Part shown: positions 1 to 64,000 of the stretch, in pieces | Layout: every line of letters starts with the position of its first letter | Numbering within the stretch: the first letter of the stretch is position 1 | Source: Chiloscyllium plagiosum | Lineage: Eukaryota | Reading direction: 5' to 3' | Assembly (NCBI RefSeq): GCF_004010195.1 | Contig: NC_057749.1 | Location: forward strand, 12,677,180 to 12,741,179 | DNA length: 64,000 nucleotides | Translations under genes and position numbers: made by a program | Notes under the pieces: generated by a model | The model's input: the letters and a program-made list of their open reading frames with translations, nothing else | Databases searched by the model: none | Told to the model about the DNA's origin: nothing

Positions 1-1145
1 TCTGGCAACACATTCCAGGCCCTTACCAGTGTGTTTAAAAAAAAACCTGCCTTTCACATCTCCTTTTAAGTTAAACCTATGTGCCCCATTAACTGCCCTA
101 GTAACTATACTGGGGAAAAAGACTCCAACTATCCATACCTCTCAATTTTGCAAGCTTCCATCAGATTGCCCGTCTTCCTTCAGCATTCAAGTAAAAATAA
201 TGCAAGCTTGTCCAATCTCTCTTCATAGCTAATACCCTCCAAACCAAAATACATCCTGGTAAATCATTTGTGTACCTTCTCCAAAGCTGCCACATCCTTC
301 TGGTAGTGTAGCAACCAGAACTGTGCAAAACATTCCAAATTTGACCTAAAGTTCTATACAACTGCAACATGACTTGCCAATTTTTTTCCTGAGCTCTGAC
401 TGATGAAGGCAAGCATGCTATATGCTTTCTGACCACTTGTGTTGACACTTTCAGGGAATGGTGAATCTGTATGCCTCGATCACTCAGTATGTTGATGCTA
501 TTAAAAGGATTCTACTATTTGCTGTATATTCCTCTCGTGCATTAAATCATCCAAAATACATATATAAGACAACAGGGATCGCAGTACTGATCCCTGCAGT
601 ATACCACTGGTCACTCCAGTCAGAAAAATACCCTTTCAACCTTATTCTGTCTTTTATGACAATGCCAGATCTGCATCCATCTCATCAGCCCACTGCAGAT
701 CCAACGTGACAGCACCTTTTGGAAAAGCACAGCAGGGTCAGGCAGATCGGAGGAGCAGCAGAGTTGACGTTTTGGGCATTCCTGATAAAGGGCTTATACA
801 CGAAATGTCAACTCTCCTGCTCCTTGGAAAGTGCCTGACCAGTTGTGCTTTTTCAGCACCACACTGTTCAACTCTGACTCTCCAGCATCTGCAGTCCTCA
901 CTCTCCACCCTTCCTATCAGCCTGCCATGATGGACCTTGTCAAAGGCCTTGCTAAAGTCCTTATAGACAATAACGATTACCCCGCCCTCAATTATTTTTG
1001 TCACTTCCACAAAAATTCAAATTAAGAGTCAGACGGCATGGAAACAGACACTTCTGTCCAACAATCCGCACTGATTATGTTCCCAAACTAAACCTGCCCC
1101 TCCTGCCCATGCTCGGCCTCAATTCCTCCAAGCCTTTCCTGTCTA
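1..1145 (-). mobile_element. Decayed CR1 LINE ORF2 fragments, interrupted by a PLE-derived palindrome at about 718-905
   Basis: Minus-strand peptides such as YKDFSKAFDKVHHGRL and MLQLYRTL are CR1 RT motifs; many stops. Confidence 0.75.
718..905. mobile_element. Short palindromic derivative of Penelope family A terminal repeat
   Basis: GGAAAAGCACAGCAGG...GTTGACGTTTTGGGCA is followed by an inverted copy CCTGATAAAGGGCTTATACACGAAATGTCAAC...CATCTGCAGTCCTCAC; same sequence as the end of the PLE at 22815-22930. Confidence 0.8.
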
Positions 1146-1151
1146 TAAACT

Positions 1152-2292
1152 TGAGGGCAGAGTGGTGGATGTGACCTATATAGAATTCAGTAAGGAGTCT
1201 CACAAGGTTCACAGTAGACTGGTTAGCAAGGTTGGATGTCATGGAATACAGGGAGATCTAGCCATTTGGACACAGAACTGGCTCAAAGGTGGTGGTAGAG
1301 GGTTGCTTTTCAGACTCGAAGCCTGTGACCAGCCATTTGCTACAAGAATCAGTGGTGGGTCCATGAATGGTTTGGATATCAGCATAGGAGGTACAGTAAG
1401 TTTGCAGGCGACACCAAAATTGGAGGTGTAGTGGACAGCAAAGGACGTTACCTCAGAGTACAACAGGATCTCGATCAGATGGACCAATGGGTCGAGAAGT
1501 GGCTGATGGAGTTCAAGTTAGAAAAACATGAGGTCCTGCATTTTGGAAAGGCAAATCAAGGCCAGACTTATACACTTAATGGTAAAGTCCAGAGGAGTGT
1601 TACTGAACAAAGAGACCTTGGAGTGCAGGTACGTAGTTCCTTGAAAGTAGAGTCGCAGGTCAATAGGATAGAGATGAAGGCACTTGGTATGCTTGCCATA
1701 TAGGTCTGTGCATTGAGTATAAGAGTTGGGAGGTCATGCTGTGGCTATCCAGCACATTGGATAGGCCACTTATGGAAGACTGCATACCATTCTGGTTTCT
1801 CTGCAATAGGAAGTATGTTGTGAAACTTGAAGAGGTTCAGAAAAGATTTACAAGAATGTTGCCAGGGTTGGAGTGTTTGAGTAGAAGAAGCTCCCTGCAG
1901 TGTCAAAGACTGAGGGGCAACCTTAGAGGTTTATAAAATTATGAAAGACATAATTATGAAATAGGGTAAATAGACATGGTCTTTTCCCTGGGGTAGGGAA
2001 GTCCAAAATTAGAGGGCAAAGGTTTAAGGTGAGAGGGGAAAGAATTAAAAGACACCTAAGGGATAACTGCTTCACGCAGAGGATGGTGCATGTATGGAAT
2101 GAGCTGGCAGAAGAAATGGTGGAGGCTGGTACAATTGCAACATTTCAAAGACATCTGGATGGGTATATGAATAGGTAGGGTTCAGAGGGATACGGGCCAA
2201 ATGCTGGCAAATTGGACTAGGTTTATTTAGGATATCTGGTCAGCATGGATCAATTGGACCAAAGGGTCTGTTTCTGTGCCATACATCTATAT
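1152..2292 (+). mobile_element. 5'-truncated CR1 LINE (RT C-terminus and 3' UTR)
   Basis: Fragments [33 protein letters not shown]; 3' end GGACCAAAGGGTCTGTTTC. Confidence 0.9.
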
Positions 2293-4120
2293 AACTTATC
2301 CAAATGTCTTTTTAATGTTGTATTTGTATCTGCATCCACCACTTCCTCTGGCAGTTCATTCCATACATGAACCATGCTTTTTTTTTTGTAAAAAAAATTG
2401 CTCCACGTCTTTTTTACATCTTTCTCCTCTCACTTAAAACATATAACCCCCCCCCCTCTAGGGAATGACCCTCATCATTCACCTTATTGATACCACCCAT
2501 GATTTTATAAACTTCAATTTGGTCACTCCTCAACCTCCTTTCTCTGGTGGAAAAACGTTCCAGTCTATTTTTATATCTCAAACCCTCCATTCCTGGCAAC
2601 ATCCTGGTAAATCTTTTCTGAACCCTCTCCAGTTTAATAATACCATTCCTATAACAGGAACCAAACCATACACAGTACTCCAGAAGTGGCCTCACAAACG
2701 ACCTGTACAACCTCAACATGCCAACCCAACTCCTATACTCAAAGGAGTAAGTAATGGAGGCCTCCACTCCGAAAACAACTCTCCACCACCCTGTCTCCTA
2801 CCATAAAGCCAAATTTGTATCCAATTGGCAAGTTTGTCCTGAATCCTATGTGGTCTAACTTTACTAATTAGTCTACCATGAGGAATCTTGTCAAAGTGTT
2901 TACTTGGAGTTAAGTAAAGCAAGTCTACTGCTCTGACCTTTTGATTACTTCATTAGGAAAGTCAAGTTTGAAAGACATGATTTTGCTCACACAAAACCCA
3001 TGTTGACTATCCCTAATATCAGTCCTTGCCTCTCCAAATGCATGTAAATCCTATCTTCCAGAATCATCTACAACAACCTACTTATCACTGATGTCAGACT
3101 CACAGACCTATAGGTTTAGGCTTCTCCATACATTCTTTCTTAAAGGATAACACATTAGCGACCCTTCATTCCTTTGGTACTTCACCTGTATTTATAGATG
3201 ATAAAAATATTTCTGTTAAGACCATGGAAATTTTTCCCTAACTTGCCACAATGTTCTGGGGTACACCTAATCAGGTCCTGAAGATTTATCTATCTTTATG
3301 TTTTCTAAGACCTCCAGTACTTCCACTTCTGTAATGTGAACAGCTGCCAAAACATCAATATTTATTTTCCCATATTCTCCAGCCTCCATTTATTTTTCAC
3401 TAGTAAAATTGATGGGGTATGCTTATTTAATATCTCTCCCATCTCCCAAGTATTCTTCAACAGCTCTGACTGTCTTCTTCAGCCTTATGTATGCCTCCTT
3501 TTCTCATTTTAACTAAGTTCTCAATTTCTCTAGTTATCCAAGATTCCCAAATCTTGCCACCCTTACCCTTTTTTTCCACAGGAACATGTTGGTTCTGAAC
3601 TCTAAACAAATGGACTTTAAAAGATTCCCATATTCCAGATGTGGATTTACCCTCAAACAGCTGCCCTCAATCTGTATTCACCAGTTCCTGTCTAACATCA
3701 GTTTAGTTTTTCACAAGAGAACTACGCTTATCTTTATCAAGAAGTAAATTAAAGTTTACAGAATTATATAGTCACTGTTCCCAAAACGCTCGCCCAAACT
3801 TCAATCACCTAGCCAGTCTCATCAATACCGGATCTAGTATGGCTCCTTGCATGGTTGGACTATTTACATGTTGTTTCCAAAAAAAAAAAGTCCTGAACAC
3901 ACCGAACAAATTCTCTCCCATCCAAGCCCCATGGCACTAAGGGTCCCAGTCAACTTAGGGAAGTTAAAAATCACCAACAACTTCAATGTTGTTCTTACAT
4001 TTTTCCATAATCTGTCCCTCTATCACCTGCTGGCTGTTGGAAGACCTGTACTACAACACTAAAGTGAATACACCCTTTCTATTCCTGAGCTCTCTACCCA
4101 TATGGTATTGCTGTATGAGC
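2293..4120 (-). mobile_element. Decayed CR1 LINE, tail-to-tail with the preceding copy
   Basis: Minus ORFs LYRSFVRPLLEYCV...[18 protein letters not shown] and FDKIPHGRLISKV; the distal boundary is approximate. Confidence 0.8.
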
Positions 4121-5250
4121 CTTTAGATAGGTAAGACACTGGAATGGTCTACCAAATGTTAGACAAAAAAAAGTGTCAACATTTAAGAATATAGTTGATG
4201 GGTGGCTGAAATGGAATGAAGGGATACAGTGACAAAGTCAGCATCAGAATTAACATTATGGTTGATGTGAAAAACACCGACTGCTTGAGGTGAATGACCA
4301 GCTTCCATGTTATATCTATTTAGTTAGAAGTTTAAAGTAATCACTTTCAGGAACAATTATAGTGTTCACTCAGCTGATGCTCAAATACACAGTGAATTAA
4401 AACTAAACAAACTACTATTGTGTAATGTTATTTTTCATTGTGAAAATGAGAATCAGTTACCATTAAAACAGTTGTTTTTGGCTCTGTGTGTTGGCATGTT
4501 ATGCCACTTAAGTGATCCTGGAGTATAGCCTTGAATCGAGCTCCCACAACCCTTGTAATCCCTCTCTTAAAATCAATTAATCTTTGATCCTGCTGTTGTT
4601 GGCTCATTTGCTGGTATCTGGACACCCAAGTGCAACTTGTGGAGCCTGTGAAACATGCCTTTCAATTGCAGTTTAATCTATCATGATTTCTGACATTATC
4701 CTATGGAGTGCTACCTAACTCATCAGAAATCACAATCATTTAGGCACGAGGTATAAAGAAGTTAGTACACACAGCTGCCTTCCACCAAAGACACATACTG
4801 CAAATAACCTGATCTCACATGGAAAATAGTTATTGAATCATATGAAACTAAACAGGAGAGGTGGCAAGCAGAGAGAACACAGGAAGCACAGAGATGGAGA
4901 CCATCAGCACACCTTTTGTCCTTAGCTGTACAGATAAGGCTACTTTTATTGTTCATAGTTTTGTACTACTGATCCAGTTAACTTCATACGAAACTTAAAT
5001 ATGATGGTTGTTCACAAACTGTGAGATCACACAAGGAATTTCGATGGAAGAGACACAATAGTTCCAAGGACAGAAGCCTGAAAGTAAGAACTGATAAAAA
5101 TACATCCAAAATGCACTTGTGGCAATGTCAATCTCTTGGGGGTAAATACAAATAGTAAGAGAAGGCTTCTCTGTAATTCTTCAGCAATGCTCTGGCACAT
5201 AAGTCATTCAATTGCATATGGTGCTAAGTTCCCGGAGGTTTCTGGTCTAC

Positions 5251-5322
5251 CTTAGTGTTTGCTGCAATCCAATTGGAAGTTTCACTGTCATCATCACACT
5301 TCTTAATCCACTTCTTCAACCA
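5251..5322 (-). CDS. ARIH1: ARIH1 coding exon 9, 72 nt (last exon found in window)
   Basis: [24 protein letters not shown]; acceptor ctttgtag|TGG, donor AAG|GTAGAC. The next expected exon (ECPKC...) was not seen in 1-5250. Confidence 0.96.
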
Positions 5323-5419
5323 CTACAAAGAAGAAAACGTTATATGTGATTTCTGCAGTTAATAACCACACAAGAGGCAGCTCACCTACAAATATATCAT
5401 TTGCAGGTAATTTTAGAAA

Positions 5420-5731
5420 TTAGATTAGATTACATTACAGCGTGGAAACAGGCCCTTCGGCCCAACAAGTCCACACCGCCCCGCCGAAGCGCAACCCACC
5501 CATACTCCTACATCTACCCCTTACCTAACACTACGGGCAATTTAGCATGGCCAATTCACCTGACCTGCACATCTTTGGACTGTGGGAGGAAACCGGAGCA
5601 CCCGGAGGAAACCCACGCAGACACGGGGAGAATGTGCAAACTCCACACAGTCAGTCGCCTGAGGCGGGAATTGAACCCGGGTCTCTGCGCTGTGAGGCAG
5701 CAGTGCTAACCACTGTGCCACCGTGCCGCCC
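5420..5731 (-). mobile_element. Full-length HE1/V-SINE-type tRNA-derived SINE
   Basis: Minus strand: A box GTGGCACAGTGG, B box GGTTCAATTCC, central GTGGGTTTCCTCCGGGTGCTCCGGTTTCCTCCCAC, CR1-like 3' end GGGCCGAAGGGCCTGTTTCC and (TAATC/TAATG)n tail; CpGs largely intact, so young. Confidence 0.92.
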
Positions 5732-6563
5732 ATTTAAGCTAAAATGGAGATCAGTACACCCCAAATAATTGGCAAACTATTTGAGACATTTCTTAAATTT
5801 CCACACACCAGTTTTGTTCTCCATGTCATGCTGTCAGAGAAAATTATTTATTCCTTGGACTCTGCCAGTGTTATGAGGGATTTAGATACTACAGTATCTC
5901 AGGGTGATTTTCTGTCTGCGTTAGAAGTACTGGGCTCCATGGGACACTTGGCAAAAGTCAGCCCATGGAAACATGGGATTCTAACTGTAGCATCTGCAAA
6001 TGCAATGTGGCTTCTCCTGTTCACAATATTAATATAATAATGTCATGTACTTCTACAGAAAATCAATATGCCTCAAATAGATTGTCCTGTCAATGTTCAA
6101 TGGATATTAGCTCATCCATTCTCTCTTCATTACCGACACTGGTTGATGCAACTGTTTTCAACTGCACATGGGCCTGATTTACAAATCTATCCAGACCTTA
6201 TATCACCTCGTTTGCACTATGGATCTTTTTGATATGTTTCACAAGGCTGATGTTTTTACAACACAGATGTTGCATCAGCACAATTAGTCATTGTCACTCT
6301 TCAGGGGCTGTGAGAAACATGGCAGCGTAAGGGAGAGAAATCATGAGTCCCATGCTGCTCGTGGCCTGAACACATCAATTCTGTCCCTGGCCAAAGTGCA
6401 GCTGCAGCAGCATCAGCACACCCCATCCCCCAGCTCTGCTTCTTTCCCCCGTAGACTCTTCCACAGAATCCTGTTGCTTTATCATTTGTTTTATTTCACT
6501 TTCACCGAAGTATCTCGATTGCAAGAATTTATTGATGATTGAATACATGTAGCAGTCTCTCAC

Positions 6564-6606
6564 CTTGCATTTAACAGGATCATGCCAATTCTCAGCACAG
6601 TTGAAG
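6564..6606 (-). CDS. ARIH1: ARIH1 coding exon 8 (IBR domain), 43 nt
   Basis: FNCAENWHDPVKCK; acceptor ttacag|C, donor AAG|GTGAGA. Confidence 0.96.
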
Positions 6607-6724
6607 CTGTAAATTAAACAAAAGTTATTTAATATTTGTGTGACTCAGACCTCAGTTCAGGTAGCTCAAGACAACGAGTACTCAGAGTGGCACTTCGGTA
6701 GAAATTTGTGCTATGTATACTTAC

Positions 6725-6831
6725 CAGAACTGCCGCCCACATTTACAGCGAACAGGTTTTGCATCAGGATACTGGACTTTAATAACATGGTGACAGTCAG
6801 GGGCAGGGCACCATTTTAACAGTCGATTGCA
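6725..6831 (-). CDS. ARIH1: ARIH1 coding exon 7 (IBR domain), 107 nt
   Basis: [35 protein letters not shown](C); acceptor tcacag|TGC, donor TG|GTAAGT. Confidence 0.97.
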
Positions 6832-7167
6832 CTGTGATGGAAAAGCATAACTGTTGGTGTCTCAGTCAAAAAAAAACAGGCACAGTTATGACAGGTTCCA
6901 GTCAGACCCAATCATTATCCAATGAAGTTTCTGTTGCTTGAATTATGATATATACATAAACAGTGACCCCTCCTTAATATTTCAAACCTCCAGCTACTGC
7001 CATATTGCAAAATGATTAAAAGTCCACATTAAACTTATTTAGAAGAACGTTTTGAATTTCCATTTCACTAGTTTGGCAGCCAATGCTTTCAATGAACACC
7101 TTTACATCAAAGTTCCATGCTTACAACTTTCACACACATTATTCATTTTGAGTAGAAAAAAAATTAC

Positions 7168-7234
7168 CTCTACAAAACTGTTGGTTATTAAATGCTGGTA
7201 CTTCAACTTGACTTTGGAATCTGTGATCAAACGC
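7168..7234 (-). CDS. ARIH1: ARIH1 coding exon 6, 67 nt
   Basis: [22 protein letters not shown]; acceptor ttttctctag|G, donor GAG|GTAATT. Confidence 0.97.
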
Positions 7235-8296
7235 CTAGAGAAAATAAACAGACATATTACTTGATTAAACTAAATGTACTGGAAGGAAAAAATAGTCATT
7301 TCATAGTGGAAGCAACGTAACGCAACCATAGCCTGCATTCTTACTGATTTCATTGCTCAATCACTATTACAGAGATGTTTGGGTGTAGTGGGGTTGGGTG
7401 GGAGACAAGGAGGAGGAGAAGGAGACAGGATAGAAAGAGAGGGCTTGCAATTGGAGATGGTAAGCTGTTGTATGTTCTTTATACAAAAAAATCTTTTCAG
7501 TGTAATTACTGATAAATGGACAAATGAATCATCTTTCTGTGGGAGATACAAATTTTGCAGGCAGATATTGCAATCAGGAATTATAGACTTTTTTTCTGAT
7601 AGAGCTTTAGATAAACTAAATGCTCTCCTCACTTGCATTGAACTTGTCACAATGACAGCCAAACACGGACGGAAAGCAAATGCCTCTATGTATTTTAATA
7701 TTAAATAGTGAGGACTCTAATGTTTGCGCTATAGTCACAAATTAGGATGCAAACAACACATTATGAATGCAATATACTTTATTGGGTTTGTCATAATAGA
7801 AACAGGTACATTACAAATGGAGTCCCACCTTCAGCCTGAAACAGTCAAAAGGGATGAGAGTTCATTCAACTTTAAAACATGACCCCACTTCTTCAGAAAT
7901 AAACAGCTTGCAATTTATCAGAAGTGAAACACAAAATACATCAAGGTAGATGCACTTTACCATGGCTGTCATTTAACTGAAATGTTATGTAAATAGAACA
8001 TGCTGAAACAAGATGACTGTTAACTTGTATATACATAAAGTACAATGAACTCAGATCAATCAGAAGCCAGTTGCTCAACCCTACTTTGTAAACCAATTAC
8101 ACACTACAGAAATTGCAAGTGTTAGATAAGGTTAGCATGAAGCACAAGCACTGCTATGGCCCTGTTAGACTGAATGGCCTAATCTCTGCACTGCAAGTTC
8201 TGTAATTCAGTGTTAATCATTTCAGAACTGCAAAAAGTCATTAATTCTTTTGAAGTTCATCACAGAGGCAGTGCTGCAGGAGAGAATTGAGTGATT

Positions 8297-8612
8297 GAGT
8301 CAGAATCCTATAGCATGGAGACAGGCCTTTGGGCCAAACTGCACCATGCCAACCAAAATGTCTATCCATGTTAACCCCATTTCCCTGCACTTGGCCCATA
8401 TCTTTCTAATCCTTTCTTATCCATGTATTTCTCGAAATGCCTTTTAAATGTTGTTAATGTACCCGCCTCCACCACTTGCACCGCCAGCTCATTCCATATG
8501 CGTACCACCCTCTGTTTAAAAGACACCCCTCAGGTTCTCTTTTATTCTTTCCCCTCTAACCTTAACCTGATGCCCTGGCGCTGTGAGGCAGCAGTGCTAA
8601 CCACTGTGCCAC
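8297..8612 (-). mobile_element. CR1 3'-end fragment joined to the 5' tRNA-like head of an HE1 SINE (about 8575-8612)
   Basis: Matches CR1 3' UTRs elsewhere in the window; GCGCTGTGAGGCAGCAGTGCTAACCACTGTGCCAC is identical to the SINE at about 5687-5721. Confidence 0.75.
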
Positions 8613-8879
8613 CCACACTGCGAAGAGTTTCCTGAAGAGAAACAGCTTACTTATTCCAATTGATCCATCCAGTGTTTAGGTTACACTTGAGCTTACTCCT
8701 GGCCTAGCAGCATTCATTTCTTTTTCATGTTTTTCAAGCATTCTTCCACATAATACAAATGGAATTTGCACCTGATCATGACCAATGCATAATTTCATTA
8801 ACATAGTGCCAGCTCTTCCTTAAAGTGAAGTTGGGCAGCTGAGTTTTAACTGATTTCTTGAATGGTGAGAGCTTAGAAA

Positions 8880-9985
8880 GTCAGAGTCATCCAGCACAGA
8901 AACAAACCCTTCAGCCCAGCTCGCCCATGCCAACCAATTTCTCCAAACTCAACTAGTCCCGTTTATCTGCATTATATGGCCCGTATTGCTCAAACCCTTT
9001 CCTATTCATGTAGCTGTCCAAATGTCTTCTAAATGTTTACAAGTTTTAAACAGTATCTGAGAAGTCCAAAGGGGTCTCGGTGTCCTTGATGCAAATGCAG
9101 AAAGCATTCAAAAGGCAAACAACATGACAGTCTTTATCACAATAGAATGAACATAGGAATAACATGTGCAAGGAAAGATATACTTTTCCTAGAGGGAGTG
9201 CAGCAGAGGTTCACCAGATTGATTCCTGGAATAATTGGATTACCCAGTCAGGAGAGATTGGAGAGACTGGGCCTGTATTCTCAGAAGTTCGGAGAATGAG
9301 ATGATTGTGCAAAAACTTACCATACCAAATGACTTATAGAAGTCTTAAAGGGATACACAAGCTATATATAGAAATAATGCTACCACTAGCTATTGGGTTT
9401 AGAATATCATAAAAGGCAAGCCCTTTAGGACTGAAACGAGGAGCACCTTGTTACAGTCATAGACTTATACAGCACAGAAACAGACCCTTTGGTCCAAGTC
9501 ACCTGGGCCAATCAGACATCCCAATTTGACCTAGTCCCATTTGCCAGCATTTGGCCCATATCTCTCTAAACCTTTCCTATTCATACACCCATCCAGATGC
9601 CTTTTAAGTGTTGTAATTGTACCAGCCTCTACCACTTCCTCTGTCAGCTCGTTCCATATACGCACCATCCTGTGTGTTACCCCTCAGGTTCTTTTTAAAG
9701 CTTTTCGCTCTCACCTTAAACCTATGCTTTGGACTTCTCCATCAGAGGAAAAAAGACCTTGGCTATTCACCCTATCCACGCCCCTCACGATTTTATAAAT
9801 CTCTATAAAATCACCTCTCAATCTTTAACAGGTCAGGTAAGATCACACTAACCTAGTCAGCTTCTCCCTATACTCAAACTCTCCAATGCTGGCAACATGC
9901 TTGTAAATCTTTGCTGCACCCTCTCAAATTTAACAACATCTTTCCTATAGAAGGATAACCAGAATTGCAGGCACCAGTCTAAACA
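8880..9985. mobile_element. Cluster of CR1 fragments (minus 8880-9040, older plus 9050-9445, minus 9453-9985)
   Basis: Similarity to the CR1 RT C-terminus and 3' UTR of other copies in the window. Confidence 0.7.
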
Positions 9986-10039
9986 TTCATTTATAGGGTG
10001 ATCAATCTTCGGAATTCTCTATCCCAGAAGAATGTAAGT

Positions 10040-10455
10040 TACTGTTGTGGTTCTGTTCGCCGAGCTGGGAATTTGTGTTGCAGACATTTCGCCCCCTGTC
10101 TAGGTGACATCCTCAGTGCTTGGGAGCCTCCTTTGAAGCGCTTCTGTGATCTTTCCTCCGGCATTTGTAGTGATTTGAATCTGCCGCTTCCAGTTGTCAG
10201 TTCCAGCTGTCCGTTGCAGTGGTTGGTATATTGGGTCCAGGTCGATGTGCTTATTGATTGAATCGGTGGATGAGTACCATGCCTCTAGGAATTCCCTGGC
10301 TGTTCTCTGTTTGGCTTGTCCTATAATAGTAGTGTTGTCCCAGTCAAATTCATGTTGCTTGTCATCTGCGTGTGAGACTACTAAGGATAGCTGGTCGTGT
10401 CGTTTCGTGGCTAGTTGGTGTTCATGAACATGGATGTTCATTCGCAAACTTTGAA
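10040..10455 (-). mobile_element. Penelope-like element family B, 3' fragment (GIY-YIG C-terminus)
   Basis: HEHQLATKRHDQLSLV...FDWDNTTIIGQAKQRTAREFLEAW; near-identical to 42930-43307 and 56990-57487. Confidence 0.88.
10080..10119 (-). ncRNA. Minimal type-I hammerhead ribozyme motif (PLE family B), sense to ARIH1 intron 5
   Basis: GCA-CTGAGGA-T-GTCACCT-AGAC-AGGGGGC-GAAAT-GTC-TGC: CUGANGA and GAAA intact, stem I GCA/UGC, GUC cleavage triplet; stem III palindrome ACGU has changed to AUGU. Confidence 0.72.
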
Positions 10456-13400
10456 TCTAATTTACTAAATTCAACAGAGATTGAAAGGTCGCTCATCGCT
10501 AATATCAAGGGATATGGACATGGTGCAGGCACTGAGGTACATGATCAGCTATGATGTAGAATGAAAGAGCATGCTCAAGGGGCTGAATGGCCTACACCTG
10601 CTGTGTTCCTAATGTACCAATACCATCTTTTATTAGCAGTGCAGTTCCTTCACCTAATTTCCTATTGCACTTGAATGACATACACACCTCAGTATTCAGG
10701 ACCCAACTCTGGTCATCCTAAAACCATGTCTCTCCAAAATGGCTGTAAGATAGTGTTCATTTACTTCAATGAGCGTTATCAGTCTGTATCTGAATGCACT
10801 TAGCTTTTAAAATAAGTCTTTAGTTTTGTCTTCTTGTAAGATCTAGTCTTGACTACTACTGTATTCCTAGATTTGTTTCCATGCAGAGTCCTGGGCTATT
10901 AATGCATTAAAATTAGTGCCACCTACCTTGAGCAGCAGCTTTATAGTAAACTTCTTTTTAAATGCAAATACCAGATTCCTTTTGATGCAGGTAAATGTTT
11001 CTCAGAAACTACACAATCTGTTATAGAATTATGCTAACATTTCTATTCTAGACCCAATGCAGTGTTCCAGGAATCCAACACATGTTGGAGGAATAGTACC
11101 TCATTTTGTGCTTAGGTAATGATAGCCTTCAGGATTCAGCATCTTGTTCCACAAACTTCAGACTGTAAACACTGTCCTCCACTTTAATTAGACCCCATCC
11201 CAAAAGGTATTTGTTTGTCTGGGTTTGCTCCCATAAGACCTAACCTATTTTCTACTTTTCAAATATATTCGACATCAATATCTCTCCTACACTAGATTAG
11301 GAAACCCTTTAACTTTTGCTTTAGGAACCCTCCATCTGTTCCACTTGCTCTCCCCCGCCCCCCCAGTCAACAGCTTAAATACATCATTTTTCAGCCACCT
11401 TCAGTTCTGAGAAAGTGTTACACTGAATTCAAAACATTAACTGGTTCGCTATCTTCCAGTGTTGTCAGAGTTTCCCCAGGACTGCTTCTATTTCAGATCT
11501 CCTGCATCTGCACTTTGCTTTCATTAACTAAACAAAGGGACAGGCATGCTAAGCAAATCCAAGATGGTGTGGGAAGTGGTCAACATGTACGAGGAACAAA
11601 GCATGCAGTATGGTAGAATGCATTAATCTTAGTATTGTTTGGTTCAAAGCTGCTAATGAACTCTACAATGTCAGCAAAACTTCACTCCTTATTGAATTGA
11701 CAGTTATTGTGCAGAAATGGATGGATTTCATCCTAACCCTTGCATTATCACCTATACAATAGTCACTAAACAAAAATATCGAGAAAATATAAAGTTTCAT
11801 TTGTCAAAAATGATTTCTAGCAGTCAATGAGATTACTTGTTTGTGTATGTCATTCCTTCATTGTGGTCATTAAAATATGCATCAAAAATTGACTAGATGC
11901 TACGACCTGGATGGCAACTGTATGAAAGTTATTTCCCAGTAACTATTTATACACTGCACAACCAAAAAAAAAGCTTAAAATAGCCAATACAGTACATGAA
12001 TATAAATTCGCACAGACTGCAAATAACTATGGAAGCAATTTAATGAGCTACAGGCTGTAGGGTTGCTGGCCTCATGAAGTATATGGAATAAAGACATTTG
12101 ACAAAATTACACAAGTCCAGTTGATTATCTGTCACTCAAACTGTACAAATGTCTGGGCTCTACTTCCAAAGTCTGAAGTACTTATGTAGCAGCTTACTAT
12201 GGTTTTGAAACAACTCCAAATACACAAACTACTTTTATGATGTCACAAATAAAAGTAGCTCAATAAAGTCTTCAACACTTGTGACCTCAAAACCTGCTCC
12301 TTTTGGCACTAAGGGCCAAATTAGGAGAATATACTTTCCTTCAGAGGGAGTTTTTTTGTATCCACACTGACAAGGCAGGTTCAAGGTCTACCTCACATGA
12401 AGGGATAGAACCACTGACAACTCAAAACCCTCACTACTGTCCTGAAGTGTCAGCTTAAATTGCATTGAGTTCTTACAATGAGGTCCAAGCCACAACAGGA
12501 CTGTGGCAATGTGAATAAATAAAGTTAACATTTATAATTTATATAAATGCAAATGTGATCAAATCAAACCAAATAAGCAAAAAAAAAACAAGCTTGATAG
12601 CAGCAATGCCTTCCATCACGTTACCCATGCTAACATTCAGCCAGCAGCACTGTATGAGTGATATCCTTTGGTGGGGTTGTCCAATTCCTATTTTAAGGAG
12701 TTTTCCTTTGTGTCAAAGCCAATATATATATCCCTCAACCAACATCACAGAAACAGAAAAGCTGTGTATCATATCATTGTTTTTGGAAGTTTGCTGGGCA
12801 CAAATTGGCTGACATGATTCCTACATTACAATTGGGACTATGCTTCATTGACCTTTAAACCAATTTTGCATTGCCCCGAGATCATGAAAGGCAATATATA
12901 TTTGCAAGCTCTTTTGCTTATTAACAAAAAGGTTTCATGCATTAGTAATGAAGTTAGATAAAATTAGAGTGTTAGATGTATTTGTCAGGATGCACCAAGT
13001 TAAAAGAATGATAAAAACAAATTATGGAAGCAAAAAGATAGATTGAAATCATCAATCTCTACATTTTACCAAATAATGACCACCCTCACTACATCCCCAC
13101 CTACCTTCTGGAGAACAAAATCTCTTTACAGTGACCTCTAATTACAAGAATCAGTAACTATATTCCCACTGGTTTATGATCATGGCAACTGTACTTAATT
13201 ATCCCTCTGTTTAGTGTACTGGCACTAATGTGAAAAAAATACTTAAGTTACTACTGCTTAATATTCTCTTAACTCCAATAACATGACATGACTACAACTA
13301 TAATTTCCCATTTGCACACAAAACAATCTTTCCAGGCATGATCTAAATTTAAATGAATCATGCCTGGAACTATACAGTTTGGTGTCTTTGGAAAGTGAAT

Positions 13401-13523
13401 GCAGTACAGAAAACTTTACATCATTTCACTTCCCTGAAATTCTAGCCATGCACCCCCAGAGTTAGATTCTTTTCCTGAGCAGTATGTAAATGGAAATAGT
13501 TATCAGGTATTAAAAAAACTCAC

Positions 13524-13579
13524 ATAACTGTGTTGTCATCGACGAGGATATCACAGCCGTGAGCTGGGCATGATATAGT
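13524..13579 (-). CDS. ARIH1: ARIH1 coding exon 5, 56 nt
   Basis: [18 protein letters not shown](M); acceptor ttttcttgcag|ACT, donor AT|GTGAGT; preceded by a 98-nt intron. Confidence 0.97.
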
Positions 13580-13677
13580 CTGCAAGAAAAAAAATCAGAA
13601 CAAATTATGCTAATGCAGTCCGACTCAAAACGTTCGGTTCCAGTGAAAAATGAGACAAATATGACACAAATACGTAC

Positions 13678-13770
13678 CTGCCCCATACCTTCTTCTATGA
13701 TCTTTGTAGTTAAGTATTCATTCCAGCACTGCATACAGAATTTGTGACCACACTCTAAGCCTGTGAAGTA
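13678..13770 (-). CDS. ARIH1: ARIH1 coding exon 4 (RING1), 93 nt
   Basis: [31 protein letters not shown]; acceptor ttgcag|TAC, donor CAG|GTACGT. Confidence 0.97.
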
Positions 13771-15859
13771 CTGCAACAAGCAAGAAATTTTAAAAAAAGA
13801 TTGCCAGTGTAATTATTTGATGCAATTAGCATCCAAGAATATTTCAACAATATTAAATCACATGCAAAACTTTAACACAACATAGCAAAATACAACATGT
13901 GATGTCTTGTGCAGATGCACAGGCTGCGAAGTCCTACTCGCTGTTATTTATTTTTCTGTTTTGCCCTACTGAATCCATTAGACATTAGTGAATAAATCTG
14001 AAGCTAAGACATCAAGATCTAACCTGTCAGGTTCTCGAAATCCATGCAAGTCAATAGCAAGGGATTTTTATTTATATATTTCATTGCGTGAGACTCAATA
14101 GGGCAGTGGCAAAACTCCCACTGCCCTGCAGGCACAGCAGCACAAAAACCAGCATGAAGCGCATCATTTTGCCCCTTGCACAACAAAATGATAAGACCTC
14201 AAGCCTGTCCCCAGAGGCAGAGGCACCCCTCCAACAATTCCATAGAGCACAGCCATACAAAGAGGAAACACAGACACTATGAAATATGAAGGCTTAATGA
14301 TTGCTCAAATTCATCATTATATTTAATATTTAAACAAAACGTTTGTTTCTCATAATCATGTACCAACTTCAACAATATTTCCTCATTCCAGGAACTCTGC
14401 GTTCAACAGCCCTACTGTTCAGCGTATATTACCTTTCCACTATTTCACATGTTGTAAACTACACCCAGCATTGACCTGCCCATTTCAAACTATTTATGGC
14501 CCCTTGAAATGAATTGCATTTATCTTCAGTTTACAAAGTCTTTAAGCAGCAAACTTTGACATAATGACTCTATCCTAACCAGTTACATAAATGGAAACTG
14601 AAGTGGTTCCAGAATCATACTTTGGCAGACTCAGCCACATTCAACTATTAAGAAATCACCTATTTACTTTATTTTGCCAGTTATGTCTAACTAGATGATT
14701 ATATCCCCATTTATGTCCTGGGCCTCTACATACCAGCACCGAAGGACATCTATTCTCTATGGAATGCAGCAACTCAAGAAGGTAGGTTACAACTACCTGC
14801 TCAAGGGAAATTAGGAATGGACAATAAATGCAGGCCTTGCCAGTTTTGTTCATGCCCCAACACAAAAAAAAACAATACATAAAACTAAAGTTTTATGACT
14901 AATGAATTAGAAATTGATGAAATCATGAGCAGCATCTGCCACCGCCCCCCCCCCCCCCCACCCTCCCACCCCCCAGGTCTTTCTCAGGTATTCAATAATC
15001 TCCTTCTGTTCAGGATTATGCAGTCTGACTACAGTGAAGGAAAGAATAAATGGCCAGCAGCTTCCTGGCTTATAGCTTTCTTGTTTAGAAAAGACAGTTA
15101 TAAGAACTTTTTTATCTTATGAACTAACCTATTTTCCCCCCAAAGTCCTTACAAGGTGGATGCCTCAGAAGACAACTGTCCATTAGGGTTGAACCAGTGC
15201 TAATTCAAAGGCTATTCAACTGTTACCTTAGCATCAATCTCAAACAGGGGACATTTAGAATCAGATTAACCCTTGGGCAGTGCAGTGGTCCTTCTGAAGA
15301 TAAGGGAATTCAAGTCTTCTGGGAGAAAAAGAGACAGAAAAGGACCTTAATCAACTTTTTTGCTTGGTGGATCACAATATTGAGAATTACGGAGTGACTA
15401 TCCCAAATGCAAAACAACTGTAGACTTCACATTGGCACAAAGTTGTTGCAAAGATCTTTTATAAATTTTCCAATCTGGAATAGTACCTGTTATGTAACAA
15501 TTGAATCTCCAGAAGAAAACACATTCAGTAAAATTGATCCATCTGTACCTCACTGACACATTTGGACAACTGACACTGCTGGTTTTCAATTTATTATGGT
15601 ATCAGAAATCTGGGAAATAGCAATTTGGTGCATGCTGGCTATTGCACATTCATATCTCGTTTAGTGGACTTCATAAATATTATTAGGTCAGTCCCATTAA
15701 TCAAACTTAACCATTATTAAAAGTGAAATGATATTTTAAAAACATAAAATGCGTTGGTGAGAGGATTAAACAGCAGCTAATAGCTGCCCCGAATGCTAAG
15801 TTAATACAGCACCAACTATATTAAGTTCAGCCAAGTCTGCCCATCTAATTGGTCTACTT

Positions 15860-17830
15860 TAGAACATTAGAACTAAGCAATGGAGTAGAACTGAGCCCCT
15901 CCAACTTGTTCAATATGATCATAGCTGATCTCATCTTAGCCTCAACTCCACCCTCCTACCTACTCTCCATAAACACAGATTTTAAATCTATCTCCTCCTA
16001 AAAGTTTTAATTTTGAGTCCATGAACTCGGAGGTACTAAATTCCACAGGTTCATAAACCTTTAAAATAATTAATTCCTTTATATCTATTGAAGCCGGCTA
16101 CCCGTCATTCTAAATCTATCACACATTCTAGATTACTGCATGAGGAACCATTCTTTCTACAGCTACTTTGCTGAGCCCCTTTAAAATCTTATATCTCCTC
16201 TTATGCTTCTAAGTTCCAAAGAATATAGGCTTAAATGACTCACTCTTTATTAGGCAAACCCCTCAGCCCTGGGACCAATGAAGTGAACCTCCTCTGAATG
16301 GCTTCTAATGCTACGACATCCTTCCTCAAATGAGGAGATCAAAATTATACGTCAAACCCAATGTTGTCTCACTAACACCTTCTACAGTTGCAGCCAATCT
16401 TCCCTATTTTTATACTCTATTCCTTTAGCAATAAATGCGGAACTCAATTTGCCCTCGTGACCTGATGTACCTTCATCCTAGATTTCTGCAAATTCATGCA
16501 CAACAGTACGCAGATCCTTTTGCACTGAAGCACTGTGAAGTTTCTTTCCATTTTAGATAATAAATTGCCTTTCCAACCAAAATGGATAACCTCACACACA
16601 TCCATGTTAAACTCCATCTGCCAACATTTGGCCCATTTACTTAACCCACCAATTTCCACTTATAAATTTCTTATTTCTTCACTACAACTTACTTTCCCAC
16701 CTATGTTAGTATAATTTGCAAATTTGGCTACAGTATTTTTCATGTCCACATCAAAATCATTAATGCAGATTGCAAATAACTGGGGCCAAGAACCAAATCC
16801 TGCTGCAGCTCCTAGTTACATCTTTTCATTCAGAAGACGCATTCAGTTTGGTCAAATTCAAGCTTGGATACAGCTAATAATACTACACCCAATCCCCTGT
16901 GATCTTATCTTGTGTATTAATCTTTAGCACAGCGCCTTATCAAATGTCTTCTGAAAGTTCAACTATACTACACCAACAGGACTCCCATTACCTTATTTGT
17001 TAGTTACATTTTTAACGAACTCTAACAAATAAGTCAAATACAACCAACCAGTCATATAATCATGATGACTGATGGATTGCATTTTAACTTTCCAAACTCC
17101 GTTACTACTTTAATAATAGCTTCTAGCAATTTTACGACAGATTGTGGGCGGCACGATGGCTAGCACTGCTGCCTCACAGCACCAGAGACCTGCGTTCAAT
17201 TCCCGCCTCAGGTGACTCTGTGTGGAGTTTGCACATTCTCCCTGTGTCTGTGTCGGTTTCCTGCGGGTGCTCTGGTTTCCTCCCACAGTCCAAAAATGTG
17301 CAGGTTAGGTAAATTGGCCATGCTAAATTGCCCCCCATAGTGTTAGGTGAAGGGGTAAATGTAGGGGAATGGCTCTCTGTGGGTTGCGCTTCGGCGGGTC
17401 GGTGTGGACTTGTTGGGCCGAAGTAATCTAATCTAAATGGTAGATAGACAAAAGACAAAGAAACTTTTTTTGAAAAAAGTGCATCATATTAGCATTTTTA
17501 CGATTCCAATTAAACTTTTCTACAGCATCCTGAAATGTTGGAAGATTATAGCCAATGGATCCACTATCTGTGCTACCATTTCCTTCAAGACCCTAGGATG
17601 TGGGCCATAAGGATTAATCTGCCTTCTAACTCAATAGCTGGCTTAGTGCTTTTTCACTAGTGATGATGATGGTTCTCAGTTCCTCCTTTTCTATAATCTC
17701 TGCAATAAGTGGTAGTATTGCGATGGCACAATGCCCTCCACAATGGAAACAGAGGCAAAATATTGATTTAGTATCACCACCATTTTTGTGTTCCTCACTA
17801 TTAACTCCCTAGCTTTATCCTCCAAGTGAC
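15860..17830 (-). mobile_element. Old CR1 LINE relic with a nested SINE
   Basis: KWAKCWQMEFNMDVCEVIHFG on the minus strand; highly decayed; boundaries approximate. Confidence 0.7.
17146..17437 (+). mobile_element. HE1/V-SINE-type SINE
   Basis: Same sequence as 5420-5731 in the opposite orientation, with short deletions in the A-box region and 3' end; TAATCTAATCTAA tail. Confidence 0.9.
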
Positions 17831-18469
17831 CAACATTCACTTTAACTACTCTTACCTTTTTTATATATTTGGAAGCTTTTGCTATCTGTGGATAGCACTA
17901 ACTTGAACAACATATTGAAAACAACTTGATCTTGGACTCCCAAGTAATTAGTCAAATTAACCAAGTAACCAACATATATAAAAAGTACAAACCTCCAGTG
18001 GCAAATAAAGGGTTAACAAGACCATTAAAGTGAACAGATGACATTAAATCTCCTGAATTAATTGCACAGGGCAGACCTTTGTTTATTCAACTTTAAGAAG
18101 TGACCAGATTATTGCTGAGAAACAATCCTAATTCACTCATCATAATTTCAATTTGCTGTCATTCAGAATAATTCAGTATTGCAAATCTGCAGTCATTTGG
18201 CACAGATCCATAAGGTGACTACTTGTGGGGACTCTGTGTTGCAGAGGTAAAGTACCTACCTCTGGACCGAGAGGCCTGATACAAGTATACAAGTCCCACC
18301 TGTTCCAGAGTTGTGTAATAACATCTCTGAGTAGTTTGGTTAGAAAAATACAATAAAATAAAACAAAGGTGACCACTCATTTATTGTAATTCTCTCCTGC
18401 TTATCAATTAAAAATACATTAGCAAACTGCAGAGGCTGGTCTGCCACTGTGGATCTACATAACATAGAC

Positions 18470-19565
18470 TAACTAATAAAGTTAGGTCACAGGCGATTCA
18501 GCACGAATTTGCCAAATGGATATATTATTAGTTTGACGGATGGACAAAGTGGTGGTTGAGGGCTGCTTTTCAGAATAGAGGCCTATCAGCGATGTTCCAG
18601 AGACCAGTTCTAGATCCTCTATTGTTTGTCATTTATATTAATCATTTGTTTGAGAATGCAGAAGGCACGGTTAGTAAGTTTGCACATGGCACCTAAACTG
18701 GTGGCATAGTAGACAGTGAAGAACACTGAGAATACAAAGTGATCTTGATCAAATGGGTCAATGGGCTGAAAAAAATGGCAGATGGAATTCAATCTGGATA
18801 AGTGCAAGGTATTGCATTTTAGGACAAAGGTGGGGCTTATACAATTAGTGGTAGGATCTTGGGTAATGTTGGAGAACAGAGGGACCTAGAGGTTCAGGTA
18901 CATAAATCTTTGAAGTTTGTGTCACATATAGACAGGGTGATTGAAAATGCACTTAGCAAGCTTGCCTTCACTGCTCAACCCTGAGCGTACAGGAATTGGG
19001 ACATTATGTGAGGATGTACAGGACACTGGCGATGCCTCTTCTGGAATACTGCGTTCAATTCTGGTCGCCCAGTTATAGGAAGGGTATTAAGTTGGAGAGG
19101 GTTCAGAAGAGATTTACCAGAATGTTGCCATGAATGGAAAGTTTGAGTTATAAAGGAAGGCTGAACAGGCTGGGACTTATAGGTAGGTTGAGAGGTGACC
19201 CTGTAGAGATTTATAACATCATGAGGGGTATAATTAATGGTGGTTGTCTTTTCCCAAGGATGGGGATATTTCAAGACTAGAGGCCATATTTTTAAAGAGA
19301 AAGGAGAGAGATTTGAAAAATACATAAGGGCTCAACTTTTTTTTTTTAAAACTGAGGGTGGTTCGCGTGTGGAATGAACTTCCTGAGGAAATGATGAGTG
19401 TGGATACAATTACAACATTTAAAAGACACTTGTGTAAGTGCATGAATAGGGAAGGCTTGGAAAAGATATGGGCCAGGAGCAGGCAGGTGGCGCTAGTTTA
19501 GTTTGGGATTATGTTCAGCATGAACTGGTTAGACTGAAGATCTGTTTCCATGCGGTATGTCTCTA
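18470..19565 (+). mobile_element. 5'-truncated CR1 LINE
   Basis: Decayed SKFA..TK, WQMEFN, LERVQKRFTRML coding sequence followed by a CR1 3' UTR. Confidence 0.85.
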
Positions 19566-22389
19566 AAACAAGATTTCACTCACTGAAACTGCAAAGTGAA
19601 AATGGATAGAATGGAATAGTTTGTAATGTGCCAAAATTGGCAGTTAATATATCTAACCCACAGCTACATTTATGAAAGATTCTTGGAACTTTTCAACAGG
19701 GTGCACATATTCTTAATAAAATATCTGCTAACAATGAATGAACAAACATCTAAGAGAACCCTAGTTGAAAACAAAAAAAAGGTAAGACAATTCCTTCGAC
19801 TCTCAAAAACATGATATTCACATCTGCAAGCTAAGTAATCCCTCTCTAAATAAAATAAACAAACTAATTAGACACAAGTTCGCTATGGTTATAACTAGCT
19901 AATAAGGAAGTCGCAAGGGTTGTCTGTCACTTGAAAAAACTCCACAGAACCAGGTGCTCTTTCTGGTGAGAATCAAGTTAGAGGCTAACATCCAAAACTT
20001 TTGAAAACTTTTTCAAAAAGGGAAATAAAAATTATGATTCTTGAGAAATTGCTGAATAGAAACAACAAAGTCCAAATAATTTTGTCCGTCAACATGTGCA
20101 TTAACACTAACAAAGAATGCAAACTTAATGGAACAAACTCGTTGGTAACTTTTCAGTTGTTCATTTCCTACAAAATAAAATCAACCTCAAAAACTAAAGC
20201 CATTTTACAAGGACAGGATAAATAATGGAAATTGGCATATGTCTGCACACTGTACCATCTTCCAAACTCAAATCAACAGACTTTTGATCACTGAACTAGG
20301 ATCATTAAATGTTGCTGCTTTAAAAATGCTATCATGCAAATGACTTGGAAGTGATGAACACAAGAGCATGTGATGCTGAAATGTCTATGATAATTCTTAC
20401 CAGGTTACAAAATGCAGAAACTATTCGCCAAAATCTCTTTTATTCCAGTTACACAGTTGAAGAGGTAAATTGTTCACACCTATTGTAATCACTTTCAGAT
20501 ATGCATAAAGTAAATTGGGGAAAAAGGTGAGGAGCTGTGATATCCTTTTGGGGTATAAGGTTGTCTCTAAACAAAAAAAAGGTCATGCAGTCGAAAGAGA
20601 CAGTTTGGAGAACCAAAAGGTTGAGCATCTCATTTTTGTGCCACCTTAGATATTAGGTAATTCTTAAAATATTCATTCATAGAAAAGTTCTGGGCCAGCA
20701 CTTAGTGTCTGTCCCTCAATTTCCCTTGAAAAGGAGCTTCTGAGCACCTTGATGAATCACAGCAATCTACTTGGTGCAGGTAGACCCATAGTACCATTAG
20801 GGAGGGAGGTACCAGATTTTGAACCAGTCAGGACAGTGAGTGACTTAGGAAGAAACTATCAGGTGACAGCTGCCAGCTGCTAGGCAGATGTGCTTTCTGT
20901 TAGTCAAAAGATGGCCCTTTTATCCCTTTATGTTTTTAGCCAGAATAGTACTTACTGTTTTTGTTGCAGAGTCAGATCTTTGTGCTGTGTTATTTCCCTG
21001 GGGTGAGGTGTTCAAAGCTCTTCTGTATTTTGAATTTCTCCACACAGAATTGCAAATAATGCATAATTTTATAAAGAGCTTATGCTGGCTGCGATATTCA
21101 GGTGGAATCAGAGATACCATCCTCCTCGATACACAAGTTTAAATATGTATGAATAAATAAAAACCGGTATACATTTGGCTGCTGAAAGGTGCACTTGAGA
21201 CACCTGGAAAATTTTCCAGGTTTGCGCGTGGACAATAATGGCTGGAGAAGTCAGCTCCTGCTCTTTCAGTTGCATTATGCACCTCAAAATTGTTCATTCT
21301 ATATGCAACCAGTCACGTCCTTCCAACAACATTCATAAAATGCAGCTGACCGAACAGCTAACTTTGTTCAGATGAAATGCATCAGCTACAATTCAGGCAA
21401 TAATCTGATCCATGTTTTCCCTCTAAAGAATGGAGTACAAGAATGATTAATCTTCTGAAGTTTAAGGAGTCTCAATTACAAATAGTATTTTCACATCAAA
21501 GGCAGAAGTGTCATTGAACTTTTCAGTTTAGAGATTGCGTACTTCATAATAGGTAAAATTTATTAAAACTTTGTTTTTGAAAAAGAGAACTTGATCACAT
21601 TTATTCAGATGAAGACACCTCAGTATGAAAGAAAAAAAATTGGCAGTTATATCACACTTCTCACAACCCCAAATATTTCAAAACACTTTATAAATAGTTA
21701 GGTTTAAATACTATTAATAATGTACTGCTGGCCTTATCAACAACTTGACAAATAGGGGCCAATTTGATCACCATGTGAGCTTGTCACAGCCATTCCGCAG
21801 GATAATAGTGACCCTACTCAGATCACGTCATGCTGTATAACATACATGGAGGGCCTCAAGTTCATCTTCCTGCTCCTGAAAAGAGGTCATCAACCTCAGT
21901 ATCCTAGAATGAGAAAAGCAACAAGCGAAGCTAGCAGCATCATACTGCTATTGAATAATAGCCACATACGTGATGCTCATCACCAACAGGCAGGTGTCAC
22001 AAAATCAAAAAGATAGACAACCTATCACACATGACAATTGTGGTTTATGAATTTCTGTACTGATGAGATACCAGGTATGTAGACCATGTGATTTAAGGAC
22101 TGATGGGTCATATCAAACAGCACACTCCTTTGCCTAATTACAACAAGGCACGGACCATACCCAACCAGCTAGCCCTTGCAAAACCTGCAACTTGTTTCTG
22201 CAATTGAAAGCCATTTGCTGGATAATTTGGAGTGTGCAAAGAATTACAATGACACAAATTTAGGAGTGTGGGACTTGCAGTGCAGCATACTAGAATAAAA
22301 TAAAGCTACATATATACATTGAAAATAGGCACACATAGCACCTGTTCAATTAAAAAAAAACACAGCTGATAGCCATTTTCCCCCCTTTA

Positions 22390-22575
22390 TTAAGGTGGTG
22401 ATGCTGGATCTCTTCATCAAGAGCTGCTTTGGTTGACAGGACGATTCCAAAGTATTGGAAATGATCCAACTTCTCGAAGGCCTCCCCCCTAGACTTTGAT
22501 GATCGGGATTTCGTTCCACAATACCAAGCCAGGTTGGTGAAGGACCTTCGTCTTGTAGATGTTCAGGGTGAACTC
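22390..22575 (-). mobile_element. RTE-clade LINE reverse-transcriptase fossil
   Basis: Manual minus-strand translation TLNIYKTKVLHQP...IIKV* then, after a frameshift, EAFEKLDHFQYFGIVLSTKAALDEEIQH; fits the RTE pattern KTKV...F.YLGS.LS....D.EI. Confidence 0.65.
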
Positions 22576-22809
22576 TGACTTCGAAATATTGAATAACTGA
22601 CTCACATTCCCATGCTTACACAAGGAACACCCCTCAGTTTGTGACAGATTAGACAAGGAAAGATTATGAAAACAGTGTGGCAGCGACTTAAGAATATGTG
22701 CTCACAGCTCAGCCTAAAGGTATACTTTTTGAGATGTCACTTCAACTCAGTTTGGCAGAAAAAGGTGAAGAAACAAGAAGCTTAAAACCAGCTAAGGTTT
22801 TGAGCAAGG

Positions 22810-24530
22810 CGAAACTGAGGACTGTAGATGCTGGAGATCAGAATCAAGAGTGTGGTGCTGGAAATGCACAGCAGCATCCGAGAAGCAAGTGAATCAACGT
22901 TTTGGGCATAAGCTGTTCATCAGGAATGAGGCTTGTGGGCCGGGGGGGGAGCGGAGAGATAAATGGGAGGGGGTGGGGCTAGGTAGCCGAGAATGCGGTA
23001 GGTATATGAAGATGGGTGGAAAGGTGATAGGTCGGAGAGGAGGGTGGAGTGGATAGATGGGAAAGACTATGGACAGGTCAAGAGGGTGGTGCCGAGTTGG
23101 TGGTTTGGGACTGGGATAAAGTGGGGGGAGGGGAAGTGAGGAAACTGATGAAATCCTCATTAAACCCGTGTGGTTGTAGGGTCCCAAGGCGGAAGATGAG
23201 GCATTCTTCCTCCAGGCGTTGGGTGGTTAGGGTTTGATGATGGAGGCGGCCCAGGATCTGCATGTCCTTGGGGGAGCTGAAGTGTTCAGCCACAGGGCAG
23301 TGGGGTTGGTAGGTGCGGGTGTCCCAGAGATGTTCTCTGAAATGATCCGCAAGTTGGCATCCTGTCTTCACGATATAGAGGAGACCACATCGGGTACAAC
23401 GGATACAGTAGATGATATTAGTGGAGGTAGAGGCATATTTCTGTCAGATGTGGAAGGATCCTTTGGGCCATGGACAGAGGTGATAGGTAGGCATGGGTGC
23501 AGGTTCTGCACTTCCTGTGGTGGCAGGGAAAGGTGCCGGGAGTGGGGTGAGGGCTGGTGGGGGGAATGGTCTCTCTGACACACTGATAGGGGCGGGGAGG
23601 AAAATATATGCCTGGTGGTGGGGTCTGTTTGTAGCTGCCAAAAGTAACGGAGGATGATGCGATGTATACAGGCGGTGGTGGGGTGGGAGCAAGGACAGTG
23701 GGTTCTGTCCTTGTTGCATTGGGAAGGGTGTGGTTCAAGGGCGGAGGTGGGGGAAGTGGAGGAGATGCACTGGAAGGCATCATCAACCACGTAGGAGGGG
23801 AAACTGCAGTCTGGGAAGGAGGTAATCTGGGATTTTCTATGGTGAAATTGGTCATCCTGGGTACAGATGTTGCAGGCGCCAAGGAATTGAGAATAAGGGA
23901 TAGCGTTTTTACAGGAGGCAGATGGGGAGGTGGCGTAGTCCAGGCAGATGTGGGAGTTTGTGGGTTTGTAGTAGATGTCCATGGTTAGTCAGTCACCAGA
24001 GATGGAGAGGCCCACGAATGTGAGAGATGTCCGAGATGGTCCAGATGAATTTGAAGTTGGGGTGAAAGGTATTAGTAAAGTTGGTGAACTGTTCAACCTC
24101 CTCATGAGAGCACGTGGTAGCACCGATATAGTCAGATATGGCAGAGGAAAAGGTGGGGAAATAGTGTCAATCTAGCCGTGGAAGATGGACTTTCCATGCA
24201 GCCGACAAAGAGGCAGGCAAAGCTGAGGCCCATGCGGGTGCTCGTGGCTACTCCTTTGGTTTGGAGGAAGTGGGAGGATTGGAAGGAGAAGTTGTTACAA
24301 GTGAGGACCAATTCAGCCAGGTGGAAGGGTATTGATTGAGAGGAAGAAACGGAGGGCTTGGAGGTCTTTGTCATGGCAGATAGATGTGTACAGGGACTGG
24401 ATATTTATGGTGAAGGTAAGCGTAGGGGAAACTAAAGTCTTGGAGGTGGTGAAAGGCATGGGTGGTGTCCCAAATGTAGGTGGATGCTGCCTGACCTGCT
24501 GTGCTTTTCCAGCACCACACTCGACAGTTT
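22810..24530 (-). mobile_element. Penelope-like element family A (decayed RT + GIY-YIG) with 3' terminal repeat and inverted 5' repeat fragment
   Basis: FTINIQSLYTSI, LAELVLTCNNFSF..HFLQTKGVA..TRMG, DIYYKPTNSH..LDY..SCKNAIPYSQFL, KTGCQLADHFREHL, RLGTLQPHG are PLE RT and endonuclease motifs; frameshifted; 24482-24525 is an inverted copy of 22845-22880. Confidence 0.9.
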
Positions 24531-27500
24531 CGAGCAACACGTTGGATAATATTTTCATTGAGAATCTCAGTTCTTCAATACATACTTTAGCTTTAGATCA
24601 TTACTTGATACAATATTTGATTATTTACTATTATCCTACATTTCTGGTGGAATGAGAAACCTGAGGTAGAACACAAAACAGAGTTCTGCTTAACTTGCAT
24701 TATGAACATCACTCTAAGGTTTGGTTTGCACAGGTCTATCGTGTTTTTTTCCCCCATTTATTTACAGTAGGAGTGTCACTGGCGCCAAGCCAGTATCTAT
24801 TGCCCATTCCCAGTTACCCTGAACAGGTTGGTGGCAAACTGTCTTATTGAACCACTGCAATCCATGTGCCGTAAGTACACCCAGTCCTTTTGGGGAGGAG
24901 CAATCTCAAAGCTTAATGGACCAAACAGAGATCTGCCTGTGCACTGATCTCTGAAAGATGTCTTTTTCAAAATTTTGTGCATTAAAATAATAAAAGATCA
25001 AAAGCTGAAAATAGCCACACAATAATAGGTTTATTCTAGGTGTAGTGTATTTATACAATGTTTCTTTTGTAGGACAGTTTGAAAACAAATTTTATTGCTG
25101 TAACTTCACAGATTAGCAACTCTATATATATGCTTTTCCATTCGGTTTCATCATAGCTGGTCTTAAACACACGACACAGATATTCATGTATGCTGAAATG
25201 CTATCTTTGATTCAAACAAGAATACTTATGCTTTGTTTGCCGAACGTTTAAATGTCACCACTTAGGTAACTTACAGTGCCTTTCTATTATCAATGTAATA
25301 CTACATGACGAATGGCAGTGTTGGGAGGTACAACATTTCAGATTCCCACAGACAACCTTGTTGGGTTCTTAGTGAAATTAGCTGCAAAGCAGCATTATTC
25401 TGCTATGCTTTGGATGATGAATGAATGATTTATATCTGATCAAACAAGGCTATGCTCAATAGACCCACAGATTCAACTGCTACTTAGCATTTGAGATATT
25501 TATTTTGGGGAAAGAAAATATTGCACTCATGGTCCAAACATTGAATGATGTCAACACAGCAGCTGGTGTTGTTGGAAGATCATTACGGTTTCTTACATTA
25601 GAACAACTGCTGCCCTCTCAGATACAAATTTACAACAGAAGTCAGCAAAGAAAAATGCCACTTAGGTCATGGTTTCTGAGAGTAGTTTTAAGAATCCTCT
25701 GTCTTTTTCTTTATTACATTTCTGTAGGTTTAAAACATCCTGGTACATTACCTATGTATAACACAATTATAGTACATTCATTCTAGCAGACACCCCCACA
25801 ACTCCTTGCAACAATCAGACGATATGAAAGTCCAGGTTCAATTTGACTCCGCTCACAAAAGTGCCATCCTGCTCCAATAGTGTACAGGTCTGAACATAAC
25901 ATGGATGACAACGAGTTTTTCAGTTGCTGACAGAATGAAGATTGTAAGGCATCACCATTCTGCAGATAAACCAATATTCTCCTGCAATCTTACAACAAGA
26001 AGGCTGTGTTCCTTGCCCTTGCAGCGATATGGTCAAAGATGTTCTACTTTAACATTATTGCTACCTGGTCTAGGAGGCACACGTCTGAAAAGCAATTCCA
26101 AAAGCTGTCTAAAATTTACAGTTAAAACCAATATACTGTTCAAGTAACTGTTGCTTACCTCTTCCTCAGCCCCAAGTAGAAAGGTCATTCTTCCTCCTAA
26201 TTAGCACTGACTTTGGGAGGGGCATGTTTGATAGCATATTGTATATGGAGTATAATGGAAGAGAAGTAAATTGGTTGTCTTTTACGTTTCAGTGACACCC
26301 TTTTTGCCTCTCCTACTGTGAATCTAGTGTTGGAACGAAACGCGGGTGTATTTGTTCAGTATGTTACTAAACAGTTTACATTTGGACATTTATTAGAACT
26401 GCCTGAATAAACAGGAACTAACTAGCAGTCTGACTCTTATGTAAGTCAGATAGAGAAATGCTGCAAGCCTTCAGTCATCTATCGTGGCACTCTTTGGTGA
26501 CAAGAACAATTTGTGAGGCAAAACCAAAAGTTGTAAATGCTGGAAATCTGCAATAAAATCAGGAAATGCTGGCAATACCCAACACATGGGCAGTATCTGC
26601 AGAAACAGAAACAAAGGTTTTGTTCAATCATTAACGAAAATCTTAGCTGCGTTTTTCCCGCTGCATGTGCTGTTTGACTTAAGCATTGCCAACATTTTGG
26701 TTTTATTTAATGTTTGATAATGGCTGTGCTTTCATCATATGAAAGTGAAAAGCTACAATAACGAAGAACTATTGTAAAGAGTCAGGTGATGCAAATCCTT
26801 CAGGATTTCACAGCAGTATTGTGCATTACAATTACCTAGAACATTACAGCGCAGTACAGGCCCTTCAGCCCTCGATGTTGCGCCAACCTGTCATACCAAT
26901 CTGAAGCCCATCTAACCTATACTGTTCCATGTACGTCCATATGCTTGTCACATGCAGTGACTGAAAATAGTCATTTTAATAATTCTTTTTAAACAAAAAA
27001 ATCCATAGATATATCATGCTCTTCTTGCCATCAGGACATTGCAATGTGCTTCGCTGCAATTAAAAACTTCTATAAAAAGGACCAATAACCAATGACCGAT
27101 TACCGTTTTTGTGTTGAGGGATTACTATTGACTCAAATAGTGACCGTGAAACAAGGAATTAGCATATATCGAACTATATGTGAGCAATATAAATAATTTT
27201 TTTAAAACAAAATGTTTAATACACCTAACAATACAAAAGTGAAAAAATTGCAGCAAAATGTCATTGACTTCAAAATTTTCCTTGCTTTCATATGCAAACA
27301 TTAGGATAGATCGCATCTTGGGCCTTTATATAATCATATCCTTGAACATGAGATACATGTTAAAGCTCTAAGTTTAAGTATATTGCAGTCAATCAAATGG
27401 ACACTATTTGTAACCAAATTTAGGTTTATAATTGGTTCACTGGGGCAAACAACTTAGTTTATTGAACTGAAGAGATACAGAAAATTATGCACTAAAATTT

Positions 27501-30500
27501 CATTAAAATGAACATGGCACAGCAATAGCCGAGGATTCAACAAGTTTAAACAACATCTGAACCAGTAGATAGAGTATCACATAGCAATTCAAAACCTTAA
27601 CCTAGGAATAGAACCAGCTCATTTCATCCCAGGGACAGCCAGGTAAGAAAGCTGAATGCGGATGGGTAACGCGAATGAAGACAGATTTTAGCAACATTGT
27701 TGCTTCTATTTTTTTCAGCTCAGGTAAGATTATCCTTCATCAGCTGAATGCCATTTGTCCAGTTAAATGCCCATTATTTTAGGTTTGAAGGGAAATCAAT
27801 GACTGGATAGATGTTTATTTTTGATAGACTACATAACAAACTCAAACCAACTACCAAACTATACTAGGAGTGGCACACTTTGGAAATTTCAATTAAGGAT
27901 CTGTTTAGATTCACAATATCGATTCAATGAAGTGATCAGTAAATACAAACTGTGCTGTACCAGCGACAACTGCTGAGGGGGGAAATTTAGAATTCAGAGT
28001 AGCAGTAAGAAGATCAGGAGACCAAACTAATCAATATCAGCCACAATATTGATAGTTTTCAAAAACGCACATTTTGAATACAAGGTGCCACCCCATTCAC
28101 AAGATAGAGCTTTATAATCTTACCCTACCTGGCAATCTGACACTGAGTTAGTGATCCTAGTGGCGCTTCCAGACCCCCCACTTTCTTCTTTCTAATGAGA
28201 GAATATGAAACTAGTTTCCACCTTGTCATACTTTATACTAGCACTATTCTATGTATCTAGTATACAAATTATTAAATGATTAAGACTAAAATACATGTAT
28301 AAAATATAATTTGTATACCCAATCTGCAAGCATTTAAACCACTGCCTCAAAATCTGCCCCTTTTTTTTCCAAAAGGGGAGGAATTTGTAAGATACCCTTT
28401 ACAGTACAAATGCCTGCTCAATGATAAATTTCCAGAGCTGAGACAGGGAAGGTGGCTAAGGGACCCGCCACATTCTGAGATTTACTTTGGGGGTGGGGTG
28501 AGGGAGACCAAAGAGAAAGAAATGGCCAGGTGGGAAAGGGAGCTGAAAAAACAAAGAAGTTCCAAGTTAAAATAAAGATAGGTGATTTTTATAAATTCAA
28601 ATTTCATGTGTTTAAGAGTGGTTTTCACCAGCACTGCAGACTGGGATCATCAACTAGGGTTTGCCCCTCTCAGAGTACTGGCTATGTTAATTTATGTTAA
28701 TCTAAATGTATACACCAGTGCTGCACTGTGTTAAATAATACCAGTTCAGTATGGAAACTGATATACAAACCAACTAATAAATCATTCATATAGGACATGC
28801 CAAGTAGAGCAACCAGGTTGATTAACTTTAGATTAAAGGCTCCTGACTAAATAACGAATTCTTTAACATTATGTTCCTGCAAGTGATTATTTTACACTTC
28901 CTCAAGTGAGTGCATGGAGCAGACACAAGTCCATAGTTACAGATATCTCAGTTTAGGATGAGGTGTAAAGTGTTATCGCAAGCACCATTTGCCTAACACC
29001 TCACATACATCAACATCTTCAATCTCCAAATCAGAATCTCAGCAGACAAGTGAGGAAAGTTGAACTTGTGAGTCATGTGAAAATCACTGACTCCTTACCC
29101 CTCGGCATTGTGGGAAAACATTTATTACAAGAATTGCATCAGTTCAAGGAATCAATCAATGGCAAATCATCACCTTCTCAAACCGACCAGTCAGATAATA
29201 AATGCTGGTCTTTGTCACCGTTAGAAAAAATCTGTTTATAAAGATCATGCACAATCTGCTGAAAAAGTTGAACTACAACCAAATCAATCCCGTTCCCTCC
29301 CCTACATGTCCCAGATCCAGACGGAGAACACTGGAAAACAGAAAGGTAATCCCAGATTTTAAAGGGGCAGTGCGTAACCAAACAAAATATTCCATTTTTA
29401 CACTGTTTTCTCCACTGAAGGACCCATTTAATTACACTGACTGAGTAATTTTTGCTTGGGAATTTTAGTCATCGTGAGGTGTTCAATTTACACAAAAAAT
29501 TCTAACTTTTTAAACCTAGTGTCCAATAAGAGGTAGTTTAAATAATGTGCAATCTCCATATAGCCAAAACCTTGAGTTCACTCATAATAGTAATAGGGCG
29601 TGAGACCAAATCAGGTTTTTGAGACTCAAGGTTCTGAGCGGAGTGCTATTGTAGCCATTAACAAGGAACCACCAGGAAATCACCAAAAACAAAATTCCCA
29701 ATCTTGAAGCTGCTACAGGGGATATCTTTTCCAAAGTAAAAAGTAAAAAGCATAAACATTAACTTCCACTATTCAAAGTAATCCAGTCACTGCATGATAC
29801 ATGCAATTTAGATGGTTAAAAGAATCAGGCTTCTTGACCAACACTCAAACGCGTGACCAACATATATGGATTAAGTATTTGGTAAGTTGGAACCATATGG
29901 CTTAGCTGTAACATTTTAGACAAACCTCACAGTTACAGACTCCAGCTTGATCAAAAAGTAGTTTCTGGTGACCACAATAATCAGATTCGCTGTTATACTT
30001 CTGTCTATTCTATCACTGCATTCACCAAGGCAGACCAGTAACATCTTTGCAGAAATCTGTAGAGTGACACACTTCTGAAAATAGTTCGCCCACTGGTGTC
30101 TGCCAAATAGAAATTGGTGCAGGCTAATCTTTACTATTTTAGACAAGCATCAGAATCAACTGATAATCTAAAGCTTGTGAAAAACTGGAACTCTCTCAAA
30201 CTAAGGACAAGAGGTCAAGTCTTATTGAAAATATTCCTGTTTGCAACTCAAGTCCTTTTTATAACGAATATATTACTTGGCACAGCCCTGTAGAGTTGGG
30301 ATTATTGACCAGTATGATTAATATATCACCTCTAAAGACACCACATGATCTCGATGAACAACTAAAAGGATTTTGATCCACCAAACAATTTCAATGAGTG
30401 CCATGATTCACCAGGCATACAATCAGGACAAAACTTTCAACAAAAGCGAGGCAAGTCTTTAGTTTTCACCATTATGACAGAATTACCTTCCTTTCCAGTT

Positions 30501-31002
30501 CTTCACACAGCATCTGTACCAGACCTTTGTAAATTCAAAAGTGGCATAAGTTGTATTGTCATTTTTGCTGAGCTGTTTTTGCTGAGCAAAACTAAAACAT
30601 TACTAAACTTGTATGTGATTGGTCTGATCTATGAAGTTTCTGACAGAGTAGTGACCAGAAGCTCACTTCTCATTTGCTACAGTGAGCAGCAATTGAGTTA
30701 CACATCTTGGGTCACCCAAACGGTCAAGGACACTGATGCATTGAGCAAGGAGCAAAATGACTTATTTTACACGTGAATCACTACCGACTGATCCACTGAG
30801 CTTGAGTGTTGTTCAGGAATTTTCCTGAAAGATGTTCCAATCTCACGAATTCAAATGGTCATTCCTGTTCTAACAAAGAGATTTCTCCAAGACCAGCAGG
30901 CACAGCTAAAAAATCTTATTACTTATAAGATAAAGTTTGTGGTTGACTACACTCTGGCTACTTCTGAAACTTGCACTGCGCGTTCTTTAGTCTGACACTC
31001 AC

Positions 31003-31147
31003 CGAGTTAGGATAATTCAGGTAGCAGATTGCACAAACCATATCTTGTGAGGATGATCTTGTGTTCATCTGACGTGTTCGAGACTTTTTATAAGGGTTTA
31101 CTACATGGCATTCTGCAAAAAGTTTCTCCAAGTTTCCATCAAAGTAT
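31003..31147 (-). CDS. ARIH1: ARIH1 coding exon 3 (start of RING1), 145 nt
   Basis: [48 protein letters not shown]; acceptor ttacag|A, donor TCG|GTGAGT; phase fits exon 2. Confidence 0.97.
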
Positions 31148-33183
31148 CTGTAAGAAACAATGCAGCTATTACAAAAATAATCAAAAGAATTTGCTCAGTT
31201 TTCATCTGCTTCATGTTGAAATATTTATCTCTAAATGTCTTCATATATAGAATATAGATCTCTAGGAAACTTTTATGCTTGCGTGCACTTAAAAAGTAAT
31301 GTTTTCATTATAATTTCCTTTGTCAATTTTTAGACTAGGAAATGCTTCTGAAAATCTGGTGCACTGCAATTACACACACTGGTGGTGGCATCATAACTTC
31401 ATCACTGGAAAGAGTTGGAATCATCAGGTTTACATTAAGAGTTCCCATTATAAACATGAATACAGGAATCTTTAATGAAAATATACAAAAATATAAAAAA
31501 AATGATTTGGCAAAACAGTACTACTTACCCTATTCCAAAGATCCCCTTCTTTAATTCTACCTAACATGAAGCTGAACATAAGCCGTGCAGAACTCCATAG
31601 AAGATTATACAACCAGTCAACGTAATTTTTAATTTCTTCAAAATTTACTTTTTAGCAACACAAATCTGACAAAGACAAATTTCTAGTCATTCCATCTATG
31701 CTGGAATTACCCATGGTCATGTTCACCATTAGCAGCAACTTCACTAGAAGTGGAAGGGGAGAATACACCTAGGAAGCTGTGACCTTGAAATGGACAGCAA
31801 TTTAGACAAAGTGAAGAGAATTTAGAAGACTCTTACACTGATATAATGGAGACTGCAGGAGGGTAGTGGTAGGAAAATGAATTTCAAAAGTTTAATTCAA
31901 GTAAATTATAGGCATTCATTTAAGGTCATTTTGACTAATTCCTCCAAATTGTACATAATTAATATTTTTGACATTTGGAATCCCATTCCCAACATACTAA
32001 TTTCAATTTCAAATGCAACTGATCTAACTTTCTTACAGAGAAAATGAAGTTAATAAACTATGGGCAATTTCGATGATTTATTCTTCTTCAGCTAGGGCTT
32101 TGCACAATACAAGTGTGTATCCAGGAAGATACAGAAATGCACTGTACATAGCTAGACAACATTTTGCCTATTAAAATCAATGACTCAGGAAACTCAAAGC
32201 TTCCATTGTAACTATATTCAAATTTCAAGAGTAGCATCTCATCATTTACATTCAGGACTACTGAAGAGTAGAACAGAAAGCTGGGATGATAAGTCTTTAC
32301 TTCTGAGACATCAATGGCCATAAGATTCAAATGACACTCGTGGTTATTGGAGGGTTACCAAACGAATCTAGTAACATACAATGGTGTCTTACAACTTATC
32401 TTGAAATTTACCAGGGCTATCTCACCCTGTGTTTCCTACTGCCAGGAATGAATATATAAAAATAATGTTCTGGGAAGATAGCTAATAAAATAATTTCCGT
32501 AGGGAAGGTGGTGACAGTCCAATTTTGCACAACTGACATCATAAATAATGAGAGTCTTTTCCTGATAAACTCTCCATTATGTTTATATGGACACAGTATA
32601 TCACTGCATTTTAGATTGCCTCTTGAATAGATGTAGTTTATGCACAGGTAAACAGGCAACTCCTCCAATCCACAATCAATAACAGCAATCTTGGAAAGAT
32701 AAAATAAAATCATAACTTAAGATTACTTGGTGGCAGAACTAAACTAATCTATCCAGGCAAATGAGGATTAAGAAAAAAAAAATCAACAATTATGGCTCAT
32801 GTTCCCATATCACTATAATTCCATAGAATAAGACTGATTTTGAATATCTTTCACCCAGTAGGAAATATAATTAAATGGGCACCACTGAGGCAGATGGAGC
32901 CATAATGGTTCAGGTCTATCAACCAAGACACTTCCATCTGCTACTGCATAATCTCATTCCAAAGTTGTAGCAAAGCCAAAGCTGTGCAACTAATACTAGC
33001 CACCGTCCATTGCTAGTGTGAGAAGGGTCACATGATAGTTGTGCTCATTTTGCACAGGTTGTTTTTGTATGGTTTCCAATTTACCAAGTCTAAAATTCAT
33101 CCTTCCACAATTGTAGGATGGACAATCATGGTTTATGCAACCAAAGACAGTAATCATATTCTGGTGATGTCCAGTTAGTATTT

Positions 33184-33830
33184 AGAACATAGAACTGTAC
33201 AGCACAGGAATGGACCCCTCACAGCTCATGATGCTGTGCTGAACATGACTCCAAATTAAACTAATCCCTTCAACCTACCCTTGATCCATGTCAATTCTTT
33301 GCATATTTATGTGCTTATCTGTAAGTCTCTTAACACCTCTATCGTATCTGGCTCCAGTACCGCCGCTGGCAACGTGTTCCGCAGTCCTACTACAATGTTA
33401 AAAAAAATTATCTTTTAAATATCATAGTTGTAGCCACCTCTACCACTTCCTCTGGCAGCTCATTCCATACACCACCTTGTGTGTGGAAGACATTGTCCCC
33501 CGAGATCAGTTTTAAAAACTTTTCCCCTCTATGCCATCTAGTTTGACCCAACCTCTACATCCGCCTGTGGTAAAAGAAAATTACACAGATTCACTACCTT
33601 CAGAAGAAATTCCTCATCCCTGCCTTGGATGGGTGACACCCTACTCAGAAGATGATGCCTCTGCTGTCCTACACTCTCCCACAGGGAGAAGCACACTCCC
33701 TGCCTTGAACCTGCTATGCCCCACAAGAAGGTGGGGCATAGCAGTTTCAACAAGGTCTCCGTTCATACCTCCAAACTCCCATTAATAGAAATTCAAACTA
33801 CTCAACCTATTCTTATAAGAAAATCAGGTT
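33184..33830 (-). mobile_element. Mosaic of decayed CR1 3' fragments
   Basis: TAGAACATAGAAC tail complement and CR1 3' UTR similarity. Confidence 0.6.
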
Positions 33831-34885
33831 GTTTTTTTCTTAATCATCTTTATCTGCCAAGTACAAAGAAAGTGAGACCCATTCCCCTGTAACAAAGGGA
33901 GCCATTCAGCTGCCAAATTCTGTAAATTAGGGCACTAAAGCATCGGTTGTCCCCTCCATCTCTCACTTAAAGGGTTGAGTGTACACCCTTCCAGTAATTC
34001 ATCATTACTGCTAGTTAATCCAGGCAAGTGCAGGTTCCCAGTTGTTTCCCACTCTTTTCTTTCAGAGCCCACCAAAACCTTGCAGAAAAGTACTGCTGCC
34101 TCATACTACTGTGGAAGATCATTGTTGTTACACACGAAGCACTCAGCCCTTAAAAACCCAATGTACACCTAATATAATTTACTGTAAAATCCCACTGTAC
34201 ACTCAACATTGCCATAGAGAGTTTTACAAACTAGAAAATGAGTTAAAAATAAAACTGATGCAAAAGAAAATTGAAGTGAATTGTTCAGAAGTATTAAAAC
34301 AATATTACCTACAAGTGGGCAAAACGGAACAGTAATAAAACTGAACTTTAGTCCTAAACAGACTGACACAGAAGTTATAAAAAGGGTAATATAGTCACTG
34401 CAAAGACTTGAAATAAATATTATCTCTGCTTTTACAGTACATATGAACATATAAATTCGGAAAAGGCAACGTTATTTAGCCCCTTGCGCCTGCTCCACCA
34501 TTCCATAAGATCATGGCTGGTCTAATAGCAGCTCAACTTTACATTCTTACCTATCTCTGAAATCTTACCATACCCTTGTTAGTTAAGAATCTACCTCTGC
34601 TTCCATGGTTCTCTGGGAAAGAGTTGCAGAGATTCAGAACTCTAAAGGAAAATGCGTCTTAAATAGAGACCCCTTATTTTTAGCCTGTCTTCATTATTAC
34701 TCATCTCTCCCACAAGGGACAATGTCCTTTCAGCATCCATCCAGTCAACTTCCCTCAGGATCTTGCGTCTCAATAAGACTACCTCACATTCTACCAAACT
34801 CTAATGAATACAAACCTAGTCTTTTCTTATAAAATAATCCCTTCATCTAAGAAATCAGTAGAACATTCTTGGAGCTGCTTCTATC

Positions 34886-35100
34886 TGTGAGGGTTTCCTC
34901 CGGGTGCTCCGGTTTCCTCCCACAGTCCAAAGATGTGCAGGTCAGATGAATTGGCCATGCTAAATTGCCCTTAGTGTTAGGTAAGGGGTAAATGTAGGGG
35001 TATGGGTGAGTTGCGCTTCGGCGGGTCGATGTGGACTTGTTGGGCCGAAGGGCCTGTTTCCACACTGTAATGTAATCTAATGTAATGTAATCTAATCTAA
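34886..35100 (+). mobile_element. 5'-truncated HE1-type SINE inside an older CR1 relic
   Basis: Central and 3' SINE domains with a (TAATG/TAATC)n tail; no tRNA head. Confidence 0.88.
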
Positions 35101-35499
35101 CTGCAGATATTGCAGATACACAGATGACAATATATCAAAGTCCCTAGATTCTGGAATAGTCCCAGTATGTTGAAAGGTGACAAGTACTATCCTATTATTG
35201 AAAAAGGCAGGGAGAGAGAAGGGAACTGAAGCCCAGGTAGCCACACACCTGGGGACATACTGGAATCCGTCATTAAGGAAACTATATCAAGCCACCTCGA
35301 AAAACAGTGTAAAAATTGATGAAGCTTTATAAACTTATAAAAATTTAATTTTTTGAAAATATTAGCTGGGCATATAAAAGGGAACCAAATCAACTTAGTT
35401 TGCCTGGATTTTCAAAATACATGTGGTTAAATGTCACATGAAAAGGTTGCTGTTCAAGTTAGGAGCTTTATTGGTTATATAGGATTAGTTTAAAGGCCA

Positions 35500-37495
35500 G
35501 AAAAAGGGGGAGATACTAAACACTTATTTTGCATCAGTATTTACTGTGGAAAAGGATGTGGAAGATATAGACTGTAGGGAAATAGATGCTGACACCTTGC
35601 AAAATGTCCAGATCACAGAGGAGGAAGTGCTGGATGTCTTGAAACGGATAAAGGTGGATAAATCCCTAGGACCTGATCAGGTGCACCCTAGAACTCTATG
35701 GGAAGCTAGAGAAGTGATTGCTGGGTCTCTTGCTGAGATATTTGGATCATCGATATTCGCAGGTGAGGTGCTGGAAGACTGGAGGTTGGCTAACATAGTG
35801 CCACTGTTTAAGGGTGGTAAGGACAGGCCAGGGAACTATAGACCAGTGAGCCTGACGTCGGTGGAGGATGTTGTTGGAGAGAATCTGGAGGGACAGGATG
35901 TATATGTATTTGGAAAGGCAAAGACTGATTAGGGATAGTCATAATGGCTTTGTGCATGGGAAATCATGTCTCACAAACTTGATTGAGTTTTTTGAGGAAG
36001 TAACAAAGAGGATTGATGAGGCAAAGCAGTGGACATGATCTGTATGGACCTCAGTTAGGCCTTTGAAAAGGTTCCCCATGGGAGGCTGGTTAGCAAGGTT
36101 AGATCTCACGGAATACAGGGAGAACCAGCCATTTGGATACAGAACTGGCTCAAAAGTAGAAGACAGAAGGTGGTGGTGGAGGATTGTTTTTCAGACTGGA
36201 GGCCTGTGACCAGTGCAGTGCCAGAAGGATCGGTGCTGGGTCCACTACCTTTTGTCAGTTACATAAATGATTTGGATGCGAGCTTAAAGAGGTAGAGTTA
36301 GTAAGCTTGCTGATGACACCAAAATTGAAGATGTGTAGTGGACAGCAAAGAAGGTTACGTCAGATTACAACAATATCTTGACCAGTTGGGCCAATACGTT
36401 GAGAAGTGGCAGATGGAGTTTAATTCAGATAAATGCAAGGTGCTGCATTTTGGGAGAGCAAATCTTAGCAGGACTTATACATTTAATAGTAATGTCTTAG
36501 GGAGTGTTGCTGAACAAAGAGACCTTGGAGTACAGGTTCATAGCTCCTTGAAAGTGGAGTCGCAGGTAGATAGGATAGTTAAGAAGGCGTTTGGTATGCT
36601 TTCTTTTATTGGTCAAAGTACAGGAGTTGGTATGTCATGTTGCGACTGTACAGGACATTGGTTAGGCCACTGTTGGAATACTGCGTGCAGTTCTGGTCTC
36701 CTTCCTATCAGGAAGATGTTATGAAACTTGAAAGGGTTCAGAAAATATCTATGCTGCCAGAGTTGGAGGATTTGACCTATAGAACATAGAAGAATACAGC
36801 GCAGTACAGGCCCTTCGGCCCTCGATGTTGCGCCGATCCAAGCCCACCTAACCTACACTAGCCCACTATCCTCCATATGCCTATCCAATGCCCGCTTAAA
36901 TGCCCATAATGAGGGAGAGTCCACCACTGCTACTGGCAGGGCATTCCATGAACTCACGACTCGCTGAGTAAAGAACCTACCCCTAACATCTGTCCTATAC
37001 CTACCCCCCTTAATTTAAAGCTATCCCCCCTTGTAATAGCTGACTCGATACGTGGAAAGGCTGAACAGGCTGGGGCAGTTTTCCCTGGAGCGTCGGAGGT
37101 TGAGGGGTGATATTATAGTGGTTTACAAAATTATGAGGGGCATGGAAAGGTTAAATAGACAAAGTCTTTCCCCGGGGTCGGGGAGTCCCCAGGGAAACAG
37201 AACTAGAGGGGATAGGTTTAGGGTGAGAGGGGAAAGATATAAAAGAGACCTAAGGGGCAACTTTTTCACACAGAGGGTGGGTACATGCATGGAATGAGCT
37301 GCAAGAGGAAATTGTGGAGGCTGGTACAATTACAACATTGAAGAGGCAGTTTGATGGGTATATGAATAGGAAGGGTTTGGAGGGATATGAGCCAGGAGCT
37401 GGCAGGTGGGACTAGATTGGATTGGGATATCTGATCAGCATGGATGGGTTGGACCGAAGGGTCTGTTTCCATGCTGTACATCTCTATGACTCTAC
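35500..37495 (+). mobile_element. CR1 LINE ORF2 (RT) and 3' UTR, with a nested antisense CR1 at about 36781-37051
   Basis: KVDKSLGPDQVHPRTL, EDWRLANIVPLFK, PGNYRPVSLTS, WQMEFNSDKCKVLHFG, LERRRLRGD; frameshifts and stops. Confidence 0.93.
36781..37051 (-). mobile_element. 3' end of a different, younger CR1 family nested in the CR1 above
   Basis: AGAACATAGAAGAATACAGCGCAGTACAGGCCCTTCGGCCCTCGATGTTGCGCCG (tail complement) splits the host at ...CTAT|GGAAAGGCTGAACAGG; a related fragment lies at about 26836-26950. Confidence 0.8.
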
Positions 37496-37937
37496 GACAG
37501 GAGAAAACAAGCAGGAATGAACTGGCCGTTTTCAGGTTGGCAGGTAATTAGTGGAGTGTCACAAGGATCTGTGCTGAGGCCTCAGCTATTTAGAGTCTAT
37601 ATTAATTACTTGGAAGGAGAGATCAAGGGTCGTGTTTCCAAATTTTCTAACACTATAAAGCTTAAAAAGCTTAGGGAGGCAAGTTTACAAAGGTTTATAA
37701 TTGGATGAACTGATTGGATGAGAGTGGCAATTAAGGTGGGGAAATGTGAAGAGACCATCCACTCTGACACACCTGGCATACTGTGTAGAGTTGGTACCTA
37801 AAGATGAATGCACATTCTTAGATCGGGTACAAAACCGATTCACAGGATTGATTCCCATAAAGAAATATTGATCATCATGGTCCTTTATTTCTGGAGTTTA
37901 GACGAATGAGATTGCATTGAAACAGATATTTGCAATT

Positions 37938-38198
37938 CCATCAGGCAGAAGATCCAGAAGCTCGAACACACGCACTAACCGGTTCAAGAACAGCTTCTTC
38001 CCTGTTATTAGACTGATGAACGGACTCTCTAGCTTCAAATAATGTTGATCTTGCTTCACGTATCTCCTGTGCAGTGTAATCTGTATGCCTCACTCTGTCT
38101 AGGCACTCAATGATGTTTGCTATGATCTGCCTGCACAGCTCGCAAAAAAAGCTTTTCACTGTACTCAGGTAACGTGACTACAATCACATCAAGTCAAA
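37938..38198 (+). mobile_element. Rex1/Babar-like LINE 3' end
   Basis: Translates PSGRRSRSSNTRTNRFKNSFFP..IRLMN, the typical Rex1 ORF C-terminus, followed by AAGCTTTTCACTGTAC. Confidence 0.65.
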
Positions 38199-38227
38199 AA
38201 GATGGCCCAATCGTAGGACATGCATTA

Positions 38228-39700
38228 GTACAGCATAGGAACAGACCCTTTGGCTCATCATATCTGAGCCAAACATAATGCTATTCTAAACTAATCCCAT
38301 CTGCCTGCACATGGTCCATATCCTTCTCTTCTCTGCTTGTTCATGTACCTTGTTTAAATGCCTCTCAAACTTTGCTACCATATTTGCTTATACCACCTCC
38401 CCAGCAGCTTGTTCGAGGCACCTAACTGTATTAAAAAAACTTTTCTTGCAAACCTCTTTTAAACTTGCCCCTCTCACCTTAAACCTATACCCTCTAGTAT
38501 TTGACATTTCCATCCTGGCAAAGACACACCGATTATCCACCCTACCCACACCTCTCAGTTTTATATATTTCCATCAAGTCACCCCTCAGCCTGCAACACT
38601 GCAGCAAAAACAATCCCAAATTGTCCAACCGGTCCTTATTGTTAATACACTCCAATCCAGGCAGCATCCTGGTAACCCTCTTCTGCACCCTCCACATCCT
38701 TCCTATCATGCAGTGACCAGAACTGCACACAGTATTCCAAATGTGACCTGACTAAAGTATGACATATTTGCACCATGACTTGCCAACTTTTATACTCAAT
38801 GTCCCACTGAAGGCAAGCATGCCCAGTTGAATTGCCACTTTCAGGGAGCTACAGACTTGAACCCCAAGATGCCTGTTTTTTCAATACTAAGGGTCTTGCT
38901 ATTTACTGTATTTGATCCATGTCCTCCAAAAATGCATCACCTCATACCAGATTAAACTCCAATCACCATCTCTACATTCAACTTTCCAGCTGCAACCCTG
39001 CATTTTTCTTCACTATCCACACCTCCACCAATTTGTGTCATCTGCAAACTTACTAATCAGACCACCAACATTTTGGCAGTACAATGGCTCAGTCGTCAGC
39101 GCTGCCGCCTCACAGGTTAGTGCTGCCGCCTCAGTGCCAGGGACCAGGGTTAGAGTGCAGCCTCAGGCAACTGTATTGTGAAGTTTGTATGTTCTCCCAG
39201 TGTCTGCATGGGGATTGGCCATGCTAAACTGCCCACAGAGTTCAGGGATGGATACATTAGGTGCATTAGCCATGGGAAATGCAAGGTTACAGGGATACAG
39301 TGGGGGACTGGGTCTGGGCGGGATGCTCTTTGGTGGGTTGGTGTGGACTAGTTGGGCTGAATGGCCTGTTTACACACTATAGGAATTCTATTTTATAATA
39401 ACTTATAAACAATACAAACAGAGGTCCTAGCACATATCTTTGCAGAAAACCACTGGTCATAAGCCTCCAGTCAGAAAAGAAATACCTCTACAACAATATC
39501 TGCCTTCTATGGTCAAGCTGATTTTGCATCCAACATGTCAACTTACCGTGGATTCACAATGTGATCTTTTGGAAACCATGAGGGACCATGTCAAATGTTT
39601 TAGTCAAGTCCACGTAAACAACATCTGCTACCTGACCCTCAATAACCTTTGGCACTTCCTCAAAAAAAAACTCAATCAAGTTTGAGAGACAAGACCGCCA
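38228..39700 (-). mobile_element. Decayed CR1 LINE with a nested diverged SINE (39074-39390, plus strand)
   Basis: RVQKRVTRMLPGLE..RLRGDLMEIYK on the minus strand; the SINE has a duplicated GCTGCCGCCTCA head. Confidence 0.8.
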
Positions 39701-39710
39701 TTGTTTATAG

Positions 39711-39830
39711 GTGAAAGTGAGTACTGCAGATGCTGGAGGTTAGAGTCAAGAGTGTGGTGCTGGAAAAGCACAGCAGGTCAGGCAGCACCCGAGGAGCAAG
39801 AAAATTGACGTTTCGGGCAAAAATCCTTGG
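39711..39830 (-). mobile_element. Short PLE family A terminal-repeat insertion with 11-bp TSD
   Basis: Flanked by ATTGTTTATAG (39700-39710) and ATTATTTATAG (39831-39841). Confidence 0.8.
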
Positions 39831-40783
39831 ATTATTTATAGCCAAGCTGACTATCCCTAATACATTTATACTTCAATGCTGCTCTGATTTCTAATGCCTC
39901 TTAATGAAACAACTGAATTTATAGTACTCTCAAGGCAGTCTTCAGTACAACGTATCATTGAATCTCTTTGATCAACTTCACAACTGAAATGCTGAGCAAT
40001 CAAACAGGTAATGTCCATAGTTAAGTTTACAATTAATAATAGAAATTGGCCCTTCAGCAATTTCAACTTAAATTCACCTCTTAACCTCTTAATCTCCCAT
40101 GAACAAAGAGGAGACCCAGACGTTCATGATAATGTTACATTTAATGCAACTGTTGTTTATAACTTAGGAAGCAGAGGTCTTCATGGCAGGTCCTGGAATC
40201 ACATTTCTAAAAATGTTTCTGTAATATTGACACCATGTTTGTGGGACAGTTCTATCAGGATTCAGCAACGTAAACACATGAAACTCATCCAGAGACCAAT
40301 CTCTGACCAAGCAAACTATAGAAGAGTTACATTTAAATACACCTTTGACAGTGTTATAAAATTCACTCCACTGAAGGTGTTACATTGTGAAGCACTACGA
40401 TCTTAGCTTCACCCTGGCTATCAAGAATCTCTCCTTCTATGAGCACAACAGCATTACAGATTGCACAAAATCACTCAGGTGTCAGTTACTGATCAGGGAG
40501 CAGGCAGTGCAGCCAAATGGGATTTCCATGACTTTGCTCAATGGCGATGTGGCCATCAGGGTCTAATTTTAATCCCTTTCTTGGAGAAATGCATTGTATT
40601 TATTGTTTCCATTTAAATTTCTCAACCTAGCTATCAAACAGAAGGTATTACTAGACATGAAGACATACTTAATTCCAGCACGTGAAGTAACATTGACATA
40701 GCCTTCCTCGGCTCTGGAGTTGACCTCCTTTCCAGTATGTACAGGTCCACTACTTTCCCCACAATAGAGAAAAAAAAAATTAC

Positions 40784-40851
40784 CTTTCCATTAGTTTCTC
40801 CTTATCCCAGTTGAAGTGGCTGAGAAGTATCCTTGTGATTGTGGCTGGATT
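40784..40851 (-). CDS. ARIH1: ARIH1 coding exon 2 (UBA-like region), 68 nt
   Basis: [22 protein letters not shown](R); acceptor ccccag|AAT, donor AAG|GTAATT. Confidence 0.97.
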
Positions 40852-42338
40852 CTGGGGGGTAAAAGGCAAGATCAAATAACACAATTTAATAAATTTGAAG
40901 CATATTTCCTGTGATTGACATCCTTAAACACATTTGAAAGTTTGTACTAATTTTTCTCTGGGTCATCTCCACACTAATTATTTGTAGAGGGGCAGACAAT
41001 TGAGATGTGAATTAGCACCAATATGACAATTCTGGTTGTAAGAGCTTAAAGCATGTTCCAAGTTGAGTTCTATTTTCACCTGTGAGTCAAAGGAATCAAC
41101 CCACCATCAGTAAACATATAATCTAGACCGACAGTAGGGTGAGGCTGTTCCGCGCTTGCAGAGCTGTTGTCAAGTTACAACCCAGTCTGCCTGTTTAAAT
41201 TGGTACAGACAACCAAAGATTCAATTGCACTGGCTGACAGAGACTGAGAGGTTACCACCTGTGTCCCGGTCAACACAACTCACTTGACAACCACATGAGT
41301 ATAGTTCTGGCACAAAATGGCTGCTATAAACAGTGTATTTTAATGAGATTTACTTTATGTAAAGTACTGAGCCATTTCAGATATGTAACAAGGTTGAGTG
41401 CCTGCATTCCTCATTCCCAACGCCATGATCAGGAACAGATTTGTAGCCACTAATTGGGATTTACCAGCCTACTTAGCAATGAGTAAACAATCTCACCCTA
41501 CCTAGCACCGTAAGGTTAGGAATCTGTCAAACACAATTGTGCATTATAAAGGTAGCTGAGGTCATGAGTTTCAGATTGCTGTGTAATAAGACACTAGTGT
41601 CTTACATCAAGACCAAATGACATGGAATTATTTAAAAAACACAATAGCCTTCAGAAAATCTCTCAATAACCCTAGTTATAGATGAGTGCATTTTCATAAC
41701 ATACAAAAGGTTTTTATTCGATTTTATTTATTCAGTTGATATCATTACCATATGTACTACCTCACAGGAACTTAGGAACAGCGTGTGATTCAACAGTCAC
41801 ATACAATCTGGAATTGACAAAGCTGGGTTTGCAACATCGTATATAAAAACACCCCATCGACAGCGATTTTTAGCACACATAATTAATATACAGTTTGAGA
41901 TTGTGGACAATGCTGACAAGGCCAGCATTTATGGCGTATCTTCACCTGCCCTCAAGACGTGGTGACCCACATTCAAGAACCATTGAAGTCTCTGCTGGAG
42001 GCTTCCCTGTTAGTGAGAGTCCCACGCTTTTGTCTAAGTGATGAAGAAACAATGGTGATCTTGTTTCAGGTTAGCATGATGTGTGGCTTGGTGAAGAGGT
42101 ACTCCATGGCTTTCTAGGTGGAGGAGATCAGACTCTGGAAGGTCATCTTGAAGCTTTGGTGAGTTGTTAAAGTGCTTTGTGTAGGTGGTACACACTATCG
42201 CCATTGTCCCGGACTTTGCTGAGCTTTTGGAATGTTTTTACAGCTTCATCCATCCAGAAAGTTCCATCAGACTCCTGACTTGTTCCTTAGAGATGGTGGA
42301 AAAGTTCTGGAATGTTACCTGCCACAGAATACACAGAG

Positions 42339-42690
42339 GGTAAAAACGAGGACTGCAGATGCTGGAAACCCGAGTCTGAATTAGAGTGTCTGGATTAGAG
42401 TGATATTTCAGGCAAAAACCCTTCATCAGGAATAGAGGTCACCTTCACCTTTATTCCTGATGAAGGGCTTTTGCCCAAAACGTCTATTTTCCTACTCCTT
42501 GTATCCTGTCTGACCTGCTGTGCTGTTCCAGCACCACTCTAATCCAGACAGAATACACAGAGTCAAAAGTGTGGCGCTGGAAAAACACAACAGGTCAGGC
42601 AGCACCTGACGAAAAAGACTTACCTTGCTGTGCTTTTCCAGGGCCACACTTTGACAGACTCTCTAGCATCTGCAGTCCTGCCTTTCTCAA
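42339..42690. mobile_element. Two adjacent palindromic PLE family A derivatives
   Basis: Inverted halves around CTTCATCAGGAATA...TATTCCTGATGAAG; direct repeats ACAGAATACACAGAG at 42324-42338 and 42548-42562, AGAATACAC again at 42691-42699. Confidence 0.8.
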
Positions 42691-42929
42691 AGAATACACC
42701 AGACCCCGATCCTGTACTGTGGTTAGAATATTAATGCAGCCAATGCAGGTGAATTTCATTCTAGCGATGAGGACACACATTGTTTGTTCACGTTAGGCAT
42801 TTCAGATGACACTGTGCGAGGTTGCAGCAACAAAAACAATGAATAGTACAGCGCAGGAACAGGTCCTTCAGCCCACCAAGCCTGCTCTGACATGACACCT
42901 TTCTAAAGTAAGGGACTTTTGCCTCTACT

Positions 42930-43307
42930 CAGTCCACACACGCAGACAACAAGCAACATGAATTCGACTGGGACAACACTACTATCACAGGGCAAGCAAG
43001 ACAGAGAACAGCCAGGGAATTCCTAGAGGCATGGCATTCATCCACAAACTCCATCAACAAACACATCGACCTGGACCCAATATACCAACCACTACAGCGG
43101 ACAGCTGAAACTGACAACGGAAGCGGCAGGGACAGACCACTATAAACACCGGAGGAAACATCAAAGAAGCGCTTCGCAGGAGGCTCCCAAGCACTGAAGA
43201 TGTCGCCTAGCCAGGGGACGAAACGTTTGCAACAAAAACTTCCAGCTTGGCGAACAGAACCACAGCAACGAGCACCCGAGCTACAAATCTTCGCACAAAC
43301 TTTGAAC
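42930..43307 (+). mobile_element. Penelope-like element family B, 3' fragment
   Basis: THADNKQHEFDWDNTTITGQARQRTAREFLEAWHS; ends CACAAACTTTGAAC like the copy at 57487. Confidence 0.88.
43191..43230 (+). ncRNA. Minimal type-I hammerhead ribozyme motif (PLE family B), core intact
   Basis: GCA-CTGAAGA-T-GTCGCCT-AGCC-AGGGGAC-GAAAC-GTT-TGC: CUGANGA, stem II with 6 of 7 pairs, GAAA, loopless ACGU stem III, GUU triplet, stem I GCA/UGC. Confidence 0.78.
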
Positions 43308-46010
43308 TTTACCACCATCCTGTCTCCTACCTTCAAACCAATTTTGTATCCAATTGGCTAGATCCCCCTGGAACCGACATGATCTAACCTTACTAACCAG
43401 TCTACCACACTAACCACACTTACTAACCAGTCTAACCCTTTCAAACACTATGCTGAATTTCATACAGACAACATCTACCACTCTGCCTTCATCAGTGTTC
43501 TTTGTTACCTCTTCTTTCTCTTGTACTGCCCATTTTGTCAAAGGGTGCAAATTGTCTGGAATGCTTTGTGCATTACAACGTAGCTGCACTTCACAAGGAC
43601 ATTACTGTTTGCAAAACACTTTGGGATATGCCAAGGTCACAAACATTCTATAGAAATACACGTCTTTCTTTTCAACCAATCTATCTCAATCTGCTGGTTC
43701 TAATGAACAGAGATGTAGGTGTGGGAAATAGAGGGAGGTCATAACACCAGAACCTTGAAAAAACCCTCTTTTAGTGAGAAACAAATGACCATGAAGATAC
43801 ATGAATGGGGAAAGCTTTCCATAACCTTTTAACCATGAGACAGAGTTAAAATGGTTGATTAAGCTGAATGCATTGTTTGCTAAGGTGTTCAGTGAGTGCC
43901 ACTTTCTTCTTTCACCAAGAAATAAGAAAGCAGCCCACTCTAAACAGTGTTAATGGATTTTCCAGTTATCTCAACAGAATTGGGGAGGTACTTCCATGTG
44001 ATATCCAAAAGATGGAACTTCCAACAGGATTATCTGGTCAAGTTCTGTAGTAGGATGTGATTCAAAGACAAGTGTGTTAATACGGAGTCAAAAGTGTCTG
44101 ACATCTGATACAGAAACCAAAACACACCAGTAAGCAGATCACAAAGCAAAAGCTAATTTAGCATTTCAAAGCTAGAAAATTCTCCAGGGAACCGCTTGAG
44201 CTATAAAACTTGGCTGTATGTGGCAAGAAATCTCATGCAATAATACAGACAAGAGCCACCACCATCCCTTACCACAGCTCAACCCCTCCCCCAAAATTAA
44301 TTGGGTCTTTGGAACAGCATCCTTTTTAATGCCCAAATGGAATTTCAGACGTGAACTCAGATATAAACACCTTACAGCCCAGATAATATACAATTACACA
44401 GGAGAATAAATGAGTAGAAGGGAATCATCATGCCAGGAGGTTCAGAATATGTTGTAAACCTTAACTGCAAATCTGTCAGTAACTACTAATAGGATTATGG
44501 CAAGTGACTTTTCCCCTGCTGTAGTGTGGTCCAATTCATCAGACAAGATGGAAGATTAGAGCAACTGTTATTTTCTAATGTGAAGTAGCACATGTATTCA
44601 CATGTGTATAGCCATTACTGAAATTCAAATGTCCTGCTCTTTCCAGCATCTTCTTCTAATCATTCTTTTCTGTAATCACCTCACCAGATGCAGTTTAAGT
44701 TTGGAAAGATATAAAGTATACATTCTATCTACAGGTCACCAGTATGAAGAAAGAGTCTCATTAGAGAGTACATAATAATGCAAAAACTCATCAATAGCTA
44801 TAATACTTTTTACTGTATAGTGTTTATAAATAACAAGTGAAAGTGATCTCTGAAGGCAGCAAGTGTAATTCTACCATTATTATACTTTTACCCAATCTAG
44901 TTCCTGACCCATGGAAAACTGCACCAGCAAATAAACATTAAACATAAACATTAAAAATTGACATTGGCTGAATGAGCTAAAAGGTAAAAGCAACAACGTT
45001 ACTCCACAGATTTCAATGAACATTTAAACAGGGACCTTCCACAATTTTAATGATTGTAAGGCCACTGCCATCAAATAAACCACTCAAACATATTGTAGGA
45101 AGCTTGGCTGCTGTGAGTAGTGGCTGTTAATATGATTCCGATGCAAGCATTCCCACCCAGCAGAAATTTCAGGCTCTGTTGGGCAAAACAAGCTGTTGCC
45201 ACCACAGCTACCTCTGGGAGACAGTGGCAAGATAGTGAACAGTGAGCAGTCAAGGATTGAACCACAGCCAGAATCCTGGCTGCACACTCACCATCGAATC
45301 AAGCTCAAAAGTAATGACGGGCAGGCTTAGCATCATCTCACTCAAACAAAAGGAAATATTATCCATTCTGATCCTGGTCAGCACAGCATTTGGCCTGGAT
45401 AGAAGGCAGTCATTCACCCTGCTCAGAACCCACGTTGCTTTTGCAATGCTGTTCAGGTTAAACCTAATGTGTTCCAGCCAGAAAGGTTTATTTTGAGCAG
45501 CTGCTAATTTTGAAATGGAAAAATCCAAGGTTCAAACCTTCTAAAAGTTATGAATGGGAAAAAATTGTCCAGACTAAGCTCGAGCTTGCTGTTTAGAGGA
45601 GACTCAATTCTTTACAAAAGGGCATAAATTACTTAAGGAAATAAATACAAATAAACATTCAAAATTGTAATATTTAATTTACTCCTTCAAAATGCTCCTC
45701 AGCAATCAGACTATAACCCAACACTTTATATCAAAATCCTCCTTCCAAATAAAAATCAAGTTTACAATTACAGAGCCAAGAGAACTTTCAGTAGGCTGTG
45801 TGTAAACCCTGGTCCACCAAGCCAAGTCACTGCTGGCCACGCCCTTTAACATAGGCACACCCATCCATACCAGGATGGGTACATGAATAGGTTTTTAAGA
45901 GGGATATGGGCCAAACACTAGCAAATGGGACTGGATGAGATCGGGATATCTGGTCAGCGCAGACAAATTGGACCAAAGGGTCTAGTTCTGTGCAATATGA
46001 CTTTATATAG

Positions 46011-46211
46011 GAGAAAGTGAGGACTGCAGATGCTGGGGATCAGAGTCAAGAGTGTGGTGCTAGAAAAGCACAGCAGGTCAGGCAGCAGAGGAGGAGGACA
46101 ATTGACGTTTCGAGCATAACTTCTGATAAAGAGTTTATGCACAAAACATCAATTCTCCTGCTCCTCAGATGCTGCCTGACCTGTTGTGCTTTTCCAGCAC
46201 CACATCTCGAC
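46011..46211. mobile_element. Palindromic PLE family A derivative inserted in a CR1 tail
   Basis: GTGTGGTGCTAGAAAAGCACAGCAGGTCAGGCAGCA and its inverted copy TGCTGCCTGACCTGTTGTGCTTTCCAGCACCACA. Confidence 0.8.
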
Positions 46212-46377
46212 ATATGATTCTATGTCTATGACAATTGAGAAAATAATGTCTTTATCTGTAGGATAAAGTAATAGCTCTCTAAAGTTGCACTCACAAGGAG
46301 GGGCCACCAGATTAGACTTAGGGTATACAAACTCCAAGGAATGGCTTTCTTAGAGCTCTGACTGAGTTCTAACTGAG

Positions 46378-46689
46378 GGGGGCACGATGGCTCAGTGGTT
46401 AGCACTGCTGCCTCACTTCACCAGGAACCCAGGTTCGATTCTTGCCTCGAGTGACTGTCTGTGGAATTTGCACATTCTCCCAGTGTCAGTGTGGGTTTCC
46501 TCCCATGATCCAAAGATGTGCAGGCCAGGTGAATTGGCCATGCTAAATTGCCCATAGTGTTAGGTACACTAGTCAGGGGTAAATATAAAAGGTGGGGGAA
46601 TGGGTCTGGGGGGGTTGCTCTTCAGAGGATCAGTATGGACATGTTGGGCCGAAGGGCCTGTTTCCATACTGTAGGGTATCTAATCTAAT
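46378..46689 (+). mobile_element. HE1/V-SINE-type SINE
   Basis: A box TGGCTCAGTGG, B box GGTTCGATTC, conserved core, TATCTAATCTAA tail. Confidence 0.9.
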
Positions 46690-47929
46690 AACAGTCCCTG
46701 CCTTTAGTAAATCCTCTGTTGCAAGTTTCCTTGATCAATGAAAAGTATTTCCACACAAATAAGATGGCTTCTCTCTCTCCATGTCCAAATACTGTATCCC
46801 TTTAACATCAGCATAGGGAATAAGAATGGTCACTTGGGTTCTATATCGACATATAATCAATGCATGCGCAACTAGTAAATACTGGTACATTTCATAAATG
46901 AGAAGTAAATGGGAGAGCGAGAAATCAACATGCACTGAAGTGGAGACTGGACAGAAAATCCAGAGGTAGCCGATTAAGTCTTAGCTCAAAACAGCAATTA
47001 CTCTAGGCAATTTTATCACCCTTGAGGTTACTGGAGCGTTGTCAACCAAAATTCTATCACCACCTACATGCCCCAGGCTCAACCATGTGCTGGGATCTTA
47101 AGTAAAGCAAGCAGCAAAATTGCATTCAGCTGAATGATAAGTCTTCGATACATCGAATGTCAGGTTCCAGGCACAGCTAGATATTAGACCAAATTAATTT
47201 CAGGGTATTCACTGGATTTCCAAAGGTTGTCTCAAGCTCAGCACTAACAAATCACAAACCTTCTACTCCCAATTGATCAGTAAGCCCCATGTCCACAGAT
47301 GACTGGTTCAGGCTCAATGTTCACCTCTCTGCGAATATCATATCCATACTGGTTAACATGAAAACCCTAAGCAGTTGGTTCAAGACAGTTCACTGGGCCA
47401 AAACATCTAATGCTGTCACTGTACAAATTTAGCAAATTAATGTTTCACATTACTGAAACCTAATGATGACCTCACATATAGATCTTCTAATAGAACAGTG
47501 AAACATAAGGTATTAATATAACTAACATGGTAAATCCTAGAAGGTTGATGACCTTTCAATGCTGGCATTTAATCCAGGTTCAGTTGCATAAATGCAACTA
47601 AAATCTGAGGTCTTTTCAGGTCTGCAGAATGACATGGTCTGATTACTGAAACCTGACAAGGTTTTATTAAACCACCTAAATCTTTAAATGAGAGGACGAA
47701 GTACCTTTCTCTATTTTGCTCTGGATAGTGGTGAGATTCTTTACTGTTCCTGCAACTGATTCACCTAGGCAAGTAGAAAATCTCATTTGTGCCATGTAAG
47801 CAGTTGGCAGACTTTGAGAAGTCAGGGGACTAGTCACTTAGCACAGAACACTCAACTTCTAACCTAGACACATGGTCACGACATTTGTGCTGCTTCTGCT
47901 AAGATTTTCGATGTTAGCTCAAATGCTCC

Positions 47930-49014
47930 AAGATTCACGGAATACAGGGAGAACTAGCCATTTGGATACAGAACTGGCTTAAAGGGAAAGGCAGAGGGCG
48001 GTGGTGGAGGGCTGTTTTACAGACTGGAGGCCTTTGACCAGTGGAGTGCCACAGAGATCAGTGCTGGGTCCTCTACTTTTTGACATTTACATAAATGATT
48101 TGGATGTGAGCATAATAGGTACAATTAGTAAGTTTGGAGATGTAGTGGACAGCTCAGATTACCACAGGATCTTGACCAGATGGGCCAATGGGCAGAGGAG
48201 TGGCAGATGGAGTTTAATTCAGAGAAATGCGAGGTGCTGCATTTTGGGAAAGCAAATCTTAGCAGGACTTATACACTTAATGGTAAGGTCCTAGGGAGTG
48301 TTACTGAACAAAGAGACCTTGGAGTGCAGGTTCATAGCTAATTGAAAGTGGGATCGCAGGTAGATAGGACAGTGAAGGCGGCATTTGGTAAGCTTTCCTT
48401 AATTGGTCAGAGTATTGAGTACAGGAGTTGGGAGGTCATGTTGCGGCTGTACAGGACATTGGTTAGGCCACTGTTGGAATATTGCACGCAATTCTGGTCT
48501 CCTTCCTATTGGAACGTTGTGGTGAAACTTGAACGGGTTCTGAAAAGATTTACAAGGATGTTGCCAGGGTTGAAGGATTTGAGCTATAGGGAGAGGCTGA
48601 ACAGGCTGGGGCTGTTATCCCTGAAGCGCCGGAGGTTGAGGGGTGACCTTATAGAGGTTTACAAAATTATGAGGGGCATGGATAGGATAAATAGGCAAAA
48701 TCTTCTCCCTGGGGTCAGAGTCCAGAACTAGAGTGCATAGGTTTCGGGTAAGAGGAAAAATATAAAAGAGATCCAAGGGACAACTTTCTCCACACAGAGT
48801 GCGGTACGTGTATGGAATGAGCTGCAAGAGGAAGTGGTGGAGGCTGGTACAATTGCAACATTTAAGAGGCATCTGGATGGGTATATGAATAGGAAGGGTT
48901 TGGAGCGGTATGGGCCGGGTGCTGGCAGGTGGGACTAGATTGGGTTGGAATATCTGGTCGGCATGGACTGGTTGGACCAAAGGGTCTGTTTCCATGCTGT
49001 AAATCTCTGACTCT
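47930..49014 (+). mobile_element. 5'-truncated CR1 LINE
   Basis: SGVPQRSVLGPLLFDIYINDLD, LYRTLVRPLLEYC, RRRLRGDLIEVYKIM and 3' UTR. Confidence 0.93.
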
Positions 49015-50559
49015 ATTCAAACATATTACTGCTAGCACTAGTGTTTCACATACAGACAAGATACGATACTTTTGCAGGAAATACATTTCCATCTTCTCTG
49101 AACACAATCTGCTCATTGTGATGTGGATTTCCAGTGTTAAGAAACACAATGAGATCATCAGAGACCAATCCCTTTTTAAAAAAATTTGGGTTCAAGGAAC
49201 AGTATCTTTTAATGTACAGGACTAACTTTAGCCCTTTGCCTATTAACTCCTACTGTAATCCACTTTATTTTTCTCTCTGATTTTATTTTACTGTGATAAA
49301 CACAGGATTTTTTTGTTTTAAGGACAATCATTGGTAGCAGGTCCATAGAATATCCAAAACTGACCTAAACTTAAAGCAGCAAAGACTAATTTCTCCACTT
49401 TATAAAATGTGAGCATGTGTTTAGAATGAATATTGCTCCATTTTACTAACTTCTAGACAATGATCAAATAGTGATTCAATATTGGTGCAAATTTATTGGA
49501 ATAAACAATAAGTAATAAAACCAAAAAAATGATGGAAATAATTAATGCATCAGGGAGCATCTGTAGAGAAAAAGTTAATATTTCAACTTGATGACCATTT
49601 GTCTGAACCGGAATCTAGAGTCACTGAGGCATGAGGTTAGATAATATAGGCTTAAAATGTGTTAAATTAAACCAGTTCAAAGTGTGGAAACCAGCAAATT
49701 TCATGTAATGCAGTAACTTCACCAAAAAAAAGCAGAGTGCTGCATTATTAATTTTTTTATTTTTCTGTTGTCTCTTATTTGAACGTCTTGCTTAAATCAA
49801 GGCTGAAATTCCATGTAAAAATGCAAATTTCCAGCCAAATACCTTGTGCTCTAATCTAATACTAAATATTGTAGAGAAAGATCTATATGCTGGTTCATGA
49901 CAAGATTACATCTTTACCAAGAGTTGCATGCAATATTTAGAATAACATAAAAATCACACTTGTTTACTTACATAACTTAATTTTCTTTTTTGTCGTGATT
50001 TCTCAATGAAATGGCAGTGATAACACAGGGGTCACAAGCAGAAAACTGTTAGCATGACAAGATTACTCTAAGTTTGAGCCAACTTGATTATTACCAGTTA
50101 CTCAAGATAAGTGATCCAAATATGGATTTTGATCTTTCAGCAGAAATCAGGAGGTTAAAAACGGTAATACGCTCAGTTGGTAAATTCGAGACTATCCCAG
50201 TTCAGGGAATTTCCCAACCAGAAATATCAACCTTAAAAAAAAAATACCAGATTTTGTTCAAAAACCATAAATAGTAAAGCACTCATGAAGATTGTACCGT
50301 ATTTCCTCAATATCACAACGGGGCACACAGAAACTTATGGCAACATATAGACAAAGACGCGATTAGAAATATGAGAGACCAGGAAAAGAAACCTGGCTGC
50401 CCTCCTGGCACATGTTCACCTTTCCATTGAAACCGGGGATCCTGCTCAAAACTACTCATACAAGGCCAAGGAAAGTGGCGGGCGAAGGGAAAGACAAGAG
50501 AAAACAAATCACTCATCCTTCCCCTCATTCTCACTTTGGTTTAATCTCCTTCCTCATTT

Positions 50560-51560
50560 TGCAGCTTACACCAACAGGGCCCTCACCACAAGGCGCGGGG
50601 GCGGGGGGGGGGGGGGGGGGCCTGCTCGTTCGGGCTTTCGGCGAGTTTTCCTGCCGTGGCCCGGCCGGCACTGCCTTACCTCGATGACCTCGTTGACCTC
50701 CCGGATACACTCCACCATGTGCTGGACGATCTGCTCGGCGCTCAACACCTCGTAGCGGTAATCCTCCTCCTCCTGCTCGGCGCCCAGGCCGCCCAGCCCG
50801 CCTAAACCTCCAAGGCCGCCGCCTCCACCGCCGACCCCGTCACCGTCCTGGCCAGGCTCCAGGCCGGGCTCCTGCATCTCCACCTCACCGATCTCGAAGT
50901 TATCCTCGGGCTCGCTCTCCTCGCTGTACTCATCCTCGTCGTACATGTAGCCCTCGTCCGAGTCCATGTTGTTGTGGATGCGGGCTGGGCTGATGTGACT
51001 GTTTGTGGGGGTGTCCCTGCCTCAGGCTGGGCTCGGATCGCCTCAAGCTCGGGCTGGGCTCGGCTCCGCTCTCTCCCCCCCGCCCCCCGGGCAGCGTTAC
51101 CGCAACAAAGGGACTGGGCCGCGCTCTCTCTCCCGGCGGCACCCGCGCCGCAGCCTGCACCCACCCTCCCTACCACCGGCCGGCAGGGCCCCGCACCGTC
51201 ACATCCGCCCCGCAACAGCGCCACTTCCGCTGCTGCAACTTTGCCCCTCTGTGATGTCAACCGTTCGTGAGTTTAGTGTCGACGTTTCTGACCCCGTACC
51301 CACAGTTTTACGCACCTCCTCTTCTCCCCCCCACGGGAGAGACTCTGAGTGCTAGCCCCGCCTCTCCCCTAAGCCCCGCCCGTTTCCAGGAGGCCCGCCT
51401 ACTCAAAAGCTCTTGCCCCATGCCGTGAGCATGCGCGATCGCAAATCTCTCTCCTCCTTACCCCGGGAGCAAACTGTCGGTCCCTCCTTCTCCCTGTCCG
51501 CCGCTGGGTGCGCGCGCGTGGGGCGTCCGTTGCTCCTGTTGTTCGCTCGGAAGTGAACGG
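50560..51560. promoter_or_regulatory. CpG-island promoter and 5' UTR of ARIH1
   Basis: Sharp rise in GC and CpG against an AT-rich, CpG-poor background; GC boxes (CCCGCC at about 51356, 51374, 51394); ETS motifs (CACTTCCG about 51222, CGGAAGTG about 51548); NRF1-like GCATGCGC about 51429; no TATA box seen. Confidence 0.85.
50680..50967 (-). CDS. ARIH1: ARIH1 coding exon 1 (acidic and Gly-rich N-terminus), 288 nt
   Basis: Translates [18 protein letters not shown]...[31 protein letters not shown], recognisably vertebrate ARIH1; start context aacATGG; donor GAG|GTAAGG. Confidence 0.97.
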
Positions 51561-51979
51561 CACTGGCATCTCCCTACCTGAGGATGTGGAAAATGGCTCA
51601 GGGTCAAAGTAACCCGAACAACTGCTTCAGCCCACCCTCACTCTTCAACACAGAGATGGAAAGCGCTGTTTATAAAGCAGCATTTTACACAGAATTAATC
51701 CTACTTCCTGATGTACAAGTTCGGATATCTTCTAGTGCACTCCTGGCCTGGTAGCGCTTTTAAAATTTATAAATACTCGTTCTTGTTTTCAAAACCGCCG
51801 TTGACATCATCTCTTATTTTCTCTCATTTCTCCAGCTTTATAACCACCCGAAAGACCCTGGGTAGCTCCGATTCTGGTCTCTTGAGTATCCTCAATTGTT
51901 ATCACAAGAACAAAAGTAGGCTAGTCATCCCGTTCTGCTTTGTTATATAATACAAAAAAGCTGATCATCTTCCTCAATG

Positions 51980-52445
51980 AAGATGAGGAAGCTTTGGAGA
52001 GGGTGCAGAGAAGATTTACCAGGATGTTGCCTGGAATGGAGAGGAAGTCGTACGAGGATAGGTTGAGAGTTCTCGGCCTTTTCTCGTTGGAACGGCGAAG
52101 GATGAGGGGTGACTTGATAGAGGTTTATAAGATGATCAGAGGAATAGATAGAGTAGACAGTCAGAAACTTTTTCCCCGGGTACAACAGAGTGTTACAAGG
52201 GGACATAAATTTAAGGTGAAGGGTGGAAGGTATAGGGGAGATGTCAGGGGTGGGTTCTTTACCCAGAGAGTGGTGGGGGCATGGAATGCGCTGCCCGTGG
52301 GAGTGGTAGAGTCGGAATCATTGGCGACCTTTAAGCGGCATTTGGATAGGTACATGGATGGGTACTTAATCTAGGTTAGAAGTTCGGCACAACATCGTGG
52401 GCCGAAGGGCCTGTTCTGTGCTGTATTGTTCTATGTTCTATGTTC
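51980..52445 (+). mobile_element. Young 5'-truncated CR1 3' end with (CTATGTT)n tail
   Basis: Uninterrupted frame [16 protein letters not shown]...FKRHLDRYM* with CpGs retained. Confidence 0.92.
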
Positions 52446-53232
52446 AATATTACGTTTTCACATACTTCCAAATCATATCCTTTCATGTAATTAATGTTTA
52501 GAGATCTATGGATTTATCTCTTCCACATGCTCAAGAATTCAGCTTCACAGTACTCGAAGGTTCATTGGTGGCCATGCCTTCTGCTGCCTGGGCCATAAAC
52601 TCTGGAGTTCACTCTCCAAACCCCTCTGCCTGTCTACCTTCCTTTCCTCCCTTAAAATGCACCTTTAAATCTACATCTTCAATTAATCTTCGTTCAAAAC
52701 TAAATAAGGTAAATGCTGGAGAAACTAGGCAAGTCTGATAACATCTGCAGAGAGAGGAGAGTTAACACGTCAAGTCCAGTATGACTCTTTAGAATCTTTT
52801 GACCATCTGTCCAAATATTTCTTTATGCAGTAAAATAACAAATTCTGTTAAAAGTAAAATTTAATTTTGGACTTGAGAATTTGTAGTTTTCTTGACTAGA
52901 TAATAACATAAAATATTTCTACCAAGCTACTTTCTACCACTGTTTAGAAGTTGCCGAGTGCCAAAGAAAGATGCATAGCTATGAGCAACGAAGAAAGTGA
53001 AACAGAACCTGTATGGCAAGGGAGACTGAGAAAGGCTGTAACATAACAGCAATAGAATTTTATAACACAAAAGGTAGCCTTTTGTTCATTGTCTTCATAC
53101 TAGCTTTCAAAAAGAGCTATGTGTTCCATTCATTCACCCCCTTTCCCTGAGCACCTTTGGAAATGTTTTAGCATTATTAATTTTTTTTTACTGTAGATGC
53201 TGTTTGCAGAAAAACAAAAGTATGGGTTTATA

Positions 53233-53732
53233 NNNNNNNNNNNNNNNNNNNNNNNNNNNNNNNNNNNNNNNNNNNNNNNNNNNNNNNNNNNNNNNNNNNN
53301 NNNNNNNNNNNNNNNNNNNNNNNNNNNNNNNNNNNNNNNNNNNNNNNNNNNNNNNNNNNNNNNNNNNNNNNNNNNNNNNNNNNNNNNNNNNNNNNNNNNN
53401 NNNNNNNNNNNNNNNNNNNNNNNNNNNNNNNNNNNNNNNNNNNNNNNNNNNNNNNNNNNNNNNNNNNNNNNNNNNNNNNNNNNNNNNNNNNNNNNNNNNN
53501 NNNNNNNNNNNNNNNNNNNNNNNNNNNNNNNNNNNNNNNNNNNNNNNNNNNNNNNNNNNNNNNNNNNNNNNNNNNNNNNNNNNNNNNNNNNNNNNNNNNN
53601 NNNNNNNNNNNNNNNNNNNNNNNNNNNNNNNNNNNNNNNNNNNNNNNNNNNNNNNNNNNNNNNNNNNNNNNNNNNNNNNNNNNNNNNNNNNNNNNNNNNN
53701 NNNNNNNNNNNNNNNNNNNNNNNNNNNNNNNN
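53233..53732. other. Assembly gap (500 N)
   Basis: Run of N. Confidence 1.
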
Positions 53733-53969
53733 GGCACCCTTCAGCCTCCTATGCTCCAGGGAAAAAAGCCCCAGCCTATCCAGTCTCTCCTTATAACTCA
53801 AACCTTCCAGTCTTGGCAACATCCATGCAAATCTTTTTTGCACACTTTCCAGTTTAATAACACCCTTCCCATAACAGGGCAACCAGAATTGTACACAGTA
53901 GTCAAAATATGGCCTTACCAATAACTTGTAAATGATGTCCCATTCTGTACCCTCAATGCTCTGACCGAT

Positions 53970-54512
53970 TGTGGTGTAAAATTATGTCCCAATACATGTG
54001 TGAATCATAATGTAACACATGTATTGGGCCAAGCAGTGGAATGTGGTGAAACGGTTAAAGATTATGTCCCAATACATGTGTGAATCTAACCGGAATGGAG
54101 GTGTTGCTTAGTCCCGTGTGAATCTTATTACACACCTCCCCGTGTGAATCTTCTTATCTGTATGTAACCAGAATGGAATGTGTTTTTTAGCCTTGCTCTG
54201 CTGTTCACATGAATGTTTATATCTGGAAAAGAGTATATCAGCTGGAAAAGTCTCCAGTTCGGTGAGTCTGCTCCGGGGTTATGTTTAACCGCCGAGCGTG
54301 GGTTGTTGGCAGCCGCTCTACGAGAACTGACGGCTCCCAGTTCCGGTAACATGTAGAGTGAGTATAAGCCAGACCCGTTGTAAGTATGAGACCTGGTTGT
54401 GGCGACGCTGCGGGGAATAAAATGCTCATATTCTAGCAGACTCGCCTCTTGGTCGTTTGTTCTGTGTCAGACTACTCTTCTACGAACCTGACCTTGAGAA
54501 TTTTTTAAAACA
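53970..54512 (+). mobile_element. Solo LTR (543 bp) of an LTR retrotransposon or endogenous retrovirus
   Basis: Starts TGT and ends ACA; perfect 5-bp TSD CCGAT (53965-53969, 54513-54517); TATAAG at 54363 and AATAAA at 54416; internal repeats in the U3-like part. Confidence 0.85.
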
Positions 54513-54589
54513 CCGATGAAGGCGTGTATTAACTACTTTCCTCACCACCCTGTCTATCTATGACATGACTTTCAAGGAACTATATACCT

Positions 54590-54645
54590 GCACCCCTAGG
54601 TCTCTCTATTCAACAACGCACCCCTAGGTCTCTCTATTCAACAAC
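54590..54645. repeat. Perfect 28-bp tandem duplication
   Basis: GCACCCCTAGGTCTCTCTATTCAACAAC twice. Confidence 0.9.
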
Positions 54646-54734
54646 ACTCCCCAAGATCCTACAATGAACTGTTTAAGTCCTGCCCTGGTCTGTGTTATCA
54701 AAATGCAACACCTTGCATTATTCAGAGAGTCATA

Positions 54735-55720
54735 GAAATAGGATAAATAGACAAGGTATTTTCCCTGGAATGGGGGAATCCAGAACTAGAGGGCATAGGT
54801 TTAGGGTGAGAGGGGAAAGATATAAAAGGAACCTAAGGGACAACATTTTCACCTAGAGGGTGGTGCATGTATGGAATGAGCTGCCAGAGGAAGTGGTGGA
54901 GCCTGGTACAATTACAACATTTAAAAGGCATCTGGATGGGTATATGAATAGGAAGGGATATCAGCTAAGTGCTGGCAAATAGGACTAGATTAGGTTAAGA
55001 TATCTGATCAGCATGGACGATTTGAACCAAAGGGTCTGTTTCCGTGCTGTGCATCTCTATGACTCTATAGCAGGGAAACTGGAATTGCACAAAGTATTTC
55101 AAAAGATTCATAGATTTGTACAGTGCAGAAAAGACCTTTTGGCCCAACGAATCTGCACTGACAAAACTGGTACTAAAAGTATGCTAATCCCAATTTCATG
55201 CTTTTGTCCCATATTCTTTAATGTTATGATATTTGAAGTATACATCCAAATATTTTTTTAGAAGTTTTAAGGTTTCCAATCTCCACTACTTTCCCAGGCA
55301 GTGCATTCCAGATTCCTACCATCTGCTGAGTGAAAAAATTTATTTCCCAAATCCTCTCTGCATCTCCTGTCCCTTACCCTGAAACTATGCCCTCTTGTAA
55401 TTGAACCCTCAACCAAGGGGACCAGCTGCTGTATTCACCCTGTCCATTGACCTCAACCTTATATACCTCATCATGTCTCACCTCAGTCTTTTCTGCTCTG
55501 AAGAAAACAATCCAAGACTTCCAAGTCTTTCCTTATAGCTCAATTTCTCCATCCTAGGCAACATCCTGGTGAACCTCCTCTGTACCCACTCTTGTGTTAT
55601 CGCATCCTTCTTGTAGTGAGGTAACCAGAACTACACCCAGTACTCCCGTTGTGTCATGTACAACTCCTCTTTACTCTTATACACTATACCATGACTGATG
55701 AAAGCAAGTGTCCCATTTGC
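54735..55720. mobile_element. CR1 3' fragments (plus 54735-55068, minus about 55107-55720)
   Basis: Match CR1 3' ends elsewhere in the window. Confidence 0.75.
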
Positions 55721-55791
55721 ATTAATTAAGATTCTGAAAGGGGAGGGCGAACAGCCAGAAATCGTGTTACATATTGGCACCAATGATATAG

Positions 55792-55916
55792 GAGGAAGTG
55801 AGGACTGCAGATGCTGGAGATCAGAGCTGAAAATGTGTTGCTGGAAAAGCGCAGCAGGTTAGACAGCATTCAAGGAGCAGGAGAATTGACGTTTCGGGCA
55901 TGAGCCCTTCTTCAGG
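55792..55916 (-). mobile_element. 125-bp PLE family A terminal-repeat insertion with perfect 12-bp TSD
   Basis: CCAATGATATAG at 55780-55791 and 55917-55928. Confidence 0.88.
55883..55916 (-). ncRNA. Hammerhead core (PLE family A); 5' strand of stem I lost at the insertion junction
   Basis: CTGAAGA-A-GGGC-TCAT-GCCC-GAAAC-GTC-AATTC. Confidence 0.65.
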
Positions 55917-56698
55917 CCAATGATATAGCCAGGAAAAGGATCGAGGATATAAAAAGTGACTTCAGGGAGTTAGAATGGAAGCTGCAGAGCAGGACGAACA
56001 AAGTAGTGTTCTCGGGTTTACTACCAGTGCCACGAGATAGCGAGGTGAGGAACAGGGAGCGGGCGCAGCTTAACACGTGGCTGCGCAGCTAGTGTAGGAG
56101 GGAGGGCTTCAGATATGTAGATAATTGGGATGCCTTCTGGGGAAGGTGGGACCTGTACATGAAGGACGGGTTGCACCTGAACTGGAAGGGGACCAATGTC
56201 TTGGGTAGAAGGTTTGCTCGAGTGGTTCAGGAGGGTTTAAACTAGTATGGCAAGGGGGTGGGAACCTGAGCTATATACCGGTGGTGAGAGTTGATGGAGA
56301 TGAGGCAATAGCAAGAGGTAGCGCAGCCAGTGTGAAGGAATTTCCTGGGAAAGAACCAAGGGATCGGTTGAAGTGTGTTTGCTTTAAGGCAAGGAGTAGA
56401 ATAAAAGTGATGAGCTTAGAGCATGGATCAGTACCTGGTGCTATGATGTGGCCATAACAGAGATGTGGGTTTCTCAGGGGCAGGAATGGTTGCTGGATGT
56501 CCAGGGTTTAGAACATTTAAAAAGAATGGGGGGGGGGGGGGGAAGAGGAGGGGGTGTAGCACTGCTAATCAGAGAGGGTATCACAGCTACAGAAGTTACC
56601 ATTGTCGAGGAGGGTGTGCCGACTGAGTCAATACGGGTGGAAATTAGGAGCAGTAAGGGAGCAGTCACCTCATTAGGGATTTACTACAGGCCTCCCAA

Positions 56699-57487
56699 AA
56701 GAAGTTGCATCAAGACACTGTTCAAAAGGGCTACAACACACTGCAGTACACCAGAACTGCAAAAAGAGGAAGAAGAACACCTATACAATGTATTCGGCAA
56801 AAACGGAAACGCACGCAATTTCATCAACAGATGCCTAAGGGAAAGACAACGGAACGAGGACATGCCGCAACCCAAAGGACTAGCCACACTATCATATATC
56901 AAGAGCATTTCCGAACTGACAGCCAGACTACTGCGACCACTAGGACTNNNNNNNNNNNNNNNNNNNNNNNNNNNNNNNNNNNNNNATGTAGTGTACAAAA
57001 TCCCATGCAAGGACTGCACAAAACACTACATAGGACAAACAGGAAGACAGCTAACGATCCGCATCCATGAACACCAACTAGCCGCGAAACGACATGACCA
57101 GCTATCCTTAGTAGCCACACAGGCAGATGACAAGCAACATGAGTTCGACTGGGACAACACTACTATTATAGGACAAGCCAAACAGAGAACAGCCAGGGAA
57201 TTCCTAGAGGCATGGCACTCATCCACAGATTCAATCAATAAGCACATCAACCTGGACCCAGTATACCGACCACTGCAACGGATAGCTGGAAATGACAACT
57301 GGAAGCGGCAGATTCAAACCACTACAAATGGCGGAGGGAAGATCACAGCAGCGCTTCACAGGAGGCTCACAAGCACTGAGGATGTCACCTAGACGGGACA
57401 AAACGTCTGCAACACAAATTCCCAGCTCGGCGAACAGAACCACAACAACGAGCACCCGAGCTACAAATCTTCTCACAAACTTTGAAC
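56699..57487 (+). mobile_element. Penelope-like element family B (RT C-terminus, GIY-YIG, 3' repeat) nested in the CR1 APE domain
   Basis: KRSCIKTLFKRATTHC, VVYKIPCKDCTKHYIGQTGRQLTIRIHEH (GIY-YIG); host YRPP|NSSREIE resumes at about 57488; contains a 39-N gap (56948-56986). Confidence 0.9.
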
Positions 57488-59802
57488 CCCCAATAGCAGC
57501 AGGGAGATTGAAGAAAGCATATGTTGGCAGATTTTGGAAAAGTGTGAATGTAGCAGGGTTGTTATGATGGGTGACTTTAACTTTCCCAATATTGATTGGA
57601 ACCTCCTTCGAGCAGATGGTTTGGAAGGAGCTGCTTTTGTAAGGTGTGTTCAGGAGGGTTTCCCAACTCAGTACGTTGACAGGTCGACGAGGGGAGAGGC
57701 AATGAGCCGGGGCAGATGTCAGATCTTGCGGTGGGAGAGCATTTTGGTGATAGTGACCACAACTGTCTCACATTCTACATAGCTATGGAGAAGGAGAGAA
57801 GCAGGCACAATGGGAGGATACTTAATTGGGGAAAAGGAAACTATGATGCTATCAGACGTGAGTTAGAAAGCAATGACTGGGAGCAATTGTTCCATGGAAA
57901 GGGCACTAGAGACATGTGGAGACTGTTTAAGGAACAGTTGTTGCAAGTGATGCATAAATGTGTTCCTCTGAGACATGCAAGAAGGAGTAAGATAAAGGAA
58001 CCTTGGATGACGAGAGCGGAGGAGCTTCTCGTCAAAAGAAAGAAAGCAGCTTACGTAGGGTGGAGAAAGCAAGGGTCTTGCTCAGCTCTAGAGGATTAGA
58101 GCAGGTGAGGAAGGAGCTCAAAAATGGTCTGAGAGCCAGGAGGGGGTACGATAAAGGCTTGGCAGGAAGGATTAGGGAGAATCCAAAGGCATTTTACACG
58201 TATGTGAGGAATAAGAGAATGATCAAAGAGAGAGTAGGGCCGATCAGGGATAGCATAGGGAACTTGTGTCTAGAGTCTGAGGAGGTAGGGGAATCCCTAA
58301 ATGAGTTTTTTCCTTCTGTCTTTACTAAATAAAAGGACCTTATAGTGAATGAAACCATTGAGGAGCAGGTAAGCATGCTGGAACGGATAGAGATTGAGGA
58401 AGCTGATGTGCTGAAAAGTTTGACAAACATTAAGATTGACAAGTCGCCAGGGCCAGACCAGATTGGTCCTCGGCTGCTTTGGGAAGCGAGAAATGTGATT
58501 GCTTCGCCACTTGCGAAGGTCTTTGCATCCTTGCCCTCCACCGGAGTTGTACCTGAGGACTGGAGAGAGGCAAATGTAATTCCTCTCTTCAAGAAAGGAA
58601 ATAGGGAAATTCCCAGCAATTACAGACCAGTCAGTCTCACGTCTGTCGTCTGCAAGGTGTTAGAAAGGATTCTGAGGGATAGGATTTATGACCATCTGGA
58701 AGAGCATGGCTTGATTAAATGCAGTCAGCAAGGCTTTGTGAGGGGCAGGTCATGCCTTACACTCTTATTGAGTTCTTTGAGGATATTACTAGACAAGTTG
58801 ATGAGGGTCGAGCGGTGGATGTGGTGTATATGGACTTCAGCAAGGCATTTGATAAGATTCCCCATGGTAGGCTCATTCAGAAGGTCAGGAGGAATGGGAT
58901 ACAGGGAAATTTAACTGTCTGGATACAGAAAGTGGTAGTGGAAGGAAAGTATTCTGCCTGGAAGTCAGTGGTGAGTGGTGTTCCACAGGGGTCTGTTCTT
59001 GGGCCTCTACTCTTTGTAATTTTTATTAATGACTTGGATGAGGGGATTGAAGGATGGGTTAGCAAGTTTGCAGACGACACAAAGGTTGGAGGTGTAGTTG
59101 ACAGTATAGAGGACTGTTGTCGGCTGCAGCATGACATTGACAGGATGCAGAGATGGGCTGAGAGGTGGCAGATGGAGTTCAACCTGGATAAATACGAATT
59201 GATGCATTTTGGAAGGTCGAACTTGAAAGTTGAGTACAGGATTAAAGACAGGATTCTTGGCAGTGTGGAGAAACAGCGGGATCTTGGTGTGCAGGTACAT
59301 AGATCCCTTAAAATTGCACCCAAGTGGACAGGGTTGTTAAGAAAGCATATGATGTTTTGGCTTTCATTCACAGGGGGATTGAGTTTAAGAGCCGTGAGAT
59401 CTTGTTGTAGCTCTATAAAACTTTGGTTAGACCGCACTTGGAATACTGTGTCCAGTTCTGGTTGCCCTATTATAGGAAAGATGTGGATGCTTTGGACAGG
59501 GTTCAGAGGAGGTTTACCAGGATGCTGCCTGGAAGGGGGCTTATCTTATGAAGAGAGGTTGACTGAGCTCTGACTTTTTTCATTGGAAAAAAGGAAGAGA
59601 AGGGACCTAATTGAGGTATACAAGATAATGAGAGGCATAGATAGAGTTGATAGCCATTTAAGAGACTGCTGGACATGCATATGGTCACAGAAATTTGAGG
59701 GTTCGTACATTAGGTTTACCTTACATGAGGATCAATGGTTAGCACAACATCGTGGGCTGAAGGGCCTGTTCTGTGCTGTACTGTTCTTTGTTCTATGTTC
59801 TA

Positions 59803-61090
59803 TCCTATTCACGTGCTCTGCCGACTTCAGAGATCTGTGAATAATTGCCCCAAGATCCCTCTGTTCCTCTAAGCTACTACATGTCCTGCCATTCATTAAG
59901 TTTTCCCTTATCTTGTTCCTTCTTTAAAACTGCATCACCTCATACTTATCAAAGTTAAATATCATCTGCCACTAGTGTGTCCATATGACCAACCCATTTA
60001 TATTTTCCTGTAACCTACACACATCTTCGCTATTAGCCAATCTACTAATCATGGTGTTGTCTGCAAATTTGCTTAACATTCCCTCCATATTTTCATTTAT
60101 AACATTGATTAGTCTAAAGTAAACTCCATCTGCCATTCCTTGACCTACTGTCCCTGATGATCAAGATCCCATTGTACTCGTAAACAAACTTCTTCACTGT
60201 CCGCCAAATTACCAATTTTGGTGCCATCTACAAACTTACTAACCATGCCTCCTATATTCTCAATCAAGTTGTTTCTGTAAATGACAAATACCAGCAGCAC
60301 ATCACTGGTCACAGACCTCCAGTCTGAACAATGATCCTCTACTACTATTCTGTCTCCTACCATTAAGTCAATTTTGTATCCAATTGGCTCTCTCTCCCTG
60401 GATCCCATGTAATCTAATCTTACCCTCTACCACTGTTCACCTATCACCTCCTCACCACTCCACCTCTCTCCCCACCCAAATCCTCCCCCACCCTCATCCC
60501 CCTCCCCCACCTTATCTGCAGCTCCCCTTACCCTCACTCCCAATCCTGATGGAGGGTTATACTCAAAACGTTAACTTCTCCACCTCCTGATGCTGCCTGA
60601 CTTGCTATATTCTTCCAGTCTTTTGCTTGTCTATTTAATCTTGGTAACCAGTCTTCCATGTGGAACCTGTCGAAGGCTTTGCTGAAGTCCATGTCGACAA
60701 AGTATATGTTCTGCCTTCATCTATCTTCTTGGTCAAATTCCCATGCACAAAACCATACTGACCGTCCCTGATCAGTCCTTGCCTTTCCAAATGCTTGTAG
60801 ATGCTGTCTCTCAGGATCTCCACCAACAACTTACTCACCGCAGACATTAGGCTCACTGGCCTGTAGTTCCCTGGCTTTTCCTTGCAGTCTTCCTTTATTA
60901 ATGGCATAACATTAGCCACCCTCCAGTCTTCCAGCACGTCATCTGTGGTTATCAATGATGTAAAATATCTCCACTAAGGACACCTCAATTTCATCCCTAG
61001 CTTCCCACAATGTCCTTGATACACTTGATCACATCCCAGTGATTTATCTACCTTTATGTGTTTTAAGACCTCCAGCATCTCTTTTATAAT
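59803..61090 (-). mobile_element. Decayed CR1 fragments, with a PLE-like 3' piece at about 60430-60635
   Basis: EDWRVANVMPL..PGNYRPVSL and VSKFVDGTKIG; decayed hammerhead-like CTGATGGAGGGTTATACTCAAAACGTT at about 60546. Confidence 0.75.
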
Positions 61091-61116
61091 GTTGCTAGTT
61101 GATATCACTTTGTATA

Positions 61117-61268
61117 CAGAGGAACCTCAATTATCCGGCATTTGATTATCTGAATTTCGGATTATCCAAACTAAACTGTGTTATCTGGCATTCAATTATC
61201 CAAACATTCGATTATCCAAACAAAACACACTCCCCACCTGTGTCGTTCAGATAATTGAGGTTCCTCCG
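61117..61268. mobile_element. Tc1/mariner-superfamily (Tigger/pogo-like) MITE, 152 bp
   Basis: TA TSD on both sides; 21-bp TIRs CAGAGGAACCTCAATTATCCG and CAGATAATTGAGGTTCCTCCG (2 mismatches); internal ATTATC subrepeats. Confidence 0.85.
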
Positions 61269-63149
61269 TATGCCCCATTAACAAACAGCGTCCCCTAATA
61301 TTTGAATAAAATAGCAGTGTAAATATTTCTTAGTGAGTTTCAGTAACTTGCCTTTTCAACGTAGAGCCATTCCTTCCTCAGTCCTTTGCTCTAAAATAGT
61401 TATTTTTCCATTTCAGTCCATAATCAAAAATACAGAAAAATAAAAAGATATGGTCTTTTAAAAATAGGTGGTTTCAGATTTGAGGGACATCAGTTCCATG
61501 GATAGGCTATTCACTTTTGAGAGAAGATTGATGATCTCTATCAATTCTCCATTCAGTCCATCTGAGTCTGAACAGAACAGATACTGTTTCTGTTATTGGA
61601 ATGGTCAAGTACCAGAGATCACCAACTTACGGTGATTGGCAAAAAAAGTTACAGCAACATTAAGAAAATCTTTTTATTTCACAAGGAGTTGTAAGGATCT
61701 GGAATGCACTGTTTGAGTGTAATAGATGAAGATTCAGTTGTAGCTTTCTGAAGAACCTGAAGAGAAACAATTTTCAGTGCTGTTGAGAAAGAGCTGGAGT
61801 GGGATTGGTTGAGTTAATCTTAAAGAAAGATCATGGATACAATGCACAAGTGGCCTCCTGTGCTATAATCCAATCTGTGACACTCGTGCTCGCTTTGCTG
61901 TACTGGCTTTCTCTTAAGCAACACTTTGGTTTTAAAATTCTCATCCTTATTTGCAATTTCTTACATGGTTTTTCTCCCTCAAAACCCCAATTTCTGTAAA
62001 CTCCACCAACTTCACTATCTTCTGAGATATCTTTCTCTAATTCAGGCCTTTTGAGCTTCTCTGATTTTAAATGCTCCACCATTGGTTATTGTCCCTTCAG
62101 CAGCTCAAGTCCTAATGTCTAGAATTAGTTTTCTATACCCCTCTGTCCCCCAACCTCTGTTTTCTAGTTATTACTTAAAATCTACCTGTTTAACCAAGAT
62201 ATTGTCCTAATAACTCCATATGTGGATCAATGGCAATTTTTGTTTGATAATATTTCTACTAAGTACCTATAGAAGTTTAACTATGTTATAGATGCCATTC
62301 AATATAAATTAATTTACCTAAAGTATAACTAGTCCAGAAAGAAATAGTTTTTGAAATGCAACTCGCAAATATTTTAAAATCAAAAATAGAGTCCTGGAAA
62401 GATGCAGCACTGGAGAGAGAAAATCAGGGTTAATGTTTCAGGTCAGTGGTTTTTCTTCAGAACAGTCTGGTGAAGGGTCATCAATCTGAATTGTTAACTC
62501 TAATTCTCTTCATCAGAGATACTGCATGACTTGCTGAAATGCTTCCAGCTTTTTTTAGGTTTTATTTCACATTTTGAGCATCGACAGTACTTTGCTTAAA
62601 CTTTTGGATTTGAGATGTGAGTTAGTAATTTAATTGAACTTTCTTAGGAATAAAGTTGGGGATTTTAGTATAGTACACATCAGAAGTAGAGCCACCATTC
62701 TCTCAGCTTGAAACTAAAGCAGCATGAACTCAAAAGAATAATATGCAAGTCAATTTGTACTGCAGGTACATGTTCCACTTAATTAAAATTTAAAAGTGGC
62801 CATCTTCTATGAGAAAAACAGCCAGTTTATTATCGTGAGTTTAAAAAAAAGTTGGGTAATCCAGAGATATATTACATAAGGTTTTTCAAACAACTCATCA
62901 GTAATGCCAGAACGTACAGCATCATCTAGCAGTACTATTTAAATTGTGAAGATGACGCATGCGTGTGCTAGTTTACGCAAAATGGACAAGTCAAATATGT
63001 GTTTTACATCAGAGCACTATGTTCAGAAGTAGATCATTTTGAAGATAGAACTGTGATATAGTGGGGCAATGCTCATGAATTCCAGAAGTAACAAGCCTCA
63101 CTTTCCATTGGATCTCTGGAAGCAGTGTGGCATTTTTCACTTTCCACTC

Positions 63150-64000
63150 CCACAATCCACTTTCCTGCCCTTTCCTTGTAACCCTTGATTCCCTAAATGA
63201 TCAAGAATTTATCTATTTAAGTTTTAACTGTACACAAGGACACTGCCTCCATAGCTGTCTGTGGCAAAGAGTTCCAAAGAAATTCATTTTTATCTAAGGA
63301 GTCTTAAATTGATGGCTCTTTATTCTGAGACTATGTCCTCTGGTCCAAGACTCTCTCATGAAGAGGAGCATCCTCTCAGCATTTACCTTGTCAAGCCCCT
63401 GAAGAATTCTATATGTTTCAACGAGATTACCACTCATTCTTCTGAACTCCATTGAGTAGAGTCTTAACCTGTTCAGCCTTTGCCCTTAGGACAAGCTCTC
63501 CATACCAGGCATCATTACAGTCAACCTTCTCTGATCTGCCTCCAACGAAATGATGTATTTCCTTAAATAAGGAGACCAAAACTGCTCATGGTACTCCAGA
63601 TGTGGGCTGACCAGTGTCTTGTACAGTTGCAGTAAGGCTTCTCTACTATGATACACTGCAACATTCCATTAGCCTTCCTGATTACCTGCTGCACATCTGT
63701 GTGCTAGCTTTGTGTTTTGTGACAAATACCCTAAATCCCTTCGTGTTGAAGCTTTCTGTAGTTTTTCTCCATTTAAATTATATTTTGATCTTTTGTCCTC
63801 CCTTCCAAAATGAACAATTACACATTTTCCCACATTATGGTTCATTTGCCAACTCTTTGCCCATTTACTGAACCTATCAATATTTCTCTGTAAACTGTTT
63901 GTATCCTTCTTGCAACCTGCCTAGTTTTGTGTCATCTGCAAATTTGGATGTAGTATATTTGCTTCCTTCCTCCATGTCATTAATATATATTGAAAACGGT
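63150..64000 (-). mobile_element. Old CR1 LINE 3' part running off the window
   Basis: Complement of CR1 RT sequence (TTTGTGTCATCTGCAAATTTGG, i.e. KFADDTK) and 3' region. Confidence 0.75.

Follow-up and report, generated by a model that had tools for sequence, protein, structure and literature searches.

That Penelope-like elements (PLEs) carry minimal hammerhead ribozymes was published in 2014 for fishes, amphibians and reptiles (Cervera and de la Pena 2014, PMC4209133). There, helix II comprises 7-8 bp and helix I 4-5 bp, or 2 bp in D. virilis, and cleavage in vitro is poor. Cleavage in dimeric form is the subject of work by Lunse et al., as recounted in a review (PMC6765202). What the ribozyme contributes to PLEs that bear an endonuclease is, in the published view, not yet clear. 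For the Poseidon element PAc of Anolis carolinensis, PMC11167929 gives the ribozyme as dispensable for insertion in vitro, with no reads ending at its cut site. Non-LTR retrozymes are described, in PMC7229834 and in a 2026 preprint (10.64898/2026.07.22.740005), as related to the pLTRs of PLEs and as co-occurring with PLEs, including in the one cartilaginous fish that the preprint surveys. The main text of PMC4209133 names neither the shark family treated here nor its host as an example, and our literature search found no shark PLE hammerheads; such cases may nonetheless have been published.

The window, that is, the whole 64-kb stretch of shark DNA that was analysed, carries on its forward strand, at 43191-43230, the segments GCA, CTGAAGA, T, GTCGCCT, AGCC, AGGGGAC, GAAA, CGT, T and TGC, letter for letter as an earlier note had claimed. 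By its sequence this is a complete and intact copy of the small self-cutting RNA motif known from PLEs (Table 1). The note had also referred it to the minimal hammerheads of PLEs, and all sequence and layout features given for those of metazoan PLEs in PMC4209133 were found in it; the identification is thus correct, and the kind is a known one. Helix I stops at 3 bp, with A43190 opposite A43231. Helix II has seven stacked positions, namely six pairs and one G.G mismatch (43205/43216; G.G or A.G across the family), and is closed by the G10.1-C11.1 pair (G43202-C43219). Position N7 is A in the window copy, U in the majority of the young subfamily and G in the older one, and the extra base after A9 is present in 20 of 21 young and in all 44 old copies scored (44/44).

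Table 1. Features of the hammerhead motif and of the Penelope-like copies in the window (RT, reverse transcriptase; EN, endonuclease).
Feature	Position	Strand	Remark
Older-subfamily copy without the 39-nt tail	10043..10426	-	
5'-truncated copy (~374 nt) of the young Penelope-like subfamily	about 42934..43307	+	genomic copies 96-99% identical
Minimal type-I hammerhead, intact by descriptor	43191..43230	+	predicted cut 43227/43228
Helix I, GCA/UGC, 3 bp	43191-93 / 43228-30	+	
Core box CUGAAGA	43194..43200	+	N7 (43198) is A here
ATG from A9, extra U and G10.1, at the start of helix II	43200..43202	+	
Extra unpaired U between A9 and G10.1	43201	+	
Helix II hairpin GUCGCCU / AGGGGAC, loop AGCC	43202..43219 (strands 43202-08 / 43213-19)	+	
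TAG stop of the RT-EN ORF (...LPSTEDVA-stop), inside loop II	43208..43210	+	
GAAA box	43220-23	+	
Loopless palindrome ACGU in place of helix III	43223-43226	+	
H17, U	43227	+	cleavage triplet GUU
39-nt tail	43269..43307	+	in main copies
Older-subfamily copy: RT C-terminus, linker, EN, tail	56696..57487	+	N stretch at about 56948-56985

Homologous hammerheads had been placed at 10080-10119 and 57373-57410 as well. The homology stood, both belonging to the older subfamily with tails 85-88% identical, but neither motif is sound. The first (minus strand) is decayed, with ACGU changed to AUGU (C15.2>U at a CpG) in addition to A11.2>G; the second (plus strand) is dead, GAAA having become AAAA (G12>A) and the 3' strand of helix II having lost 2 nt.

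The copy around 43191-43230 begins within the EN-coding region, of which it keeps the last portion, and continues through the hammerhead into the tail. Relative to most copies it has a 1-nt deletion near 43117 (a C is inserted after 43117 in 42 of 62 reads), and its frame is broken upstream of about 43117. It closes with ...CTTTGAAC at 43307, beyond which the flanks are unique; the same ending, with no poly(A) and again followed by unique flanks, was seen in 34 of the 34 family ends listed. The hammerhead had been described as lying at the 3' end of the element: it is near that end, but 80 nt inside it (43307), where it overlaps the end of the ORF. Inverted partner copies lack the 39-nt tail and end at the equivalent of 43268. 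The family further shows 5' truncation, partial tandems (pLTR) and an adjacent inverted 5'-truncated copy, all marks of canonical endonuclease-bearing PLEs, to which a tail of 30-40 bp at one end and the lack of poly(A) also belong. In the tandem copies L024 and L028 the motif region precedes the body as well, which places the motif in the pLTR.

Longer genomic copies are collinear with the window tail and encode an RT followed by a probable GIY-YIG nuclease. The RT domain scored 36.1 bits with Pfam RVT_1 (L026:1187-2440; cut-off 29.6), and the longer copies have the RT motifs GTPMGSPIS, YADD/YIDD and RFYGLPKVHKP..LRPIVS. The nuclease was recognised by eye, from the CCHH pattern CxxC...HxH C-terminal of the RT and from VVYKIPCKDCTKHYIGQTGR...RIHEH...REFLEAWH; the VVYKIPCKDCTKHYIGQTGR..RIHEH region we take to be the PLE-type nuclease. 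Pfam GIY-YIG reached 14.3 bits on a longer copy (E = 0.052, under the cut-off) and gave one marginal match in a search of the whole genome, while a PDB sequence search with an RT-EN fragment returned weak matches to the RTs of group II introns and retrons (best E = 0.0031). In the N-terminal region, the DKG motif, named for PLEs in PMC8557442, appears as ILPADKGKMTVILD in L024 and as ILPADKGRMTVILD in L077. Judged by such characters, the family is a canonical endonuclease-bearing PLE, and the Penelope identity claimed for it earlier is supported by the RVT_1 score over the cut-off, CxxC..HxH after the RT, DKG, the inverted partner, the 39-nt tail and the absence of poly(A). A Pfam scan of the 58 window ORFs of at least 100 aa found no PLE body besides the copy at 56696-57487. 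Two ORFs with RVT_1, at 58333-59573 and 60638-60973, are parts of other elements.

We consider it probable that 43191-43230 represents a pLTR-type minimal hammerhead caught in a solitary, truncated and frameshifted copy from a young and very abundant PLE family. Because the window copy is solitary, truncated and without a same-strand partner nearby, the motif itself is probably inert at its own locus. The loopless ACGU palindrome means that one motif cannot close helix III. Two motifs would pair ACGU with ACGU into a double hammerhead, either within a tandem transcript or in trans, and would cut after GUU, probably assisted by the element's own protein, by analogy with the Anolis Poseidon element. 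The cleaved RNA would then begin with 5'-UGCAAC..., and cDNAs running off that end would carry a self-complementary TGCA at their 3' tip. Through this palindrome a cDNA could prime itself and give rise to fold-back insertions centred on the cut site, which would explain why head-to-head junctions recur at the predicted cut.

The genomic copies were inspected for such junctions. Among the first 100 motif places there are 15 head-to-head pairs (-,+) less than 1.1 kb apart and 0 pairs of the (+,-) order. Of the head-to-head junctions counted near the cut site, with both arms at most 5 nt from the cut, 18 of 21 have TGCA at their centre, which means that each arm stops on the very nucleotide predicted to be the first of the cleaved RNA. 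Junction-type matches numbered 136 at the cut versus 88 and 32 at control sites displaced by +6 and +32, counts that are polluted by small indels (e.g. GAATC, CGTTC, TGCAC), so that the enrichment is rough and the controls serve as rough baselines. Two copies that reach the 5' region, L077 and L063, start at the cut or within 3 nt of it. The position of these junctions suggests cleavage in vivo, which we infer to be dimeric, and footprints of this kind make it more likely that RNA of the family is processed by the hammerhead. For raw reads of single-cell poly(A) RNA mapped to the tail (326 reads, about 2% of the run), depth does not change abruptly between 43227 and 43228, and neither read starts nor read ends were reported to accumulate, in a library type ill-suited to 5'-OH ends. 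Of these reads, 76% continue into sequence that no longer matches, a sign that dispersed copies are being read through.

Two reading frames run through the motif. The one starting at the ATG is open as far as the element end, and in the tandem copy L024 it crosses the junction between units and meets no stop before the locus ends, entering the N-terminal (DKG) domain of the next unit. In the source elements, which form partial tandems, the motif straddles the ORF boundaries, the RT-EN frame ending in loop II and the AUG starting the next unit. On a more far-reaching reading the ORF would be about 9 nt longer than the unit, so that a unit-length RNA cut at both ribozymes would be left without an AUG of its own, and cleavage would for that reason sort the transcript into messenger or reverse-transcription template. 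Translatable forms would be limited to uncut transcripts of more than unit length or to a re-ligated circle. Any role of the ribozyme in separating template RNA from mRNA is an inference. Taken as a whole, the scheme of a hammerhead at the seam between units, with stop and start 6 nt apart and an ORF about 9 nt longer than the unit, whose cleavage sorts transcripts and whose germline activity is recorded in the genome, is put forward tentatively, as a possibility with the balance against it.

The most serious competitor holds that the motif has been inherited, or is kept, as coding sequence with its stop and start codons but is no longer a ribozyme, and that the TGCA junctions stem from template switching at the palindrome. 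Coding alone could hold the sequence, given that two reading frames overlap it, and the comparison of copies gives this view some ground. The earlier note had set covariation in the stems as one test of the ribozyme; none was seen within the family. Between the subfamilies the motif is conserved no better than its flanks (4 differences in 40 nt versus 4 in 45 flanking nt), and the 65 genomic copies compared contain no compensatory changes in the helices. Weak pairing and the lack of read ends piling up at the cut point in the same direction, as do the insertion of PAc in vitro without need of its ribozyme (PMC11167929) and the successful proliferation of PLE clades that have no hammerhead (Craig et al. 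2021). The kind of difference is another matter. Across the same 65 copies, the young and old majority forms are distinguished by 4 of the 40 positions of the motif: N7, 10.4 with its mismatch, a base of loop II, and H17. All are permissive and 0 are core or paired positions; contigs labelled as three other organisms vary at those places and at C11.1, at a CpG. Both subfamilies combine the full set of some 13 invariant positions of the hammerhead with G10.1-C11.1, the palindrome and the extra base. If the RT simply stalled at the hairpin of helix II, cDNA ends would lie about 8 nt further upstream than the cut, whereas 18 of the 21 junctions have the exact cut nucleotide, and the homologous PAc motif cleaves when its protein is present (PMC11167929). 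On this evidence we regard a purely coding motif as unlikely.

On a second competing view the 374-nt copy comes not from an autonomous PLE but from a hammerhead retroposon that is short and non-autonomous, either a non-LTR retrozyme or a SINE-like element. Most sampled copies are indeed just 200-440 nt long, and vertebrate retrozymes are reported as derivatives of PLE pLTRs in the 2026 bioRxiv preprint (10.64898/2026.07.22.740005). The fragment, however, stays collinear with the longer RT-EN copies through the C-terminal part of their EN and its stop codon, its relatives have scattered 5' ends as in 5' truncation, and the first 100 motif places include no short tandem array, just two pairs sharing a strand there, at distances of 1.2 and 1.6 kb; such an origin is very improbable. 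The family is abundant and uniform. The tail of the young subfamily gave at least 1,403 first-look candidates, of which 40 scored copies are 96-100% identical, and the older subfamily gave 4,266 candidates at 93-95% identity. The 34-nt motif of the family, searched with any base allowed at N7, at 10.4, at H17 and at one place in the loop, occurs in 5,804 + 6,023 = 11,827 exact copies genome-wide, compared with 0 + 0 for the reversed pattern. Another, far more abundant family in the genome shares this layout and has its own helix II (GGGC/GCCC; 110,605 matches versus 19 for the control).

The motif was also sought by descriptor and by covariance model. Our strict descriptor comprised CUGANGA, 0-1 extra nt, G10.1-C11.1 and GAAA, with a helix II of at least 4 bp and at most one mismatch, a palindromic helix III, H17 other than G and a helix I of at least 3 bp. 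On both strands of the 64 kb it matched 43191-43230 only, and in 300 dinucleotide-preserving shuffles of the window it found 0 matches. A relaxed version allowing one defect added only the copy at 10080, and no second hammerhead family was seen with it in the window. The Infernal search with hammerhead models that the earlier note had called for came out negative: the Rfam 15 models (Hammerhead_1, _3, _II, HH9, HH10) gave 0 matches across the window at the gathering score and none at E<=10 on 42900-43500, so that the motif is detectable by motif descriptor only. Three weak Rfam matches (MIAT exon 5 regions, mir-5911) lie far under their own thresholds and are due to chance. At minimum free energy the 40-mer folds into the secondary structure of a hammerhead, at a stability that is not unusual relative to shuffles (z = -0.55; 45 of 200 shuffles at least as stable). 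In a 91-nt context other pairings displace helix I, and the ACGU/ACGU duplex amounts to merely -1.7 kcal/mol. That the likeness to a hammerhead arose by chance in repetitive DNA, a thought invited by the shortness of the motif and the 53 CTGANGA boxes in the window, has practically no probability in the face of the empty shuffles, the exact family copies set against none of the reversed pattern and the fixed position of the motif within a PLE.

A single instance of this kind adds little. What carries further is that Rfam-based annotation misses such motifs, although the genome holds more than 10^4 of them in the shark family and more than 10^5 in another, and that insertion junctions coinciding with the predicted cut allow cleavage in vivo to be tested cheaply from genome sequence alone, an approach that could be used on many genomes.

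With the canonical type-I hammerhead (Rfam Hammerhead_1 and relatives) the shark motif shares the catalytic core and the predicted cut after GUH, but it has neither a helix III hairpin nor loop-loop tertiary contacts. The animal non-LTR retrozymes, according to PMC7229834 and the preprint 10.64898/2026.07.22.740005, likewise carry type-I hammerheads, which are dimer-dependent in vertebrates. Retrozymes are short non-coding tandem repeats expressed as circular RNAs, whereas the shark copies are 5'-truncated coding RT-EN pieces. With the minimal hammerheads of metazoan PLEs (Cervera and de la Pena 2014, PMC4209133) it has in common the type-I topology, the CUGANGA and GAAA boxes, the G10.1-C11.1 pair with an unpaired base ahead of it, a helix II longer than usual, a helix I that is short, and the palindromic 15.2-16.2 in place of a real helix III. 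Also common to both are thousands of dispersed copies, mostly of truncated elements, with frequent close opposite-strand pairs. The differences are the 3-bp helix I and the conserved purine-purine mismatch in helix II of the shark motif, and the great uniformity of its family (96-99%) compared with the high variability of those described. The hammerhead of PAc had its activity shown by experiment (PMC11167929). The shark motif agrees with it in layout: the start codon lies in the ribozyme, with the cut about 26 nt downstream in PAc and 25 nt after the ATG here, and insertions end at an internal site, leaving a tail. In the shark family the stop of the preceding unit's ORF (TAG, loop II) falls within the same motif. 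Being young and uniform, the family provides a clean case of the start-codon-in-ribozyme layout so far described for one lizard element.

At 43191-43230 on the forward strand, direct reading gives GCA CTGAAGA T GTCGCCT AGCC AGGGGAC GAAA CGT T TGC, which confirms letter for letter the motif and the parts that an earlier note had assigned to it. A strict descriptor written for the minimal hammerhead (min-HHR) architecture was run on both strands of the window and found this stretch as its sole match, with no match in 300 dinucleotide-preserving shuffles of the window; when one defect was allowed, the reverse-strand copy at 10080-10119 was added. The minimum-free-energy state of the isolated 40-mer is the hammerhead secondary structure, at a stability that is not unusual (z = -0.55; 45 of 200 shuffles equal or exceed it). 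The Infernal-type check with the Rfam hammerhead models, as the note had proposed, gave zero matches, at the gathering score as well as at E<=10. We regard the stretch as very probably a genuine min-HHR of a Penelope-like element (PLE), as described.

Hammerhead parts at 43191-43230 and the two homologous copies (window coordinates)
Feature	Position	Strand	Details
Helix I	43191-93 / 43228-30	+	3 bp
CUGANGA box	43194-43200	+	
Extra unpaired U	43201	+	
Helix II	43202-08 / 43213-19	+	begins G10.1-C11.1; 6 pairs and one G.G mismatch
GAAA box	43220-23	+	
Loopless palindrome A15.1-C-G-U16.1	43223-26	+	
U17	43227	+	predicted cut between 43227 and 43228
Homologous hammerhead	10080-10119	-	C15.2>U (CpG transition), A11.2>G
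Homologous hammerhead	57373-57410	+	G12>A (CpG transition), 2-nt deletion in helix II

The motif lies in a 374-nt tail fragment (~42934-43307), which lacks 1 nt near 43117 that most copies have. Its N7 is A, shared with the copy at locus L006; the majority of its (young) subfamily has U. The other two copies that the note had named are indeed homologous, as members of an old subfamily (10043-10426 on the reverse strand and 56696-57487 on the forward strand), but neither is an intact hammerhead, both carrying core or helix defects. All three window copies are dead-on-arrival fragments, and only that at 43191-43230 has an intact motif; the nearest same-strand copy, at least 14 kb off, is dead. 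Being a lone motif in a dead fragment, the motif itself is most probably inert.

Some further features of the window were recorded. The old-subfamily copy at 56696-57487 adjoins a separate, very abundant repeat of ~790 bp (55917-56704), which has 16,220 first-look candidates, with 90-94% identity in the top copies, and probably represents the 5' portion of a LINE; residues 17-75 of the frame 56400-57392 weakly match Exo_endo_phos (AP endonuclease). ORF fragments at 58333-59573 (+) and 60638-60973 (-) match Pfam RVT_1 (E = 5e-21, 1e-06 and 2e-04) and are presumably LINE remnants, as they lack collinearity with the PLE copies. A 100-aa open frame at 13513-13812 (-) may be a host-gene exon; its RING-finger matches (zf-C3HC4 family, best E = 1.7e-04) are below threshold.

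Copies of the carrier element were searched in the 3.56-Gb genome. For the 221 nt around the motif, from the young tail, 1,403 or more first-look candidates exist, and identity is 96-100% in the 40 that were scored; the old subfamily has 4,266 candidates at 93-95% identity. All 34 copy ends listed close on ...CTTTGAAC (window 43307), with no poly(A) and with unrelated sequence beyond, and 5' truncation occurs at scattered positions. Often an inverted partner is joined head to head to a copy, its outer end at the equivalent of 43268, 39 nt short. Among the first 100 genomic motif places, 15 (-,+) pairs, made up of 30 motifs, are separated by under 1.1 kb, and no (+,-) pair occurs. The element body was read from partial copies, and N runs lie inside the RT-linker-EN body of the more complete ones. 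N stretches are seen at window ~56948-56985 (about 40 nt) and in the element bodies at loci such as L005, L021, L023, L029, L061, L079, L083 and L087.

Upstream of the tail, the copies at L005 and L026 have a single frame with the RT motifs GTPMGSPIS and YADD/YIDD, then a linker and VVYKIPCKDCTKHYIGQTGR...RIHEH...REFLEAWH, which we take to be a GIY-YIG nuclease with a CxxC...HxH insertion. In Pfam, RVT_1 is above cut-off on L026, and GIY-YIG is sub-threshold at 14.3 bits. Further upstream, L024 and L077 encode ILPADKG(K/R)MTVILD (the DKG motif) and RFYGLPKVHKP...LRPIVS. The combined features fit a canonical endonuclease-positive PLE, for which PMC8557442 describes an RT with C-terminal GIY-YIG, terminal-repeat (pLTR) tandems, an inverted truncated partner and a tail of 30-40 bp. 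The tail is also present, at 90-99% likeness to 42934-43330, in contigs of three runs under other organism labels (X2, X6 and X7), which differ in how N7 and H17 variants are mixed; several related species thus share this family or close relatives of it.

Of 69 tail places in the loci, four that did not span the motif were dropped, and the remaining 65 were aligned with the three window copies. The 40-nt motif is fully intact in 16 of 21 young and 15 of 44 old copies. The majority forms of the two subfamilies differ at 43198 (N7, U/G), 43205 (10.4), 43211 (loop II) and 43227 (H17, U/C), and position 10.4 opposes a G as a mismatch in both. All four differences sit at hammerhead-tolerant places and none at core or paired bases; the chance of this is ~0.001 if 9 of the 40 positions count as free, a classification made post hoc. 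Contigs under the three other organism labels show motif variation at these tolerant positions and also at C11.1, which lies in a CpG. With the four differing positions free, the resulting 34-nt family motif has 11,827 genome matches, and the reversed pattern none. Three points weaken a plain conservation argument: the motif as a whole is no more conserved between the subfamilies than its flanks (4/40 versus 4/45 differences), no compensatory pair change occurs in the stems among the 65 copies and the three window copies, and the stretch is coding. Old copies are most often inactivated by G12>A (13 of 44, a count partly biased because the window query itself has G12>A), C15.2>U or G16.2>A, all of them CpG transitions (equivalents of 43220 and 43224-43225). 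Because its core holds two CpGs, the motif decays faster than its length suggests.

The RT-EN frame ends in ...STEDVA, with its stop TAG (43208-10) within loop II. One frame over, an ATG (43200-02) made up of A9, the extra U and G10.1 begins a frame that is open up to the element end. At L024, a truncated copy runs straight into the 5' portion of the following unit (...CTTTGAAC|ACTTACGGGCGAG...), and the ATG frame is stop-free over the junction, through the N-terminal DKG-motif region, to the locus end; the same joined sequence is found at L028, L063 and L077. We infer an ORF slightly longer than one unit, so that cleavage at the upstream ribozyme would deprive the RNA of its start codon. Just beyond the normal 3' end, ACTTACGGG... 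is where the following unit starts (L024:2560-2575, L028:2640-2650, L034). At L034, 9 nt of the next unit precede the flank, and at L028 the tail-body join is 8 nt different; these ends fit a start of reverse transcription at slightly differing internal sites of a longer-than-unit RNA.

A cleaved RNA would start with 5'-UGCAAC. Genomic junctions were counted where the 23 nt 3' of the breakpoint are intact and positions -5 to -3 are all unlike the element, giving 136 places at the cut, 88 at the control +6 nt and 32 at the control +32 nt downstream; by eye, small-indel artefacts account for roughly 40% of the rows listed at the cut, half of those at +6 and 60% of those at +32. The excess at the cut is real but rough. 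Among the first 100 rows listed at the cut, 24 are one recurrent junction, in which the tail and its own reverse complement overlap in TGCA. A whole-genome search for such fold-backs at this site (both arms at the cut region, 0-10 free bases between) found 21 sites. In 18 the centre is exactly TGCA: each arm has the nucleotide just past the predicted cut as its last, and the two share the 4-nt palindrome; the remaining centres are 5, 7 and 7 nt. A stall at the helix II hairpin, considered as another source of the junctions, would halt ~8 nt further on, not at the cut. Cleavage, on the other reading, would produce the 5' end seen at the fold-back junctions: a cDNA running off a 5'-UGCA end would have a self-complementary TGCA tip, which may prime on a second such cDNA. 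Two copies among the loci extend into the 5' region and have no hammerhead upstream; both start within 3 nt of the cut (L077 with GCAAC, L063 with GTT-TGCAAC beside an inverted arm). As genomic traces, the fold-backs and 5' starts suggest cleavage.

The tail was not found in indexed sequencing runs recorded as RNA. Raw single-cell poly(A) reads under the same species label, mapped at 90% likeness, gave 326 reads; 76% of the mapped read matter continues into unlike sequence, as expected of copies transcribed within host transcripts. Over the cut, the depth of these 326 reads is flat (86.9, then 86.1), with no pile of starts or ends reported. This is a weak argument against plentiful cleaved RNA in the cells sampled and does not extend to the germline; libraries of this type are not expected to capture 5'-OH ends. 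For cleavage of the family's motif in vivo, we see the chances as about even.

A pattern of the same layout with this family's helix II excluded gave 110,605 genome matches versus 19 for the reversed control. Almost all belong to one other family, CUGAWGA-A-GGGC-(4-5 nt loop)-GCCC-GAAACGUC, about ten times as abundant as that of 43191-43230, so that the min-HHR layout is common to families with unrelated helix II sequences in one genome. One listed copy of the GGGC/GCCC family has a compensatory change from G-C to A-U in helix II. The descriptor found no intact instance of this family in the 64-kb window.

In the family described here, a complete min-HHR occupies a constant position within a canonical PLE and overlaps a stop and a start codon. 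The extra base, long helix II, short helix I and palindrome were all likewise described in 2014 for the min-HHR class of PMC4209133, which names fishes, coelacanth, amphibians and reptiles as hosts. Our literature search for shark PLE hammerheads gave only one review, which uses 'shark' for a shape; this does not imply that shark instances are unpublished. The supplements of PMC4209133 list more species, and a 2026 preprint (10.64898/2026.07.22.740005) surveys PLEs and retrozymes in one chondrichthyan. On its own, a PLE min-HHR is unable to close helix III; the class is believed to work through double hammerheads formed in tandem transcripts, and it cleaves weakly in vitro (PMC4209133; review PMC6765202). 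In the Poseidon element of Anolis carolinensis (PAc), cleavage required the element's protein and was dispensable for insertion in vitro (PMC11167929). By analogy, the present family would cleave like this class and PAc; its ACGU/ACGU duplex is computed at only -1.7 kcal/mol, so that help from a protein or the tandem context would be needed. Specialists may find interest in the sharing of a single ribozyme by stop and start, and in the cut-site junction footprints. A like layout, with a start codon in the ribozyme, is reported for PAc in the same source; in the shark family the cut lies 25 nt past the ATG.
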